Source of the DNA: a virus
Length of the DNA stretch: 64,000 nucleotides
Reading direction: 5' to 3' (one strand)
Virus record (IMG/VR): IMGVR_UViG_3300046804_004208
Span: 39,862-103,861 of that record
This document shows, piece after piece, positions 1-64,000 of the stretch. Numbering within the stretch: the first letter of the stretch is position 1; each line of letters starts with the position of its first letter. The notes under the pieces were generated by a model, which saw nothing but the letters and a program-made list of their open reading frames with translations, was not told the DNA's origin and ran no database searches. A program made the translations under genes and the position numbers.

Positions 1-1
1 A

Positions 2-2086
2 GTAAGTCCTGCGTCAGATAAGATAGGTGCTATTGTGGCACCTTTTCCCAAAGGAATAGTAGGAGAACCAATTTTAATTCAAAATGAACAAGAATTAATT
101 GAAAATTTTGGAACACCATCCCTTGCCGATAAGCAATATGAAACTTGGTTAGTTGCCTCTTCATTTTTATCATATGGAGGTAGTCTTAGAGTAATTAGAT
201 CAGATGATGAAAATATTTCTAATGCTTTTGTTGGATCAGCAACTAGCATAAAGATTAAAAGTTATGAAGACTACATTAACTTGGGATATGACGAAAATGT
301 AATTTCTGGGGTAACAGTTTGTGCTAAAGATCCTGGATCTTGGGCAAATGGTGTTAAAGTTGCAATCATTGATGCGAAAGCAGATCAGATTTTAAGTGGT
401 CTTAGCACAGATATTCAAGTTGGTTGTGGAGTAACTCAAGCAATTACTTCGGTTCTTGCTGGTTCAGGATCTACATCTGTTTTGGGTGGATATTTAAAGG
501 GTGTAGTTACTGGAATAGGTGTAAGTTCAATCCAAGTAAAAGTTTTGAGTCATGTATCTGCAGATGGAACAGAGACTACAGTAGATTATCAACCACAAGG
601 AGTTTACTCTTTTGCGTCTGGAGGAACACTTGGTATTCATACCAGCGGTGTATTAACCGCATATACAACTAAAACATATGCCGCTCAACAAGATTGGTTT
701 GATCAACAAACAATCAGTCTTACAAATTCTAAAGTTTATTGGAATACTCTTGCAGATAGACCCTCAACCTCAAACTTTGCTGCAGCAAGAGGAGCAAGAT
801 TCGATGAAGTTCACGTAGTTGTATTTGATGATATTGGGTCTATTAGTGGAAATACTGGAACAATATTAGAAAAGCATCTTTCACTTTCTAAAGCGTCTGA
901 TGCGGAATTCTCTGTTGGAAGTACTTCGTACTGGAGAAAGTACATAGCAGAAAATTCTAGATATATTTTTGCTGGATCTGCACCGTCTGGAATTGTTACT
1001 ACCGCATATACTTCTGGATTTACTTTAGCAACAGATACAGGTTGGGATCAATCTGCGAGTGGAATTTATTTTGCTGGAACAGGATCAAATGTTCTAACAT
1101 TAGCAAATGGTAAAAATTATGATGGAAATACTGATTTAACTGTAGAAGGATCACTCAGTTCAACCCTCGCCAATTTGTCTAGTGGTTATGAAATTTTTTC
1201 AAATTCTAATGAGTATCTAGTAGATTTCTTACTCATGGGATCTGCAGGTTATGAGAAAGAAACTGCACAAGCTCTTGCTTCTAAATTGATATCTGTTGCC
1301 GAAGAAAGAAAAGATTGTATAGCATTTATATCTCCATATAGATCCGCACTTTTAACAGAATCTTCTGGTAATAAATATGTTCTTAAAGATTCTGCAACTA
1401 TAACTGATAATTTAATTAGTTTCTATTCTTCAATTCCATCTTCATCATTTGCAGTATTTGACAGTGGATACAAGTACATGTATGATCGTTTTAGTGATAC
1501 TTTTAGATATGTTCCTTTAAATGGAGATATTGCTGGTGTTTGTGCTAGAACTGATACAACTTCTTTCCCATGGTTTTCCCCAGCAGGAACTTCAAGAGGT
1601 GCAATTTTAAATGCCGTAAAATTAGCATATAATCCTTCAAAAATCCAAAGAGATAGACTTTATTCGAATAGAATCAATCCAATTATTTTTTCACCTGGTT
1701 CTGGAATAGTATTGTTTGGGGATAAAACTGGACTTGCAAAATCCTCTGCATTTGATAGAATTAATGTTCGTAGATTGTTTATCTATCTAGAAAAAGCAAT
1801 TTCTAGTGCTGCAAAAGATCAATTGTTTGAATTCAATGATGAAAATACAAGAAGAAACTTCGTATCCACAGTTGAACCATTCTTGAGAGATATTCAATCA
1901 AAGAGAGGTATTGAAGGTTATAGAGTAATTTGTGACACAACAAATAACACAGCTTCTGTTATTGATTCGAATGAATTTATTGCCGATATTTTTATAAAAC
2001 CAAATAGATCTATTAATTACATTGGATTAACATTTGTTGCTACTAGAACAGGTGTTTCTTTTGAAGAAATAGTTGGTACGGTTTAA
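2..2086 (+). CDS. g18: Tail sheath protein (5' end lies outside the window)
   Basis: Frame open from window start; C-terminal FPWFSPAG, GDKT, FDRINVRRLF and FEFND motifs of T4 gp18; precedes tail tube gene. Confidence 0.97.
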   Translation, partial: VSPASDKIGAIVAPFPKGIVGEPILIQNEQELIENFGTPSLADKQYETWLVASSFLSYGGSLRVIRSDDENISNAFVGSATSIKIKSYEDYINLGYDENVISGVTVCAKDPGSWANGVKVAIIDAKADQILSGLSTDIQVGCGVTQAITSVLAGSGSTSVLGGYLKGVVTGIGVSSIQVKVLSHVSADGTETTVDYQPQGVYSFASGGTLGIHTSGVLTAYTTKTYAAQQDWFDQQTISLTNSKVYWNTLADRPSTSNFAAARGARFDEVHVVVFDDIGSISGNTGTILEKHLSLSKASDAEFSVGSTSYWRKYIAENSRYIFAGSAPSGIVTTAYTSGFTLATDTGWDQSASGIYFAGTGSNVLTLANGKNYDGNTDLTVEGSLSSTLANLSSGYEIFSNSNEYLVDFLLMGSAGYEKETAQALASKLISVAEERKDCIAFISPYRSALLTESSGNKYVLKDSATITDNLISFYSSIPSSSFAVFDSGYKYMYDRFSDTFRYVPLNGDIAGVCARTDTTSFPWFSPAGTSRGAILNAVKLAYNPSKIQRDRLYSNRINPIIFSPGSGIVLFGDKTGLAKSSAFDRINVRRLFIYLEKAISSAAKDQLFEFNDENTRRNFVSTVEPFLRDIQSKRGIEGYRVICDTTNNTASVIDSNEFIADIFIKPNRSINYIGLTFVATRTGVSFEEIVGTV

Positions 2087-2124
2087 TTTTTAAAAAATTC
2101 ACATAAAAAACAGAGGTAAAAACA

Positions 2125-2718
2125 ATGACATTAAGAAGTATTACAGATTTTAAGGGTCAACTTATTGGTGGAGGATCTAGACCCAATTTATTTTCAGTTG
2201 CTCTAACTTTTCCTACTACAATAGGATCTCAAGCAATAACAGATTCTGTTAATGCTGGAAGTAAACTTGAATTTTTAGCAAAATCAGCAGCACTACCAGC
2301 TTCAAATATTACTCCAATTGAAGTGCCATTTAGAGGAAGAGTTTTAAAAGTTGCTGGAGAAAGAACATTCGATACTTGGTCAATTACTGTAATTAATGAT
2401 GTAGATTTCAAAATTCGTACCGCATTTGAAGAATGGATGAATGGAATTAATGATCTTAATCAGGCAACTGGTGAGACAAGACCTGCCGAATATGATTGCG
2501 ATTTACAAGTATCACAATTAAATAGAGCAGGTGAAGCAATAAGAACATATGATTTTATTGGTTGTTTCCCAACAAATATTTCTCAAATTGATTTGTCCAT
2601 GGACACAACTGATACAATTGAAGAGTATAGTGTTGAATTTCAAATTCTTTATTGGAGAGCTTCTGCAACAACTGCATCTAGTCCAGTTCCTATTACTTCA
2701 CCTGCAATTTCTACCTGA
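2125..2718 (+). CDS. g19: Tail tube protein
   Basis: RPNLF, FRGRVLKVAGERTFDTW and FPTNISQIDL motifs; synteny. Confidence 0.96.
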   Translation: MTLRSITDFKGQLIGGGSRPNLFSVALTFPTTIGSQAITDSVNAGSKLEFLAKSAALPASNITPIEVPFRGRVLKVAGERTFDTWSITVINDVDFKIRTAFEEWMNGINDLNQATGETRPAEYDCDLQVSQLNRAGEAIRTYDFIGCFPTNISQIDLSMDTTDTIEEYSVEFQILYWRASATTASSPVPITSPAIST

Positions 2719-2757
2719 TAAATAGTTTTAAGATATTTAAAACTATAAAATTATAAA

Positions 2758-4437
2758 ATGGCAAAACTCTTTGGTTTCTCTATTGAAAATTCTGATCAAA
2801 AATCTAAATCAATTGTCTCCCCCGTTCCTCCAAATAATGAGGACGGGGTTGATAATTACATTGCTAGCGGTTTTTATGGTTCGTATGTAGATATTGAAGG
2901 GGTATATAGGACAGAATATGATTTAATTAAAAGATATAGAGAAATGGCATTACATCCTGAGTGTGATAATGCTATTGAAGATGTTGTAAATGAAGCCATT
3001 GTAAGTGATCTTTATGATTCACCTATAGAAATAGAACTTTCTAATTTAAATGCAAGTGATAGATTAAAGGAAGTTATAAGAGAAGAATTTAAATATATTA
3101 AGGAAATATTAGATTTTGATAAAAAATGCCATGAGATTTTTAGAAATTGGTATGTTGATGGAAGAATTTATTATCATAAAGTAATTGACTTAAAAAAACC
3201 AGAAGAAGGGATTAAAGAAGTAAGATATATAGATCCCATGAAAATGAGATTTATAAGACAACATAAAAAAGATAAAAATTCTATACCTGGTTCAAATCTT
3301 AATAGATTAGATGAAACAGAAAAATCTATTCATCCAGAAATAGAAGAATATTTTTTATATACACCAAAACCAAATTTTCCAGTTGGTGCTATTGCTAGTG
3401 TAGGTACATCTACAAAAGGAATAAAAATAGCAAAAGATTCTATTACTTATGTAACTTCTGGACTAGTAGATAGAAATAAAGGAAGTATTCTTTCATATTT
3501 ACATAAAGCAATTAAAGCACTCAATCAACTTAGAATGATTGAAGACTCTTTGGTAATTTATAGACTATCGAGGGCACCGGAACGTAGAATTTTTTATATT
3601 GATGTTGGAAATTTGCCCAAAGTAAAGGCAGAACAATATCTCAGAGATGTTATGCATCGTTATAGGAATAAATTAGTCTATAACGCTTCAACTGGAGAAG
3701 TTCGTGATGATCGTAAATTTATGAGTATGATGGAAGATTTTTGGCTTCCAAGAAGAGAGGGTGGTAGAGGAACTGAGATTACTACTCTTCCAGGTGGACA
3801 AAATCTTGGAGAACTTTCAGATATTGAATATTTTCAAAAAAAACTTTATAGAGCACTTGGAGTTCCAGAATCTAGAATTGCCTCAGATGGTGGATTTAAT
3901 CTTGGAAGATCATCAGAAATTTTACGTGATGAATTAAAATTTTCAAAGTTTGTTGGACGTTTGAGAAAACGTTTTTCATATTTATTCAATGATATGTTAA
4001 AGACGCAATTAATTCTTAAAAATATTATTACTCCAGAAGATTGGGAAAAAATTTCAGACCATATTCAATATGATTTTCTATACGACAATCAATTTGCAGA
4101 ATTAAAAGAATCGGAATTGATGACTGAAAGAATAACACTATTGGCATCAGTGGAACCATATATTGGAAAATATTTTTCCCAGGATTATGTTCGGAGAAAA
4201 ATACTTCGCCAAACAGACGCGGAAATTGTTGAAATTGACAAAAGAATTAAAAAAGAAATTGAAGATGGGATAATTCCGGATCCAAATTCTATTGATCCTA
4301 TTACTGGTGAACCATTACCTCCACAAAATGGAGAAGTGGGTCCTCTTGGAGAAGTTCCTCAAGAACCAAATCTTGATGCACAAGGAGCAGCAACAGATGC
4401 TCAGTTGCAAAAAGATACCAAAAAAGCTGAAATATAA
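2758..4437 (+). CDS. g20: Portal vertex protein
   Basis: YRLSRAPERRIFYIDVGNLPK and EDFWLPRREGGRGTEITTLPGG, classic g20 marker sequence. Confidence 0.99.
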   Translation: MAKLFGFSIENSDQKSKSIVSPVPPNNEDGVDNYIASGFYGSYVDIEGVYRTEYDLIKRYREMALHPECDNAIEDVVNEAIVSDLYDSPIEIELSNLNASDRLKEVIREEFKYIKEILDFDKKCHEIFRNWYVDGRIYYHKVIDLKKPEEGIKEVRYIDPMKMRFIRQHKKDKNSIPGSNLNRLDETEKSIHPEIEEYFLYTPKPNFPVGAIASVGTSTKGIKIAKDSITYVTSGLVDRNKGSILSYLHKAIKALNQLRMIEDSLVIYRLSRAPERRIFYIDVGNLPKVKAEQYLRDVMHRYRNKLVYNASTGEVRDDRKFMSMMEDFWLPRREGGRGTEITTLPGGQNLGELSDIEYFQKKLYRALGVPESRIASDGGFNLGRSSEILRDELKFSKFVGRLRKRFSYLFNDMLKTQLILKNIITPEDWEKISDHIQYDFLYDNQFAELKESELMTERITLLASVEPYIGKYFSQDYVRRKILRQTDAEIVEIDKRIKKEIEDGIIPDPNSIDPITGEPLPPQNGEVGPLGEVPQEPNLDAQGAATDAQLQKDTKKAEI

Positions 4438-4440
4438 ATA
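4433..4440 (+). promoter_or_regulatory. T4-type late promoter (TATAAATA)
   Basis: Exact TATAAATA upstream of prohead core genes; further copies at 5558, 15312, 15561, 16672, 40230, 46491, 47828 and 61659. Confidence 0.75.
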
Positions 4441-4465
4441 AAGTATACAGTTATATTAAATTTTT

Positions 4466-4633
4466 ATGGAAGAACTTATAGATTTGGTGGCAACTGATTG
4501 TCAACCTTCTGATATTAGTGACAAAATTAAAGAACTTTTATTTGCAAAGGCAATCGAAAGAATTGAATTTGCAAAACCAATAGTTGCTTCTTCATTATTT
4601 GATGGAGAAGTAGAAGGTACTGAGGAAGAATAA
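4466..4633 (+). CDS. Small acidic protein, probable prohead core protein (gp67-like position)
   Basis: Read manually: MEELIDLVATDCQPSDISDKIKELLFAKAIERIEFAKPIVASSLFDGEVEGTEEE; lies between g20 and g21. Confidence 0.7.
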   Translation: MEELIDLVATDCQPSDISDKIKELLFAKAIERIEFAKPIVASSLFDGEVEGTEEE

Positions 4634-4899
4634 TGACTACAAAAATTTTAGCAGATGAAATAAGTTTACCGATTTCAACAGGCGCTGCTACTAGTTTTAG
4701 TTCTGCAACTGTTGTTCGTCTTGTAAATACAGATACTTCAGCACATACCATATCAATTGTTGAAACTCAAGGAGGAACTGGTGTCGGTTCTATCACTATG
4801 CCAGCTGGATCTGTTGAACAGATTGTAAAAGTTGCAAGTTATTGTGTTTTTGCAGATAGTGCTTTAGTTAGAGGAACAAAAGTAGGATTTACAAACTAA
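4633..4899 (+). CDS. Hypothetical protein in head module
   Basis: 88-aa ORF translationally coupled (TAATG) to upstream ORF. Confidence 0.7.
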   Translation: MTTKILADEISLPISTGAATSFSSATVVRLVNTDTSAHTISIVETQGGTGVGSITMPAGSVEQIVKVASYCVFADSALVRGTKVGFTN

Positions 4900-4904
4900 A
4901 AAAA

Positions 4905-5555
4905 ATGAAACTCATCACAGAAGAAATTCAAAAAGTAGAATTTATTACCGAAGGTAAAGGTGCTGAAAAACAGTGTTACATTAAAGGTATTTTTCTACAA
5001 GCAGAACAAGTTAATAGAAATGGGAGAATGTATCCCATGTCTATTATGGAGAGAGAAGTAAATCGTTATAACGAAAACTTTGTTCTAAAGGGTCGTGCTC
5101 TCGGTGAATTGGGTCATCCAGATGGTCCAACTGTAAATCTTGATAGGGTTTCGCATAAAATTTGTGAACTTTATAGAGATGGTAATAATTTTATGGGTAA
5201 AGCAAAACTTCTCGAAACACCTATGGGTAAAATTGCAATGTCTTTAATTAAGGAGGGTGTTTGTCTTGGTGTTTCTTCTCGTGGTGTTGGATCTCTTCAA
5301 ATGACTCAGGAAGGTCATAAAGTTGTTGGTGAAGATTTCATGCTTGCTACTGCTGCAGATATTGTTGCAGATCCTTCTGCACCTGACGCTTTTGTTCAAG
5401 GAGTTATGGAAGGTAAAGAATGGATTTGGGAAGGAGGAATTCTTCGTGAACAATTTGTAGAGTCAACAAAACGCAGAATTAACACTTTAGTCGATGAAAG
5501 AAGACTTCAAGAACACAAAGTTAAATTATTCAAAGAATTTCTTTCAAATCTTTAA
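4905..5555 (+). CDS. g21: Prohead core protease
   Basis: NRNGRMYP, ALGELGHP, GVSSRGVGS and DIVADPSAPDAFV motifs. Confidence 0.98.
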   Translation: MKLITEEIQKVEFITEGKGAEKQCYIKGIFLQAEQVNRNGRMYPMSIMEREVNRYNENFVLKGRALGELGHPDGPTVNLDRVSHKICELYRDGNNFMGKAKLLETPMGKIAMSLIKEGVCLGVSSRGVGSLQMTQEGHKVVGEDFMLATAADIVADPSAPDAFVQGVMEGKEWIWEGGILREQFVESTKRRINTLVDERRLQEHKVKLFKEFLSNL

Positions 5556-5596
5556 TTTATAAATAAATATAGATTATAAACAAATATCTAAAAACA

Positions 5597-6733
5597 ATGT
5601 CCGTTGGTAGTAATTTACAAGAAATGGAAAACGTAGTAACCAAAGGAGCTAAACCTGCAGAACCAATGCAAAAGTTAACCACAGGAATTCCTGATGGTCA
5701 AACTGGCAATTGGGAAGATCTGGGTGGACCAACTCCAGAAAATTATCGTTCAGACGATGATTCGGCAAAACTTAAAGATGCAACTTCTCTTGCTTCTGTA
5801 AGAAATGTTGTCAATCAGAAAGCACAACAAGCGATGCCTATGCAAAAACTTGCATCAGGTTCTGTTAAGGAAGAATCTGAAGATGAAGGTGAAGTTTTAG
5901 TTGATGATGAAGAAGAAGAAGAAGTTTTAGTTGATGAAGAGGATATTGAAGAAGTTGAAGAAACTGCTGCTGAAGAAGAAGTAGTAGAAGAAGAAATTGA
6001 TATTGAAGAAGATGTTCAAGCTCTTTTAGAAGGAGAAGATCTTTCAGAAGAGTTTCAAGAAAAAGCACGTACTATTTTTGAAGCATCTATTAGATCAAAA
6101 GTTTTAGAAATTAAAGAAGATTTGCAGACAAGATATGAAAATTCTTTAATTGAGGAAATATCCTTAATTAAAGAAGAACTTACAGATCGTGTTGATGCAT
6201 ATCTAGAATATGTTGCTGATGAGTGGATTCAGGAAAATGCACTCGCAGTTGAGCACGGTCTTAAGACTGAAATGACCGAATCATTCCTTCAAGGAATGAA
6301 GGGTCTTTTTGAAGATCATTATGTTTCAATCCCTGAAGATAGATATGATGTAATCGAGAGTATGGTAGATAAACTTGATGAAATGGAAGCAAAACTCAAC
6401 GAGCAAATCGAAAGAAATGTTGCTCTAAATAGAAGATTAGCAGAGTCAGTTGCTGATGTAATTTTTGCAGATGTCGCTGAGGGTCTTGCACTTTCTCAGA
6501 AAGACAAACTCGCTTCTCTTGCCGAAAATGTTGAGTTTGATAGTGAAGCAAACTATCGTGAGAAACTGGTAACTCTGAGGGAATCTTATTTCCCAACCAG
6601 ATCCGCTGGTACTCAAAAAGACTTTTCTGAGAATTTGTCCGAAGAATTTTCATATGAGGAAAATCTGAACGAATCAGTATCTCCAATTATGGAAGCATAC
6701 CTTCAAACTCTCAGTAGAGTATCTAAAAAGTGA
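5597..6733 (+). CDS. g22: Prohead core scaffold protein
   Basis: Very acidic coiled coil with VDAYLEYVADEW motif; between g21 and g23. Confidence 0.95.
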   Translation: MSVGSNLQEMENVVTKGAKPAEPMQKLTTGIPDGQTGNWEDLGGPTPENYRSDDDSAKLKDATSLASVRNVVNQKAQQAMPMQKLASGSVKEESEDEGEVLVDDEEEEEVLVDEEDIEEVEETAAEEEVVEEEIDIEEDVQALLEGEDLSEEFQEKARTIFEASIRSKVLEIKEDLQTRYENSLIEEISLIKEELTDRVDAYLEYVADEWIQENALAVEHGLKTEMTESFLQGMKGLFEDHYVSIPEDRYDVIESMVDKLDEMEAKLNEQIERNVALNRRLAESVADVIFADVAEGLALSQKDKLASLAENVEFDSEANYREKLVTLRESYFPTRSAGTQKDFSENLSEEFSYEENLNESVSPIMEAYLQTLSRVSKK

Positions 6734-6782
6734 TTTTTAAATCATAACAATCAAACTAAATTTTTTAAAGAGGTAAACTAAA

Positions 6783-8192
6783 ATGCAAATGTTCAATGCC
6801 GAGCATCTGCAGGAGAAGTGGGCACCAATCCTTGACTACCAAGGAATGGATCCGATCAAAGATTCACATCGTAGAGCGGTAACTGCTATCCTGTTAGAAA
6901 ATCAAGAAAGAGAACTTCGTGAGGAAAGAGCATTCCTTGCCGAAGGTCCAACTGTAAATACTGGTTCATCTGGTGGAACTGCTGGTTTCAGTGCTAACGC
7001 ATCAGCACCTGTTGCAGGTTTTGATCCTGTTCTGATCTCATTAATCAGACGCTCAATGCCTAACTTAGTCGCATATGACCTTGCTGGCGTTCAACCAATG
7101 AATGGTCCTACTGGACTTATCTTCGCAATGCGTTCGAAGTATAGTTCTATGAGCGGCACAGAAGCTCTATTCAATGAAGCAGATACTGCATTCTCTGGAA
7201 CTGATTCCACTCCAGCAACTGGAGAAATTGGAACTGCATATGTATCTGGTTCCGATGGTGCTTCAGTTGGTTTTGGTACTACCGCTCATGGTGGTACAAA
7301 TCCAGGTCTTTTAAATCCAGAAAGTGGTCAAGCATACAACACCTATAGTGTAGGTCGTGGTATGGATACCGAGGATGCAGAATCACTCGGAACAAACAGC
7401 AACCACTTTAACGAAATGGCATTCTCAATCGAGAAAGTCACCGTTACTGCAAAGTCAAGAGCATTGAAAGCTGAGTATTCACTTGAGCTTGCTCAAGACC
7501 TCAAGGCAATTCATGGTTTGAATGCAGAAGCTGAGTTGGCAAACATTCTGTCAACTGAAATTCTTGCCGAAATTAACCGTGAGGTTATTCGTACAATTTA
7601 TAAGGCAGCTGAGTCTGGTGCTCAGAATAACGTTGCTTCTGCTGGTACGTTTGACCTTGATGTTGACTCCAACGGTCGTTGGTCGGTTGAGAAGTTCAAG
7701 GGTCTTATCTTCCAAATTGAGCGCGATGCCAACGCAATTGCACAAAGAACTCGTAGAGGAAAGGGCAACATGATCCTTTGCTCTGCAGACGTTGCCTCAG
7801 CTCTGACCATGGCTGGTGTACTTGATTACACTCCTGCCCTGAATGCTAATCTTAACGTTGATGACACCGGAAACACTTTTGCTGGTGTTCTGCAGGGTAA
7901 GTATCGTGTTTATATCGATCCTTATTCGGCAAACGTTTCAAATAGTCAGTACTACGTTGTTGGGTATAAGGGTTCTAGCCCATATGATGCTGGTATTTTC
8001 TATTGCCCATATGTTCCTCTCCAAATGGTTCGTGCCGTTGGTGAGAACACCTTCCAACCAAAGATTGGATTTAAGACCCGTTACGGTCTTGTCGCCAATC
8101 CATTTGCTGAAGGAACTGAAGCGGGTCTTGGACGTATCACTGCTAATAGCAATCGCTATTATAGAAGAGTTCGCGTTAACAACCTTATGTGA
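6783..8192 (+). CDS. g23: Major capsid protein
   Basis: GVQPMNGPTGLIFAMR, KSRALKAEYSLELAQDLKAIHGL and FQPKIGFKTRYG. Confidence 0.99.
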   Translation: MQMFNAEHLQEKWAPILDYQGMDPIKDSHRRAVTAILLENQERELREERAFLAEGPTVNTGSSGGTAGFSANASAPVAGFDPVLISLIRRSMPNLVAYDLAGVQPMNGPTGLIFAMRSKYSSMSGTEALFNEADTAFSGTDSTPATGEIGTAYVSGSDGASVGFGTTAHGGTNPGLLNPESGQAYNTYSVGRGMDTEDAESLGTNSNHFNEMAFSIEKVTVTAKSRALKAEYSLELAQDLKAIHGLNAEAELANILSTEILAEINREVIRTIYKAAESGAQNNVASAGTFDLDVDSNGRWSVEKFKGLIFQIERDANAIAQRTRRGKGNMILCSADVASALTMAGVLDYTPALNANLNVDDTGNTFAGVLQGKYRVYIDPYSANVSNSQYYVVGYKGSSPYDAGIFYCPYVPLQMVRAVGENTFQPKIGFKTRYGLVANPFAEGTEAGLGRITANSNRYYRRVRVNNLM

Positions 8193-8210
8193 TCCAATTT
8201 CACATATTCA

Positions 8211-8239
8211 AAAGACCCCCATTTTGGGGGTCTTTTTTT
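8211..8239 (+). terminator. Rho-independent terminator after g23
   Basis: aaagacccccattttgggggtc hairpin followed by T-tract. Confidence 0.9.
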
Positions 8240-8269
8240 ATCTAAATAAAAATAAAACTAATAATAAAA

Positions 8270-8428
8270 ATGAAACCAACACCTAAACAAATGCAAGAAA
8301 TATATAAAAACTACGAAAAAGTAGTTGAACATTTAATCAGAGAAGGTTATGCCGTTGATAAAGAATCTGCCCATACTATTATTAATGGTATGAGTGAATC
8401 GTGGTTTAATCTAATTATAGAAGAATGA
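8270..8428 (+). CDS. 52-aa stand-alone 'EGYA...MSExW' module protein
   Basis: Read manually: MKPTPKQMQEIYKNYEKVVEHLIREGYAVDKESAHTIINGMSESWFNLIIEE; TCTAAATA late-promoter variant at 8241. Confidence 0.75.
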   Translation: MKPTPKQMQEIYKNYEKVVEHLIREGYAVDKESAHTIINGMSESWFNLIIEE

Positions 8429-8643
8429 AAAGTTTTAAAAATTTTTGTGAGCAAGCATTTCATCCAGATTTGGTAATTAAAGTGAACGATCCTGAGGTTC
8501 AAAAAAACCTTAGAAGTACTGTTATACCTCCTGGACAAAGATATGCATCAGGTCCTCCAGAAATAAAAGTTCCTGAAAAAAAACCCATCATCAAATCTAA
8601 AAATTCATTTTTAGATAGAATAATTCGCAATGCACCTTATTAA
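8425..8643 (+). CDS. Small protein with capsid-targeting-like N-terminus
   Basis: MKSFKNFCE resembles T4 internal-protein CTS (MKTYQEFIAE); ATGA overlap with previous ORF. Confidence 0.65.
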   Translation: MKSFKNFCEQAFHPDLVIKVNDPEVQKNLRSTVIPPGQRYASGPPEIKVPEKKPIIKSKNSFLDRIIRNAPY

Positions 8644-8652
8644 TAAATCGTA

Positions 8653-9192
8653 ATGACATTTCCAAATCAAATTAGTAATAGAAATTTTTTATCTCCAATT
8701 GGATTTAAATTTAATATATCTAAAAACAGGAAAATTGATTTTTTTTCAAATAAAGCTAGAATACCAGGGTTAAATTTAGGAATATCAAAACAACCATCTC
8801 CATTTAAAATAATTGATGTTCCAGGTGATACCATTGAATATGAAGATTTTATTCTAAATTTTATAGTTGATGAAAATTTGGAGAATTATATGCTAATCCA
8901 TAATTGGATTACTGGTTTAGGATTTCCAGAAAATTTTGATCAATTTAAAAATTTAACTACAAACGATGATGGGATAGGAGATGAAAAATTACAGTTTAGT
9001 GATGGTTCTTTAGCTATACTCAATAGTAACTATAAAGAAATTGCACAAATTAGATTTAGAGATTTATATCCTTATATGATAACGCCAATTGAGTTTGATG
9101 CAACAGTAAATGATATTCAATACTTTACAGCAGAGGTAAGTTTCAAGTATACTATCTACAATATTGTTGATACAAATGGAAATCCTTTATGA
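8653..9192 (+). CDS. g3: Tail completion / tube terminator protein
   Basis: NFLSPIGFKF and FIVDENLENYMLIHNWI motifs; synteny after g23. Confidence 0.9.
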   Translation: MTFPNQISNRNFLSPIGFKFNISKNRKIDFFSNKARIPGLNLGISKQPSPFKIIDVPGDTIEYEDFILNFIVDENLENYMLIHNWITGLGFPENFDQFKNLTTNDDGIGDEKLQFSDGSLAILNSNYKEIAQIRFRDLYPYMITPIEFDATVNDIQYFTAEVSFKYTIYNIVDTNGNPL

Positions 9193-9620
9193 ATCTTGAT
9201 GAAATTCAGGAGATGTGGCAGAGAGATTCTGTCATTGATCCTGATAATTTACACGATGAATCTTTAAAAATTCCTCAACTTCACGCTAAGTATTATACAA
9301 TTTACAATACAATTACTCTGTTACGTGAAAAAGCAAGAGAATCATACAATAGAGTTAAACTTGAACGCTATAACTACTACACTGGAAAGGCACCTATAGA
9401 GGTCTACGAAGAAGAACCATTTCCCTATAAAGTTCGGGACAAAGAGGCATTACAGAGGCATATGGATGGGGATGAGAAACTAAGTAAGGTAGAACTCAAG
9501 ATAAGATACTACGATATTATGTTGAAGTTTTTAGAGGAGGTCATTCGTATGATTTCTAATAGGACTTATCAAATTAAGAATAGTATAGAGTTTTTAAAAT
9601 TTACTGCTGGTTACAATTAA
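9189..9620 (+). CDS. uvsY: Recombination mediator UvsY
   Basis: IPQLHAKY and NRTYQIKNSIEFLKF; precedes uvsW. Confidence 0.93.
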   Translation: MNLDEIQEMWQRDSVIDPDNLHDESLKIPQLHAKYYTIYNTITLLREKARESYNRVKLERYNYYTGKAPIEVYEEEPFPYKVRDKEALQRHMDGDEKLSKVELKIRYYDIMLKFLEEVIRMISNRTYQIKNSIEFLKFTAGYN

Positions 9621-9652
9621 TCAAATAAATAATCATAACTGATATGTTATGA

Positions 9653-11116
9653 ATGTCCCATTTGATTATTTCAAAAAAGAATGAGGTATTTCTTCAAGTT
9701 GAAGCAGAACCACACGTCTACTATGAACTAAGAGACGCATTTCAATTTGAAGTACCAAATGCTAAATTCGCTCCTGCTTACCGAAACAAGTGGTGGGACG
9801 GATTTATCTATCTTTTTAATGTAAATACACAAGAAATATACGTTGGTCTATTAGATAAACTCATAAGATTTTGTGAGCAACATAATTACACTTATGAGTT
9901 TCGTAACAATAAGTATTACGGCCTTCCTTTTGAAGTAAATGAACACATCTCAAAGGAAGGTGTAAAGGATTATATAAATTCTATCTGCAAGTACGCTCCC
10001 CGCGATTATCAAGTTGAGGGAGTATACGACGCTTTACGACATAATAGAAAGTTGCTGATATCTCCAACTGCTTCTGGAAAGTCTTTGATGATATATTCAA
10101 TTGTGAGATATTACGTTGAGAAAGGACAAAATATTCTCGTAGTTGTCCCAACGACATCCCTTGTAGAGCAGATGTATAAAGATTTTGCAGACTATGGGTG
10201 GGATGTTGGTTCATTTTGCCACAAGATATATGCTGGAAAAGAAAGAGAAACAGACTCTCAGGTAATTATCACAACCTGGCAGTCCATCTACAAACTTCCC
10301 CGACAATATTTTTCAAGATTTAATGTGGTAGTTGGAGATGAAGCACACCAGTTTAAATCAAAGTCATTAGTATCTATAATGACAAAACTTTCTGACTGCA
10401 AATATAGATTTGGATTTACTGGTACATTAGACGGATCACAGACTCATAAGTGGGTACTGGAAGGTTTATTTGGACCTTCCTATAAGATTATTAAAACTGA
10501 TGAATTAATGAAAAAAGGTCATGTCGCTACATTAGATATTAATATTCTTCTATTGAAACACCCACCGAATCGCTTCGAAACTTTTGAAGATGAGATTCAA
10601 TATATTATTAATCATGAAAAAAGAAATAAGTTTATTAAAAATCTTGCTCTTGATCTAAAAGGCAATACTCTGATTCTTTTTGCAAGAGTTGAAGGTCATG
10701 GTCAACCTTTATATGAATTAATAAATAAGAGTATCAATGATGATCGCCATGTATTCTTCGTACATGGTGGTGTTGATACTGAAGATAGAGAAAAAGTTCG
10801 TGAAATTACTGAAAAGGAAAATAATGCGATCATTGTGGCATCATATGGAACTTTTAGTACAGGAATTAACATTAAAAATTTACATAATGTTATTTTTGCA
10901 TCACCTTCAAAGTCTAGAATACGTAACTTACAATCAATCGGAAGAGTGCTTAGAAAAAGCAATAACAAAGTAAAAGCAACTCTATACGACATTGCTGATG
11001 ATATCAGTTATAAGTCAAGAAAGAATTACACACTTAATCACTTAATAGAAAGAATAAAAGTTTATAACGAAGAAAACTTTAATTATGATATTGTAAACAT
11101 ACCACTTAAAAACTAA
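9653..11116 (+). CDS. uvsW: SF2 helicase UvsW
   Basis: SPTASGKS, DEAH, GFTGT and QSIGRVLR motifs. Confidence 0.97.
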   Translation: MSHLIISKKNEVFLQVEAEPHVYYELRDAFQFEVPNAKFAPAYRNKWWDGFIYLFNVNTQEIYVGLLDKLIRFCEQHNYTYEFRNNKYYGLPFEVNEHISKEGVKDYINSICKYAPRDYQVEGVYDALRHNRKLLISPTASGKSLMIYSIVRYYVEKGQNILVVVPTTSLVEQMYKDFADYGWDVGSFCHKIYAGKERETDSQVIITTWQSIYKLPRQYFSRFNVVVGDEAHQFKSKSLVSIMTKLSDCKYRFGFTGTLDGSQTHKWVLEGLFGPSYKIIKTDELMKKGHVATLDINILLLKHPPNRFETFEDEIQYIINHEKRNKFIKNLALDLKGNTLILFARVEGHGQPLYELINKSINDDRHVFFVHGGVDTEDREKVREITEKENNAIIVASYGTFSTGINIKNLHNVIFASPSKSRIRNLQSIGRVLRKSNNKVKATLYDIADDISYKSRKNYTLNHLIERIKVYNEENFNYDIVNIPLKN

Positions 11117-11523
11117 TGGGAGAAGAGTTCTACGCAATTATAAAATTAATCTCTGGAGAAGAAATATTTTCCATAGTTTGTATAGATGAAAATGATGGAG
11201 ACCCAGTAGTAATATTATCAAATCCAGTGATAATAAAATATATTCATACAGCAGAAACAATAATGGTTAAGATTAAACCATGGATAGATTTATCTGATGA
11301 TGATTTTTTTATTCTCAGACAAGATAAAATAATTACAATGACCGAAACTAAAAATAAAAATTTAATTGGAATGTATAATAATTACATTAGCAATGATTTG
11401 GGAGAATCTTCTTTTACAAACGATCTGGGTAATGGTAGAGTAAAAGTATCTAATAAAATGGGTTATATATCTTCAGTAGAAAATGCTAAGAAAATTCTTG
11501 AAAAGATATTTAATAACACTTAA
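11116..11523 (+). CDS. Conserved cyanophage hypothetical protein (Sm-like fold candidate)
   Basis: IKLISGEEI...SNP...KPW pattern; usual position between uvsW and g55. Confidence 0.75.
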   Translation: MGEEFYAIIKLISGEEIFSIVCIDENDGDPVVILSNPVIIKYIHTAETIMVKIKPWIDLSDDDFFILRQDKIITMTETKNKNLIGMYNNYISNDLGESSFTNDLGNGRVKVSNKMGYISSVENAKKILEKIFNNT

Positions 11524-11653
11524 ATAATTCTTATATTATTATCTTCAACCATGACAAAGGTAGTCTAGTCCTATTTGGCAATCTTGTCAAGATCTAGTAA
11601 TAATGTTATAATAAATTTAACTTATAAAATTAGATTTATTAAAATTAAATAAT

Positions 11654-12169
11654 ATGACGAAAAAAAAATCAGAGCATTATGTAAATAATAAAGAATTGTT
11701 AGAAGCACTTATTGTTTATCGGAAAAAAGTAGAAAAAGATTTTTTTTCTAAAAATTCTAGAAATCCAACAAGAGAAGATAGGGCCAAATATTGGGAAGGT
11801 AAACCACAAATACCGAACTACTTGGGAGATTGCTTTCTCAAAATTGCAACTCATTTATCATATAAACCAAATTTTGTAAATTATATGTTCCGTGAAGATA
11901 TGATTTCTGATGGTATTGAAAATTGCGTTCAGTATATTCATAACTTTGATCCAGAGAAATCAAATAATCCTTTTGCATACTTTACTCAAATCATTCATTA
12001 TGCATTTTTAAGAAGAATTCAGAAAGAAAAGAAACAACTTGAGATAAAAACAAAAATTATTGAAAGAAGTGGATTTGATGAGGTCATGATGGTAGATGAG
12101 GGCTTGCTTACTGGGAGTAGTTCGGAGTATAATAGTATTAAGGACGCCATCCAATACCGCAATAAATGA
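11654..12169 (+). CDS. g55: Late-transcription sigma factor
   Basis: HYVNNKEL, PNFVNYMFREDMISDGIENC and NPFAYFTQIIHYAFLRRI. Confidence 0.97.
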   Translation: MTKKKSEHYVNNKELLEALIVYRKKVEKDFFSKNSRNPTREDRAKYWEGKPQIPNYLGDCFLKIATHLSYKPNFVNYMFREDMISDGIENCVQYIHNFDPEKSNNPFAYFTQIIHYAFLRRIQKEKKQLEIKTKIIERSGFDEVMMVDEGLLTGSSSEYNSIKDAIQYRNK

Positions 12170-13200
12170 AGGTAGCAATTATTACAGATACTCATTATGG
12201 GGCAAAAAAAGGTTCAAAGTATCTTCACGACCATTTTGAACTTTTTTATAAAAATGTATTTTTTCCTTCCCTAGGAGAATACAATGTAGAAACAGTTATT
12301 CATATGGGAGATGCTTTTGATAGTCGTAAATCAATTGATTATCAAAGTCTTGAGTGGTCAAAGCGTGTGGTATTTGACCCACTTAAAAAATATGATGTTC
12401 ATATGATTATTGGTAATCACGATACATATTACAAAAATACCAATACAGTAAATTCTCCAGAACTTCTTCTTCAAACTTATTCTAACATTAAGACTTATAG
12501 TAAACCGACAGAAGTTAATATTGGTGGATTGAATATTTTATTTTTACCCTGGATTAATCAAGAAAATGAAGAACTCACTTTTAAACTTATTAAAAACACA
12601 ACTTGCAAGTGTGCGATGGGGCACCTTGAGTGTCAAGGATTTAGAGTTAATCGACAACTCATCATGGAACATGGTTTGGAGAGCCAATTATTTGAGAAGT
12701 TCGAACGTGTCTTCTCGGGACATTATCACACTAGATCGTCTAATGGAACAATCTATTATCTAGGAAATCCATATGAGATGTATTGGACTGATGTGAATGA
12801 CACTCGTGGTTTTCATATCTTTGATACGGAAACATTGGAGCATACTCCAATCAACAATCCTTATAAATTATTCTATAACATTTACTATGAAGATACTCCA
12901 CATCAATTATTTGATGCGACAGAGTATAAAAATAAAATTGTCAAAGTGATTGTTCGTAAAAAATCTAAACCAAAAGATTTTGAAAAATTTATTGATAAAC
13001 TTTATAGTGTTGGAGTTCAAGAATTAAAAATTATTGAAAACTTTGAAATTCAAGAAAGTGAAGATTTTCAAGTAGATGAAGATGAAAACACTTTATCCGT
13101 ATTGAATCGTTATATAGATGATTCTGAATTTAATTGTGATAAAAATATCATAAAAACAATCATTCAAGATCTTTATCAACAAGCGTCACAAGTAGAGTAA
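12166..13200 (+). CDS. g47: Recombination endonuclease subunit (Mre11/SbcD-like)
   Basis: DTHYG, GDAFD, GNHD and SGHYH phosphoesterase motifs. Confidence 0.97.
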   Translation: MKVAIITDTHYGAKKGSKYLHDHFELFYKNVFFPSLGEYNVETVIHMGDAFDSRKSIDYQSLEWSKRVVFDPLKKYDVHMIIGNHDTYYKNTNTVNSPELLLQTYSNIKTYSKPTEVNIGGLNILFLPWINQENEELTFKLIKNTTCKCAMGHLECQGFRVNRQLIMEHGLESQLFEKFERVFSGHYHTRSSNGTIYYLGNPYEMYWTDVNDTRGFHIFDTETLEHTPINNPYKLFYNIYYEDTPHQLFDATEYKNKIVKVIVRKKSKPKDFEKFIDKLYSVGVQELKIIENFEIQESEDFQVDEDENTLSVLNRYIDDSEFNCDKNIIKTIIQDLYQQASQVE

Positions 13201-13201
13201 A

Positions 13202-13471
13202 ATGTTTCTTCTAACTATTAAAGATAAAAAAGATGATGGAGCATATGCTGTCCAAGATCAATATGGACACAAAGTTTTATTTCTTTTTGAGGAAGAAGAT
13301 GATGCTACTCGGTATGCTCTAATGTTGGAAGATCAAGAAGACGCTGAAATGGATGTAGTTGAAGTTGATGATGAACTTGCAATAAAAACATGTAAAATGT
13401 ACAACTACAAATATGCAGTGATTACACCTGAAGATATCGTAATTCCCCCCAAAAATGATACTATTTCATAA
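13202..13471 (+). CDS. Conserved cyanophage hypothetical protein
   Basis: 89-aa acidic ORF between g47 and g46. Confidence 0.8.
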   Translation: MFLLTIKDKKDDGAYAVQDQYGHKVLFLFEEEDDATRYALMLEDQEDAEMDVVEVDDELAIKTCKMYNYKYAVITPEDIVIPPKNDTIS

Positions 13472-15182
13472 GATTAAATATAAAAATTTCCTTTCATCTG
13501 GAAATCATTTTACTGAAATTGACTTTCAAAAAAGTAATACAAATCTCATAATTGGGACAAATGGTGCAGGAAAGTCTACAATGTTAGATGCACTTACATT
13601 TGTTCTTTTTAATAAAAGTTTTAGAGGAATTACAAAACCGCAACTTGTCAATAGTGTAAATGAAAAAGATTGTGTAGTTGAAATTGAGTTTTCAATTAAT
13701 AGTAAAAAATATTTGGTTCGTCGTGGAATTAAACCAAATATTTTTGATATTGAAATAAATGGAATTCCTCTTCATAAAGAATCGGATGATCGTGCAAATC
13801 AAAAAATCTTAGAAGAAAATATTCTTAAAGTAAATTACAAATCCTTCACTCAAATTGTGATATTAGGTAGTAGTAATTTTGTACCATTCATGCAACTTAC
13901 TTCTTCGAATCGTCGTGAAGTAATTGAAGATCTTTTAGATATTAGGGTCTTTTCTGCTATGGGTGGTATTGTAAAGGAAAGGATTAAGGAACAAAAAGAA
14001 GAGATTAAATCTTTAAATTTAAAAAAGGATAATCTCAAGGATAAAATCAGTATGCAAGAAAGTTTCATTGAAGAACTTGAAAATCGCGGAAATGCCAATA
14101 TAAATGCCAATAAAGAAAAGATTGCTAATTTAGATAAAGAAGTTGGCATTTATATGACTGAGAACGCTAAGGTAGAAGAAGAAATTATTAAGTATACAAA
14201 AGAACAGGAAGAAGTAATTGGTGCTGATGATAAATTAGTAAAGCTCAACAATTTAAAGGGTAAAATATCTCAAAAAGTATTAACTATTACTAAGGAGCAC
14301 AAGTTTTTTAATGAAAATACGGTCTGCCCTACCTGTACACAAACTATAGAAGAAGAGTTTCGGTTAAATAGAATTACAGACGCTCAAAATAAGGCAAAGG
14401 AACTCCAGAAAGGTTTTCAAGAACTTGAGGAGACTATAAAGTTTGAACAAGAACGAGAGCGTCAATTTACCGTTCTTTCCAAGGAGATTACGAAACTCAA
14501 CCATGAGATTTCTCAAAACAATACTCGGATTTCCCTTAACCAGAGACAAATACGAGACCTTGAATCTGAAATTCAAACTATTGCCCAAAACCTTGCAAAC
14601 AGAAATACTGAGCATGAGAAGTTAGAAGAATTTCAAACCAATCTCCAAAAAACATTCGAAGACCTTTCAAAGAAAAAAGAAGAAATCGTTTATTACGATT
14701 TTGCCTACTCCTTACTCAAGGACGATGGTGTAAAAACGAAGATCATTAAGAAGTATCTTCCGTTCATAAATCAGCAGGTCAATCGTTATCTTCAGATGAT
14801 GGATTTTTATATTAATTTCCATCTTGATGAAGAGTTTAATGAGACAGTAAAATCTCCCATTCACGAAGACTTTTCTTATAGTTCTTTTAGTGAAGGTGAA
14901 AAGATGAGGATTGACCTTGCTCTACTCTTCACCTGGAGAGAAGTGGCAAGAGTTAAGAACTCTGTGAATACGAACCTGCTGATTATGGATGAGGTGTTTG
15001 ATTCCTCACTTGATGGTTTCGGCACTGATGAGTTCCTTAAGATTATCCGTTATGTGATTAAAGATGCTAATATTTTTGTGATTTCTCATAAGGCAGACCT
15101 TCATGACAAATTTGAAAGTGTCATAAGGTTTGAAAAGGTCAAAGGTTTTTCCCGTATGATACCTCCATCAACACAAGACTAA
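13455..15182 (+). CDS. g46: Recombination ATPase subunit (Rad50/SbcC-like)
   Basis: GTNGAGKS Walker A, CPTC zinc hook, FSEGEKMRIDLAL signature, DEVFDSSLD. Confidence 0.98.
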   Translation: MILFHKIKYKNFLSSGNHFTEIDFQKSNTNLIIGTNGAGKSTMLDALTFVLFNKSFRGITKPQLVNSVNEKDCVVEIEFSINSKKYLVRRGIKPNIFDIEINGIPLHKESDDRANQKILEENILKVNYKSFTQIVILGSSNFVPFMQLTSSNRREVIEDLLDIRVFSAMGGIVKERIKEQKEEIKSLNLKKDNLKDKISMQESFIEELENRGNANINANKEKIANLDKEVGIYMTENAKVEEEIIKYTKEQEEVIGADDKLVKLNNLKGKISQKVLTITKEHKFFNENTVCPTCTQTIEEEFRLNRITDAQNKAKELQKGFQELEETIKFEQERERQFTVLSKEITKLNHEISQNNTRISLNQRQIRDLESEIQTIAQNLANRNTEHEKLEEFQTNLQKTFEDLSKKKEEIVYYDFAYSLLKDDGVKTKIIKKYLPFINQQVNRYLQMMDFYINFHLDEEFNETVKSPIHEDFSYSSFSEGEKMRIDLALLFTWREVARVKNSVNTNLLIMDEVFDSSLDGFGTDEFLKIIRYVIKDANIFVISHKADLHDKFESVIRFEKVKGFSRMIPPSTQD

Positions 15183-15316
15183 TGAACACTCCAAACTGGC
15201 AACACCACTCTAAAAAGGAGCAGAAGCGGAAACTGAAACCGCAAGCACTCCGACAAGCAAAGGCACGTCGCCAAGCACTCAAGAAGCGCCTCTCTGGAGG
15301 CGCTTCTTTTTTATAA
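15182..15316 (+). CDS. 44-aa highly basic protein
   Basis: Read manually: MNTPNWQHHSKKEQKRKLKPQALRQAKARRQALKKRLSGGASFL; coupled to g46 stop. Confidence 0.65.
   Translation: MNTPNWQHHSKKEQKRKLKPQALRQAKARRQALKKRLSGGASFL
15281..15312 (+). terminator. Rho-independent terminator
   Basis: aagaagcgcctc-tctg-gaggcgcttctt 12-bp stem plus T-tract. Confidence 0.85.
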
Positions 15317-15334
15317 ATATCTAAAAACCATAAT

Positions 15335-15553
15335 ATGAAAACTTTTCAAGAATTTCAAACTGAGAGTAAATCTCAAGAATTTAAAGATAGGTTGGAAAAA
15401 TTGAAAAAAAGAAGTGCTGCTACAGATGCTGAAGCACAAAAAACGGCGTCTCAAGCCAGATCAGATTTTGATAGATTATCTACATCGGTTGAAAAATATA
15501 AAAAAACAGTTAGTACGGATAGAAAGGCAAATCCTCATGCGGATGAGAACTGA
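15335..15553 (+). CDS. Putative internal head protein
   Basis: MKTFQEFQTE closely matches the T4 IP capsid-targeting sequence; late promoter at 15312. Confidence 0.75.
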   Translation: MKTFQEFQTESKSQEFKDRLEKLKKRSAATDAEAQKTASQARSDFDRLSTSVEKYKKTVSTDRKANPHADEN

Positions 15554-15592
15554 CTTTAAATATAAATAACTAAAAAGTTTTTTTATAAAAAA

Positions 15593-16621
15593 ATGAAAGC
15601 ACAACAGATGCAGTCTTTGTTTGAGGCATATCAAAACATATATGTCCGAGAAGAAGTACAAGAAGAATTTTCGGAAGAAGTAGAAATTGCTGCTCAATAT
15701 TTTTATGAAATGGGTTTAAATGAGGTTGGTGTAGATATTTTAATTGAAGAACTCGGTGACGAAGAATTTGCTGAGTTTGTTTATGATATTGCCGAAGAAT
15801 ATGTTTTAACGGAAGCACGTGCTGGTGGCGCAAAGATTGAACCTAAACTTGCTTCTGGAAAAGCAATTCAGGGAAAACCAAAAGCAGCATCATTAAAAAG
15901 ACTACGTGATCAAAAGGCAGAAAGAAAAGAAGCTGAATCAAAAGCATCTGAATCAAAACCATCTGGAATGAAGGCATCTCTTCAAAGACAATCTGCAGTT
16001 GCTGCTGCTGCAAAGAAGCAACCTAAAAAACCAGGTCTTTTAGATCGTGTTGCTGGTGCAGTGAACAGAGGTATTGAAGCTGCTCAAACAAGATCTGCTG
16101 CTGACGTACAAAGAAGAAAAGAATTTATGAGTGCTGCAAAAGAGACTGGAAAGGTAATTCGTAACGCAGCAGGAAAAGTTGGTGGTGTTGCAAAAGAAGT
16201 TGGCAGAGGAGCATCTGGTGCTACTAAACTTGCTGGGCATGTTGCAAGAAAAGGATTGAGTGATGAGTATATTATAGGATATCTGATTGATGAAGGGTAT
16301 GCTGAAACAACAGAAGCAGCAGAAGCAATTGTGGTGAATATGAGTGAAGAATGGAGAGAAGATATTGTTGAGGCAGCAAAGGATCAATCAAATAAGCAAA
16401 TTGAAAGAGGTGTAAAGACAACTTATAAGGCAGGAAATGTTCTTGATAATCAACATCAAGGTAGGAGTCGTGGTTTATCCCGACTTTCGGCAGGTGAAAG
16501 AGAAGAAAAAACTAAAAGAATGAGAGGTCGTCTAAAGAGTCGTAGAGATGATTTATTTGGAGAGCGTAACAGACGTGAAGATGAAGCAAGAGCAGAAATG
16601 AAGAAAAAATACGGTCTGTAA
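15593..16621 (+). CDS. Modular late protein (EAY..IY / EGYA..MSEEW family), putative internal virion protein
   Basis: Late promoter at 15561; acidic modules alternate with Ala/Lys/Arg-rich segments. Confidence 0.8.
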   Translation: MKAQQMQSLFEAYQNIYVREEVQEEFSEEVEIAAQYFYEMGLNEVGVDILIEELGDEEFAEFVYDIAEEYVLTEARAGGAKIEPKLASGKAIQGKPKAASLKRLRDQKAERKEAESKASESKPSGMKASLQRQSAVAAAAKKQPKKPGLLDRVAGAVNRGIEAAQTRSAADVQRRKEFMSAAKETGKVIRNAAGKVGGVAKEVGRGASGATKLAGHVARKGLSDEYIIGYLIDEGYAETTEAAEAIVVNMSEEWREDIVEAAKDQSNKQIERGVKTTYKAGNVLDNQHQGRSRGLSRLSAGEREEKTKRMRGRLKSRRDDLFGERNRREDEARAEMKKKYGL

Positions 16622-16702
16622 TAGGACACTTCTCAAACTGATACACTAGAGGGTCTCACCACCCTTTTTTTTATAAATATTAAAAAAAGTTTTTATAAAA
16701 AA

Positions 16703-17770
16703 ATGAATTCAAAAGAATATAAAAATATATTGGAAGCATACCAAAGTATTTACGAGCAGATTGGAATTCCTATTCCTCCTGGAAAAACTGCCAAGGATGT
16801 TTTAACCCCTTTAATTAAATCTCATGGTGGTGGTAAAGTTGTTGAACCTAAAAAACCAACATTGCAAAATGCACATTATCAGTTTGAAGATGGTGAAGAG
16901 TTAACTGAAAATCCTTTATCAACATTAGATAGGATTGGAAGATCTGCAGCTCAAACTGTTGGTAGTGAGATTGGTAGGAGACAGGGACAGAAAACTGGAA
17001 TTCCTGGTGGGGGGGTAATAGGTGGTTTAGTTGGTAGTAATAAAGGTGGACAGATGTATGATAAAGCGACAGCACCATTGAGGAAAATTCCTGGATTCAA
17101 CAAAGGGGGAACAGTTAAATCTGAAGATGTTGAAAATGATATCTTTAACTGTCTTGTAGAATATTTGATTTCTGAAGGATATGCTGATAATGAAAACAGT
17201 GCCTCAGTAATTATCTGCAATATGGGTGAAACTTGGAGAACTAGTGTTCTTGAAGAATTGATTGTTGAAAATGCTTTGCAGGATGTTGGAAGAAATATTG
17301 GCAATGCTGCAAAGATGTTTAGAATGATGACTGGTATTGAAAAAATCCCTCAAAAAGCACCTAGTGGACCTGCTAATTTGACTAAAATTGCTATACAAGG
17401 ACCTTCAGAGCAAACTCCTCCTAAACAAACATTTAAAATTGGTACACCACCCAAACCAAATCAAACAGGTCAATATAATTTAATGAGAACTGTTCAATCT
17501 AATACTTCATTAAGACCCAAAAATCCAGGTATTTCAATTCCTGGAAGATTGGGTGTTGCAGCTGCTGGATTACAGGCATATAATACTGGAGATTCAACAC
17601 TTAAGGCTGCTTTGAAAAGAGGTGATTATAAACCAGAACAAGGTCCAAAAAATCCAGACCAGGGATTGACTAAAGCACAATCTTTTGATAAAGCTTTTAA
17701 ACAAGCTAGATCTTCAGGACAAAAAGAATTTACCTGGAACAATAAAAAATATAATACAAAAATTAAATAA
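16703..17770 (+). CDS. Modular late protein (same family)
   Basis: Late promoter at 16672; LEAYQSIY and YLISEGYADNENSASVIICNMGETW; C-terminal SFDKAFKQAR..FTWNNKKYNT domain. Confidence 0.8.
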   Translation: MNSKEYKNILEAYQSIYEQIGIPIPPGKTAKDVLTPLIKSHGGGKVVEPKKPTLQNAHYQFEDGEELTENPLSTLDRIGRSAAQTVGSEIGRRQGQKTGIPGGGVIGGLVGSNKGGQMYDKATAPLRKIPGFNKGGTVKSEDVENDIFNCLVEYLISEGYADNENSASVIICNMGETWRTSVLEELIVENALQDVGRNIGNAAKMFRMMTGIEKIPQKAPSGPANLTKIAIQGPSEQTPPKQTFKIGTPPKPNQTGQYNLMRTVQSNTSLRPKNPGISIPGRLGVAAAGLQAYNTGDSTLKAALKRGDYKPEQGPKNPDQGLTKAQSFDKAFKQARSSGQKEFTWNNKKYNTKIK

Positions 17771-17793
17771 ATAACTAAAAAAGTATTCGTAAA

Positions 17794-18438
17794 ATGGAAG
17801 CAAAACAAGTTAGAAGTTTAATGGAGGCTTATACTTCCATTTATACAGACATCTCCGAATCCCACTTTAAAGTTGGTGATGAGGTTGTATGTAAAGCGAG
17901 TGGGATGGAAGGTGAGATTGTAAAAGTTGACCCAGAAGGCAAGGGTAAGTATTATACTGTCAAGCGTGAAGATGGTAAAACAATGAAGTATGCTCCTGAC
18001 GAGTTAAAACTTGATAAGGAGGAAGAAAAAGGTGAAAAGGAGGAAGAAGGCGCAAGTAAAGAAAAAGAAGGTGAGTTTCACGACAAGTTAGATAAAATGG
18101 TTCATAAAACTTTTGGTAAAAGACCAGAAGAAAAGAAAATGAAGGAAGAAGTAGAAACCGATCTCTTTGATTATCTTCTAGAATACTTAGTTGCCGAAGG
18201 TTATGCAGACACCAATAAGGCAGCACTTGCTATTATGGCAAATATGAGTGAAGAGTGGAAGCAGAGTATTGTTGAGCAAACTGCAAGAATTGATTACACT
18301 CAAGACAAATTTAATCGTCAAAATGCTGAAAAATCTGGATCAGGTCTTACTTATATTCCAGGAAAACAAAATGCTGGACAAGCACTTCAAAAAGCAAAAG
18401 AGTCTGCAAGACAGATGGGGAAACTTGAAGGGGTTTGA
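17794..18438 (+). CDS. Modular late protein (same family) with SH3/KOW-like insert
   Basis: MEAYTSIY; FKVGDEVV...GEIVKV...YTVK; YLVAEGYADTNKAALAIMANMSEEW. Confidence 0.8.
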   Translation: MEAKQVRSLMEAYTSIYTDISESHFKVGDEVVCKASGMEGEIVKVDPEGKGKYYTVKREDGKTMKYAPDELKLDKEEEKGEKEEEGASKEKEGEFHDKLDKMVHKTFGKRPEEKKMKEEVETDLFDYLLEYLVAEGYADTNKAALAIMANMSEEWKQSIVEQTARIDYTQDKFNRQNAEKSGSGLTYIPGKQNAGQALQKAKESARQMGKLEGV

Positions 18439-18439
18439 T

Positions 18440-18494
18440 GCCACTTTCTAAACTGTCCACTGGGAGGTCTTCGGACCTCCTTTTTTTGTATAAT
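18440..18494 (+). promoter_or_regulatory. CA(C/G)TT-N4-AACTG motif + hairpin + TATAAT (putative early/middle promoter)
   Basis: Similar architecture at 20861-20915; a related motif copy at 16624. Confidence 0.55.
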
Positions 18495-18515
18495 GACTCC
18501 ATACGCAACAAATCT

Positions 18516-20672
18516 ATGACCGTCCGCCACGAAATCAAGTCTCAACTCGCCAAACTGCTTGCCACCGAAGACCTTGTGGTTGAGCACAAGAAGGTGGAGA
18601 CTGCCTGCTTCAATGTTCACACTCGTGTGCTGACTCTGCCTATGTGGGAGAAGGCAAGCAACACCGTGTATGACCTTCTGGTGGGGCATGAGGTTGGTCA
18701 CGCTCTTTATACTCCCGATGAGGATTGGACCAAGAATTTAAAGGTTCCTCCTCAATTTGTGAACATCGTAGAGGATGCACGTATTGAGAAGATGATGAAG
18801 CGCCGTTATCCTGGTCTTTCCAAAACCTTTTATAACGGATATAAAGAGTTTTCTGATGATGACTTCTTCCAGATTGGTGATGATGATCTGGAAACCTATA
18901 ACCTTGCAGATCGTGTAAACCTTTGGTTCAAGATCGGTAACTATGTAGATATTCCTATTGAACGTGGCGAAGAGACTGAAATCATCAATATGGTTGCCGA
19001 AACCGAAACCTTTGCCGATGTTCTGATTGCTGCAGAAGCACTGTATAAGTACTGTAAGCGCAAGCAACAGGAGGAAACCAAGACTCCTATGGATAATCTG
19101 GAGGCGCAGGATAGTGGTGCAAGTCAACAACCTGCCTCTGATTTTACTGATCAGCAGGAAGGTGAGAATGATCAACAGGAGCAACCTGGCGAATCTGGAT
19201 CGTATGGTGGAACTGCCGAAAAGAATGACCAGCAGCAACCTAAAAACACTCAAGAGGGTGGAGAAAAGGATGAAGATCCAGAAGTTAAAACTATGGACTC
19301 TCTGGAAGAGGCACTGAAGGATCTTGTCAATCCTGACTCATATGAGAATGTTTATCTTGAACTGCCTCAACTTGATCTTAATAGGGTAATTGTCTCAAAT
19401 CAAGAAATTCATTCTAATTGCAAACAGTATTGGAATAATTATGTTGAGGATCAGGGATGGAAATATGAAGATATTTTTGGTGCGGTTGATAAGAAGTTTA
19501 ATGAGTTCAAGCGTTCTGCTCAAAAGGAAGTTAATTACCTTGTGAAAGAATTTGAATGTCGTAAAGCAGCAGACTCCTATGCCCGTGCTTCTACTGCACG
19601 TACTGGTGTTTTGGACTGCACTAAACTTCATACTTACAAATACAATGAAGATCTTTTTAAGAAAGTAACTACTCTTTCTGACGGTAAGAACCATGGATTG
19701 GTGTTTATTCTTGATTGGTCTGGATCTATGTCAAACGTGATGGAAGATACAGTCAAGCAACTTTTTAATCTTGTTTGGTTCTGTAAAAAAGTTTCTATTC
19801 CTTTTGAGGTTTATGCTTTTACTACCGACTATCCTCTGGTGAAGTATGATGACAACGGTAAAGCAACACTTCGCCAACTCTCTTATGAAAAGAAAGATGG
19901 ACTTATTCAAGTTGGCGAATGGTTCTCTTTGATGAACCTTCTTACCAGTAAAGTGAATGGCAAAACGCTTGAAGAGCAAATGCTGAACGTATTTCGTCTT
20001 GCTGCTTCCTTTGCTTATAAATCTCACTGTTATTACAGCACTCCTCCAGGTCTGACTCTTTCTGGAACTCCTTTGAATGAGTCGCTGATTGCCTTGCATC
20101 AAATTCTTCCTAAATTCCAAAAAGAAAACAAACTTCAAAAGGTTCAGTGTGTTGTTCTGACTGATGGAGAGGGTTGCTATCTTAAGTATCACCGTGAAGT
20201 TCAACGCCGATGGGAAGAAGAACCTTACCTGGGAACTTCTCATATTGGTCCTAATGCATATATTCGGGATCGTAAGACTGGAATGACTTATTCATGCGAT
20301 GGTGAACATTATGATTTCACTGATGTCCTTCTTCGTAATTTGAGGGATAAGTTTACTGATATCAACTTTATTGGTATTCGTGTTCTTGAGTCTCGTGATG
20401 CTGGACACTTCATTCGCCGTTACTATGGGTATTATGGTGATGAATATGATAAGGTAATGAACTCTTGGAAAAAGGAGAAAGCATTTACCATCAAGAAGTC
20501 TGGATACCATTCATATTTTGGTCTTTCTTCTAGTGCTCTTTCTCAAGAGGCAGAATTTTCTGTTGCTGAAGATGCCACAAAAGCACAAATTAAAAGTGCT
20601 TTTGTGAAGAGCTTAAAGACTAAAAAAATGAATAAGCGTATTCTTGGTGAGTTTGTAGAACTTGTTGCCTGA
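18516..20672 (+). CDS. CobT-like protein: N-terminal HExxH metallopeptidase-like domain + vWA domain
   Basis: HEVGH and EDARIE; MIDAS DWSGS, SGTP and LTDGE; start moved to ATG 18516, downstream of the TATAAT. Confidence 0.85.
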   Translation: MTVRHEIKSQLAKLLATEDLVVEHKKVETACFNVHTRVLTLPMWEKASNTVYDLLVGHEVGHALYTPDEDWTKNLKVPPQFVNIVEDARIEKMMKRRYPGLSKTFYNGYKEFSDDDFFQIGDDDLETYNLADRVNLWFKIGNYVDIPIERGEETEIINMVAETETFADVLIAAEALYKYCKRKQQEETKTPMDNLEAQDSGASQQPASDFTDQQEGENDQQEQPGESGSYGGTAEKNDQQQPKNTQEGGEKDEDPEVKTMDSLEEALKDLVNPDSYENVYLELPQLDLNRVIVSNQEIHSNCKQYWNNYVEDQGWKYEDIFGAVDKKFNEFKRSAQKEVNYLVKEFECRKAADSYARASTARTGVLDCTKLHTYKYNEDLFKKVTTLSDGKNHGLVFILDWSGSMSNVMEDTVKQLFNLVWFCKKVSIPFEVYAFTTDYPLVKYDDNGKATLRQLSYEKKDGLIQVGEWFSLMNLLTSKVNGKTLEEQMLNVFRLAASFAYKSHCYYSTPPGLTLSGTPLNESLIALHQILPKFQKENKLQKVQCVVLTDGEGCYLKYHREVQRRWEEEPYLGTSHIGPNAYIRDRKTGMTYSCDGEHYDFTDVLLRNLRDKFTDINFIGIRVLESRDAGHFIRRYYGYYGDEYDKVMNSWKKEKAFTIKKSGYHSYFGLSSSALSQEAEFSVAEDATKAQIKSAFVKSLKTKKMNKRILGEFVELVA

Positions 20673-20703
20673 TAAATAATTTTATAGAATTCTATTATGA
20701 TTA

Positions 20704-20856
20704 ATGAGTAGATTTACCGATTTATTCCAAGAGTCTGTACCAGAACCTGCAGTAGAACCAGCACCTACAGTAAAACAAGAAACTGCAGTAGAACCAGAAC
20801 CTGCAGTTAAAGAAACTAAAACCCCCCTGCCAAAAAAGAAGTTCACTATGGATTGA
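20704..20856 (+). CDS. 50-aa Pro/Glu-rich protein
   Basis: Read manually: MSRFTDLFQESVPEPAVEPAPTVKQETAVEPEPAVKETKTPLPKKKFTMD; GATAAATA upstream. Confidence 0.6.
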   Translation: MSRFTDLFQESVPEPAVEPAPTVKQETAVEPEPAVKETKTPLPKKKFTMD

Positions 20857-20947
20857 TAACCAGTTACTGAACTGGCACAGGGGGCACTCACCTGCCCCCT
20901 TTTTTCTTCTATAATTACTTTGTTGAAACGAACCACCTAACTAAATC

Positions 20948-22081
20948 ATGCCCCGCAAAATTTCTGTGACTGACGAACAACTCATTTCTGATCTGAAATC
21001 TCTGTTTGGTACAGAGTTTTCTTCTGGTGATGTACGTGGTTATTGTGCCTCTAAGGGTATTTCTTATCCCACTGTTACCAGTCGCCTTGAAAAATTCAAA
21101 ACTGATCGTGGTCGTTGGAACCTGGAAGTGACTCAAGAACGTGTTGAAGAGATTGAGCGTTCTTATCAAGCACCTTCTGTTCTCCCCGCAGCAGAACAAA
21201 ACCTCATTCCTGATAAAGATGATACCTTCGTCAAGTTTGGTAACTTTAACGATATTAAGAAAATTATTCAGTCCAATCTTTTTTATCCGACGTTTATTAC
21301 GGGTCTTTCGGGTAATGGTAAAACGTTCAGTGTTGAACAAGCGTGTGCTCAACTTAAGCGTGAACTAATCCGCGTAAACATTACAATTGAAACTGATGAA
21401 GATGATCTTATCGGTGGTTTTCGTCTTGTGGATGGTGCTACTGTTTGGCATAATGGTCCAGTCATCGAAGCACTCCAGCGTGGGGCGATCTTGCTCCTTG
21501 ACGAGATTGACCTTGCCTCCAACAAAATCCTTTGCTTACAATCCGTGCTAGAAGGCAAGGGTGTGTTCCTTAAGAAGATTGGTAAATTTGTAAAACCTGC
21601 TGAAGGTTTCAACGTATTTGCTACTGCAAACACCAAGGGCAAGGGTAGCGATGATGGACGTTTCATCGGCACCAACGTGCTCAACGAGGCGTTCTTGGAG
21701 CGTTTCCCTGTGACCTTTGAACAGTCCTATCCCGCTCCCAGCACCGAGCAGAAGATCCTTGAGGGGGTTGCTCTGGATTTGGGTGTGGAGGATCGTGACT
21801 TCTGTAAGCGACTGGTGGACTGGGCAGACATTATCCGCAAGACCTTCTACGATGGTGGTATTGAGGAAATTATCAGCACCCGCCGATTGGTTCATATCAT
21901 CCGTGCTTATGGCATCTTCCAAGACAAGGCAAAAGCAATTCAAGTATGTGTGAACCGTTTTGATGACGAAACCAAGCAAGCATTCATGGAACTCTATGAC
22001 AAAGTGGATGTTGACTTCCAGATGCCTTCTACTGGTCCCGAACTGACTGTAGAATATATTGACGACAAGCAAGCAAACTGA
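20948..22081 (+). CDS. cobS: CobS-like MoxR-family AAA+ ATPase
   Basis: GLSGNGKT Walker A, LLLDEID Walker B, ATANTKG, NEAFLERF and ISTRRL. Confidence 0.88.
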   Translation: MPRKISVTDEQLISDLKSLFGTEFSSGDVRGYCASKGISYPTVTSRLEKFKTDRGRWNLEVTQERVEEIERSYQAPSVLPAAEQNLIPDKDDTFVKFGNFNDIKKIIQSNLFYPTFITGLSGNGKTFSVEQACAQLKRELIRVNITIETDEDDLIGGFRLVDGATVWHNGPVIEALQRGAILLLDEIDLASNKILCLQSVLEGKGVFLKKIGKFVKPAEGFNVFATANTKGKGSDDGRFIGTNVLNEAFLERFPVTFEQSYPAPSTEQKILEGVALDLGVEDRDFCKRLVDWADIIRKTFYDGGIEEIISTRRLVHIIRAYGIFQDKAKAIQVCVNRFDDETKQAFMELYDKVDVDFQMPSTGPELTVEYIDDKQAN

Positions 22082-22137
22082 TAGAATATGAGGAGGTAAA
22101 TGTGCCTCCTCTTTTGTTAACTTTACTATGAAAAATC

Positions 22138-22647
22138 ATGCCCTCTGAAAACCTAGAAACAAACTATTCGGATTACATTCCTGCACAAACCATCTTTGGT
22201 AGTGCTAGTTCAGATACTATTTCATTCACAAGTTCTCGTCTTCCTGGTGGAATGGCAGATCATTCTCAAGACTTCTGGAATTATGATGGAATTAGTTTGA
22301 CTGGAAATCCTTACACTTCTCCCGATACTATTACTTTTAATTTGAACATGCCTGAAGATACAAACAAAAACGGTTTCTGGAAATATAACGAGGATAAAAT
22401 CCTCAAGCAACTTGAAGAATATATTGCAAGCACTTATCGGCAACATTATGTTGATCGTACTGGTGGTGGTAAAGAGCAAACCCTAGATAAGATCAAGCAC
22501 AATCGTCGTGAAGGTTTCTGTGCTGGTAATGTAACCAAGTACATTGACCGTTATGATACAAAAGGTACTCCCCGTGCTGATTTGTTCAAAGTTTTGCACT
22601 ACACTATTCTTCTGATTAATCATCTCAACCTTATTGAAAACAAGTGA
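22138..22647 (+). CDS. DUF3310-like protein
   Basis: HY...GFCAGNVTKYIDRY..KG...DLFKVLHY motif. Confidence 0.7.
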   Translation: MPSENLETNYSDYIPAQTIFGSASSDTISFTSSRLPGGMADHSQDFWNYDGISLTGNPYTSPDTITFNLNMPEDTNKNGFWKYNEDKILKQLEEYIASTYRQHYVDRTGGGKEQTLDKIKHNRREGFCAGNVTKYIDRYDTKGTPRADLFKVLHYTILLINHLNLIENK

Positions 22648-22664
22648 AACTCCAAGACAAAACT

Positions 22665-23330
22665 ATGAAACTATCTGATAACACTCTGACTATTCTCAAA
22701 AATTTTGCTGGTATTAATAATTCTATTCTTGTGAAGCAAGGAAACAAACTTCGCACTATTTCTGTTGCTAAGAACATTCTGGCAGAAGCAGACATTACTG
22801 AAGATTTTCCTCGTGACTTTGCCATTTACGATCTCAATCAATTTCTGAATGGTTTGAGTCTTCATAATGATCCTGATTTGGATTTTAAAGAAGATTCTTA
22901 TCTGAGTATCAAAGAAGGTAAGCGTAGGGTTAAGTATTTCTTTGCAGATCCTAATGTGATTATTTCTCCTCCTGAGAAAGACATTCAACTTCCATCACAA
23001 GATGTTTGCTTCCAATTGGATAGCACTTCTCTGGAGAAATTGGTAAAAGCAGCAGCAGTTTATCAACTTCCCGATCTTTCTGCTATTGGTGAAGCGGGTG
23101 TAATCAAACTGGTTGTTCGTGATAAGAAGAATGATACTTCTAACGAATATGCTATCGTTGTTGGTGAAACCGATGATGAATTTACATTTAACTTCAAGGT
23201 TGAAAACATCAAGATCATTCCTGGTGCCTATGACGTTGTGGTCTCTTCTAAACTTTTGTCACAATTCACCAACACCAAGTACAATCTGACCTATTATATT
23301 GCTCTGGAACCCGATTCTACTTTTGGTTGA
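22665..23330 (+). CDS. g45: DNA polymerase sliding clamp
   Basis: MKLSDNTLTILKNFAGINNSI, FAIYDLNQFL and YYIALE. Confidence 0.96.
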   Translation: MKLSDNTLTILKNFAGINNSILVKQGNKLRTISVAKNILAEADITEDFPRDFAIYDLNQFLNGLSLHNDPDLDFKEDSYLSIKEGKRRVKYFFADPNVIISPPEKDIQLPSQDVCFQLDSTSLEKLVKAAAVYQLPDLSAIGEAGVIKLVVRDKKNDTSNEYAIVVGETDDEFTFNFKVENIKIIPGAYDVVVSSKLLSQFTNTKYNLTYYIALEPDSTFG

Positions 23331-23845
23331 TGAACATTTTTGTCACTTCCCCCTGGCCTGCTGAGAGTGCTATTTGCCTCCCAGACAAGCATGTTGTTAA
23401 AATGCCCTTAGAGTGCTGTCAGATGCTCTCTATCGTTGCCTCTGACAAGTGGGGACACGGGTATGGCACCCTCCCTAAGGCAGATGGAACCCCCTACAAG
23501 ACCGAGAAAGGAGCATTCCGCAATCATCCCTGTACCAAGTGGGCACTGGAGAGCATCCATAATGCCTACTGGTTAATCAAGTGGGGATTGAACTTGTCTG
23601 ATGAATACTGCCTGCGGTATAATAAAACTCACTCCTGCTATAAAACTCTTGTGGACGCATATTATTTGTTTCCCAAAGGTAAGATTACAGAAGTGACTCC
23701 ATTTGCTCGTGCTATGCCTGAGGAATGGAAGACTGACAAAACTATTGATACATTTGAGGCATATAAAAGATATATTGCATCCAAACCTTGGGTGTCTGAA
23801 AATTATCTTCGTATGCCTGAGCGTAAACCTTCTTGGATAAATTAA
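23330..23845 (+). CDS. Pyrimidine-dimer DNA glycosylase / endonuclease V-like protein
   Basis: MNIFV...DKHVVKMPLECCQMLS, NHPCTKW and FARAMP motifs. Confidence 0.8.
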   Translation: MNIFVTSPWPAESAICLPDKHVVKMPLECCQMLSIVASDKWGHGYGTLPKADGTPYKTEKGAFRNHPCTKWALESIHNAYWLIKWGLNLSDEYCLRYNKTHSCYKTLVDAYYLFPKGKITEVTPFARAMPEEWKTDKTIDTFEAYKRYIASKPWVSENYLRMPERKPSWIN

Positions 23846-23848
23846 ATT

Positions 23849-24793
23849 ATGGCGAGTGAATTTCTTCTGACCGAAAAATACAGGCCGCAAGTAATTGATG
23901 ACTGTATTCTTCCTGACGAAACTAAAAAAACATTTAAGGAGTTTGTAGAGAGGGGCGAGATTCCAAATCTCCTTCTTGCAGGACCTCCTGGTATTGGTAA
24001 AACCACAATTGCAAAGGCACTGTGTAACGAATTAGGAGCAGACTATTATGTCATCAACGGATCCGACGAAGGACGTTTCTTGGATACTGTACGGAACCAA
24101 GCAAAGAACTTCGCTTCGACCGTCTCACTTACGGAATCTTCTAAACACAAAGTCATCATCATCGACGAAGCTGATAACACAGGAAACGACGTACAACTCT
24201 TACTACGGGCGAATATTGAGGCATTTTATAACAACTGCCGCTTCATCTTCACCTGCAACTACAAGAACAAGATCATTGAACCTCTTCATTCCCGATGTGC
24301 CGTCATTGACTTCACAATCAAAGGGAAGCAACGGGTCCAACTTGCAGGAAGTTTCTTCCGAAGACTTCAACAAATCTTGGATGAGGAAAAAATTGAGTAC
24401 GATCAAAAAGTCGTTGTTGAACTGGTATCAAAACATTTCCCTGATTTCCGAAGAGTTCTAAACGAAATCCAGAGATATTCTACGGGTGGTAAAATTGACT
24501 CTGGTATTCTTGCAACTTTCTCTGATGTATCTGTAAATGAACTCATCAAATCTCTCAAAGACAAAAACTTCACAGAAGTTCGTAAGTGGGTGGTCTCCAA
24601 CCTTGACAACGATGCTCCTGTTTTACTTCGCAGGATTTATGACGCCGCTTATGATTGCCTTACTCCCGCAACTATCCCTGCTGCCGTTCTTGTTATTGCT
24701 AAGTACCAATACCAAAGTTCGTTCTGTGCTGACCAAGAAATAAACCTTATTGCTGCCCTTACTGAAATTATGGTTGAATGCGAATTTCGTTAG
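23849..24793 (+). CDS. g44: Clamp loader large subunit
   Basis: EKYRP, GPPGIGKT, IIIDEAD, HSRC and FPDFRR. Confidence 0.97.
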   Translation: MASEFLLTEKYRPQVIDDCILPDETKKTFKEFVERGEIPNLLLAGPPGIGKTTIAKALCNELGADYYVINGSDEGRFLDTVRNQAKNFASTVSLTESSKHKVIIIDEADNTGNDVQLLLRANIEAFYNNCRFIFTCNYKNKIIEPLHSRCAVIDFTIKGKQRVQLAGSFFRRLQQILDEEKIEYDQKVVVELVSKHFPDFRRVLNEIQRYSTGGKIDSGILATFSDVSVNELIKSLKDKNFTEVRKWVVSNLDNDAPVLLRRIYDAAYDCLTPATIPAAVLVIAKYQYQSSFCADQEINLIAALTEIMVECEFR

Positions 24794-24840
24794 GGAAAGA
24801 ATGTGAGTTTGAGTGTGAATTTAAATAAAGGAGAAAAAAA

Positions 24841-25128
24841 ATGAATGTAAAACTTATTCGTATGTGGTCTGGTGAAGATGTTATCGCAGACCAAGTTGGT
24901 GATTTGACGGATACTATTGTTATTCGTAATCCTATTGTTGCTATTCCTACTGGAAATGGGCAGATGGGATTTGCTCCATGGTCTCCTCTTTTGAAAGGTA
25001 AAGATGTAGATCTGGAAGTTTCTAAGAAATATGTTGTTTATATCTCAGAAGCACAAGAGCAAATTGTAGATAATTATGAAGATATGTTTTCTGTTATCAA
25101 ATCTCCAAGTAAAAAATTGATTGTTTGA
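24841..25128 (+). CDS. Hypothetical protein (Sm-like fold candidate)
   Basis: KLIRMWSGEDVI...NP...FAPW; strong AAGGAG RBS. Confidence 0.8.
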   Translation: MNVKLIRMWSGEDVIADQVGDLTDTIVIRNPIVAIPTGNGQMGFAPWSPLLKGKDVDLEVSKKYVVYISEAQEQIVDNYEDMFSVIKSPSKKLIV

Positions 25129-25340
25129 TTATGAAAAATTTCAGGCACCAGATCAAATCTCGTTGGTATTATATCTTCTGGAGTGCCATGGCAGTTGCCG
25201 TAGTTGGTGGACAAATCTATGTTGGAACTGGTTATCGGGAGATGGCAGAAGCAACTAAGTCTACTGAGATTTCTGTTTCGTGCCTGCCATTATATGAAAC
25301 ACCTTCCCCCAAAACAAATAAAGAGAGAGAGTTTGAATGA
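25125..25340 (+). CDS. Small membrane protein
   Basis: One hydrophobic segment (WYYIFWSAMAVAVVGGQIYV). Confidence 0.6.
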   Translation: MIMKNFRHQIKSRWYYIFWSAMAVAVVGGQIYVGTGYREMAEATKSTEISVSCLPLYETPSPKTNKEREFE

Positions 25341-25543
25341 ACCTTTACAAGATTGATTACAAAACCTTATACGAGAAACCAGTTAAAACAAATCCTACAA
25401 ATGTAAAAGAGGCAAATGAGGCACTCTTTTATTCCAAGATGAATCTTCCACAGGCAGCAAAGCATTGTGGAATGACTCAAAAAGAAATGAAACTTACTTT
25501 TTTTGAATACCTTAAGTATAACAAACCTGATTATGAAAATTGA
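25337..25543 (+). CDS. Hypothetical protein with HTH-like segment
   Basis: MNLPQAAKHCGMTQKEM. Confidence 0.6.
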   Translation: MNLYKIDYKTLYEKPVKTNPTNVKEANEALFYSKMNLPQAAKHCGMTQKEMKLTFFEYLKYNKPDYEN

Positions 25544-26075
25544 TTTTTCTCGTATCAATCTTGAAGAATTCTTTGGTTGTGTGAAGGCAACAAACACAAA
25601 GCAAATGAAATCTAATCCCTTTAAAACTTTTCGTACATATCTGCAAGAAAAATCCTTTGCAAAATGGAGTAGTGGGCAGTTGAATTATGTTGGTGATTAT
25701 GAAGATGGAAAAGATTTTGTAGATAATTCTGGAATCTTTTATGAGATGAAAGGATCTCTGGGTCTTTTTAATCAAAATGGCAGTTGTAAGCGTGTTGTTT
25801 TAATTAACAAACGCCCAGGAAAAAAGAAAATCAAAGAATTAAAAAAAGAAGATATTCAAAAAACCTTTGAGTATATGTTTCTTGTTGATACAAAAAATAT
25901 GACGATTGGATATACTGATTGGGATACTGTATATTCACGCACAGAATGTGATGGTGCTGGTGCCACTTTCAAACTTGAAAAGGGAGATTATAAAATCTTG
26001 GCATCTAACATTAATCCAATTGAGAAAGAAATTGATGCTAGTCAACTTTTGAATATGATTGAGGTTATTCTGTAA
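25533..26075 (+). CDS. Putative PD-(D/E)XK nuclease
   Basis: GKDFVD...FYEMKG motif; stop codon overlaps dam start. Confidence 0.5.
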   Translation: MKIDFSRINLEEFFGCVKATNTKQMKSNPFKTFRTYLQEKSFAKWSSGQLNYVGDYEDGKDFVDNSGIFYEMKGSLGLFNQNGSCKRVVLINKRPGKKKIKELKKEDIQKTFEYMFLVDTKNMTIGYTDWDTVYSRTECDGAGATFKLEKGDYKILASNINPIEKEIDASQLLNMIEVIL

Positions 26076-26944
26076 TGCCTTATACTGAAAAATCTCTTAA
26101 AACCTGTTTAAGGTATCCTGGCGGAAAGTCCCGTGCTTGTGAGAAGATGGGACCTTACTTCCCAGATCTTCGCAATTATGATGAGTTTCGTGAACCATTT
26201 CTTGGTGGTGGAAGTGTTGCGATTTATATCACTAAGAAGTATCCTGGGTTAAATATTTGGGTAAATGATTTATACGAACCTCTTGTAAACTTCTGGCAGC
26301 AACTCCAGATGTTTGGAACTGATCTCAAAGATAAACTGGTAGAATTAAAGACGGCAAATAATACTCCCGATTTGGCAAGAGAACTTTTTCTTCACTCAAA
26401 GGGACAGATCAATGACCAAAGTTTGCCAAGTATTTACCGTGCTGTGGCTTTCTATGTTGTTAATAAGTGCAGTTTCAGTGGTCTCACAGAGAGTTCATCA
26501 TTTTCAGAACAGGCGTCCAACTCCAACTTCAGTTTGCGAGGGATTGAAAAGTTGCCTTCGTATTCTAAATTAATTTCCAACTGGCGTATAACTAATTACT
26601 CCTACGATTATCTGATGGATGGGAACAAAGGTGCTTTTATGTATCTCGATCCTCCTTATGATATTAAGAATAATCTCTATGGGAACAAAGGATCAATGCA
26701 TAAAGGATTTGATCACGACAAGTTTGCTGCTGATTGTGACGCTAACAATATGGATCAATTGATTAGTTATAACTCTGATCAACTTGTCAAAGATAGATTT
26801 AAAAACTGGAACGCTGCTGAGTTTGATCTTACTTATACAATGCGTTCTGTTGGTGAATATATGAGAGAGCAAAAATCTAGAAAAGAACTATTACTATTTA
26901 ATTATGGAATTGAAGGACTGGTTAAACTCGATCAATCAAACTAA
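26075..26944 (+). CDS. dam: DNA adenine methyltransferase (D12 class)
   Basis: LRYPGGKS, EPFLGGGSV, NDL and YLDPPY. Confidence 0.93.
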   Translation: MPYTEKSLKTCLRYPGGKSRACEKMGPYFPDLRNYDEFREPFLGGGSVAIYITKKYPGLNIWVNDLYEPLVNFWQQLQMFGTDLKDKLVELKTANNTPDLARELFLHSKGQINDQSLPSIYRAVAFYVVNKCSFSGLTESSSFSEQASNSNFSLRGIEKLPSYSKLISNWRITNYSYDYLMDGNKGAFMYLDPPYDIKNNLYGNKGSMHKGFDHDKFAADCDANNMDQLISYNSDQLVKDRFKNWNAAEFDLTYTMRSVGEYMREQKSRKELLLFNYGIEGLVKLDQSN

Positions 26945-27284
26945 ACAGAATCTGATTGATGAAAATCCTTCCCTTGAGAAGGAATATACTCCATATGTTA
27001 TCAATCGGTGCTTTTCTGGACATATCGATTCAATTATGTTTGCTAATGAAATGAATCGATATCATTTTCTCTCCAAAAAAATGCAATATGATTTTTTGCT
27101 AAATAGTCTGAGGAAAAAGAAGAGATTTTCTCCCTGGCTCCGACAAGATAAAATCAAAGACCTTGATTATGTCAAACGTTATTATGGTTATAGTAATGAA
27201 AAGGCAAAACAAGCTTTGAGGATTCTTACTAAAGAACAACTTACTTTTATAAAATCAAAATTTGAAACTGGAGGAACAAAATGA
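26904..27284 (+). CDS. g62: Clamp loader small subunit
   Basis: INRCFS...FANEMN, QYDFLLNS.RKKKRFSPW and YYGYSNEKA. Confidence 0.95.
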   Translation: MELKDWLNSINQTKQNLIDENPSLEKEYTPYVINRCFSGHIDSIMFANEMNRYHFLSKKMQYDFLLNSLRKKKRFSPWLRQDKIKDLDYVKRYYGYSNEKAKQALRILTKEQLTFIKSKFETGGTK

Positions 27285-27721
27285 GTGTAGTTCAAGAACC
27301 TGAAGTGAAGTGGACGCCCGATCAAATGGTTGAAGTGGTTCTTAACGAACCTGATGACTTTTTGAAAGTGCGTGAAACTTTGACCCGTATTGGAGTCGCA
27401 TCACGAAAGGAAAAGAAAATCTATCAGTCTTGCCATATTCTTCATAAGCAAGGTAGATATTACTTGGTTCATTTTAAGGAACTCTTTGCCCTTGATGGCA
27501 AGCAAGCAAACCTGACCGTTAATGACGTTCAGCGTCGTAATCGTATTGCCCAACTTCTCGCTGATTGGGGTCTTATTACGATTGTTGATGTCGCTAAGAT
27601 TCAAGATATTGCCCCACTTAATCAAATTAAAGTTCTTGCTTATAAGGATAAAGGAGATTGGATTCTGGAAACCAAATATAATATTGGTTCTAAAAAGAAA
27701 AAAGTAGAAGAAACTGAATAA
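27281..27721 (+). CDS. regA: Translational repressor RegA
   Basis: DDFLKVRETLTRIGVAS and CHILHKQGRYYLVHFKELF. Confidence 0.97.
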   Translation: MSVVQEPEVKWTPDQMVEVVLNEPDDFLKVRETLTRIGVASRKEKKIYQSCHILHKQGRYYLVHFKELFALDGKQANLTVNDVQRRNRIAQLLADWGLITIVDVAKIQDIAPLNQIKVLAYKDKGDWILETKYNIGSKKKKVEETE

Positions 27722-27768
27722 ATATTAATGAGACCTTTCGTGCGGTCTCTACAAAAGTCGGAACACCC

Positions 27769-27806
27769 TAAAAAGAGGTTCGGTTTTACCGATACCTCTT
27801 TTTTTC
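27769..27806. terminator. Terminator hairpin between regA and hsp20
   Basis: aaaaagaggttcggttttaccgatacctctttttt. Confidence 0.7.
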
Positions 27807-27880
27807 GTTTCTTGTATAATTAATAATGGATGCCGAAAGGGTCCACAAAACACAAACTCGCTTTTTAAGGAGCTACTATA

Positions 27881-28315
27881 ATGACTAACCTTACAAGGTA
27901 TACTGCTGCGGATCTTCCTGCTTTGATGGAAAGGATTAACAAATATAGTATTGGAATGGATGAATATTTTGATCGTATTTTCCATCTGCATGAAACCACT
28001 ACAAACTATCCACCATATAATCTTGTTCAAGTCAGTAATGTAGAATCAAGATTAGAACTTGCACTTGCTGGATTTAAAAAGAAAGAAGTTTATGTCTATA
28101 CACAAGATGGCAAACTTTTTGTGGAAGGTCAAAAGGAAGATAAAGAAACGGAGTCCAACTATATCCACAAGGGTTTGGCTCAACGGAGTTTTAAGAGAGC
28201 GTGGACACTCTCTGATGATACGGAAGTTAGATCAGTTGATTTTGAGGATGGGCTTTTGACTGTTACTCTTGGACGTATTGTTCCAGATCATCATAAGCGT
28301 AAAGATTATCTCTAA
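27881..28315 (+). CDS. hsp20: Small heat-shock protein
   Basis: NYPPYN, LALAGF, HKGLAQRSFKRAWTL and FEDGLL alpha-crystallin motifs. Confidence 0.95.
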   Translation: MTNLTRYTAADLPALMERINKYSIGMDEYFDRIFHLHETTTNYPPYNLVQVSNVESRLELALAGFKKKEVYVYTQDGKLFVEGQKEDKETESNYIHKGLAQRSFKRAWTLSDDTEVRSVDFEDGLLTVTLGRIVPDHHKRKDYL

Positions 28316-28419
28316 ATATAATTGAATATCGTCGGCGCTGCGCCACGGGAGGTGACTGGCAAAATCCAGTTGACGCCTCCTTTTTTTCTTGCTATAATCA
28401 ATGAAGAAATTAATTTAAA

Positions 28420-28764
28420 ATGTCAATTAAACTTGCGTTATTAAAATCTGGAGAAACAATAGTTTCTGATATAAGAGAACTTGTATCTGAAAATTCTGAA
28501 AATTCTGAAAATTCTGAAAATAATCAAAAAGTTTATGGTTATATTTTTTCAAATCCACAAAAAGTTTTTTTAAATTCTCCAATATTAATATCTGAATGCC
28601 AAAAAGACGAAGAGTTCTCTACTAAAGTATCTTTTTCTCCTTGGATTGTATTATCAAAAGATAAAGACGTTTTAGTTCCTACGAGTTGGATAGTGACATT
28701 TGTGGAACCAATAGAATCTGTAAAATCTATGTATGAGAGTATCTTAAATGAAAGCAACAATTAA
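28420..28764 (+). CDS. Hypothetical protein (Sm-like fold candidate)
   Basis: KLALLKSGETIV...NP...FSPW; TTGACG-17-TATAAT promoter upstream. Confidence 0.75.
   Translation: MSIKLALLKSGETIVSDIRELVSENSENSENSENNQKVYGYIFSNPQKVFLNSPILISECQKDEEFSTKVSFSPWIVLSKDKDVLVPTSWIVTFVEPIESVKSMYESILNESNN
28486..28521 (+). repeat. Tandem 9-bp repeat (tctgaaaat)x4 encoding SEN repeats
   Basis: Directly visible in sequence. Confidence 0.85.
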
Positions 28765-29017
28765 GTGTATAATTTTTAAAAATAATGTTTCTATTATTTC
28801 ACAAATTCAAGAAATTGAATCTGAATTGGGGGAACCTAATTGTAAGCTAATTAATCCATTTGAAATAAAAAAACAAATTACAAATGAAATTTATTTAGAA
28901 AATTGGTTATGTGATTATACAAAGCAAGATGAATTTTTAATTAATTCTGATAGTATTTTAACCATTATTGATCCAAATCCTGAAATTATTAAAAAATATA
29001 TTGATATTATTTCCTGA
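28748..29017 (+). CDS. Hypothetical protein upstream of g43
   Basis: GEPNCKLINPF...W motif; coupled to g43 start. Confidence 0.75.
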   Translation: MKATIKCIIFKNNVSIISQIQEIESELGEPNCKLINPFEIKKQITNEIYLENWLCDYTKQDEFLINSDSILTIIDPNPEIIKKYIDIIS

Positions 29018-31518
29018 TGCGATTTTATACTAACGTTCAGATGGTCGGGGATCACTTTTTGGTCCGTGGTTATGAAAATGGAAACCATTTCATGACCCGC
29101 GAAAAGTTTTACCCGACTCTTTTTGTCCCTTCTAATAAAAAAACTAAATATCAAACTTTAAACGGTGAATATGTAGAGGCAGTACAACCTGGTTCTGTTC
29201 GTGATTGTAGGGAATTTGTTAAAAAATATGAGAACGTAGAAAACTTTAAAATCTTTGGGAATACACAGTACATCTACCAATACATTTCTGACATTTACCC
29301 TGAAGAAGAACTTAAATTTGATATCAACAAGATTAAGGTAACTACAATTGATATTGAGGTTGCCTCTGAGAATGGTTTCCCTGATGTAGAGTCTGCTGCA
29401 GAAGAAGTTCTCTTAATCACCGTTCAAGATTATTCTTCAAAACAAATTCATACTTGGGGAAAGGGTTCTTTTCAAAATAATCAAAAAAATGTTTCGTATC
29501 GTTCTTTCTCGTCCGAATATGATCTTCTGAATGATTTTATTCACTGGTGGATGATTGAAACTAATACCCCAGAAGTTGTAACGGGATGGAACAGTAAACT
29601 GTATGATATTCCTTATCTTGTCCGTAGGATTGATAGGGTTCTTGGTGAAAAATTAATGAAGCGTTTATCGCCTTGGGGACTTGTAACTGAAGATGAAACT
29701 TATATCTCTGGACGTAAGCATCTTTGTTATGATATTGGCGGCATCTCACAGTTAGATTATCTTGATCTTTATAAGAAGTTTACTTACAAGGCACAAGAGT
29801 CTTATCGCCTTGATTATATTGCCGAGGTTGAACTTAAGCAGAAAAAACTAGATCACTCTGAGTTTGATACCTTCAAGGATTTCTATACAAAGGGTTGGCA
29901 AAAGTTTGTAGAGTACAACATCAAAGACGTGGAACTTGTTGACCGTTTGGAAGACAAGATGAAACTGATTGAACTTGCTCTTACCATGGCATATGATGCC
30001 AAGGCAAACTATGAGGATGTATTCTCTCAAGTTCGCATGTGGGATACAATCATCTATAACTATCTGAAGAAAAGGAATATTGTTATTCCTCCTAAAGAGC
30101 GTTCTGATAAGGACTCTAAGTATGAGGGTGCCTATGTGAAGGAACCAATCCCTGGCATGTATGAATGGGTAGTGAGTTTTGACTTGAACTCGCTATATCC
30201 TCACTTGATTATGCAATACAACATTTCTCCAGAAACACTTGTTGAAGAAAAACATCCAACAGTTAATGTGGATAAAATTCTCAATCAAACTATTAACTTT
30301 GAAATGTATAAGGACTATGCGGTATGTGCAAACGGTGCCATGTATCGCAAGGACGTGCGAGGATTTCTTCCAGAACTGATGGAAAAGATCTATAATGAAC
30401 GGGTAATCTTTAAAAAGAAAATGCTTGAGGCAGAGCAAGCATATGAAAAGAAAAAAACCAAAGAGTTGGAAAAAGAAATTGCCCGATGCAATAACATTCA
30501 GATGGCAAGAAAAATCCAACTTAATTCTGCCTATGGTGCTATTGGCAACCAGTATTTTCGTTATTTTAAATTGGCAAACGCCGAGGCAATCACCTTATCG
30601 GGTCAAGTTTCAATTAACTGGATTATGAATAAGGTAAATGCCTATCTCAACAAAATTCTCAAGAGTGGAGATGTTGATTATGTTATTGCTTCAGATACTG
30701 ACTCTCTGTACGTTAATATGGGTCCTTTGGTTGAAAGTGTATACAAAGGGAGAGAGAAAACTACTCAAAGCATCGTTTCGTTCCTTGATAAGGTCTGTAG
30801 GATGGAATTTGAGAAATATATTGAAAATTCTTACCAAGAATTGGCAGAGTATGTGAATGCATATGAACAAAAGATGTTCATGAAACGAGAATGTATTGCT
30901 GAACGTGGTATTTGGACTGCAAAGAAGCGATATATTTTGAGTGTTTGGGATAGTGAAGGGGTTCGTTATGAAGAACCTAAACTCAAGATCAAAGGTATTG
31001 AAGCAATCAAATCTTCAACTCCAGCACCATGCCGTAAGATGCTCAAAGAGTCTTTCAACATCATGATGGGTGGATCAGAAGATGATATGATCAACTTTAT
31101 TGATAAATGCCGAAAAGAGTTTAGATCTCTTCCACCCGAACAGATTGCATTTCCAAGATCTGCATCTGATGTTCGTAAGTATCATTCCAATTCTGATATT
31201 TACTCAAAAGGAACTCCCATTCATGTTCGGGGAGCACTTCTGTTTAACCATTACATAAAGAATAAAAAATTAACAAACAAATATTCGCTCATTAATAACG
31301 GCGAAAAAATTAAATACATCTTTCTCAAAAAACCAAACATCATTCAAGAAAACGTAATTTCATTTATTCAAGAGTTTCCAAAAGAACTTGGTCTTGACAA
31401 ATACGTCGATTATGAACTACAATTTGAGAAGAGTTTCATAGATCCACTCAGATCTATTCTAGATGTGATTGGATGGAATGTAACTAAGATAAATACTTTA
31501 GAAAGTTTCTTTATGTAA
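29017..31518 (+). CDS. g43: Family B DNA polymerase
   Basis: DIEV exonuclease, SFDLNSLYPH, KIQLNSAYG and SDTDS motifs. Confidence 0.99.
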   Translation: MRFYTNVQMVGDHFLVRGYENGNHFMTREKFYPTLFVPSNKKTKYQTLNGEYVEAVQPGSVRDCREFVKKYENVENFKIFGNTQYIYQYISDIYPEEELKFDINKIKVTTIDIEVASENGFPDVESAAEEVLLITVQDYSSKQIHTWGKGSFQNNQKNVSYRSFSSEYDLLNDFIHWWMIETNTPEVVTGWNSKLYDIPYLVRRIDRVLGEKLMKRLSPWGLVTEDETYISGRKHLCYDIGGISQLDYLDLYKKFTYKAQESYRLDYIAEVELKQKKLDHSEFDTFKDFYTKGWQKFVEYNIKDVELVDRLEDKMKLIELALTMAYDAKANYEDVFSQVRMWDTIIYNYLKKRNIVIPPKERSDKDSKYEGAYVKEPIPGMYEWVVSFDLNSLYPHLIMQYNISPETLVEEKHPTVNVDKILNQTINFEMYKDYAVCANGAMYRKDVRGFLPELMEKIYNERVIFKKKMLEAEQAYEKKKTKELEKEIARCNNIQMARKIQLNSAYGAIGNQYFRYFKLANAEAITLSGQVSINWIMNKVNAYLNKILKSGDVDYVIASDTDSLYVNMGPLVESVYKGREKTTQSIVSFLDKVCRMEFEKYIENSYQELAEYVNAYEQKMFMKRECIAERGIWTAKKRYILSVWDSEGVRYEEPKLKIKGIEAIKSSTPAPCRKMLKESFNIMMGGSEDDMINFIDKCRKEFRSLPPEQIAFPRSASDVRKYHSNSDIYSKGTPIHVRGALLFNHYIKNKKLTNKYSLINNGEKIKYIFLKKPNIIQENVISFIQEFPKELGLDKYVDYELQFEKSFIDPLRSILDVIGWNVTKINTLESFFM

Positions 31519-31527
31519 AATATACAT

Positions 31528-32208
31528 ATGAACAAATATTATACTTATGCTTATTTGCGTGAAGATAGAACTCCTTATTATATTGGTAAAGGATTAAAAA
31601 ACAGGAAATATAAAAAGCATTTTAGGAGAAATGGAAAAGTATTTTCTCCACCATCAGAAGACAAAATACTTATTCTCAAACAGAATCTAACTGAAGAAGA
31701 AGCATTTAAGCATGAAAAATATATGATTGCTGTCTTCGGTAGAAAAGATTTGGGATCTGGTATTTTGAGAAATTTGACTGAAGGTGGGGAAGGGTGTAGT
31801 GGATATAAACACTCGGATAAATTTAAATCTAAAATTAAAAAAGTTCAGAGTGGTAGAGTTATTTCCAATACAACTAAAGAAAAAATGAGAAATGCAAATC
31901 TTGGAAAAGTTTTATCTGATGAACATAAAAAAAAGATCGGAGAATCGCAAAGGGGAAAGGTTGTAAGTGAGGAGGTTAGAAAAAAAATAAGTAACACACT
32001 AAAGGGTAAAAAACATAGTTCAGAAAGAATCAAGAATATAAGAAAAGGAATGGGGTGTGAAACTTATAAATTTATTTCCCCAGAAGGCAAAATATTTGAA
32101 GTTGATAATATGACGAAATTCTGCTACGATAGAAATCTACAGCAAAGTTGCATGTCAAACATTTGGAACAACAAACGAAATTCTCATAAAGGATGGAAAA
32201 AAGCTTGA
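31528..32208 (+). mobile_element. Free-standing GIY-YIG homing endonuclease with NUMOD3 repeats
   Basis: YYTYAY...YYIGKG...R, NLTEGGEG and repeated (H/L)SxExKxKI motifs; AT-rich insert after g43. Confidence 0.9.
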
Positions 32209-32372
32209 TGGATCTGCCTATTAACGATGAAGAATTGAATACGATTGTAAAGTCTCTTACTTTGGGTGGAAATGTAGCACTTTATCAAAAACTTAAACTT
32301 GTAAAAGAACTTAGAGAACAAGGTTTACCTTATAAAAAAATACTTCGTGAAGAGTATGGGATGGCTGCATGA
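32208..32372 (+). CDS. 54-aa hypothetical protein
   Basis: Read manually: MDLPINDEELNTIVKSLTLGGNVALYQKLKLVKELREQGLPYKKILREEYGMAA. Confidence 0.7.
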   Translation: MDLPINDEELNTIVKSLTLGGNVALYQKLKLVKELREQGLPYKKILREEYGMAA

Positions 32373-32509
32373 TAACATTGCCAATAACAGATAGAGATTT
32401 AATTGTTATTATGGAATTGTTGGAGAAGAATAAAGATAAGCATAAAGATTTGTACGCAAAACTATGGTCGTTTAAATTTCAAAGGAATACTAAAAATGGA
32501 CTTTCTTAA
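32369..32509 (+). CDS. 46-aa hypothetical protein, possible paralog of preceding ORF
   Basis: MITLPITDRDLIVIMELLEKNKDKHKDLYAKLWSFKFQRNTKNGLS; shares LPIxDxxL and LYxKL. Confidence 0.6.
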   Translation: MITLPITDRDLIVIMELLEKNKDKHKDLYAKLWSFKFQRNTKNGLS

Positions 32510-33503
32510 AGATATAATTAAAGAGGTGGGAGGAGAATATGCTTCTCTTGCTTCAGATATTGACGAAACAGAAACTTATGTTGATACGGGTTCATACATT
32601 TTTAATGCACTGGTTTCAGGTAGTATATTTGGTGGTGTATCTGGGAATAAGATTACTGCTATTGCTGGAGAGTCTAGTACTGGAAAGACTTTTTTCTCTC
32701 TCGCAGTGGTTAAGAATTTTCTTGATACTCATCCCGATGGTTACTGTCTCTACTTTGACACTGAGGCTGCTATCACTAAATCGCTTGTAGAATCCCGTGG
32801 AATTGATACTTCTCGTCTTGTGGTTGTCAATGTTGTTACTGTTGAAGAGTTTCGTGGAAAGGCACTCAAGGCAGTAGATCTATACTTAAAAAAACCTGAA
32901 GGGGAGCGCAAACCCTGCATGTTTGTGCTAGATTCTTTGGGAATGCTTTCTACGGAGAAAGAAATTACTGATGCCCTAAATGATAAACAAGTTCGTGACA
33001 TGACTAAATCACAACTTGTGAAGGGTGCATTCCGAATGCTCACTTTAAAACTTGGTCAAGCAAAAATTCCAATGATTGTAACTAATCATACCTATGATGT
33101 CATCGGTGCTTATGTACCTACAAAAGAAATGGGTGGTGGTAGTGGACTTAAATATGCTGCTTCTAGTATAGTCTATCTTTCAAAGAAAAAAGAAAAAGAT
33201 GGAACCGAAATTGTTGGGAACATTATTAAAGCAAAAACTGCTAAATCGCGTTTAAGCAAAGAAAATCAAGAAGTTGAAGTTCGTTTATATTATGATGAAC
33301 GAGGACTTGACAGATATTATGGTTTACTTGAGTTGGGTGAGGAAGCAGGAATGTGGAAAAATGTAGCAGGGCGATATGAAATTAATGGTAAGAAAATTTA
33401 TGGGAAGGAAATTCTAAAAAACCCAGATCAATATTTTACAGAAGAAGTAATGCAGCAACTTGATGCTGCCGCGAAACAACAATTCTCTTATGGAACGAAT
33501 TGA
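32496..33503 (+). CDS. uvsX: RecA-like recombinase UvsX
   Basis: AGESSTGKT, FDTEAA, VLDSLG, NHTY and MGGGSG; start moved to MDFLKD. Confidence 0.96.
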   Translation: MDFLKDIIKEVGGEYASLASDIDETETYVDTGSYIFNALVSGSIFGGVSGNKITAIAGESSTGKTFFSLAVVKNFLDTHPDGYCLYFDTEAAITKSLVESRGIDTSRLVVVNVVTVEEFRGKALKAVDLYLKKPEGERKPCMFVLDSLGMLSTEKEITDALNDKQVRDMTKSQLVKGAFRMLTLKLGQAKIPMIVTNHTYDVIGAYVPTKEMGGGSGLKYAASSIVYLSKKKEKDGTEIVGNIIKAKTAKSRLSKENQEVEVRLYYDERGLDRYYGLLELGEEAGMWKNVAGRYEINGKKIYGKEILKNPDQYFTEEVMQQLDAAAKQQFSYGTN

Positions 33504-34869
33504 GACCACGATTCTCAGAAACTTAATATACAATGAAGATTATTCGCGTAAAGTCATTCCTTTCATACAACCAGATTATTTTGAAAGCACATCCGAAAAG
33601 GTCATTTTTCAAGAGATTGTTCAGTTCATTGTCCAATATGGTTCAGCAATCACACTTGAAGCACTTAATATTGAAGTAGAAAATCGCACAGATTTAACAG
33701 AGGATCAAATAAAAGAAATTAGAGAAATCAATAAGTCTCTAAATGATTCTCCCGTAGAAAATAAGTGGTTACTTGATACAACTGAAAAGTGGTGCCGTGA
33801 CCGTGCCATCTATTTGGCACTTATGGAGTCAATTCATATTGCTGATGGTAATGATGAAAAGAAGAATCGTGATGCGATTCCCAGCATTCTTTCTAATGCT
33901 CTAGCAATTTCATTTGATAATCATATTGGACATGATTACTTACAAGATTATGAAGAACGATATGAGTCGTATCACAGGAAAGAAAATCGTATTCCCTTTG
34001 ATTTGGAATATTTTAATAAAATTACGAAAGGTGGTCTTCCTAATAAGACTCTTAACATCGCTCTTGCTGGGACAGGTGTTGGTAAGTCTCTTTTCATGTG
34101 TCATATGGCTAGCTCCTGTGTCCTTGACGGACGTAATGTACTTTACATTACATTGGAGATGGCAGAGGAGAAAATTGCTGAACGTATTGATGCAAATCTT
34201 TTAAATGTTCCTATTCAACAGTTGGTAGAACTTCCTCGCCAAATGTTTGAAACTAAAATTACAAACATTTCAAAGAAAACTCAGGGAACCTTAATCATTA
34301 AAGAGTATCCAACTGCTTCTGCACACAGTGGTCACTTTAAAGCACTTTTGAATGAGTTATCTTTGAAGAAATCATTTAAACCAGATATTATCTTCATTGA
34401 TTATCTGAATATTTGTGCTTCTAGTAGGTATAAGGGTAATCTTTCTGTCAATTCTTACTCTTACATTAAGGCAATTGCAGAAGAACTTCGTGGATTGGCA
34501 GTGGAATTCAATGTTCCAATTGTTTCTGCTACACAAACTACTCGTAGTGGATATGGTAACTCCGATGTTGAACTCACTGATACTTCTGAAAGTTTTGGTC
34601 TCCCTGCTACTGCTGACCTTATGTTTGCTCTTATTAGCACGGAAGAGTTAGAGCAACTTGGTCAAATTATGGTGAAGCAATTGAAGAATCGCTATAATGA
34701 TCCAACTATCTACAAGCGTTTTATTGTAGGTATTGACCGTGCCAAAATGCGTCTTTATGATTGTGAGCAGACTGCCCAAAAGGACATACTTGACAGTGGG
34801 CAGGATGATGAGTATAATGATAATGAAGACAAAAAACCTAAAAAGTCGTTTGAAGGATTTAAATTTTAA
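33490..34869 (+). CDS. g41: Replicative DnaB-like helicase
   Basis: AGTGVGKS, ITLEM, IDYLN, ATQTTR, SESFGLP and KNRY. Confidence 0.97.
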   Translation: MERIETTILRNLIYNEDYSRKVIPFIQPDYFESTSEKVIFQEIVQFIVQYGSAITLEALNIEVENRTDLTEDQIKEIREINKSLNDSPVENKWLLDTTEKWCRDRAIYLALMESIHIADGNDEKKNRDAIPSILSNALAISFDNHIGHDYLQDYEERYESYHRKENRIPFDLEYFNKITKGGLPNKTLNIALAGTGVGKSLFMCHMASSCVLDGRNVLYITLEMAEEKIAERIDANLLNVPIQQLVELPRQMFETKITNISKKTQGTLIIKEYPTASAHSGHFKALLNELSLKKSFKPDIIFIDYLNICASSRYKGNLSVNSYSYIKAIAEELRGLAVEFNVPIVSATQTTRSGYGNSDVELTDTSESFGLPATADLMFALISTEELEQLGQIMVKQLKNRYNDPTIYKRFIVGIDRAKMRLYDCEQTAQKDILDSGQDDEYNDNEDKKPKKSFEGFKF

Positions 34870-35285
34870 TGGAAACTGCTAAACACGTTGATTTTGATAA
34901 GTACGCTGAGTTTGTAGATGCTGTGACCTCTGACGCATCGAAGGACTTTCTTGCTCTCTCTGATCGTCTAGTTGCTTTAGATGAAAAAGGTGCAAATATT
35001 GAACGTCTCTTGACTGCTGCTGTTGGTATCAATGCTGAAGGCGGTGAATTTATGGAGATTGTTAAAAAAATGATCTTCCAAGGTAAACCCTATAATGAAG
35101 ACAATCGTGAGCATCTGATTATTGAATTGGGTGATATTATGTGGTATGTTGCTCAGGCGTGTATGGCACTTGATGTGACTATTGATGATGTAGTTGCACG
35201 TAATGTTCAAAAACTTCTGAAGCGTTATCCTGAAGGTGCTTTTGATGTTTACTTCTCCGAAAACCGTGCTGCTGACGATCGATGA
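34869..35285 (+). CDS. mazG: MazG-like nucleotide pyrophosphohydrolase
   Basis: AEGGEFMEIVKK and ELGDIMWY. Confidence 0.92.
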   Translation: METAKHVDFDKYAEFVDAVTSDASKDFLALSDRLVALDEKGANIERLLTAAVGINAEGGEFMEIVKKMIFQGKPYNEDNREHLIIELGDIMWYVAQACMALDVTIDDVVARNVQKLLKRYPEGAFDVYFSENRAADDR

Positions 35286-35464
35286 CTAAAGAAAAACAAG
35301 TAACAATTAAAATGGATGTTCGTTCTGCTGCTGCAGTTCGTCAAATTCTGTTTGATGCACAAAAAGGATACACTTACGATGAAGTAAGCGTTCCTCCTCG
35401 TATTATGGATATTCGTTCAGTAATTAGAATCGTTGATGAACAAATTGAATCTGCATTGAACTAA
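35282..35464 (+). CDS. Hypothetical protein
   Basis: 60-aa ORF coupled to mazG. Confidence 0.65.
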   Translation: MTKEKQVTIKMDVRSAAAVRQILFDAQKGYTYDEVSVPPRIMDIRSVIRIVDEQIESALN

Positions 35465-35491
35465 ATAAATGACCCTTATGGGGTCTTTTCT

Positions 35492-35562
35492 GGGGAATTA
35501 ATTAAACGGTATAACGGATGCTTTGCAAGCACTTATTAGGAGTTCAATTCTCCTATTCTCCA
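35492..35562 (+). tRNA. tRNA-Ala(TGC), degenerate D and anticodon stems
   Basis: GGGGAAT/ATTCTCC acceptor with G3.U70; loop TTTGCAA; TTCAATT T-loop. Confidence 0.8.
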
Positions 35563-35566
35563 TTTT

Positions 35567-35639
35567 GCCCGTGTACTCCAACGGTAGAGAGAGTGGACTT
35601 AGAATCCATACAGTGGAAGTTCAAATCTTCTCGCGGGCA
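35567..35639 (+). tRNA. tRNA-Leu(TAG) with short variable loop
   Basis: GCCCGTG/CGCGGGC acceptor; GTGGA-CTTAGAA-TCCAT anticodon arm; TTCAAAT T-loop. Confidence 0.82.
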
Positions 35640-35655
35640 CTAAATAAAAATAAAA

Positions 35656-36906
35656 ATGTCAACCAAAGGTGTCGATAATTGGAATAAAAATTGGAAAGGT
35701 AGTGATAAGCAAAGTAAAGTAAAAAAATCTTCTTCTAGTTATTATAAAAAAAGTAATACTGGTTCTTTTATTAAAGTTGGTAGTTTGAGTGAGGGAACAT
35801 TAGTAACTTATATTGATTCTCAAACTAAAGATCATAAAAGATCTGCAATTAAACTTCAAAATAATAATGATGATACTTATTACATTAATATTGATAATTT
35901 AGTAAAACCAATAACAAATTCTAGAGCTGGTATTAATTTAACTCCAAGTAGTTTGGGTTTAGATGGACAAAACTTTTTTTCTGTTCTTTCTTACTATAAT
36001 TCTATTATTGAATCTTTAAATTCTAGAAATGACATAGATGGAGAATTATTTGATTATTTGTTTGAACTTTTGGATTATTCAAAAAATGGAACTTCCGATT
36101 TTACGGACATTAAAATGGAAGGATTTCCTTGGGGTAAACTAATTAGTCAATATGGTGAGGTTTTGGGTCCAATAATATGTGCAAAGAATAGAGGAGGAAT
36201 TATGAATGGATTGATTCCAACAATGGGACTTTCTGCCGCGAAAATTTATATACCCTCATTTTCAGAACCACTATATGATTATAAACTTATTTGTGGTAAG
36301 AACGAATATTTAATATCTGCTAAATCAGCGAGAGCAGTATCTAATCAAGTTAAACCACAATATGTAGTTCCTGTAGTTCGGGAAAATTTATCACAATCAT
36401 TATTGGGATCCGATGCTTTTAAATTACTTAATATATTGGCAGATAAAAATGTTAAGCAAGGTCCATTCTATGCTTGGAAATTATTGCAAAATAGCATGGA
36501 ATTGACTAATGGTGCAATTGGTGATATGGAAACAAACTATGCACCAAGAAATAAAAAATCTACTGACATAATAGTTGATTATGAATCTTGGAAACCATTT
36601 TTAAAAAAATATTTTTCTGGAAGGAAAAAAGTTACTTATGGGGAACTCAGATATAAATGTGAACAATTGATTGAAAGTAATAGTAAAGTTGGTAACTTAA
36701 ATATTAATCTTAAAGAGATATTTAAAGTATTTTTAAATGAGTCTAGGGTTATCTACGTTAAAACGAATATAAATTCAAAAACTGGAAAACCTTCATTTAC
36801 TGCATCTGCTGGTGGTGGATCTAAATTAGTTAGAAGACTTTATTTGAGATCATCAAATAGTTCTCCTAAAAGACTTGGTGATAAAATGGGATTTCAAGTA
36901 AGTTGA
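35656..36906 (+). CDS. Hypothetical protein, possible PD-(D/E)XK nuclease fold
   Basis: 416-aa ORF with YGEVLGP...LYDY...ISAKS motif; CTAAATA late-like promoter upstream. Confidence 0.6.
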   Translation: MSTKGVDNWNKNWKGSDKQSKVKKSSSSYYKKSNTGSFIKVGSLSEGTLVTYIDSQTKDHKRSAIKLQNNNDDTYYINIDNLVKPITNSRAGINLTPSSLGLDGQNFFSVLSYYNSIIESLNSRNDIDGELFDYLFELLDYSKNGTSDFTDIKMEGFPWGKLISQYGEVLGPIICAKNRGGIMNGLIPTMGLSAAKIYIPSFSEPLYDYKLICGKNEYLISAKSARAVSNQVKPQYVVPVVRENLSQSLLGSDAFKLLNILADKNVKQGPFYAWKLLQNSMELTNGAIGDMETNYAPRNKKSTDIIVDYESWKPFLKKYFSGRKKVTYGELRYKCEQLIESNSKVGNLNINLKEIFKVFLNESRVIYVKTNINSKTGKPSFTASAGGGSKLVRRLYLRSSNSSPKRLGDKMGFQVS

Positions 36907-36908
36907 AT

Positions 36909-37139
36909 ATGGATAGTATTATTTCTAATATTATAAGTTCCTTTGAAACGGATAAGAAAAAAAAACATTTAATATATGCAGATTTTATTTCTTATGTTTA
37001 TATAACTTTTGATATTAAAATTGATAGGTGTAGGTCTGAAAAATTAAAGAATAAATATAGAAAGATGAGAACTAGTATTTTAAAATACATACTAGAAAAT
37101 AAAAAAGAAATAAGTTATAAAATTTACAAACACAAATAA
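36909..37139 (+). CDS. Basic hypothetical protein
   Basis: ORF coupled to downstream gene. Confidence 0.55.
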   Translation: MDSIISNIISSFETDKKKKHLIYADFISYVYITFDIKIDRCRSEKLKNKYRKMRTSILKYILENKKEISYKIYKHK

Positions 37140-38431
37140 TGAAAAGTTTTTCTAATTTTTTACTGGAAGCAAAGGAATCTATCGCTATTCAGCAAAGTAA
37201 GCGTATGGGTTTAGATACTGATGGGCATGGTGGTTGGTATAAAAATGGAGAATTTGTAGCTAAAACAGTAAACGGAGAATTGAAATTTTATAATAAACGT
37301 GAAAAAATTGGAAAACAAGATCCCAAACAGACTGAAAAAGAAAAAAATATTTCAAATTCAAATTTTATAGATCCTACAATAGAACAGCAAATAGGATCTG
37401 TTAATTCTGCAGATAATCAACAAATACAAGTACCAACTAATTTTATACCAATTGAAAAAACAAAAGGAATTTTAACTGTTGCTTTTGGTCGTTTTAATCC
37501 ACCTCACTTAGGACATCTTGATTTAATGGATACTGCACTTTCAACGGCAGAACAAGATGGTAGTGATTATATAATAGTTCCTTCTCGTACTCATGATAGT
37601 AAAAAAAATCCTTTAGATGCTGATTCTAAAATATCAATAATGAGGAAAATGTTCCCTCGGCATAGTGAAAGAATTTTAAATGATCCAAATATCAGTACTA
37701 TTTTTGATGTTCTTAAAAGGGCACATAATGATGGTTATTCCGGTGTAAGATTTATCAGTGGTTCAAAAAGAGTAAAAGAAATAGAAAAGTTGTCTAATAA
37801 TTATAATGGGAATCTTTATCAATTTGATAATATTGAGGTAATTCCAGTGGGTGAAAAAGATCCAGATTCTGATAAACCAGAAGATTTTTCTGCATCTAGA
37901 ATGAGACTTGCTGCAGCAGAAAATGACTATAAGACATTTCGTTCTGGAATGCCACCAGAAATGAAACCAAAAGACATTCGGGTAATTTTTAACACTATCC
38001 GACAATCAATGGGAATTCAAACTGAAGTGAATGAAGTGTGGAAAATTGCCCCAAAACTTGACTGGGAAAATCTTCGTGAAAATTATATTCAAGGTAATAT
38101 ATATCAAGTTGGGCAACTTGTAGAAAATCTGAATACTGGATTAGTTGGAAGAATAATACGCAGAGGAACAAATTATTTAATTTGCGTAACCGAAGATAAT
38201 ATTATGTTTAAGTCTTGGATTAAAGACGTAAGTGAAACATATACTGAAAAGCATATGGATAGATTGTACAGGGAACCTGGAAAACCTAATACTTTAGTTG
38301 GAACAACTGGATTTTTAAAATATGTTTGGCAGCAAACTCCAGGATCTGAACTTGGAAAAGAAAATCTTGCGTATGGTCAAAAAAATTTTGGATTGAATTT
38401 CATAAATAAGTATAAGAAAAAAAGTAATTAA
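37139..38431 (+). CDS. HxGH-family (cytidylyltransferase-like) nucleotidyltransferase
   Basis: FGRFNPPHLGH, KNPL and SASRMR; CTS-like N-terminus MKSFSNFLLE. Confidence 0.88.
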   Translation: MKSFSNFLLEAKESIAIQQSKRMGLDTDGHGGWYKNGEFVAKTVNGELKFYNKREKIGKQDPKQTEKEKNISNSNFIDPTIEQQIGSVNSADNQQIQVPTNFIPIEKTKGILTVAFGRFNPPHLGHLDLMDTALSTAEQDGSDYIIVPSRTHDSKKNPLDADSKISIMRKMFPRHSERILNDPNISTIFDVLKRAHNDGYSGVRFISGSKRVKEIEKLSNNYNGNLYQFDNIEVIPVGEKDPDSDKPEDFSASRMRLAAAENDYKTFRSGMPPEMKPKDIRVIFNTIRQSMGIQTEVNEVWKIAPKLDWENLRENYIQGNIYQVGQLVENLNTGLVGRIIRRGTNYLICVTEDNIMFKSWIKDVSETYTEKHMDRLYREPGKPNTLVGTTGFLKYVWQQTPGSELGKENLAYGQKNFGLNFINKYKKKSN

Positions 38432-38441
38432 AAAATTTCCA

Positions 38442-39839
38442 ATGAGTAAAAAAATTTTTGAAGAAAATGCAAGTGTTGCTCCTCACCAAGGACATGCTGC
38501 CGGTAATACTGATATTGAGAAAGCAGCATCACAACTTGTTTCCGATATTAAGTATAAAGTAAAAAAGCAACAATTAAGTTCAAAAACTAAACTAAATCCA
38601 GCTCAGGTTGCACAACTTTACTTAAAGTATTTGGATAGTTCAGATTCTCCAACTCAGGTTAGAGCAATTGCAAGAAAAAAATTACAACCAGAAAGACCAG
38701 TTACTCCTACTCCTATAAGAAAGGAAGAATTTATTGTAAGTGATATTGTTAAAGAATCTTTATTAGTTGCTCTCAATAAAGTTTTTGTAAATAGTGATGA
38801 AAATGAAGAAGAAGTTGGAAATGAATACTTAGAAGAACTTTATACAAAGACAAATAAAGAAGGCAAAAGATTATATCATATAAGAGTAACTGATAAAAAA
38901 ACTGGTAATACTTATACTCGTGATGCAACTCGTGAAAAAATGTCAGAACTGAGAGCAAATCCTAACATTTCTTCCGTTGAAATGACTGATTTAAATAGAG
39001 ATTCTGATGAAGAAAAGACAGGTGGTAAAAGAACTGCAAAGGTAAAGGCAGGTAAAGGATTAGATCCGGTAGGAAAAGAAGATCCTCAAGGAGATGTAGA
39101 TAATGATCGTATTCCTGCAAGTAGAGATAAAAATGACCGATATCTTTTAAAGCGTCGTGCGGCAGTTAGTAATGCTATTGCTTCTCGAAAAGATACTCAA
39201 ACCCAAAAAGAACAATTTGAGTATCTTTTTGAAATTAATAAAAAAAAGCAGAAAAAAAATGAAGTAATTGATGTTCTTAGTGGAAAGAATACTTGCGTAA
39301 AAGTTGGACCAGAAGTAAGTGAAGAAACTGTTATTGAAATGTCAGTAAGCGTTAATCAACAGCAAGCAGCTGGTGCAGCTCTTTCTGCAAAAAGAGGTAA
39401 AACAGACCCTTCAAAATTAAAAGGCGCTGCCCGTGAAATGTATGATTCCATGACAGAAAAACAACTTCGTGATTTTGCATCAACATCACATGAAGGTCTT
39501 CCAGAAAAGGTTCAAAAAGAATCCGCAGAATGTGGATGTGATGATCAGAAAAAAGAAGATACAAGACCTTTGAAAACAAAAATTAATCTTGTAAAAAATG
39601 CTTTAAGGGCAAGAGGTCTTAACATGTCTTATGAACCGGAAGGTGAATTAGTTTATGAAGGTGATGAGGACACTAATAATAATAGAGAAAGAGAAGCAGG
39701 TGATTGGAGATCAAGAAGTCAAAGGCCAGTAAGACGTAGACCTTCAGTGTCAGATGATCCAAGATATGGATCTATGTCTGATTCGGAGTGGAAAAGATCA
39801 TCCCATAATCCAGAAAACAGAAGACGTAGATACAGATAA
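38442..39839 (+). CDS. Modular late protein with DUF3008-like segment
   Basis: QQQAAGAALSAKRG...LKGAAREMYDSMTEKQLRDFAST resembles DUF3008; MSYEPEGE shared with ORF 47866. Confidence 0.75.
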   Translation: MSKKIFEENASVAPHQGHAAGNTDIEKAASQLVSDIKYKVKKQQLSSKTKLNPAQVAQLYLKYLDSSDSPTQVRAIARKKLQPERPVTPTPIRKEEFIVSDIVKESLLVALNKVFVNSDENEEEVGNEYLEELYTKTNKEGKRLYHIRVTDKKTGNTYTRDATREKMSELRANPNISSVEMTDLNRDSDEEKTGGKRTAKVKAGKGLDPVGKEDPQGDVDNDRIPASRDKNDRYLLKRRAAVSNAIASRKDTQTQKEQFEYLFEINKKKQKKNEVIDVLSGKNTCVKVGPEVSEETVIEMSVSVNQQQAAGAALSAKRGKTDPSKLKGAAREMYDSMTEKQLRDFASTSHEGLPEKVQKESAECGCDDQKKEDTRPLKTKINLVKNALRARGLNMSYEPEGELVYEGDEDTNNNREREAGDWRSRSQRPVRRRPSVSDDPRYGSMSDSEWKRSSHNPENRRRRYR

Positions 39840-39871
39840 ATAATCCAGGATACTCTTACACGGAGGATATT

Positions 39872-40054
39872 ATGGACGTAGTTGTAACAGTGGTAAAACC
39901 ACTTCTTCTAAAAATTGCAACCCATCCGGCAGTTAAAAATCTTGTTATTTCTCTTCTTGAGAAATATGTAAAAACAACTGATAATAGTATTGATGATGAA
40001 ATCTTGAAAACTATTAAGGTTCTTATTTTTAAACCAGAAGAACCTAAAGCATGA
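39872..40054 (+). CDS. Small hypothetical protein
   Basis: GGAGG RBS; TDNSIDD motif. Confidence 0.7.
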   Translation: MDVVVTVVKPLLLKIATHPAVKNLVISLLEKYVKTTDNSIDDEILKTIKVLIFKPEEPKA

Positions 40055-40215
40055 TTACTTGCTTCTTAACTAACTGGGGAGTAACTATTGTTCTTGGTCT
40101 ATTACTAACTACTTCTGAGTGGTTAGCAAAAACAAAAAGATTTGAAGAGAATGGGTTATTAGATTTAGTAAATAGTTTTTTAAAAAATATTTTAAAGAAG
40201 GGAGACCGAAAGTAA
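40051..40215 (+). CDS. Small membrane protein
   Basis: Read manually: MITCFLTNWGVTIVLGLLLTTSEWLAKTKRFEENGLLDLVNSFLKNILKKGDRK. Confidence 0.6.
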   Translation: MITCFLTNWGVTIVLGLLLTTSEWLAKTKRFEENGLLDLVNSFLKNILKKGDRK

Positions 40216-40268
40216 AGGTCTCTTTTTTTTATAAATATGAATAGAAAAAGAATTTATAGGTAAGACAC

Positions 40269-41015
40269 ATGGCTCTTTGGGGCATTTCTACAACTACTGA
40301 AACTGCGGCAAATAATTACGCACTTCCAAAACATCTTTTGGAAACGGATCGTAACACCACACCTTGGAATTGTTTTGCCGATCAAAGAGGTTGGGTTTAT
40401 AGAAGATACGGAACAACGGAACATTCTGGTTTATCAACTACTTATTATGATGAAGTTTTAGTTCCTGTTGCAGGATTGAATACTGGTGGTAATGGAGAAA
40501 ATACAACTGGTTTAGCATCTGCAACTCCTGTTGCTGTTTTCTTTGAAGATCCTAATAAATCTTCTCCAATTTCTATTGGGGCTGGTGGAACTACTGGAAT
40601 TTCTACAGGTACGACTGGATATGTTCATGTTGTTTGGAATGAACCGGTATTTTGTTCTGCTGGAGCGTCTATGCTCATTACTAGATCTACAGGTGCAGAT
40701 ATTGTTGCCACTGCTGGATCTTTTGCTAATGGATCAACAGTTAATGTATTTGTAAATGATGGTAATTATACCCAATACACAAGTTATAATGGGCAAATTT
40801 CAAATAGAATTGCTTTTGCTTTTACTGTTCCTTCTACAGGAATTGGAACGGTACTTTCTATCAAAACAACAACAAATATAGTTGGAACAATTACTGATTT
40901 TTCCAACGTTGCTGCTATTAAATCATTATCAACAGATTTAATTAGAAATATTGGTGGATCTGGAGCATATAATTCTGGTGTTGGTATTGGAACAACTACA
41001 TTAACAATAAAATAA
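40269..41015 (+). CDS. Putative virion structural protein
   Basis: MALWG start; Thr/Gly-rich beta content with GIGT motifs; late promoter at 40230. Confidence 0.7.
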   Translation: MALWGISTTTETAANNYALPKHLLETDRNTTPWNCFADQRGWVYRRYGTTEHSGLSTTYYDEVLVPVAGLNTGGNGENTTGLASATPVAVFFEDPNKSSPISIGAGGTTGISTGTTGYVHVVWNEPVFCSAGASMLITRSTGADIVATAGSFANGSTVNVFVNDGNYTQYTSYNGQISNRIAFAFTVPSTGIGTVLSIKTTTNIVGTITDFSNVAAIKSLSTDLIRNIGGSGAYNSGVGIGTTTLTIK

Positions 41016-41025
41016 TAATTAGTTT

Positions 41026-41400
41026 ATGAGATTTGATGAATTGAATGAGAGTAATTACATGCTCTTTGCAATAAAATTTTATAATAATCCTCAAGCAGTT
41101 ACAAAAGATGATTTTGAGGATGATTTGAAACGCATAAAATATGTAAAAAGGTTATTGAAAAAGTATAAAAACACTGGCGAATTAAAAATTCATCTTATTC
41201 TAAATCATTTAATAGTTTTATTTAATGTTTTTGATGATGCTGCGGTTCCTTTATTATTTTATAATTTGGAAAGTAATCTATGGCCAGCAACAAAAAGTTT
41301 TTTATTATTTTTAAATAGAATACCAAACTATCCAATTAGTCAAGATATTACTGATATAGAAATTGATAATTATTGTTTAAAAAAATTGCAAGAAATCTAA
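41026..41400 (+). CDS. Conserved T4-like hypothetical protein
   Basis: YNNPQ...F.DDLKRIKYVKRLL...LILNHLIVLFNVF. Confidence 0.8.
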   Translation: MRFDELNESNYMLFAIKFYNNPQAVTKDDFEDDLKRIKYVKRLLKKYKNTGELKIHLILNHLIVLFNVFDDAAVPLLFYNLESNLWPATKSFLLFLNRIPNYPISQDITDIEIDNYCLKKLQEI

Positions 41401-41597
41401 TGGATATCAATAAAATTATTTTTATCGTTCGTTCTCTAAAAGAAGAAGCAGTGACTCTTGGTTCTGCTTTAATTGCAGGTACTAAAGAAGCAGGTGATGA
41501 TCCTCCAGTTGATTTGAGAAAAGATAAAAGAAGAAATTGGAATCCATTTTTTAAAGATCTTGCAAGAATACAAAGAAGAAAACCTCCAAAAATTTAA
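41400..41597 (+). CDS. Hypothetical protein
   Basis: Coupled TAATG start. Confidence 0.6.
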   Translation: MDINKIIFIVRSLKEEAVTLGSALIAGTKEAGDDPPVDLRKDKRRNWNPFFKDLARIQRRKPPKI

Positions 41598-41602
41598 GTA
41601 AA

Positions 41603-42019
41603 ATGTTTTCCCAAGAATCAAAATTAGCGGTTCTTGAATCTAAACTGGGAATTTATGAAGATCTTTCCCGCGAGATGTTATCAAAATTAGAAGCAGCGGT
41701 CGATAAGATCTCTGAAGGTAATTCACGTATTGCTACAATTCTTGCAAAACATGATGAGAGAATAGAGCAAAGTATGAAAAATGATGCACTTCTTGTTAAA
41801 ATGATAGACGAAATGAAAGAGGATAATGATAAAGAACATAAAGGAATAGAAGAAAGATTTGATAAAATTAATGAAAAAATAGAGGATCTTAAAAAATTTA
41901 GATGGCAAGCAGGTGGTATACTTGCTTTTGTAATAGTGCTTATTGGGGTCATTAATGCATTTGTCCCCAAGTTCTTGACAGCACAACCCCAGCAGGTTAT
42001 AATAGAGCGCACGAACTAA
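41603..42019 (+). CDS. Coiled-coil protein with C-terminal transmembrane helix
   Basis: Heptad region followed by KFRWQAGGILAFVIVLIGVI. Confidence 0.75.
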   Translation: MFSQESKLAVLESKLGIYEDLSREMLSKLEAAVDKISEGNSRIATILAKHDERIEQSMKNDALLVKMIDEMKEDNDKEHKGIEERFDKINEKIEDLKKFRWQAGGILAFVIVLIGVINAFVPKFLTAQPQQVIIERTN

Positions 42020-42030
42020 TACCCTTTATA

Positions 42031-43002
42031 ATGGATTTGATTGACTCTAAGTACATTGTACTCGTTTCGTCACGCTTACAAAAGTTTAAGAGAGTCAAAG
42101 CAGATCTCTACAACTTCCGTTGCCCACTATGTGGCGACTCTCAAAAGAACAAGAATAAAACAAGAGGATATATCTATCCCATAAAGAATAACACAAACTT
42201 TAAGTGCCATAATTGTGGGGCAAGTTTATCCTTCAATAATTTTCTTAAAGAGTTAGATCCTACTCTCCATAAACAATATACGCTAGAAAAATTTAAGGAA
42301 GGACACACTGGTAAAAATTTTGTAGTTGAGGAACCAAAGTTTGAATTTGCCAAACCAATTTTTAAAAAGAAATTAGACTTACCAAAAGCATCAGAAGTTC
42401 CCATTGCTAGAAAATATCTGGAAAAAAGAAAATTAAATCCTGAAAAGTTTTATTTTTCTGACAAATTTAAGCAATGGGTAAATATTCAAAAACACACTTT
42501 TGATACTATTGGTAGGGATGAGGGTCGTATTATCATACCTATGTATGATACTAACAGCAATCTGATTGGATTTCAGGGAAGAGCACTAGATTCAAACTCT
42601 GTTAAATATATTACTGTGATGCTTTCCGATGACTCGCCTAAAATTTATGGGTTGGATCAAATCGATACTTCAAAATCCATTTACATTGTTGAAGGACCCT
42701 TCGACTCCACGTTTGTACAAAATTCTGTTGCTATGTGTGGGTCCGACGTTGATATTAGGTCGTTTAATTGGAGCGATTATATTTACGTTTTTGATAACGA
42801 ACCTCGCAATCGAGAAATCGTCAACCGAATATCAAAAACCATCGGCAGAGGTGACAAGGTGATTATTTGGCCAACATTAATCCAGCAAAAAGATATTAAT
42901 GATATGGTTTTAGCTGGACTTAATGTTATGGATGTGTTAAAATCAAATACATACTCAGGTTTAGAAGCAAAAATTAAGTTTAACAATTGGAAGAAAGTAT
43001 GA
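42031..43002 (+). CDS. g61: DNA primase
   Basis: CPLCGDS...CHNC zinc ribbon; VEGPFDS, FDNE and KDIND TOPRIM motifs. Confidence 0.97.
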   Translation: MDLIDSKYIVLVSSRLQKFKRVKADLYNFRCPLCGDSQKNKNKTRGYIYPIKNNTNFKCHNCGASLSFNNFLKELDPTLHKQYTLEKFKEGHTGKNFVVEEPKFEFAKPIFKKKLDLPKASEVPIARKYLEKRKLNPEKFYFSDKFKQWVNIQKHTFDTIGRDEGRIIIPMYDTNSNLIGFQGRALDSNSVKYITVMLSDDSPKIYGLDQIDTSKSIYIVEGPFDSTFVQNSVAMCGSDVDIRSFNWSDYIYVFDNEPRNREIVNRISKTIGRGDKVIIWPTLIQQKDINDMVLAGLNVMDVLKSNTYSGLEAKIKFNNWKKV

Positions 43003-45296
43003 GCAACGGAACGAAAGTCGTTAAAAGAAATGGTAAAACAGAACTACTAGATTTAAATAAACTCCACGTTATGGTGGAAGAATCCTGCAAAGACCTAGCA
43101 GGTGTATCAGCATCTCAGGTAGAGATGCAATCAGGCATTCAATTCTATGATGGTATTACTACCGCAGAAATTCAGGAGATTCTGATTCGTTCTGCTTCTG
43201 ACCTGATTGATCTGGATCACCCTAATTATCAATTCGTCGCTGCTCGCCTGCTTTTGTTTGCCCTTCGTAAGCAATTGTTTGGTCGTATGCACGAATGCCC
43301 CACAGTTAAACAGCACGTACTTCGTGCCGTTGGTAGAGGTGTCTATGATGCAGAAATCTTGGATCTGTATACTGATGAAGAGTTTGATAAACTTGAGTCG
43401 TTCATTGATCATAGTCGTGACTATCTGTTCACTTATGCAGGTCTACGTCAAGTTGTTGATAAGTATCTCGTGCAGGATAGAAGTTCTAATGAACTTTATG
43501 AAACGCCACAGTTTATGTACCTTTTGATTGCGGCAACTATCTTTTCCAAGTATCCTAAAGAAACACGTTTAGATTACGTTAGGAAGTACTACGATGCAAT
43601 CTCAAAGCACAAAATCAACATCCCAACACCAATCATGGCGGGAGTGCGAACACCACTTAGACAATATGCTAGTTGTGTTCTTGTTGATGTTGATGACACC
43701 CTCGATTCTATCTTTAGCAGTGATATGGCTATTGGCAGATACGTTGCACAAAGGGCGGGTATCGGTATCAACGCAGGTCGAATCCGTGGTATCAACAGTA
43801 AAATTAGAGGCGGTGAAGTCCAGCACACTGGCGTTGTACCATTTCTCAAAAAGTTTGAAGCAACTGTCCGTTGCTGTACGCAAAATGGTATACGAGGAGG
43901 AAGTGCGACGGTCCACTTCCCAATCTGGCACCAAGAAATAGAAGACATTCTTGTTCTTAAAAATAACAAAGGAACCGAAGATAATCGCGTTCGTAAGTTA
44001 GACTACAGTATCCAAATTTCCAAACTGTTCTATGAGCGATTCATCAAGAATGAAGAGATCTCACTCTTCTCTCCCCACTCCGTTCCTGGTTTGTATGATG
44101 CTTTTGGGACTGATAGATTTGACGATCTATATGTACGTTATGAACGAGATCAGTCTATTCCAAGAAAAACTATTGGTGCTCAAGAACTCTTTTTGGACCT
44201 CCTAAAAGAACGTGCTGAAACTGGTCGTGTTTATATCATGAACATTGACCACTGTAACTCTCACTCATCTTTTATTGATAAGGTTGAGATGAGTAATCTA
44301 TGTCAGGAAATTACCTTACCTACCAAACCTATTCAACATATTGATGATCCAAATGGGGAAATTGCTCTCTGTATTCTTAGTGCTATTAACGTTGGAAAAA
44401 TTAGGGATCACGAAGATCTTGAAGTTCTTTGCGATCTTGCTGTTAGGAGTCTTGATGAACTCATTGATTTTCAAGGATATCCCGTCAAAGCAGCAGAAAT
44501 CGCCACAAGGGCACGTCGTTCACTTGGAGTAGGTTTTATTGGTCTTGCACACTATCTTGCCAAGCATGGCGAGCATTACGATGATCCTGGTGCTTGGAAA
44601 CTTGTCCATGATCTTACTGAAGCATTCCAATATTATCTTATTCAATCAACCGTCAATCTTGCTAAAGAAAAAGGTGCATGTGAATATTCACATCGCACCA
44701 AATATGGACAAGGAATTCTTCCGATTGATACATACAAAAAGGACGTTGATGAAATTGTACCTAACGAACTTAAGTATGATTGGGAATCGCTTCGTGAGCG
44801 GGTCAAGCAGTACGGAGTACGGAACAGCACGTTGTCCGCACAGATGCCTTCGGAGAGCAGTTCCGTTGTGTCAAATGCAACCAATGGAATCGAACCACCT
44901 CGCGGATACTTGTCCGTTAAGAAGTCGAAGAAAGGACCGCTCAAGCAGATTGTTCCCCAGTATCAAACACTTAAAAACAATTATACGCTTCTGTGGGATA
45001 TGCCTAGCAATCGTGGTTATATCAATATTGTTGCTGTTATGCAAAAATTCTTTGATCAGGCGATTAGTGGAAACTGGTCCTATAACCCGCAAAATTATCC
45101 AGATAATGAAGTCCCGACTTCAATAATGGCACAAGATCTTTTAACTACATATAAGTACGGCTGGAAAACCAGCTATTATCAAAATACATATGATCATAAG
45201 ACTGATGAAGTTGAAGAAACCAAGCAGTCTCTTGATAGTTTAATTTCCGATATTCTAGAATCAGAGGAGGAAGATTGTGAGTCTTGTAAGATTTAA
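42999..45296 (+). CDS. nrdA: Class Ia ribonucleotide reductase alpha subunit
   Basis: ATP cone, PTPIMAG, SCVL, SNLCQEI, MPSESSS and C-terminal CESC. Confidence 0.98.
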   Translation: MSNGTKVVKRNGKTELLDLNKLHVMVEESCKDLAGVSASQVEMQSGIQFYDGITTAEIQEILIRSASDLIDLDHPNYQFVAARLLLFALRKQLFGRMHECPTVKQHVLRAVGRGVYDAEILDLYTDEEFDKLESFIDHSRDYLFTYAGLRQVVDKYLVQDRSSNELYETPQFMYLLIAATIFSKYPKETRLDYVRKYYDAISKHKINIPTPIMAGVRTPLRQYASCVLVDVDDTLDSIFSSDMAIGRYVAQRAGIGINAGRIRGINSKIRGGEVQHTGVVPFLKKFEATVRCCTQNGIRGGSATVHFPIWHQEIEDILVLKNNKGTEDNRVRKLDYSIQISKLFYERFIKNEEISLFSPHSVPGLYDAFGTDRFDDLYVRYERDQSIPRKTIGAQELFLDLLKERAETGRVYIMNIDHCNSHSSFIDKVEMSNLCQEITLPTKPIQHIDDPNGEIALCILSAINVGKIRDHEDLEVLCDLAVRSLDELIDFQGYPVKAAEIATRARRSLGVGFIGLAHYLAKHGEHYDDPGAWKLVHDLTEAFQYYLIQSTVNLAKEKGACEYSHRTKYGQGILPIDTYKKDVDEIVPNELKYDWESLRERVKQYGVRNSTLSAQMPSESSSVVSNATNGIEPPRGYLSVKKSKKGPLKQIVPQYQTLKNNYTLLWDMPSNRGYINIVAVMQKFFDQAISGNWSYNPQNYPDNEVPTSIMAQDLLTTYKYGWKTSYYQNTYDHKTDEVEETKQSLDSLISDILESEEEDCESCKI

Positions 45297-46461
45297 AACA
45301 GGTTTGGAGGAAAAGCCAATGGTCGAATCAATGACCGTTTTCAATCCTCAGGAAGTAGATACCAAAAAGCAACCTATGTTTTTTGGACAACCACTAGGAA
45401 TACAAAGATATGATTCTTACAAATACCCAATCTTCGACAAATTAACAACTCAACAACTAGGTTACTTTTGGAGACCCGAAGAGGTCTCCCTCCAAAAGGA
45501 CAGGGGAGATTATCAATCTCTTCGTCCAGAACAAAAACACATTTTCACCAGCAACCTGAAGTATCAGGTGATGTTGGACTCGGTTCAGGGTCGTGGACCT
45601 GGTATGGCGTTCGCGCCTTACTGCTCTCTCCCTGAACTGGAAGCGTGTATGAAGGTATGGGAGTTTATGGAGATGATCCACTCCCGTTCATACACTTATA
45701 TCATCAAGAATGTTTATTCGGACCCATCTGAAGTTTTTGATACGATTCTGAAAGAGGATCGTATTATGGAACGTGCTGTGAGTGTAACTCAGGCATATAA
45801 CGACTTTATCAACAGTGCTCATCAATATGATAATTCAAGTGAATGGATTCATGCGTTAGAACAAGTCCCATACGCACAAGAGGCAAGGTATGAACTCAAG
45901 CGCAAACTTTTCAGAGCAGTTGCAAACGTTAATATTCTTGAAGGCATTCGCTTTTACGTGTCATTTGCTTGCAGTTTTGCTTTTGGCGAACTCAAACTTA
46001 TGGAGGGAAGCGCAAAAATTATCTCATTGATTGCTCGTGATGAGAATCAGCACCTAGTTATCACTCAGAACATTCTGAATAAGTGGAAAGAAGGTGATGA
46101 CCCTGAGATGGTACGTATTGCTAAAGAAGAAGAGCAATGGTTCTATAAGACCTTTGAGAATGCTGTGAATCAGGAAAAACTCTGGGCAGAGTATCTGTTC
46201 AAGGATGGATCTATGATTGGACTGAATGACAAACTCTTACAGCAGTATGTTGAGTGGATTGCGAATCGTAGAATGAAAGCAATTGGTCTTCGCCCACTTT
46301 ATGATATTCCAGCAAAGAACAATCCCCTTCCTTGGACGGAACATTGGATTTCTTCTAAGGGTCTTCAAGTCAGCCCACAGCAAACGCAAGTGCAGTCATA
46401 TATTGTTGGTGGTATTAAGCACGATGTCACTGCCAATACATTTAGCAATTTTCAACTTTGA
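45277..46461 (+). CDS. nrdB: Class Ia ribonucleotide reductase beta subunit
   Basis: FWRPEE, DSVQGR, EMIHSRSY, EGIRFYVSF and RDENQH. Confidence 0.97.
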   Translation: MSLVRFKTGLEEKPMVESMTVFNPQEVDTKKQPMFFGQPLGIQRYDSYKYPIFDKLTTQQLGYFWRPEEVSLQKDRGDYQSLRPEQKHIFTSNLKYQVMLDSVQGRGPGMAFAPYCSLPELEACMKVWEFMEMIHSRSYTYIIKNVYSDPSEVFDTILKEDRIMERAVSVTQAYNDFINSAHQYDNSSEWIHALEQVPYAQEARYELKRKLFRAVANVNILEGIRFYVSFACSFAFGELKLMEGSAKIISLIARDENQHLVITQNILNKWKEGDDPEMVRIAKEEEQWFYKTFENAVNQEKLWAEYLFKDGSMIGLNDKLLQQYVEWIANRRMKAIGLRPLYDIPAKNNPLPWTEHWISSKGLQVSPQQTQVQSYIVGGIKHDVTANTFSNFQL

Positions 46462-46518
46462 CAAATACAAGAAACTGAAATATAATATTATATAAATAGT
46501 ATTAGAGTTCAGTTTCTT
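46458..46518 (+). promoter_or_regulatory. Endonuclease control region: sigma70 promoter, late promoter and RBS-occluding inverted repeat
   Basis: TTGACA(46458)-17-TATAAT(46481); TATAAATA at 46491; aagaaactgaa/ttcagtttctt inverted repeat. Confidence 0.7.
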
Positions 46519-46522
46519 ATTT

Positions 46523-47254
46523 ATGTATTATGTTTATGAATTAATAGACCCGAGAGTTAATATTCCTTTTTATGTTGGAAAGGGAAAAAATGATAGGGTC
46601 TATTTTCATTTGTCTGAAAAATCAAGAGCAAAGAGTGATAATGAAAGAAAATTTAATAAAATACAAAAAATAAGAGAATGTGGATATGAACCTGAGATTA
46701 AAATAGTAAAATATTTTGATAATGAAGATGATGCTTATTTTTATGAGGAATTATTGATACAAAAATATGGAAGAATACGATATGATGAAAATGGTATATT
46801 AACAAATATATGTGAAAGTTCTAGACCTCCCAAATTAAAAGGAAGAACTTATAAAGAAATATATGGTGATAACTGGGAAGAGCAAATAGAAAAAAGAAGA
46901 AAGGTGCAAATAGAAGCAGGTGGGTATGGACCTAAAAAACATAGTGAAGAAACTAAAAAGAAAATAAGCGAAAAAGTTTCTGGTAAAAATAATCCAAGTT
47001 ATGGTATTCCTTGTAGTGAAGAAAGAAAGAGAAAAATAAGTGAAAGGGCAAAGGAAAGATTTGCCGAAGGTTTTAAATCTTCATCATCAGTAACTTATCT
47101 TTTGATAAGTCCTTTCGGAGAAAAATTTGAGGTATTTGGAGAACTTAAAAAATTTTGTAAGTCTCAAAATATTTCTTATGCTACTATGCACGCAGCAATA
47201 CTTTATGAAAGAAAAGGACCAAGAAGAAATGGATGGTCAATTGAGAAAATTTAG
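46523..47254 (+). mobile_element. Free-standing GIY-YIG homing endonuclease with NUMOD3 repeats
   Basis: YYVYELIDP...FYVGKG...R; HSEETKKKISE and NNPSYG. Confidence 0.9.
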
Positions 47255-47642
47255 AATATCACTACCTGAAGATGAGTGTGTGATAAAACTTCAGGAGTAT
47301 TGTAAGTTCTCCTCTACTTTGCTAAAAGTTCCAATTATTAAAAAACCATTATGTATTGATGCAAATTGCCACAATAATGTAAATCATTATGTGAATACTT
47401 ATGGCGGAGAAAAGATAAGTGGATACTATTTGATTACAGATACTGAAGATGAAACTTATGGATGTGCAATATACCATAGTATCTGGAAAAATACTTATGG
47501 AGATCTAGTTGATATAACTCCATTTGAGGATGGTAGAGAATATAATATGTTCTCTGTTATGAATACTACAGAATATTACTCTGGAGTTGCATATGATGGA
47601 AAAAGATATAAATTATTAGAACCAGGACTTAACATAATCTAA
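47229..47642 (+). CDS. Hypothetical passenger protein of the nrdB insertion
   Basis: MDGQLRK...; CHNNV...GG...HSIW....LVDITP suggests a Cys-His-Asp (transglutaminase/papain-like) fold. Confidence 0.6.
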   Translation: MDGQLRKFRISLPEDECVIKLQEYCKFSSTLLKVPIIKKPLCIDANCHNNVNHYVNTYGGEKISGYYLITDTEDETYGCAIYHSIWKNTYGDLVDITPFEDGREYNMFSVMNTTEYYSGVAYDGKRYKLLEPGLNII

Positions 47643-47803
47643 TGTTACCAAAGATACTTTTTCAGGATTCCAATTATGATGAATGGTGCGAACAGGAGAT
47701 CCTGAACGCATACAAAGAAGCAGCAGAGTGTGATGAATTTCTGTTTGGTGATTATGATTATGAAACGGAGTGGTTAGGTAAAAAAACTAATGATGTAAAC
47801 TGA
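47642..47803 (+). CDS. 53-aa acidic hypothetical protein
   Basis: MLPKILFQDSNYDEWCEQEILNAYKEAAECDEFLFGDYDYETEWLGKKTNDVN; true start may be further downstream. Confidence 0.55.
   Translation: MLPKILFQDSNYDEWCEQEILNAYKEAAECDEFLFGDYDYETEWLGKKTNDVN
47644..47679 (+). pseudogene. Displaced relic of the original nrdB 3' end
   Basis: GTT ACC AAA GAT ACT TTT TCA GGA TTC CAA TTA TGA = VTKDTFSGFQL*, aligning with the current tail VTANTFSNFQL*. Confidence 0.8.
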
Positions 47804-47828
47804 GGGTCAGAAGACCCTCTTTTTTTTT
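47802..47828 (+). terminator. Rho-independent terminator
   Basis: gagggtc-agaa-gaccctc plus long T-tract. Confidence 0.85.
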
Positions 47829-47865
47829 ATAAATATTCGTAGGAATTTCTATAAGTATAAAGAAA

Positions 47866-49350
47866 ATGCTGCCATCTGACATCAAAAATTTGTATAAATC
47901 ATATCAATCAATATATCAACAAGAAGAAGATGATATTTCTTCTGAAATGATTGAAGAGATTGTAGAAGAACTAGTAGAAGAATGCTTAGAGTTTGGATAT
48001 ACTCTTGATCAAGCAACTAATGCAGTATTGGAAGCATCGGAACTTTATTTTGATATTGAAGAACTTGAAGAAGCAAAAGTAACTTATGGTAGCGATACTG
48101 AGAGTCCAGAAGAAAGAACTGCAAGAGCAAAAGAAAGACTTGGTGGAAGAAAAGCAGCAGCACGTAAGGCAGCAGTACAAGGCGCTGTAGAGCGTGTTAA
48201 AACAAAGGCAAAGGGCATTAAGGCAGTTGCTGGAATTGCAGGTTCAATCGCCAAGGACGAAGCAAGGAGAGCAGGACGTGGCGCTCTTCATGCAGTTGGC
48301 AAAGCTGCTAGTGCTGTTGCAAGTGCTCCCGGTAAGGCAGTTAGAGCGGTCACAGACGCTGCTAGAGCGAAGAAGGAAGAAGTTAAGCAGGGCGTTAGGA
48401 GTCTGCTTGGAAGGGGTCTACGCAAGGCAGCAGGCGCTGCTGGTGCTGTTGCCCAGAAGGCACGTAAGGCAGGTGCTGCTGCTGGTAGAGCTGCTGAAAG
48501 ACTTGGTGAATCTTCAATTAATGAAGAACCATCTCTTGGTAATATAAAAGCAATGATGGCGGCACAGAGATCTGCACAAAATGCCGCAGGGATGAGAGGA
48601 CCTGAATTAACTCATGGTGCAAAACCAGCATCTACTGGATCTCCAAAAGCAGCAGGATCTGCAACATCAGGTTCTGCTGTAACTCAACCAAGAAGTAGAG
48701 AGTTTTCTCATGGCACTAAACCATTAAAATCAGTTGTAAGGGGTGGGCTTACAATGTCTTATGAACCAGAGGGTGAAATTGTTGATGAAAATGTTGGTGG
48801 GTCAGTAAAAATGAAACCAGGTTCTGGATTGGGTGGTGGAACTCCAGTTTATCGAAAAGGACAAGAACCAAAAGCAACTGGTGCGAAATTGCCAAGTCTT
48901 CAAAATGCACATTATGAATATAATGAAAATGATATTTATGATTTAGTTATGGAATACTTGCTTGATACTGAGCAGGCTGAAACAATTTCCGAAGCTCAAT
49001 ATATTATGTCAAAAATGGATGTTGAAATGATTATTAATATCGTTGAAGAAACAACGACTGAAAAACTTGCAAGAAGAGCAAGCGAAAAAGCAAACGAACC
49101 AGGTGCAAAGACAGAATATAAGCCTCAAGGTCCTGGATTCAAAAATCCAAGATCAAAAGCATCAATCATGAATCAAATTGCAGGAAGAGCAGAAACAAGA
49201 TCACAGCATGGTGTAGATTCTCAATATGGTGAGGGAACTCCTCAACATAGTGAGCAACCAAGACGTGGTGGAAGGTCTGGTAGAGGGTCTAAAACTGATA
49301 GACCAGGAACTGCAAATATGTCAAATCCAAATAGAAAACCAAAAAATTGA
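47866..49350 (+). CDS. Modular late protein (EAY..IY family), Ala/Lys/Arg-rich
   Basis: Late promoter at 47828; YKSYQSIY, MSYEPEGE, LQNAHY and EYLLDTEQAETISEAQYIMSKM. Confidence 0.8.
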   Translation: MLPSDIKNLYKSYQSIYQQEEDDISSEMIEEIVEELVEECLEFGYTLDQATNAVLEASELYFDIEELEEAKVTYGSDTESPEERTARAKERLGGRKAAARKAAVQGAVERVKTKAKGIKAVAGIAGSIAKDEARRAGRGALHAVGKAASAVASAPGKAVRAVTDAARAKKEEVKQGVRSLLGRGLRKAAGAAGAVAQKARKAGAAAGRAAERLGESSINEEPSLGNIKAMMAAQRSAQNAAGMRGPELTHGAKPASTGSPKAAGSATSGSAVTQPRSREFSHGTKPLKSVVRGGLTMSYEPEGEIVDENVGGSVKMKPGSGLGGGTPVYRKGQEPKATGAKLPSLQNAHYEYNENDIYDLVMEYLLDTEQAETISEAQYIMSKMDVEMIINIVEETTTEKLARRASEKANEPGAKTEYKPQGPGFKNPRSKASIMNQIAGRAETRSQHGVDSQYGEGTPQHSEQPRRGGRSGRGSKTDRPGTANMSNPNRKPKN

Positions 49351-49366
49351 TTTTAATTTGCATATT

Positions 49367-49391
49367 AGGGAGGGTAATTCCTCCCTTTTTT
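49367..49391. terminator. Terminator between convergent genes
   Basis: gggagggtaattcctcccttttt hairpin. Confidence 0.75.
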
Positions 49392-49392
49392 A

Positions 49393-49725
49393 TTATCTAG
49401 TTACTGCTTTTTTAACAAATACTTCCCCTTCAATTACTCTTGTTTTAATACCTGATTTTATCAATACCAAGTCATATTGATAAACTCCAGGTTTTATTTG
49501 TGATGTTTGTGTTGCTGCCAATGCTACTTTAACTTCTCCAGTCTCTTGATTCGGAAAAGAAACAGTAAATGATACAGAAGAATCAGAATCACTATTCTTC
49601 TTTATTTTCGATGAAACAGTATATCCAACAAGATTAAGAGGGGAATTGTCAACATTTGCTAGTTCAAATGTTTGTTCAAAATCTACATCAGTATATATTA
49701 CAAGATTTGATATGTAAATTGCCAT
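49393..49725 (-). CDS. Putative virion/baseplate accessory protein (BppU N-terminal-like)
   Basis: DFEQTF...NLVGY...G.YQYDLVL...RVIEG. Confidence 0.75.
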   Translation of the reverse strand: MAIYISNLVIYTDVDFEQTFELANVDNSPLNLVGYTVSSKIKKNSDSDSSVSFTVSFPNQETGEVKVALAATQTSQIKPGVYQYDLVLIKSGIKTRVIEGEVFVKKAVTR

Positions 49726-49732
49726 TTTTTTT

Positions 49733-50074
49733 TTATGCGGTGATTCCAGATCTTACAAAAATCATACCTTCCATAATTATAGATTTTTTTCCAGTTACAT
49801 TATTTTTGAAGACGACATCATAAACATATCTTCCTTCTTTAATATTTGTTGTGATAGTAGATCCCAAAGATAATGTTAACTTTCCAGCAGAGGGGTTGCT
49901 AAAACTTATTCCAAATCCAGCGACAATATTTTTAGATTCTGAATGTTTTCTAATATATGATGAAATTCCATACCCACTTAAACTTATAGGAATATCTTCT
50001 GTAGTTTCAATATTTAAACTTTGAGAGAAATCAGATCCTTGATTAATAATAAAATTTCTGACGTATACTGTCAT
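49733..50074 (-). CDS. Putative virion/baseplate accessory protein, paralog of the adjacent gene
   Basis: QGSDFSQ...SLSGY...GRYVYDVV...IMEG. Confidence 0.75.
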   Translation of the reverse strand: MTVYVRNFIINQGSDFSQSLNIETTEDIPISLSGYGISSYIRKHSESKNIVAGFGISFSNPSAGKLTLSLGSTITTNIKEGRYVYDVVFKNNVTGKKSIIMEGMIFVRSGITA

Positions 50075-50108
50075 TATTATAAGACTTTATTGAATATTTA
50101 TCAACCCC

Positions 50109-50137
50109 TTGACAAATACTTAAATCATAAGTAGAAT
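50109..50137 (+). promoter_or_regulatory. sigma70-type promoter
   Basis: TTGACA-17-TAGAAT. Confidence 0.6.
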
Positions 50138-50187
50138 CGCTTTGCTAGGGTTGAAGGATAAATAATAACTCATAAAGATTCTATAAT

Positions 50188-50649
50188 ATGAGTTATGAAA
50201 ACCCTTGGAGATTCAATGGGGAAATTTTTGAGTCTTCTGATATTCAAGATAATTTTGGTTTTGTATACCTTATATCTTGTAGTAAGAATAATCGTAAATA
50301 TTGGGGTAGGAAATATTTCTGGTCTTACCGCACACCAAAGGGCAAATCTAGAAGAGTTAAACAAGAGTCTGATTGGAAGCAGTACTACGGATCTTGTCCA
50401 GAACTCAAAGAAGATATAAAAAAATATGGAAAAGAATGTTTTCAAAGGCAAATAATAAGTCTTCATAAGTCAAAAGGTGACTGTAATTACGAAGAAACAA
50501 AGCAGCTTTTCCTAAATAATGTATTGAAAGAGTCTCTTGACGATGGAACGCCAGCGTACTACAATAGCAATATTCTAGGACGCTACATGCGAAAAGATTA
50601 TGGTAACTTTGGAACAAACTCTTCGCCAAACACACGATTGGGCAATTGA
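50188..50649 (+). CDS. GIY-YIG endonuclease (short, conserved T4-like type)
   Basis: FGFVYLI...KYWGRK, ESDWKQYYGS and YYNSNI; no NUMOD tail. Confidence 0.8.
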   Translation: MSYENPWRFNGEIFESSDIQDNFGFVYLISCSKNNRKYWGRKYFWSYRTPKGKSRRVKQESDWKQYYGSCPELKEDIKKYGKECFQRQIISLHKSKGDCNYEETKQLFLNNVLKESLDDGTPAYYNSNILGRYMRKDYGNFGTNSSPNTRLGN

Positions 50650-50797
50650 TCGTATTCATACTCTATGTGAAAAAAATATTGATAATGCCCATGCGATTCA
50701 ATCTGAATTTAGTGAGTGGTTGAATCCGGATATTTTAAATCATGATATTTTTTCATTAGAGTACATAGGAGAAGAAGATGACATTAGATCTTCATAA
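50600..50797 (+). CDS. Hypothetical protein
   Basis: 65-aa ORF overlapping both neighbours. Confidence 0.6.
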   Translation: MVTLEQTLRQTHDWAIDRIHTLCEKNIDNAHAIQSEFSEWLNPDILNHDIFSLEYIGEEDDIRSS

Positions 50798-51449
50798 CTT
50801 TTTTAAGTATTATGATGATAAGAACCCTAACCATGTTGCTGCGGTTCAATGGTTAGAGGATAATCTTCCAGAAAAATTTTTAGATGATGCACAATCAGAT
50901 TGGGTAAGTATTTTTAGAACTGCTCCGCCAACTCCTGCAGTTCTGGATGTTCCATACTTCAATCAGGTAGACAACTATAGAGATGCACATAGAACTTGCA
51001 ACTCTTCATCGTGTGCTATGTGCCTTGCTTTCCTCAAGCCAGGAAGCATTAAAGGTGATGATGAATACGTTAAGAAAGTATTTGCAATTGGTGACACAAC
51101 TGACCATGCCGTACAGACAAAAGTTCTTGCAGGTTATGGAGTTAAGTCACACTTTAGTTACAATCTTTCTTTTGCTGATATTGATAAGAGCCTTGATAGA
51201 GGCAAACCTGTTGTTATTGGTATTCTGCACAGGGGTTCTTTATCTGCACCTACTGGTGGGCATATGTGTGTTGTAATTGGTAAAACTCCTGATGGTAAGG
51301 GGTATTATGTAAATGATCCTTATGGTTCTTTAAACGATAATTATTCAGGTCCTGTGACTAACGGTAAGAAGACCATCTACACAAAAGCAGTTCTTAAGCA
51401 CCGTTGGTGTCCAGGAGGCAATGATGGGTGGGGAAGGATCTTCGACTAA
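50778..51449 (+). CDS. C39-like cysteine peptidase with shared N-terminal domain
   Basis: LDVPYFNQ, CNSSSCAM, GGHMCVVIG and VNDPYG (Cys-His-Asp triad). Confidence 0.88.
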   Translation: MTLDLHNFFKYYDDKNPNHVAAVQWLEDNLPEKFLDDAQSDWVSIFRTAPPTPAVLDVPYFNQVDNYRDAHRTCNSSSCAMCLAFLKPGSIKGDDEYVKKVFAIGDTTDHAVQTKVLAGYGVKSHFSYNLSFADIDKSLDRGKPVVIGILHRGSLSAPTGGHMCVVIGKTPDGKGYYVNDPYGSLNDNYSGPVTNGKKTIYTKAVLKHRWCPGGNDGWGRIFD

Positions 51450-51561
51450 TTTTAAAGCTAAGATGCTTAAGGTAATTAAGGATCTTACAAACAACGGAAA
51501 ACATAAGGAAGCAAACGAACTCTATCAAAAGTATTTCGGAGGAAACGATGGCAAGAGTTGA
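51421..51561 (+). CDS. Small hypothetical protein
   Basis: MMGGEGSSTNFKAKMLKVIKDLTNNGKHKEANELYQKYFGGNDGKS fills the gap between genes; start uncertain. Confidence 0.5.
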   Translation: MMGGEGSSTNFKAKMLKVIKDLTNNGKHKEANELYQKYFGGNDGKS

Positions 51562-51769
51562 TCTACATAACTTTTTTAAATTTTATGATGATAGAAACCC
51601 AAGTCATATCAAGGCAGTTCAATGGTTAGAAGACAATCTTCCTAATGATTATCTTGAAGATAATGCTGATTGGGCAGAAATTTATAGAGGTAAGGGTGGT
51701 GGATCATCTGCTGCTTCTGCTCCTGCTGGAGATGTATGTCCACATTGTGGTAAATCTCTGGGAAAGTAA
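51548..51769 (+). CDS. Shared N-terminal domain protein (0-frame product of the frameshift gene)
   Basis: GGAGG RBS; DLHNFFKFYDDRNPSHIKAVQWLEDNLP matches N-terminus of ORF 50778; CPHC; ends G GGA AAG TAA. Confidence 0.85.
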   Translation: MARVDLHNFFKFYDDRNPSHIKAVQWLEDNLPNDYLEDNADWAEIYRGKGGGSSAASAPAGDVCPHCGKSLGK

Positions 51770-51803
51770 GTAGCGGCAGTGGTGCTTCTGCTCCTGCTGT
51801 CGC
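51760..51803 (+). other. Putative programmed -1 ribosomal frameshift signal
   Basis: GGGAAAG heptamer in X XXY YYZ phase, 6-nt spacer, hairpin closed by GCGGCAG/CTGTCGC. Confidence 0.8.
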
Positions 51804-52281
51804 AAGTGGTGCTGACGATGTTCCAATGATGGGCATTAAGTTAATCAAGGAATTTGAAGGATGTCATTTATCGGCATATCCTGATCCTTTAACTGGTGGT
51901 CTTCCAATCACGATTGGTTGGGGTTCTACTAGAAATAAGAATGGGCAACCATTCCAAATGGGTGATAAGATTACCCAGCAAGAAGCAGATGAACTGCTAA
52001 TCAGTCAGTGCAAGAATCAATTCCTTCCTGCACTACGTAAAATCCCACATTGGAACGAGATGTCAGATGGAAAAAGAGGAGCTTTGCTCAGCTTTGCTTA
52101 TAATCTTGGTGCCGGTTTTTACGGTGGTGATAACTTTAATACTATTACTAAACGCTTGAAGAATAAAGAATGGGACTTAGTTCCCGATGCTTTATACCTA
52201 TACAGAAATCCTGGTTCAAATGTAGAAGCAGGACTTGCACGTAGGAGAAAAGCAGAAGGTGAAGCTTGGAAAAAAGGTTAA
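51760..52281 (+). CDS. GH24 lysozyme (endolysin) domain, -1 frame continuation of ORF 51548
   Basis: IKEFEG...YPDP...TIGWGST, ALLSFAYNLG and GLARRRKAE; frame open from 51754. Confidence 0.9.
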   Translation, partial: GKVSSGSGASAPAVASGADDVPMMGIKLIKEFEGCHLSAYPDPLTGGLPITIGWGSTRNKNGQPFQMGDKITQQEADELLISQCKNQFLPALRKIPHWNEMSDGKRGALLSFAYNLGAGFYGGDNFNTITKRLKNKEWDLVPDALYLYRNPGSNVEAGLARRRKAEGEAWKKG

Positions 52282-52299
52282 CTTCACTTACTACCTAAA

Positions 52300-52716
52300 A
52301 TGGACAACAAAACTAAAAAAAGGGAAACTTGTATGAACACAGTGATCCGTGTTGCTATTCTTGGTTGGGCTGCTGCTCTTTTGACTGCAAGTTATGCAGG
52401 TGCTTTATCTAAGATGGACCCAACATTTATTGCGACTGTCTTTACAGCATCAGCTGCTACCTTTGGTATTAATACTATGAAGAAAGGTGATGACGATGAT
52501 GATAAAAAAGAAGAACCAAAAAGGGAAGAGTTTGTAGAAACTCCTCCTACACCACCAGAACCAGTTTGGGAAGAACCAGTTCAAAGAAGAACTGAAGAAC
52601 TACCTTTAGTTGATACTGGTTACTCTGAAGCATCAGATTCTTCACTTGAAGAACGAGTTGAAGCACTTGAAGCAAAAGTTGATGAAGAAAAACCATTTCA
52701 AAGAGGAGACCTCTGA
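52300..52716 (+). CDS. Two-TM membrane protein with acidic tail (holin candidate)
   Basis: Two hydrophobic helices; directly follows the endolysin. Confidence 0.55.
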   Translation: MDNKTKKRETCMNTVIRVAILGWAAALLTASYAGALSKMDPTFIATVFTASAATFGINTMKKGDDDDDKKEEPKREEFVETPPTPPEPVWEEPVQRRTEELPLVDTGYSEASDSSLEERVEALEAKVDEEKPFQRGDL

Positions 52717-52823
52717 TGTCTAAGTCACCTAATAAAGGTAAGAAAGGTTCTGCTAATAATAAGAAGCAGAATTCGGGTAATGCAACTGCCAAAAAGGCAA
52801 AAAATGGAGGTAAGAAAAAGTAA
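52716..52823 (+). CDS. 35-aa Lys/Asn/Gly-rich basic peptide
   Basis: MSKSPNKGKKGSANNKKQNSGNATAKKAKNGGKKK; GAGGAG RBS; coupled start and stop. Confidence 0.55.
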   Translation: MSKSPNKGKKGSANNKKQNSGNATAKKAKNGGKKK

Positions 52824-52923
52824 TGTTACTAGAAATTTTAATTGCTGGTAATGTTATGATTGGACCAAATTTATGTCAAGTTGACTATATTCATAATGGA
52901 CAACTTTATACTGCTGAATACAA

Positions 52924-53124
52924 ATGCCACGAGAATGGAACACTCCTAAAAGAGAGTGTTGGAACGGACCAATCCACAACATTCTGAAAGCAATAGATAA
53001 TCACACCCGCCTTCATATGGAGACGGGTGATTTTTGGCATGAAGAACAGGCCCAGATGTTGAGAAAGTATGTAAAAGACTTGAAAGTCTGGATACACAAA
53101 CAAGAAGGATGGTGGGATGAATGA
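52924..53124 (+). CDS. Hypothetical protein
   Basis: 66-aa Trp/His-rich ORF coupled to next gene. Confidence 0.65.
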   Translation: MPREWNTPKRECWNGPIHNILKAIDNHTRLHMETGDFWHEEQAQMLRKYVKDLKVWIHKQEGWWDE

Positions 53125-53867
53125 AAAAATTCCTCACAGCAATCGGTTTATCTTTAACTTTAAGTCTTCCAGCAATCGCAAATTCACTTCAACCAAAACA
53201 ACCTACAGTAAGACCTTATAGTTTAGAGGCAATGGGTTGTATGATACTTTTAGAATGCACTGAAGGTATAGAAAAATTATCAGCAGAAACAGAATTTTTA
53301 AAAGACCCAGACTTTGATCCTTTCAGAGAAGAAATAGTTAGGATTATAACTGCTCTTAATAAACTTGAAGTCCCTGTTTATGTTGCTCCAGAAAGATATT
53401 TTACGCCAAGAACTGTAGGACTTTATAAACCAAACTACAATCGTTTCTTCATCAATGAAACTCTATTAAAGGATGAAAGAGAGTTTCTTGGAACTCTAAG
53501 ACATGAAGGTTGGCATGTTGTTCAAGATGCTATGGGTGGTGGATTAAATACTGCATTTATGGCACAAGTTCATCAGGATAGTGAAATACCTGCTTGGGTG
53601 ATGAAAAATACAAGATTAACTTATGAGTCAATGATGCAGAGTCGTGCAGTTCCTTGGGAGGCAGATGCAAACTGGGCAGAGGAGCAACTCAATCAAACTG
53701 CTAGATATCTTGAAATGGCAGCAGAAAGACCATTATGGGAACAAGTTGCACCAACTCCACTTACAAAAGATTGGTTGATTGGATGTGGGTGGATGAAACC
53801 ACAAGATGGTTTGTATCCTTATTATCCAAACAAAAAAGTTCAGTATTGCACAGAGGGTAAGTATTAA
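53121..53867 (+). CDS. Exported zinc metallopeptidase-like protein
   Basis: N-terminal signal peptide; LRHEGWHVVQD (HExxH) and downstream EADA. Confidence 0.75.
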   Translation: MKKFLTAIGLSLTLSLPAIANSLQPKQPTVRPYSLEAMGCMILLECTEGIEKLSAETEFLKDPDFDPFREEIVRIITALNKLEVPVYVAPERYFTPRTVGLYKPNYNRFFINETLLKDEREFLGTLRHEGWHVVQDAMGGGLNTAFMAQVHQDSEIPAWVMKNTRLTYESMMQSRAVPWEADANWAEEQLNQTARYLEMAAERPLWEQVAPTPLTKDWLIGCGWMKPQDGLYPYYPNKKVQYCTEGKY

Positions 53868-54046
53868 TGGATCAGTTCCCTTGGGGAGTAGTTATAATAT
53901 TGTCTTGTGGACTTATTTTTACTGCTTACATAATTTACTACATATTAAAGTTAGCACACGAGGAGATGAAAAATGGTAAAGTGGATACATAAAGATGGTA
54001 AATCTAGACCAGACAAAAGAACACTTAAAAAAGGTGGTAAGAAAAA

Positions 54047-54268
54047 ATGAAACATCTAAGTCTGATACTATCAATCACGAGTCTAAGCATTAGTGCTGCG
54101 ATTGGTGTGGGAGCATATATCACATATCAAAAAGCACAGAAGATTTTAGATAATCCAGAAGAGTTTGTTGGTGCTGTTGTAGAGAAACAAGTCTCTAAAG
54201 CATTTGAAAAATTACCGATTCCAGGCATCTCAAAACTAAATAAGAAAGAGTTTAGATTACCATTCTAA
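54047..54268 (+). CDS. Small membrane protein
   Basis: N-terminal TM helix. Confidence 0.65.
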   Translation: MKHLSLILSITSLSISAAIGVGAYITYQKAQKILDNPEEFVGAVVEKQVSKAFEKLPIPGISKLNKKEFRLPF

Positions 54269-54699
54269 TGTCGGAAAAGGATCCATACGTTTATAGAATT
54301 AAATCAGTTGGTAGAGTTGTAGATGGCGATACCATTGATGCTGACATTGATTTGGGGTTTGATATCAGTCTCACTAAGCGAATTCGTCTTGCTGGAGTTG
54401 ATACGCCAGAAAGCAGAACAACAGATAAAGCAGAAAAAGCACTTGGATTAGATGCTAAACATTGGTTGAAGCATCGTTTAGAAGAAGCAAAAGACATTAT
54501 TATTCGCACACAACTTCCAGACTCTACTGAGAAGTATGGAAGAATTATTGGACAACTTTATATCAATGGTGAAGATGCTTCTCTCAATAATCAAATGATT
54601 AGTGAAGGATATGCTCTTGCTTATGATGGTGGAACAAAGGATAAGAACTGGGAACCACTTAAAGAAATCAGAAGGAAAAACGGAACTCTTGTAGAATGA
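54268..54699 (+). CDS. Thermonuclease (SNase-family) protein
   Basis: VVDGDT, IRLAGVDTPE, KYGRIIG and MISEGYA. Confidence 0.9.
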   Translation: MSEKDPYVYRIKSVGRVVDGDTIDADIDLGFDISLTKRIRLAGVDTPESRTTDKAEKALGLDAKHWLKHRLEEAKDIIIRTQLPDSTEKYGRIIGQLYINGEDASLNNQMISEGYALAYDGGTKDKNWEPLKEIRRKNGTLVE

Positions 54700-54896
54700 T
54701 TTATTTCAATATTGTTAGACTATTCATTATTATCTGGGCAGCATTTATGATTTCTGCTGTTGAATCTGTTGCCATTAGAACAGAAGGGCAGGTAGAACTG
54801 GAAAGTACAAGTCGTGATGCTTATGCTAAAGTGCTTGTTCTTGCAGTCGGTTCTTTTCTTGGTGATGCTGCTTTTAAGTTAAAGAATAAAAAATGA
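54696..54896 (+). CDS. Small membrane protein
   Basis: Two hydrophobic segments; ATGA coupling. Confidence 0.55.
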   Translation: MIYFNIVRLFIIIWAAFMISAVESVAIRTEGQVELESTSRDAYAKVLVLAVGSFLGDAAFKLKNKK

Positions 54897-55126
54897 AACT
54901 TCTTATCTTAGATGCATTGATAGTTCTAAGATTATTAACGAATGATGGTATGATGCTTGAGAATAGAAGACCTATTCCTAAAAGACAACCACCAGAGGTG
55001 ATCCGTTTTGTTAGGAGACCAGCACAAAGAGGACGTAAAAAATCATTACAATTTGATATAACTTTATTAAATAGTAAAGATTTGTTTAAGGTGTTACAAA
55101 ATGACCACGGCACCAGCAAAAGATAA
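54893..55126 (+). CDS. Hypothetical protein
   Basis: ATGA coupling. Confidence 0.5.
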   Translation: MKLLILDALIVLRLLTNDGMMLENRRPIPKRQPPEVIRFVRRPAQRGRKKSLQFDITLLNSKDLFKVLQNDHGTSKR

Positions 55127-55231
55127 ACGTAAAGAAGAGAAGGATAATATCTTTCTTGAAATTCTTTCCAACGTTTTGATTCAATTACCAGTTATGATTA
55201 TTATGTGGATTATCTCTAAGTTTAATTGGGA

Positions 55232-56107
55232 TTAAATTGATAATCTAGCAGATAATTTTTTAGCAACTTTTTTAGCAGGGGCAAAGAGAGACTTAAATCT
55301 TTCTTTTCCTTCTTTTGTGAACTTATCTTTGATTACATCATCAATAATAATTTTGTTATCAATTTCATAGAGAGTATTGATTTCAACTTGGTCACGAATG
55401 TATTGTTCTACATTGGATACTTGTTCTACTAAACGTGTTCCATCGGCAGAATATTCAAATATATCAATATGTCCACCTTCTGCTAGGACATAATGTAGCA
55501 CTGGCTTGACTTGTTTGATTTTAATCTTAAACTTATTCTTTGTTGCTTCTTTGATGATTGGTTCTGCTGCATTCTTCAGAGCATTTAGAACAGTTGTTGA
55601 TGCTATCGTAGCAGCAGTTGTAACTACTGCGACAGCACCAGACGTAGCAACAAGAGAAGGATCAGGTAAATTAATATCGACTCCATATACAGAAAATGTG
55701 GGGGTTGTTGGTTTTTCTGCAGGTATTTCTGCAATAGGTGTTTGAGATGGAGGGGTTTGAGCAACCTGAGGAAGTTGAGGGGGAGGGGTAGTATCTGGTA
55801 ACCCTCTTTCTTTTGGTTTTTCTTCCTGTTGTTGCTTTTCTCTTTCTGCTTTTACTGCAGCATCAAACTCTGCTTGAGTTGGAACATTAATGACTGGATA
55901 TGGTATCCCTGTATTTGGTACATCAACAATAGGAACTTCTAACCCACGAACAACCGGTGCTTCAACACTACGAAGTGCTGGTTTTTCTATAGTAGAAATT
56001 ACAGAAGGACCAGCAATTCTATTGATATTTGAATTTGGAACATTAATCGGATTATTTCCGATTATAGGTCTTAAACTAGAAGCATCAATTGGTTTTATTG
56101 GTTCCAT
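55232..56107 (-). CDS. Pro-rich membrane-anchored protein
   Basis: Pro-rich region plus hydrophobic VATSGAVAVVTTAATIASTTVL; last gene of the minus-strand operon. Confidence 0.75.
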   Translation of the reverse strand: MEPIKPIDASSLRPIIGNNPINVPNSNINRIAGPSVISTIEKPALRSVEAPVVRGLEVPIVDVPNTGIPYPVINVPTQAEFDAAVKAEREKQQQEEKPKERGLPDTTPPPQLPQVAQTPPSQTPIAEIPAEKPTTPTFSVYGVDINLPDPSLVATSGAVAVVTTAATIASTTVLNALKNAAEPIIKEATKNKFKIKIKQVKPVLHYVLAEGGHIDIFEYSADGTRLVEQVSNVEQYIRDQVEINTLYEIDNKIIIDDVIKDKFTKEGKERFKSLFAPAKKVAKKLSARLSI

Positions 56108-56672
56108 TTACCACGTCCTCAACCTTTGGATATTTCACAACAACATCTGCACAGATCTTGTAGTAAGGACTTTCTGGATGAAACATAATTCCAGATTTAT
56201 ATGCTTCACCGCACTTTAATAATCTAACTAATTCAAAGTCTAGTCTTGCTTTGTCAGTTTCTGCTTGCTGTCTAGCAATTTCAGTTGCTGCTCTTTTCTT
56301 ACATAATTCCATTAGGTTCCCATCTAAAGGAATGTTAAGACCAGCGGAAATCCCCCAGTTACCATTGCGTGTTGCAAAGGTTTCTGGATCATCACTATTA
56401 TTACCACTATTCATTAAGAATGGAGACACTGAGAACGTTGCTCCTTGACAACTAACCCCCGACCCGTAGGTATTAACTGCATATGGACCCTGCAATACCT
56501 GAACCGCCTGGTTAGTGACGTTTCCAGTAGCACTAGCAGAAGGACCAGCAATATTGGTGTTACTAGGAGCGGGAGTACTTTGTGCATTTGCAACTCCTGC
56601 AAATGAGATTATTGTGTAAAGACAGAGATTGATGTAGTGGTTGATTGAGTTTCTGTAGTGCGATCTATCCAT
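56085..56672 (-). CDS. Exported protein with Cys residues and coiled coil
   Basis: Signal-like ...ISFAGVANAQ; start uncertain. Confidence 0.7.
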   Translation of the reverse strand: MDRSHYRNSINHYINLCLYTIISFAGVANAQSTPAPSNTNIAGPSASATGNVTNQAVQVLQGPYAVNTYGSGVSCQGATFSVSPFLMNSGNNSDDPETFATRNGNWGISAGLNIPLDGNLMELCKKRAATEIARQQAETDKARLDFELVRLLKCGEAYKSGIMFHPESPYYKICADVVVKYPKVEDVVNGTNKTN

Positions 56673-56968
56673 GTTTCTTTAGCCAATCCAGGTCCGAGGT
56701 ATGTTTCACTGAACTGGAAAGGAGCACCAGGAGTTATGATGCTATAGTTTGCCCCAGGAGCAGGAGTCCCAGGGATGTTGATATTTGTTCCAGTTACAGT
56801 ATAAGATTCACCAGTTGTATATTCAACTTGACGAATTGTTTCTATTACTTTTGTTGTTGATTCTGTAGTTGCATTGATTGTACCCCTAGTAAAATTAGGC
56901 ACAACATTTTCTGCTAGGGTAGGTGAAGAAAACCCTAGCAGGAATAAACCTGCTAGGATATGTCTCAT
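56609..56968 (-). CDS. Exported Thr-rich beta protein
   Basis: Signal peptide; C-terminus SISVFTQ. Confidence 0.75.
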   Translation of the reverse strand: MRHILAGLFLLGFSSPTLAENVVPNFTRGTINATTESTTKVIETIRQVEYTTGESYTVTGTNINIPGTPAPGANYSIITPGAPFQFSETYLGPGLAKETWIDRTTETQSTTTSISVFTQ

Positions 56969-57456
56969 TTGAATACGCTCAGTTCAATACTACGTTGTGC
57001 AGTTGCTGTGGTTCCTGCACCACCAGCAGTAACTGTAGGAACACCAGTTCCACTTAGAGTACCAGCAAGAGTTCCTTTTTCTCCACCAGGTTGAGTAATA
57101 GTATCTCCATAAAGATTTGGAGATCCAACAACACCATTAGTGACAGTTTGGGAAGTTAAAGGAACATCACCAACAATACCAGTTTCTGAAAATGTAAACG
57201 CTTGTCCATTGGTATTGATACCATAGGTTCCATCAGTGATAGAAGCAGGAGCAGTTGTAGAACCAGTTGATAAACCACCAAGAGTAGTTACATCAATATT
57301 TGATCCTGAGACGGAATATGAACTACCAATTCTGGTTGATTGAATCGCAGCACCATCAACTTTTAATTGAACAGAATCAGTAATTCTTGATGTGATTTCA
57401 GCAGCATTAACTGGAATAGTGAAGAATAACGAAAAGGCTAGAATGAGTCTTTTCAT
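56965..57456 (-). CDS. Exported Thr/Gly-rich beta protein
   Basis: Signal peptide (VNA|AE); C-terminus IELSVFK. Confidence 0.75.
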   Translation of the reverse strand: MKRLILAFSLFFTIPVNAAEITSRITDSVQLKVDGAAIQSTRIGSSYSVSGSNIDVTTLGGLSTGSTTAPASITDGTYGINTNGQAFTFSETGIVGDVPLTSQTVTNGVVGSPNLYGDTITQPGGEKGTLAGTLSGTGVPTVTAGGAGTTATAQRSIELSVFK

Positions 57457-57499
57457 TTTTCTTATTTTGTGATAAACACTACTGCTATTTATTGTAAAA

Positions 57500-59446
57500 T
57501 TATCTTGGTATGATTGGCAAATAAAATATTGGCGTTGATGTTTCCCGATCTGTGGGTGCAGAATAAGTTGTTATTCTGTCTATTTCTGTCCAAGTTGAAT
57601 TATCGTTTGATCCATATACAATCCAAGATTTTGGGTCTTGAGTGCTAGCATTATCTGCAGTTGTCCATTTATAACCTGTTATATCTAGTGAGGATAATAG
57701 ATCAATTGTTAATGATACTGGAAGTGATGAACTTGTAAATTTAGTAGATGTTGAAGAATCTATTAAATTACTTGGATTTAAACCTCCACTACTAGAAATT
57801 ATAGTTCCGTATGGATATAAAATATTTGATTGATTATATGTCAATATAAATTCTGCCACTTGAGTTGATGAAGAAGATCTTGCTTGTGTTATTTCCCATT
57901 TAATGTATCTATATGAAACTTTTAAATCTTGAGTATTTTTCGAAGGAAATTTTCTTGTAAGTCTTGGACCCCAAATTAATCTAACCGCACCATTTCCACC
58001 ATCTTCATAATCTAGATCAGTGTTGTCTGATCCTGCTCCACCACCACCAAAATCTCCTGGTTTTGATGGTTGATAGTCTAAACCACCCCTAAATCCTTGA
58101 GCACCAGATGGATATGTTGCGCTTTCTCCATTAGATCCTCCTGTACCTCCACCACCATCATTATTTGATCCTTGTCCTCCAGATCCGCTAGAACCCTCTC
58201 CATAAATTCCTACACCTCCACCAGATCCAGAAGTATCTGATGATCCACTTCCTCCTCCACCACCACCTGCTCCACCAGATCCTGCTGAACCACCTTGACC
58301 TACGTTACTAACAACATTTCCACCATTTCCACCATTTCCACTATAACCTCCTGCACCACCACCACCTCCAGAATCATTTGAAGATCCACCTCGTGTACCA
58401 CCACTTCCACCATTTCCCCCACCATCTCCAACATATGTTCCACCAGTTCCTCCAATATCATTAAGATAAATTGCACCTTGTCCGCCTTTACCTGCAACTG
58501 TTGTATTGCTTATAAAATAACTTTCTCCACCATTAGATGCTCTATTGGTGGAACTAACGATTTGTCTTACTCCTCCTTTACCAACAGTGATGTCATATGT
58601 GCTTCCTGGAGATACTGGTATTGTATTTTTCCATCCTAATCCTCCACCACCAGCTCCAGAAGATCCTGATGCTCCACCTGCTCCTCCTCCACCACCACCA
58701 ACGCATACTGCAGAAACCTCATAAACTCCTTGTGGACAAGTCCAAGTACGTGTTTGTGAGAATGTATTTACTCTATACCCGCTATTTGATAGTATATTAA
58801 ATGATTTAAAACCAGATGATCTATCATAAAATCCAGAAACACCAGCTCTTGTGGTGTTTATATGTATGTCCATTGTGCTTATTCCAGTTGAGAAACCATT
58901 TTCATAAAAGGTAATTGACCAAACTAAAGGTTGTGTATCATAATTATTAAAACCTGCATATATTATTTGTGTTTGTTTATTTGGAGTTGTTCCTGAAGTT
59001 ATTTTTACTGGACCATTGTATCCATACTTGTTAATATCATTATAAAAGCTTCCTCCATAAAATTCAGTTCCAGTTGAAGCACATATAAAAATTTTATCGT
59101 ATGGTATTGTATTTGGTGATGTGAAAGTTGGATTGGTATTGTGAGAATAGTTATTATCATTAAAAACAATATAACTATCTGCCCCAAGAAAAATAGAATT
59201 GTATGTGTTTCCATTAAACCATACATAAAAACCTAAATCTATGTAAGGTATAGATAAATCTTTTGCATATCCATTTCTTGTGTCTGTTACGGATAAGTTG
59301 GTATTGATTAGTGTTGGAATGGTTACTTTTGGTATTTTTACAATTTCTGTATCATCTATTTTAAAAAGTTGTTGTCCAGTTTCTGTTGTATTTGAAACTG
59401 TAGGTGTTATTGTTGGGACATTAAGTAAGTTTTGAATGATTGTCAT
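57500..59446 (-). CDS. Glycine-rich tail fibre/adhesin with C-terminal discoidin (F5/8 type C)-like domain
   Basis: Poly-Gly GGGGAG runs; YRYIKW...DPKSWIVYGSNDNSTWT. Confidence 0.75.
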   Translation of the reverse strand: MTIIQNLLNVPTITPTVSNTTETGQQLFKIDDTEIVKIPKVTIPTLINTNLSVTDTRNGYAKDLSIPYIDLGFYVWFNGNTYNSIFLGADSYIVFNDNNYSHNTNPTFTSPNTIPYDKIFICASTGTEFYGGSFYNDINKYGYNGPVKITSGTTPNKQTQIIYAGFNNYDTQPLVWSITFYENGFSTGISTMDIHINTTRAGVSGFYDRSSGFKSFNILSNSGYRVNTFSQTRTWTCPQGVYEVSAVCVGGGGGGAGGASGSSGAGGGGLGWKNTIPVSPGSTYDITVGKGGVRQIVSSTNRASNGGESYFISNTTVAGKGGQGAIYLNDIGGTGGTYVGDGGGNGGSGGTRGGSSNDSGGGGGAGGYSGNGGNGGNVVSNVGQGGSAGSGGAGGGGGGSGSSDTSGSGGGVGIYGEGSSGSGGQGSNNDGGGGTGGSNGESATYPSGAQGFRGGLDYQPSKPGDFGGGGAGSDNTDLDYEDGGNGAVRLIWGPRLTRKFPSKNTQDLKVSYRYIKWEITQARSSSSTQVAEFILTYNQSNILYPYGTIISSSGGLNPSNLIDSSTSTKFTSSSLPVSLTIDLLSSLDITGYKWTTADNASTQDPKSWIVYGSNDNSTWTEIDRITTYSAPTDRETSTPIFYLPIIPR

Positions 59447-59449
59447 GAG

Positions 59450-60025
59450 TTAAGTTAAACCAGTTCCTGCGATTACAAAAGTTGGAGTTGAACCACCGGT
59501 TATACAAAGTAAAGTACACAATCCTCTTTGTGCTAGTGTTCTTGTTGTTGTATTTACCGCAGTTCCAGATAGGTATAGTGTTATATTTGCTTCTTGACCT
59601 GATTGTTTTGATATGCTTATATCTGATGAGGAGTTATTATAAATGGTAATTGTATCACCCGAAGAAAATACCGAAACTGGTATTAATACGTTTGAATTTG
59701 TTGCAATGTGTTTTCCAGTGTCTGATCCACTTAATGTGTATTGAGTTGTCTTTAAGTTTTGTGGAACTCCAGATATGATTGAACCTTGAACACCTTGAGA
59801 ACCTTGACTGCTTAAACCTTGTAATCCTTGAGTACCTTGTAAACCTTGTAAACCTTGAGTACCTTGAAGTCCTTGGAGTCCTTGGAATCCTTGGGTACCC
59901 TGAAGACCTTGAAGTCCTTGAGTGCCTTGACTACTTAAACCTTGAAGTCCTTGAGTACCTTGTAATCCTTGAGTACCTTGAAGACCTATAAAACTACTTC
60001 CCAATAATCCAGATAGTGTTGGCAT
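59450..60025 (-). CDS. Collagen-like repeat virion/fibre protein
   Basis: Repeated GLQGTQ (Gly-X-Gln) triplets; C-terminal phage fibre-type domain. Confidence 0.75.
   Translation of the reverse strand: MPTLSGLLGSSFIGLQGTQGLQGTQGLQGLSSQGTQGLQGLQGTQGFQGLQGLQGTQGLQGLQGTQGLQGLSSQGSQGVQGSIISGVPQNLKTTQYTLSGSDTGKHIATNSNVLIPVSVFSSGDTITIYNNSSSDISISKQSGQEANITLYLSGTAVNTTTRTLAQRGLCTLLCITGGSTPTFVIAGTGLT
59779..59986 (-). repeat. 9-bp-period collagen-coding repeat
   Basis: Repeated ccttg units (GxQ codons on the minus strand). Confidence 0.85.
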
Positions 60026-60099
60026 TATAATTTTGAATACTATTGAAATTATTTATTTTTAAAATACTTGACAAAACCTAAATATACCCTGTATTATGG

Positions 60100-60215
60100 A
60101 AAATCCCATAGCAGGGATTACATCATGAGATTTTGATGTGACATTAGAGCCGTGGAGATTGCCTTTTGAGAAAAAGGTGTACCCCTTTCTCTATACGGAT
60201 GTAGAGTTCAATTAA
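60100..60215 (+). ncRNA. Structured 5' leader RNA (possibly wcaG-like cyanophage motif)
   Basis: TTGACA at 60068; hairpins aatccc/gggatt, catca/tgatg and gccttt/aaaggt; ccgt...acgg enclosing stem; family assignment from memory only. Confidence 0.4.
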
Positions 60216-60220
60216 ATTTA

Positions 60221-60844
60221 GTGCAAAACTTCTTTACTGTAGCCCTGCCCCTTTTGGCAACGGTTACAACCAGTACGGCAACACTGCCATCATCTGCTAG
60301 TGCTCCTTCATATTCCATTATTAAGGAGTTTGAACCAGAGAAGACAGCGATCCTAGAGGTTGCTCCCGAAAAGCCAAAAGAGAAAAGGCTAATTTGTAAA
60401 GGGTGTTCAGAATATGAAAACCTTGCTGTTGAATATTTTCAAGAACAAGGAATTAGAGACAGAAACGCCCTTGCTACCATCCTTGGCAATATTAAGCAAG
60501 AATCTATGTTTGCGCCTAATATTTGTGAAGGTGGTAGCAGGACCAGTTACCGTGGCTGCTGGCGTGGTTACGGTTTGATCCAATGGACATCTGCCGATCG
60601 TTATTATGGATTGGGTGATTTTGCTAAAAAGTATGGTGGAGATCCATCATCACTTCAAACGCAACTTCGTTATCTAACAAATGAGGTTCAGTGGCAACGA
60701 ATCGTAGACCGCATGAAAACTCCTGGTAAGTCTATTGATCGTTACATGGACTATGCGTATAGTTGGATTGGTTGGGGCATTCATGGTGCCCGCACTTCGT
60801 ATGCTCATGAGTATGCTAACCGACTGATCACGGTAGAAGTTTGA
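60221..60844 (+). CDS. Exported phage-tail-lysozyme-like muramidase
   Basis: Signal-like N-terminus; LGNIKQES...GYGLIQWT...TQLRYL (Phage_lysozyme2-like). Confidence 0.75.
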   Translation: MQNFFTVALPLLATVTTSTATLPSSASAPSYSIIKEFEPEKTAILEVAPEKPKEKRLICKGCSEYENLAVEYFQEQGIRDRNALATILGNIKQESMFAPNICEGGSRTSYRGCWRGYGLIQWTSADRYYGLGDFAKKYGGDPSSLQTQLRYLTNEVQWQRIVDRMKTPGKSIDRYMDYAYSWIGWGIHGARTSYAHEYANRLITVEV

Positions 60845-60922
60845 TACAATAGAATAATAAGGGAGAATTATGTTTCTCCCTTTCTCGTATACATATAAAA
60901 GTAAAATTTACTGAAAAACATT

Positions 60923-61114
60923 ATGTCTAATACAGTACAACAAATCACCGATGCAGTAACTGCTTGGCAAACTGAAGACGAAAAGTTTGTTGGTGGAAAC
61001 AGTGCCGCAGGTACAAGAGCACGTAAGGCACTTCAGGAACTTTCAAAACTCGTCAAAGCACGTAGGTTGGAGATTTCTGAGGAGAAGAACGCTCGTAAGG
61101 CAGAAAAGGCTTGA
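60923..61114 (+). CDS. Histone H1-like (Hc1-family) protein
   Basis: KF..GNSAAGTRARKALQEL...R.EI motif. Confidence 0.75.
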   Translation: MSNTVQQITDAVTAWQTEDEKFVGGNSAAGTRARKALQELSKLVKARRLEISEEKNARKAEKA

Positions 61115-61225
61115 CGGGTAGGGTCTAGTACCTTATAATACTCTCATGGGCAGGCGAGGTTCCAACCCTTCCATAAGACCCACCCCCTTCATGCCTCTCA
61201 TAGAAGCACAAACAGAAGGGGTTAT

Positions 61226-61297
61226 GGGACTGTCGCCTATTGGATAAGGCCCACTGCTTATAACGGTGTGAAGAGGGTTCAATTCCCTCCAGTCCTA
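61226..61297 (+). tRNA. tRNA-Ile(TAT)
   Basis: GGGACTG/CAGTCCT acceptor; CACTG-CTTATAA-CGGTG; GAGGG-TTCAATT-CCCTC. Confidence 0.85.
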
Positions 61298-61320
61298 CTG
61301 GCAATCTTTTATTGTCTTAT

Positions 61321-61394
61321 GGGTTAGTAGCTCAGATGGATAGAGCAATTCACTTCTAATGAATTGGTCGGGGGTTCGAGTCCCTCCTAACCCG
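61321..61394 (+). tRNA. tRNA-Arg(TCT)
   Basis: Canonical cloverleaf; ATTCA-CTTCTAA-TGAAT; TTCGAGT T-loop. Confidence 0.95.
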
Positions 61395-61567
61395 CTTGGA
61401 GTTTATCTCCATATATAAACTGATAGAGGGTAAGTCCCTGTTATATCCTTATGAGATATAACACACTTACTCCATCAAATGTAGGAAGTGCAACACCTCT
61501 CGCTGGTTTAGACTGGATGATGTGAAAGGTGATTCTGTCCGCACATAGAAATCCCTCCTACCACCAT

Positions 61568-61640
61568 TCCCATCGACCGAGCAAGCGAACGGGCCCGACT
61601 GTTAATCGGAGATTGGTAGGGGCAGTACCTACGATGGGAG
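61568..61640 (+). tRNA. tRNA-Asn(GTT), non-canonical D and T loops
   Basis: TCCCATC/GATGGGA acceptor; CCGA-CTGTTAA-TCGG; T arm GTAGG-GGCAGTA-CCTAC. Confidence 0.75.
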
Positions 61641-61687
61641 TTCTAACCTTTAAAATATTATAAATAACAATAAAATTAGAGGTTAGA

Positions 61688-62227
61688 ATGTCTGGAAAAA
61701 GAGTTGTTGAATTTCGTCAAAGAAGAAAAAGATGGGCAGTTGAAGCATTTGGTGGAAAATGCGGTATTTGTGGTTATGATAAATGTGTTGAAGCATTAGA
61801 GTTTCATCATATAGACCCTAATCAAAAAGATTTTACACCATCAGCATCTGTAGCAAACCGACAAGTATTTGTTGAAGAACTTAGAAAGTGTGTTTGTTTG
61901 TGTTCTAACTGTCACCGTGAAGTTCATTCTGGTATTACCCAAATTCCAGATAATGTGTTAAAATTTGATGAAAATTTCTCTAATAAACCTGTTCCAGAAA
62001 AACCAAAGCACCCTTGTAAAGAGTGTGGAAAACTAACAATTATCAACCAACTATTTTGTTCAGTAAAGTGTTCTCGTAAAAATAGAGAAGTTACTGATTG
62101 GCCAAGTAATCAAGAACTACAAAAATTAGTTAATCAACACGGTTATCGTGGAACTGGTAGAATATTTGGTGTTAGTGATAATGCTGTTAGAAAAAGACTA
62201 AAACGCCCCCATAGTTTTAGCAGTTAA
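61688..62227 (+). mobile_element. HNH homing endonuclease within tRNA cluster
   Basis: CGICGY...LEFHH...KCVCLCSNCHREVH; C-terminal zinc finger and HTH; late promoter at 61659. Confidence 0.9.
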
Positions 62228-62278
62228 AATAATCGCCTTGTAAGCGATAGTCGCGGGTGCAAATCCTCGCTGGGGGCT
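62205..62278 (+). tRNA. tRNA-Thr(TGT)
   Basis: GCCCCCA/TGGGGGC acceptor; ATCGC-CTTGTAA-GCGAT; T-loop TGCAAAT with a bulged stem. Confidence 0.78.
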
Positions 62279-62356
62279 TGACATAATACTCATTATGTCT
62301 TATACTTTTCCTATCCGTGTGAAGGAAATGTGCTGGGAGAGAAATCTCCCACTTTT

Positions 62357-62427
62357 GCGAATGTGGTGTAGCGGTAACATCCCATCCTTCCAAGTTGGTG
62401 TCACGGGTTCGATCCCCGTCATTCGCT
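62357..62427 (+). tRNA. tRNA-Gly(TCC)
   Basis: GCGAATG/CATTCGC acceptor with U73; loop CTTCCAA; TTCGATC T-loop. Confidence 0.9.
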
Positions 62428-62556
62428 TATAAAACGTAAAAACCGAAAAGGCTTGACTGATCCCAAAGGAAATGTTAAGATAAATACCGTGAAGTGATGT
62501 TGCCTCAACTACTCGCATAGTCACACATTATGTCCTATAGAACAAAAACAAATTTT

Positions 62557-64000
62557 ATGAAACTCAAACAACTGATGCTTGCACCTGTTGCTCTGGGAAT
62601 GGTTGCTCCTGTTGCTGCGAATGCTGCAGATCTCAATATGGCAGCAGTCAACCAATATGCTTCCTCCGAGCAGGTTACAAGTATTAATCAACTTTCTGAT
62701 GTTCAACCTACCGATTGGGCTTATCAAGCACTTTCTAATCTTGTTGAGCGTTATGGATGTGTTGCTGGTTATCCTAATGGCACTTATGGTGGTGGTAAGG
62801 CAATGACCCGTTATGAGGCAGCAGCACTTCTTAATGCGTGCCTTGATCGTGTAACCGAACAAACTGATGAACTGAAGCGTCTTGCTAACGAATTCCGTGA
62901 TGAACTGACTGTAATTCAGGGTAAAGTTGCTTCTCTTGAAACTCAAGTTGGTGAACTTGAAGCAACCCAGTTCTCCACCACTACTAAACTCCGTGGTGAA
63001 GCATCCTTCGTTCTCGGTAACGTTGATGATTATCAAACTAAAGGTGGTGATGTAACTCACGCTGCATTTAACTACGATCTTCGTCTAAACCTGGATACCT
63101 CATTCACTGGTAAGGATCTACTCAAGACCCGTTTGCGTTCTGCTAACTTTAGTAGTGATCCTTTTGGTTCTAGTTCTTCTCTGTTCAAACTGGACAAAGC
63201 AGACAACACTTCCAGTGAAGTTGGTAACAATGTAGTCATCGACCGTCTGTATTATTCATTCCCCGTGTTCAATGGAAGCACCACTCTGACTGCTGGTGCT
63301 GCTGTTCGTAACACTGAGATCTCCTGGGTTCCTTCTGCATACAAGTCTGGTATTCTTGACTTCTTTGCTGTTGCTGGTACTCCTGGTGTTTATAACAAGG
63401 CAACTGGTGCTGGTTTCGGTGTTCAGTATGGTAAGAAGGGTCTTGTTGCTGGTGTAAACTATGTTGCCCAAGCAGGTCAAAATAGTTCCAAGGGTGAGTT
63501 TGATGAGACTGGTGCTCTGAACACTCTGGCACAAATCGGTTATCGTGGAACTAACTGGGGTGCTGCTTTCGGTTATCGTTATGGTACTGAAGGCACCCGT
63601 GTTCGTACCTACAACGGTCTTGATGGTGCTTCTGGTACTCTGGTTCCTGGTCAAACCTCTAACGGTTATGCTCTGAACGCATACTGGCAACCTAAGAAGT
63701 CTGGTATTGTTCCTTCTGTCTCCGCAGGTTATGGTTGGAACACTGTAAGTGGTACTCAAAGTGCTGCTACCAACAGTCAGTCCTGGATGGCAGGTCTGAC
63801 TTGGGATGATGTGTTTGTTGATGGAAACTCTGCTGGTGTTGCTATCGGTCAAGCACCTACTGGTGAAGATCTGGAGAAGGCAACGATGCTTGAAGTTTTC
63901 TACAAGTATCAAGTGTCTGATAACATCAGCGTCACTCCTGCTATCATCTACGGTAGTGACAACCAACGTCTTGCTGGTAACTCCTCTAACTGGGGTGGTG
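62557..64000 (+). CDS. Cyanobacterial-type porin (SLH domain + OprB/Som-like barrel), truncated by window end
   Basis: Read manually (absent from ORF track): MKLKQLMLAPVALG...SDVQPTDWAYQALSNLVERYGCVAGYPNG...MTRYEAAALLNACLD...QFSTTTKLRGE. Confidence 0.93.
   Translation, partial: MKLKQLMLAPVALGMVAPVAANAADLNMAAVNQYASSEQVTSINQLSDVQPTDWAYQALSNLVERYGCVAGYPNGTYGGGKAMTRYEAAALLNACLDRVTEQTDELKRLANEFRDELTVIQGKVASLETQVGELEATQFSTTTKLRGEASFVLGNVDDYQTKGGDVTHAAFNYDLRLNLDTSFTGKDLLKTRLRSANFSSDPFGSSSSLFKLDKADNTSSEVGNNVVIDRLYYSFPVFNGSTTLTAGAAVRNTEISWVPSAYKSGILDFFAVAGTPGVYNKATGAGFGVQYGKKGLVAGVNYVAQAGQNSSKGEFDETGALNTLAQIGYRGTNWGAAFGYRYGTEGTRVRTYNGLDGASGTLVPGQTSNGYALNAYWQPKKSGIVPSVSAGYGWNTVSGTQSAATNSQSWMAGLTWDDVFVDGNSAGVAIGQAPTGEDLEKATMLEVFYKYQVSDNISVTPAIIYGSDNQRLAGNSSNWGG

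Follow-up and report, generated by a model that had tools for sequence, protein, structure and literature searches.

A conserved cassette that probably directs programmed -1 ribosomal frameshifting inside a cyanophage lysozyme gene

The window, the whole stretch of 64,000 nucleotides that was analysed (positions 39,862 to 103,861 of IMG/VR record IMGVR_UViG_3300046804_004208), comes from an uncultured freshwater cyanophage. It carries a gene of 223 aa (50778..51449, + strand) in which an N-terminal domain (50778-50918) is followed by a C39-like cysteine peptidase (Peptidase_C39_2, PF13529; E 1.4e-14; 55.3 bits, cut-off 24) without a solved relative detectable by sequence. This gene matches PHROG 10051, annotated 'endolysin' (E 1.6e-76). 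Downstream, a zero-frame ORF of 73 aa (51548..51769, +), with a Shine-Dalgarno sequence GGAGGA (51538..51543, +) recognised 4 nt 5′ of its ATG, opens with a domain of 47 residues (51548-51688, +) and runs through a Gly/Ser/Ala linker into VCPHCGKSLGK and a stop codon. Over their first ~47 residues, the peptidase and the short-ORF product share 65% identity, in agreement with an earlier sequence-only reading of this DNA, which had pointed to a ~45-aa domain common to both. The CPHCGK motif (51737..51754, +), a CPxCG knuckle-like cysteine pair, would be common to both products proposed for the short ORF. The gene 3′ of the lysozyme described below encodes a membrane protein (DUF6450), and the matched PHROG families are labelled 'endolysin'.

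The short ORF ends CTG GGA AAG TAA, placing a slippery heptamer G_GGA_AAG (51760..51766, +) in the X_XXY_YYZ zero-frame phase, directly 5′ of the TAA stop (51767..51769, +). After a 6-nt spacer follows a predicted stimulatory hairpin (51773..51803, +), whose 7-bp outer stem pairs GCGGCAG (51773-51779) with CTGTCGC (51797-51803), with one G-U pair, around an inner helix GG.GC/GC.CC; it is the minimum-energy fold of 51767-51830 (-22.5 kcal/mol). There is no T-run 3′ of the stem in the window sequence, and thus no sign of a terminator. In the -1 frame a TAA at 51751-51753 is the last stop before that of the lysozyme (52279-52281), so that a slip at the heptamer would append 171 aa (51766..52281, +), comprising a Gly/Ser/Ala/Pro linker and a GH24 lysozyme, and the predicted trans-frame product would measure 73 + 171 = 244 aa. 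The -1 ORF matches Phage_lysozyme (PF00959; Pfam E 3.2e-22; 79.6 bits, cut-off 22.3) and carries the EFEG...DP...TIGWG motifs, catalytic Glu region included; solved relatives include 9kbq, 6et6 and 2anv. The sequence-only reading had located the heptamer, hairpin, TAA and open lysozyme frame correctly throughout. Its further point, that the -1 frame closes just 5′ of the heptamer, is true of the window but is not a conserved trait, as the frame in relatives opens 6 to 93 nt upstream, and the closure is therefore incidental.

Within the window alone this signal does not exceed chance, since GGGAAAG alone is no rarity (6 copies observed against 8.1 expected) and the hairpin has a z-score of only -1.76 against shuffles; it rises above chance through comparison with relatives. 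Another 33 IMG/VR contigs, drawn from about 28 metagenome data sets, were found to have this cassette; with the window's counted, there are 21 distinct cassette versions and 25 distinct product pairs. An exact IMG/VR search with the window's 35-nt cassette returned 0 matches because relatives differ at synonymous sites. A scan with a degenerate VCPHCGK pattern gave, among the matches listed, mostly unrelated zinc-ribbon genes and at least six matches in context, with the heptamer in 6/6. None of the cultured phage genomes searched had this G_GGA_AAG cassette, and the close relatives DSL-LC02 and DSL-LC03, both isolates, encode a continuous fusion. In the 80 loci examined, out of roughly 560 or more IMG/VR relatives, 47 relatives were continuous and 32 frameshifted. 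A continuous gene in most homologues had been named beforehand as speaking against recoding, and continuous genes are indeed the larger class here, yet on this comparison the frameshifted form is a conserved and widespread state, not an isolated lesion. In a tree of the N-domain and lysozyme the frameshifted form did not group as a single clade (7 changes, of which no fewer than 3 are forced; bootstrap not settled), so we claim no single origin or direction of change.

The heptamer is in phase in 34/34 loci and invariant in the 21 distinct segments obtained from them (window included), while all ten third codon positions vary across the 12 codons 5′ of it. Its Gly codon is GGA in 21/21, and the Gly three codons earlier is represented by T10/A5/C5/G1; its Lys codon is AAG in 21/21, and the neighbouring Lys is AAA in 19 and AAG in 2. 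The stop codon always abuts the heptamer (TAA in 14 of these segments, TAG in 7), so that slippery site and stop, whose joint conservation the sequence-only reading had proposed as a check, do occur together. As far as these alignments reach, the heptamer is conserved at the nucleotide level beyond the need of the encoded amino acids. CPHCGK, by comparison, is kept as amino acids despite synonymous codon changes in the 21 distinct sequences, and is thus clearly selected at the protein level; some continuous fusions have an in-frame CP/SKCGK/RG version (CxxCGK motif) in their linker. No upstream SD-like stimulator was evident at the window's site on inspection of the 21 distinct segments.

Hairpin stability was discarded as evidence after a control on continuous relatives, whose linker DNA reaches a mean of -17.6 kcal/mol in the best 50-nt window; linker DNA for Ala/Gly/Ser/Pro is inherently fold-prone, and stability alone is therefore no evidence. 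A contiguous 7-bp helix exactly 6 nt 3′ of the heptamer is present in 21/21 sequences compared to 4.2% of dinucleotide shuffles, and the nine stem haplotypes include clean double changes from GGGCAGC/GCTGCCC to GGACAGC/GCTGTCC and to GGGCAGT/ACTGCCC. MAFFT with RNAalifold on 20 distinct downstream segments yielded a meaningless 4-pair structure; loops of unequal length (11-17 nt) had put the 3′ arms out of register, and the procedure was replaced by anchored extraction and covariance-model alignment. In the resulting alignment, which is fitted to the structure and includes some spurious partial rows, 98.4% of cells pair and both-side changes occur at 6/7 pairs, a result matched by 0/500 shuffles, with a score of 0.165 against at most 0.046 for slid controls.

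In 34/34 loci no stop interrupts the -1 frame on its way from the heptamer to the lysozyme, and the frame relation is always -1, never +1. Variable sites fall mainly in third positions of the lysozyme codons (50/23/134 by codon position; 18/11/41 for the N-domain), indicating that the -1 frame lysozyme is constrained coding sequence. The absence of an obvious ribosome-binding site for the lysozyme, remarked on in the sequence-only reading, extends to relatives, as an SD-like motif precedes only 2/20 first lysozyme ATGs compared to 21/22 short-ORF starts in distinct relatives. In two loci (L018 and L019) no start codon (ATG, GTG or TTG) occurs anywhere from the heptamer to the catalytic EFEG, and the only candidates in a third (L037) are two TTG codons lying 2 to 4 codons 5′ of EFEG, inside the domain. 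To judge from these signals, the lysozyme is without independent start signals. Because the linker peptide VSSGSGASAPAVASGADDVPMMGIK of the -1 frame precedes the first lysozyme Met, it would not be a product of independent initiation.

These observations bear on the possibility that the locus holds two ordinary genes, which arose when an insertion of 71 nt interrupted a former fusion. The lysozyme would then begin at ATG 51826 or 51829 with no Shine-Dalgarno sequence to guide it, a mode of initiation known from cyanobacteria and their phages. ATG ATG does occur just 5′ of the lysozyme domain in 20/22 distinct versions, a stand-alone lysozyme is annotated from the equivalent place in S-SRM01, and the lysozyme may to some extent be initiated on its own alongside frameshifting. 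However, the same 'MM' are internal residues in the continuous relatives, the starts are missing or lie within the domain in the three loci above, and the contrast in SD-like motifs points the other way. Two ordinary genes would also leave unexplained the invariant heptamer, its adjacent stop, the 6-nt spacing and the covarying stem, as well as the fact that, over the 20-25 codons 5′ of the ATG, the lysozyme frame is invariably free of stops and resembles a linker. We regard this explanation as unlikely.

Less likely still in our estimation is the case in which stop and hairpin form an RNA element whose function is a different one, for instance in processing, in stability or in pausing translation while the short protein folds, LGK being kept for the peptide and the lysozyme frame being incidental. 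Protein-level selection on CPHCGK, which extends to the continuous fusions, and the folding of the continuous relatives' linkers both suit such an element, but selection on the peptide would permit GGN, AAA and CTN where G_GGA_AAG alone is seen, the lysozyme would not be expected in the -1 frame at every locus, and no T-run follows the stem; we think it very improbable. That the arrangement is an artefact of sequencing or assembly, or a recent insertion that inactivated the gene in this contig alone, has next to no likelihood and is already refuted as far as computation can test. The window is a metagenome-assembled viral contig, its nearest isolates have a continuous gene, and a direct repeat of 17 nt, TGCTTCTGCTCCTGCTG (copy 1, 51712..51728, +; copy 2, 51783..51799, +, in the hairpin loop and part of its 3′ side), flanks the cassette, such that removal of the 71 nt between the copies yields a continuous 221-aa ORF as in DSL-LC02 and DSL-LC03. 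Against an error or lesion stand the same arrangement in the 33 other contigs and the strong third-position variation of the lysozyme. The indel that read mapping had been proposed to exclude is likewise absent from the site, which is bridged by contigs of independent runs, one of them from an RNA library. Depth over 51710-51770 was low in runs X3, X4 and X15, and is uninformative because the contigs represent mixed strains.

We consider it highly probable that this cyanophage lysozyme gene contains a conserved cassette for programmed -1 ribosomal frameshifting. Ribosomes would start at the SD-led ATG at 51548 and synthesise the 47-residue helical domain, the flexible linker and VCPHCGKSLGK, and would have tRNA-Gly on GGA and tRNA-Lys on AAG when meeting the 7-bp G+C-rich hairpin 6 nt downstream. 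Most would stop at the adjoining TAA and release the 73-aa protein, and a fraction would slip one base back to GGG_AAA and continue through a second linker into the GH24 muramidase, so that a protein of 244 aa would result whose N-terminus matches that of the short form. We infer from the comparative evidence that slipping occurs with some efficiency, and the earlier proposal of a free domain alongside a ~244-aa domain-lysozyme appears well supported by it. G_GGA_AAG is reported to be highly shift-prone in E. coli (PMC5009743); the putative host here is Synechococcus, in which tRNA-Lys and tRNA-Gly may behave otherwise.

The shared N-terminal domain is phage-specific. A search of the ESM Atlas with the 73-aa protein found nothing beyond its own cluster of 110 members, and the N-domain profile had no credible match among PDB sequences (best E-value 0.1). 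A homodimer of the 73-aa product was predicted with a score of 0.66, compared to 0.02 for the best control, a mark reached by 20/30 proteins solved as same-chain pairs and by 1/23 solved as single chains. This model, from one predictor run on an alignment of our own and with a zinc ion included, has a contact agreement of at least 73% and a partner pLDDT of at least 71, and its interface (residues 2-50) takes in the columns that do not vary in either paralogue. As a monomer, the same protein was modelled by AlphaFold2 at a quality too low to support a fold search (pLDDT 58, pTM 0.34). In the complex model the CPHC tail lies outside the confident interface, and we therefore draw no conclusion on a zinc clasp.

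Based on the dimer model, we infer that the shared domain is a dimerisation module, and the short form, the long form and probably the peptidase with its 65%-identical copy could pair. Frameshifting would then govern how many partners bear the enzyme relative to those without it. The sequence-only reading had three products co-assembling or competing at a fixed ratio; what carries over is co-assembly, plausible at the level of the model because the shared domain is phage-specific and a predicted homodimer. Tentatively, the frameshift may be a stoichiometry device for a dimer-based lysin, with the 47-residue N-domain as an obligate dimeriser on both the muramidase and the C39 peptidase, and the abundant 73-aa product pairing with either enzyme or with itself so as to set the proportions of dimers in which both, one or neither of the partners is catalytic. 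A metal ion or a disulfide may then hold together the CPxCG half-knuckles of two paired linkers.

Among tailed phages, programmed -1 frameshifting is well established for tail chaperones and for a few capsid or polymerase genes. In the tail assembly chaperone G / G-T of phage lambda, a -1 frameshift was reportedly described by Levin et al. 1993 and by Xu, Hendrix and Duda 2004, a paper cited in PMC5506516. Lambda uses the identical heptamer G_GGA_AAG, one start gives a short and a long product with a common N-terminus in a ratio set by slipping, and both are late phage genes. However, the gene here is an unrelated lysis enzyme with a catalytic extension, and unlike in lambda the stop abuts the heptamer and a conserved hairpin lies 6 nt downstream. 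IS3-family transposases such as that of IS911 produce OrfA and OrfAB by a -1 frameshift at A_AAA_AAG. As proposed here, a short non-catalytic N-terminal multimerising module gains a catalytic domain by frameshifting and the short form can modulate the long, which makes this the nearest known logic; the differences lie in the process (DNA transposition), in the heptamer, and in the regulation by the short form, which is experimental there and proposed here from sequence and a model. In dnaX, a stem-loop follows the slippery site after a short spacer. The E. coli dnaX tau/gamma system (PMC5009743) likewise has an X_XXZ_ZZG-type heptamer ending AAG and two products per gene, but its frameshift makes the shorter product, and it has an upstream SD-like stimulator that is not evident here.

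Cyanophages of the S-PM2 type have the same gene family, the -1 direction, a lysozyme extension and the N-terminal domain opening the zero-frame product. They differ in that the heptamer is A_AAA_AAG and lies where the C39 peptidase gene ends, so that the zero-frame product is the whole peptidase, and in having no CPHC motif; in the window type the peptidase is encoded apart from the lysozyme, which brings an N-domain of its own. Two-product endolysins such as CD27L, CTP1L and Lys170 arise by an internal in-frame start, and PlyC is a two-gene multimer. Here as there, one lysis locus supplies a full enzyme and a non-catalytic module able to assemble, but the two-product endolysins rely on a second initiation site, not on recoding, and their shared module is a C-terminal wall-binding domain rather than an N-terminal one. 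Ms6 LysA is also two endolysin products from one gene via an internal in-frame start (PMC3111421). The lysin in that paper was rejected as a recoding precedent, being described with a smaller holin-like product and not with recoding, and a Streptomyces BI-cluster announcement places putative frameshifts merely 'near' endolysins. Our literature search found no paper on a programmed -1 frameshift in a phage lysis enzyme, nor any on the S-PM2 A_AAA_AAG variant.

If the frameshift is real, many cyanophage genomes and metagenomes would be misannotated, with lysozymes truncated or start-less and the 73-aa protein listed as 'hypothetical'. The cassette would also represent a natural bacterial-type frameshift signal, working or failing on cyanobacterial ribosomes. 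Cyanophage lysis is poorly understood, and this locus suggests that glycosidase and peptidase are coupled via a small phage-specific pairing domain, a coupling reached elsewhere by direct fusion (S-CREM1) or by frameshift fusion (S-PM2). Should the more tentative reading as a stoichiometry device hold, it would represent an undescribed regulation of lysis enzymes in abundant freshwater cyanophages, to which the A_AAA_AAG arrangement of the S-PM2 type would be a parallel solution.

The window, part of a 103,861-nt IMG/VR viral contig, is most closely related, among cultured phages, to DSL-LC02, DSL-LC03 and S-SRM01, freshwater myoviruses of Synechococcus (Kyanoviridae). Its peptidase gene (50778-51449) encodes 223 aa, comprising a ~47-residue N-terminal domain (N-domain) and a Peptidase_C39_2 domain, and is followed in the same orientation by a short ORF (51548-51769) whose 73-aa product joins an N-domain copy 65% identical to that of the peptidase to a Gly/Ser/Ala linker and terminates in VCPHCGKSLGK. 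A co-oriented ORF in the -1 frame relative to the short ORF, reaching 52281, encodes a linker and a GH24 lysozyme. All coordinates in the sequence-only reading, which proposed a programmed -1 frameshift at the heptamer G_GGA_AAG (51760-51766), proved correct, including those of the downstream hairpin (51773-51803), which is the minimum-energy fold. In the window sequence alone the signal is statistically unremarkable: GGGAAAG occurs six times versus eight expected and the hairpin has a z-score of -1.76.

Several neighbouring features were recorded. A 32-aa small ORF (51463-51561; MLKVIKDLT...YFGG...) lies between the peptidase gene and the short ORF, its stop overlapping the start of the latter (ATGGCAAGAGTTGA); it has seven protein variants in related loci, is kept through synonymous DNA changes, is missing where a SD directly follows the peptidase stop (e.g. 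loci L013, L017 and L023), and probably is a genuine small gene, though an optional one. Immediately upstream of the lysis genes, the ORF at 50188-50649 matches homing-endonuclease PHROGs as well as PHROG 447, whose label is 'NAD synthetase' (E 1.4e-63); S-SRM01 and S-CREM1 likewise have endonuclease genes of the homing or GIY-YIG kind beside their lysin genes. Downstream of the lysozyme, a membrane protein with DUF6450 (52300-52716, E 6e-15) and a 248-aa PHROG 591 protein with an N-terminal signal-like sequence (53121-53867) are possible lysis accessory proteins, and no holin or spanin family was matched there by Pfam and PHROG profiles. A phage tRNA-Gly (62357-62427, anticodon UCC) decodes GGA, the heptamer's P-site codon; the five other phage tRNAs are Ala-UGC, Leu-UAG, Ile-UAU, Arg-UCU and Thr-UGU.

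Scanning IMG/VR with the 73-aa protein yielded at least 560 relatives; comparison covered the 80 best loci, which sort into three forms. Form A (39 loci, together with isolates DSL-LC02 and DSL-LC03) has N-domain, Ala/Pro linker and lysozyme in a single uninterrupted ORF of ~222 aa, and form C (8 loci) is also continuous, with C-P/S-K-C-G-K/R-G in its linker. Form B comprises the window and 33 of the loci, drawn from ~28 metagenome data sets; its zero frame terminates with V-C-P-H-C-G-K-S/P-L-G-K-stop, after which the lysozyme is encoded in the -1 frame. This form was found in no cultured phage record of the collection searched. A protein search returned 369 continuous N-domain proteins, the 120 best matches all being lysozyme fusions, and in the ESM Atlas the 74-aa short protein forms a viral cluster with 110 members. 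Linker cysteine pairs (CPKCGKG, CSKCGKG, CSKCGRG or DCPRSDCPQ) occur in continuous N-domain-lysozyme fusions (loci L041-L045, L057, L076 and L085; proteins P0005, P0012, P0022 and P0026), so the two-cysteine motif recurs without a frameshift. One form-B locus (L034, ~3000-3030) has an internal lysozyme deletion, running out of frame after ...IPHWNE and resuming at SFAYNLG in another frame; either the contig is misassembled or the copy is defective.

The same heptamer is present in 21 of 21 distinct form-B segments, directly followed in all by a zero-frame stop (TAA in 14, TAG in 7), although these sequences are related and the counts cannot be taken as independent events. Across these segments, third positions in the 12 codons before the heptamer vary (10 of 10), the heptamer Gly is always GGA while the Gly three codons upstream uses all four codons, the heptamer Lys is always AAG with the adjacent Lys AAA in 19 of 21, and the Leu before the heptamer Gly uses CTG or TTG and none of the other CTN codons. 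G_GGA_AAG is listed among the highly shift-prone heptamers in E. coli (PMC5009743). From the heptamer the -1 frame runs uninterrupted into the lysozyme in all form-B loci, and variable lysozyme sites fall 50/23/134 by codon position, indicating purifying selection on the enzyme in that frame.

Linker DNA coding for Ala/Gly/Ser/Pro folds easily (best-window mean -17.6 kcal/mol in continuous relatives), so the hairpin serves as evidence only through its position and covariation. In all 21 distinct sequences a contiguous 7-bp helix starts exactly 6 nt past the heptamer, as against 4.2% of dinucleotide shuffles; its loops measure 11 to 17 nt, and its nine stem haplotypes include G-U intermediates and clean double substitutions. 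In a covariance-model alignment, which was fitted to the structure and includes some spurious partial rows, 98.4% of stem cells are paired, 6 of 7 stem pairs changed on both sides, 0 of 500 shuffles attained the observed values, and the covariation score was 0.165 versus at most 0.046 for slid controls.

Contigs from independent public runs span the site with no indel, among them one from an RNA library and one from a divergent strain whose upstream linker differs solely by 3-nt changes that keep the frame. The lysozyme may be initiated independently to some extent at the Met-Met (51826 and 51829 in the window), a pair that lies inside the ORF in forms A and C. An SD-like motif precedes 21 of 22 short-ORF starts versus 2 of 20 first lysozyme ATGs; loci L018 and L019 are without any ATG, GTG or TTG ahead of the catalytic EFEG, and L037 has only TTG codons, inside the lysozyme domain. 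The sequence observation is borne out, and its best explanation, a highly probable one, is a conserved programmed -1 frameshift.

The N-domain has 18 invariant columns (65 sequences, both paralogues), matched no Pfam family and had no solved relative in a profile search of PDB sequences. Among 185,579 prokaryote species genomes it occurs on just two short MAG contigs, probably phage sequence binned in error; the N-domain-lysozyme genes L198 (VGTM01000161.1) and P0050 lie on contigs of 1-3 kb assigned to MAGs of a 'Methanobacteriota archaeon' and a 'Nanopelagicaceae bacterium', and are most likely mis-binned cyanophage fragments. A single-copy model of the short protein is poor (four short helices, pLDDT 58). 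A two-copy complex model passes controls with a score of 0.66 versus 0.02 for the best control, a value attained by 20 of 30 proteins known as pairs from solved structures and by 1 of 23 known as single chains, with contact agreement of at least 73% and partner pLDDT of at least 71. The predicted interface spans residues 2-50 and includes the invariant columns. This supports predicted self-pairing of the N-domain and implies short-long pairing, since both products would have identical N-termini; judging from conserved interface residues, these copies might also pair with that of the peptidase. The proposed co-assembly of domain-peptidase, free domain and ~244-aa domain-lysozyme has support only at the level of this homodimer model. 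The CPxCG-like motif, which the two-copy model did not put into the interface, is selected as protein, since its codons vary synonymously and it is in frame in form C.

A 17-nt direct repeat (copies at 51712 and 51783, 71 nt apart) brackets the window cassette, and removing one copy plus the spacer yields a continuous 221-aa form-A ORF, so a single deletion could turn form B into form A. A tree built from N-domain and lysozyme, with rough support, intermixes the forms (seven changes for B, at least three of them forced), which suggests that the cassette was lost or exchanged repeatedly. Other relatives couple the two enzymes differently. S-CREM1 encodes a single 393-aa lysozyme-N-domain-peptidase chain. 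In S-PM2 (L004, NC_006820, 2176-2300) GCA AAA AAG TAA closes the C39 peptidase gene, placing A_AAA_AAG in phase, and the -1 frame continues KKVTSSTSRSKYDIPVKGVELIKEFEGCHL... directly into the lysozyme catalytic region; this arrangement explains why the annotated 72-aa 'putative lysin' is a C-terminal piece only. In S-SRM01 (L002, NC_070963, ~2350-2370) the peptidase ends GCA AAA AAG CAA TGA, with A_AAA_AAG two codons before the stop; the -1 frame from this heptamer matches that of the annotated lysozyme, whose ATG overlaps the peptidase stop, and a slip-made fusion and separate initiation each appear possible.

Full-text literature searches found no report of a frameshift-made endolysin; for the sole cited precedent, phi-vML3, another account describes a lysin plus a smaller second product resembling a holin (PMC3111421). 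While the -1 frameshift mechanism is already known, a lysis enzyme made in two forms by that route would be new within the literature searched.
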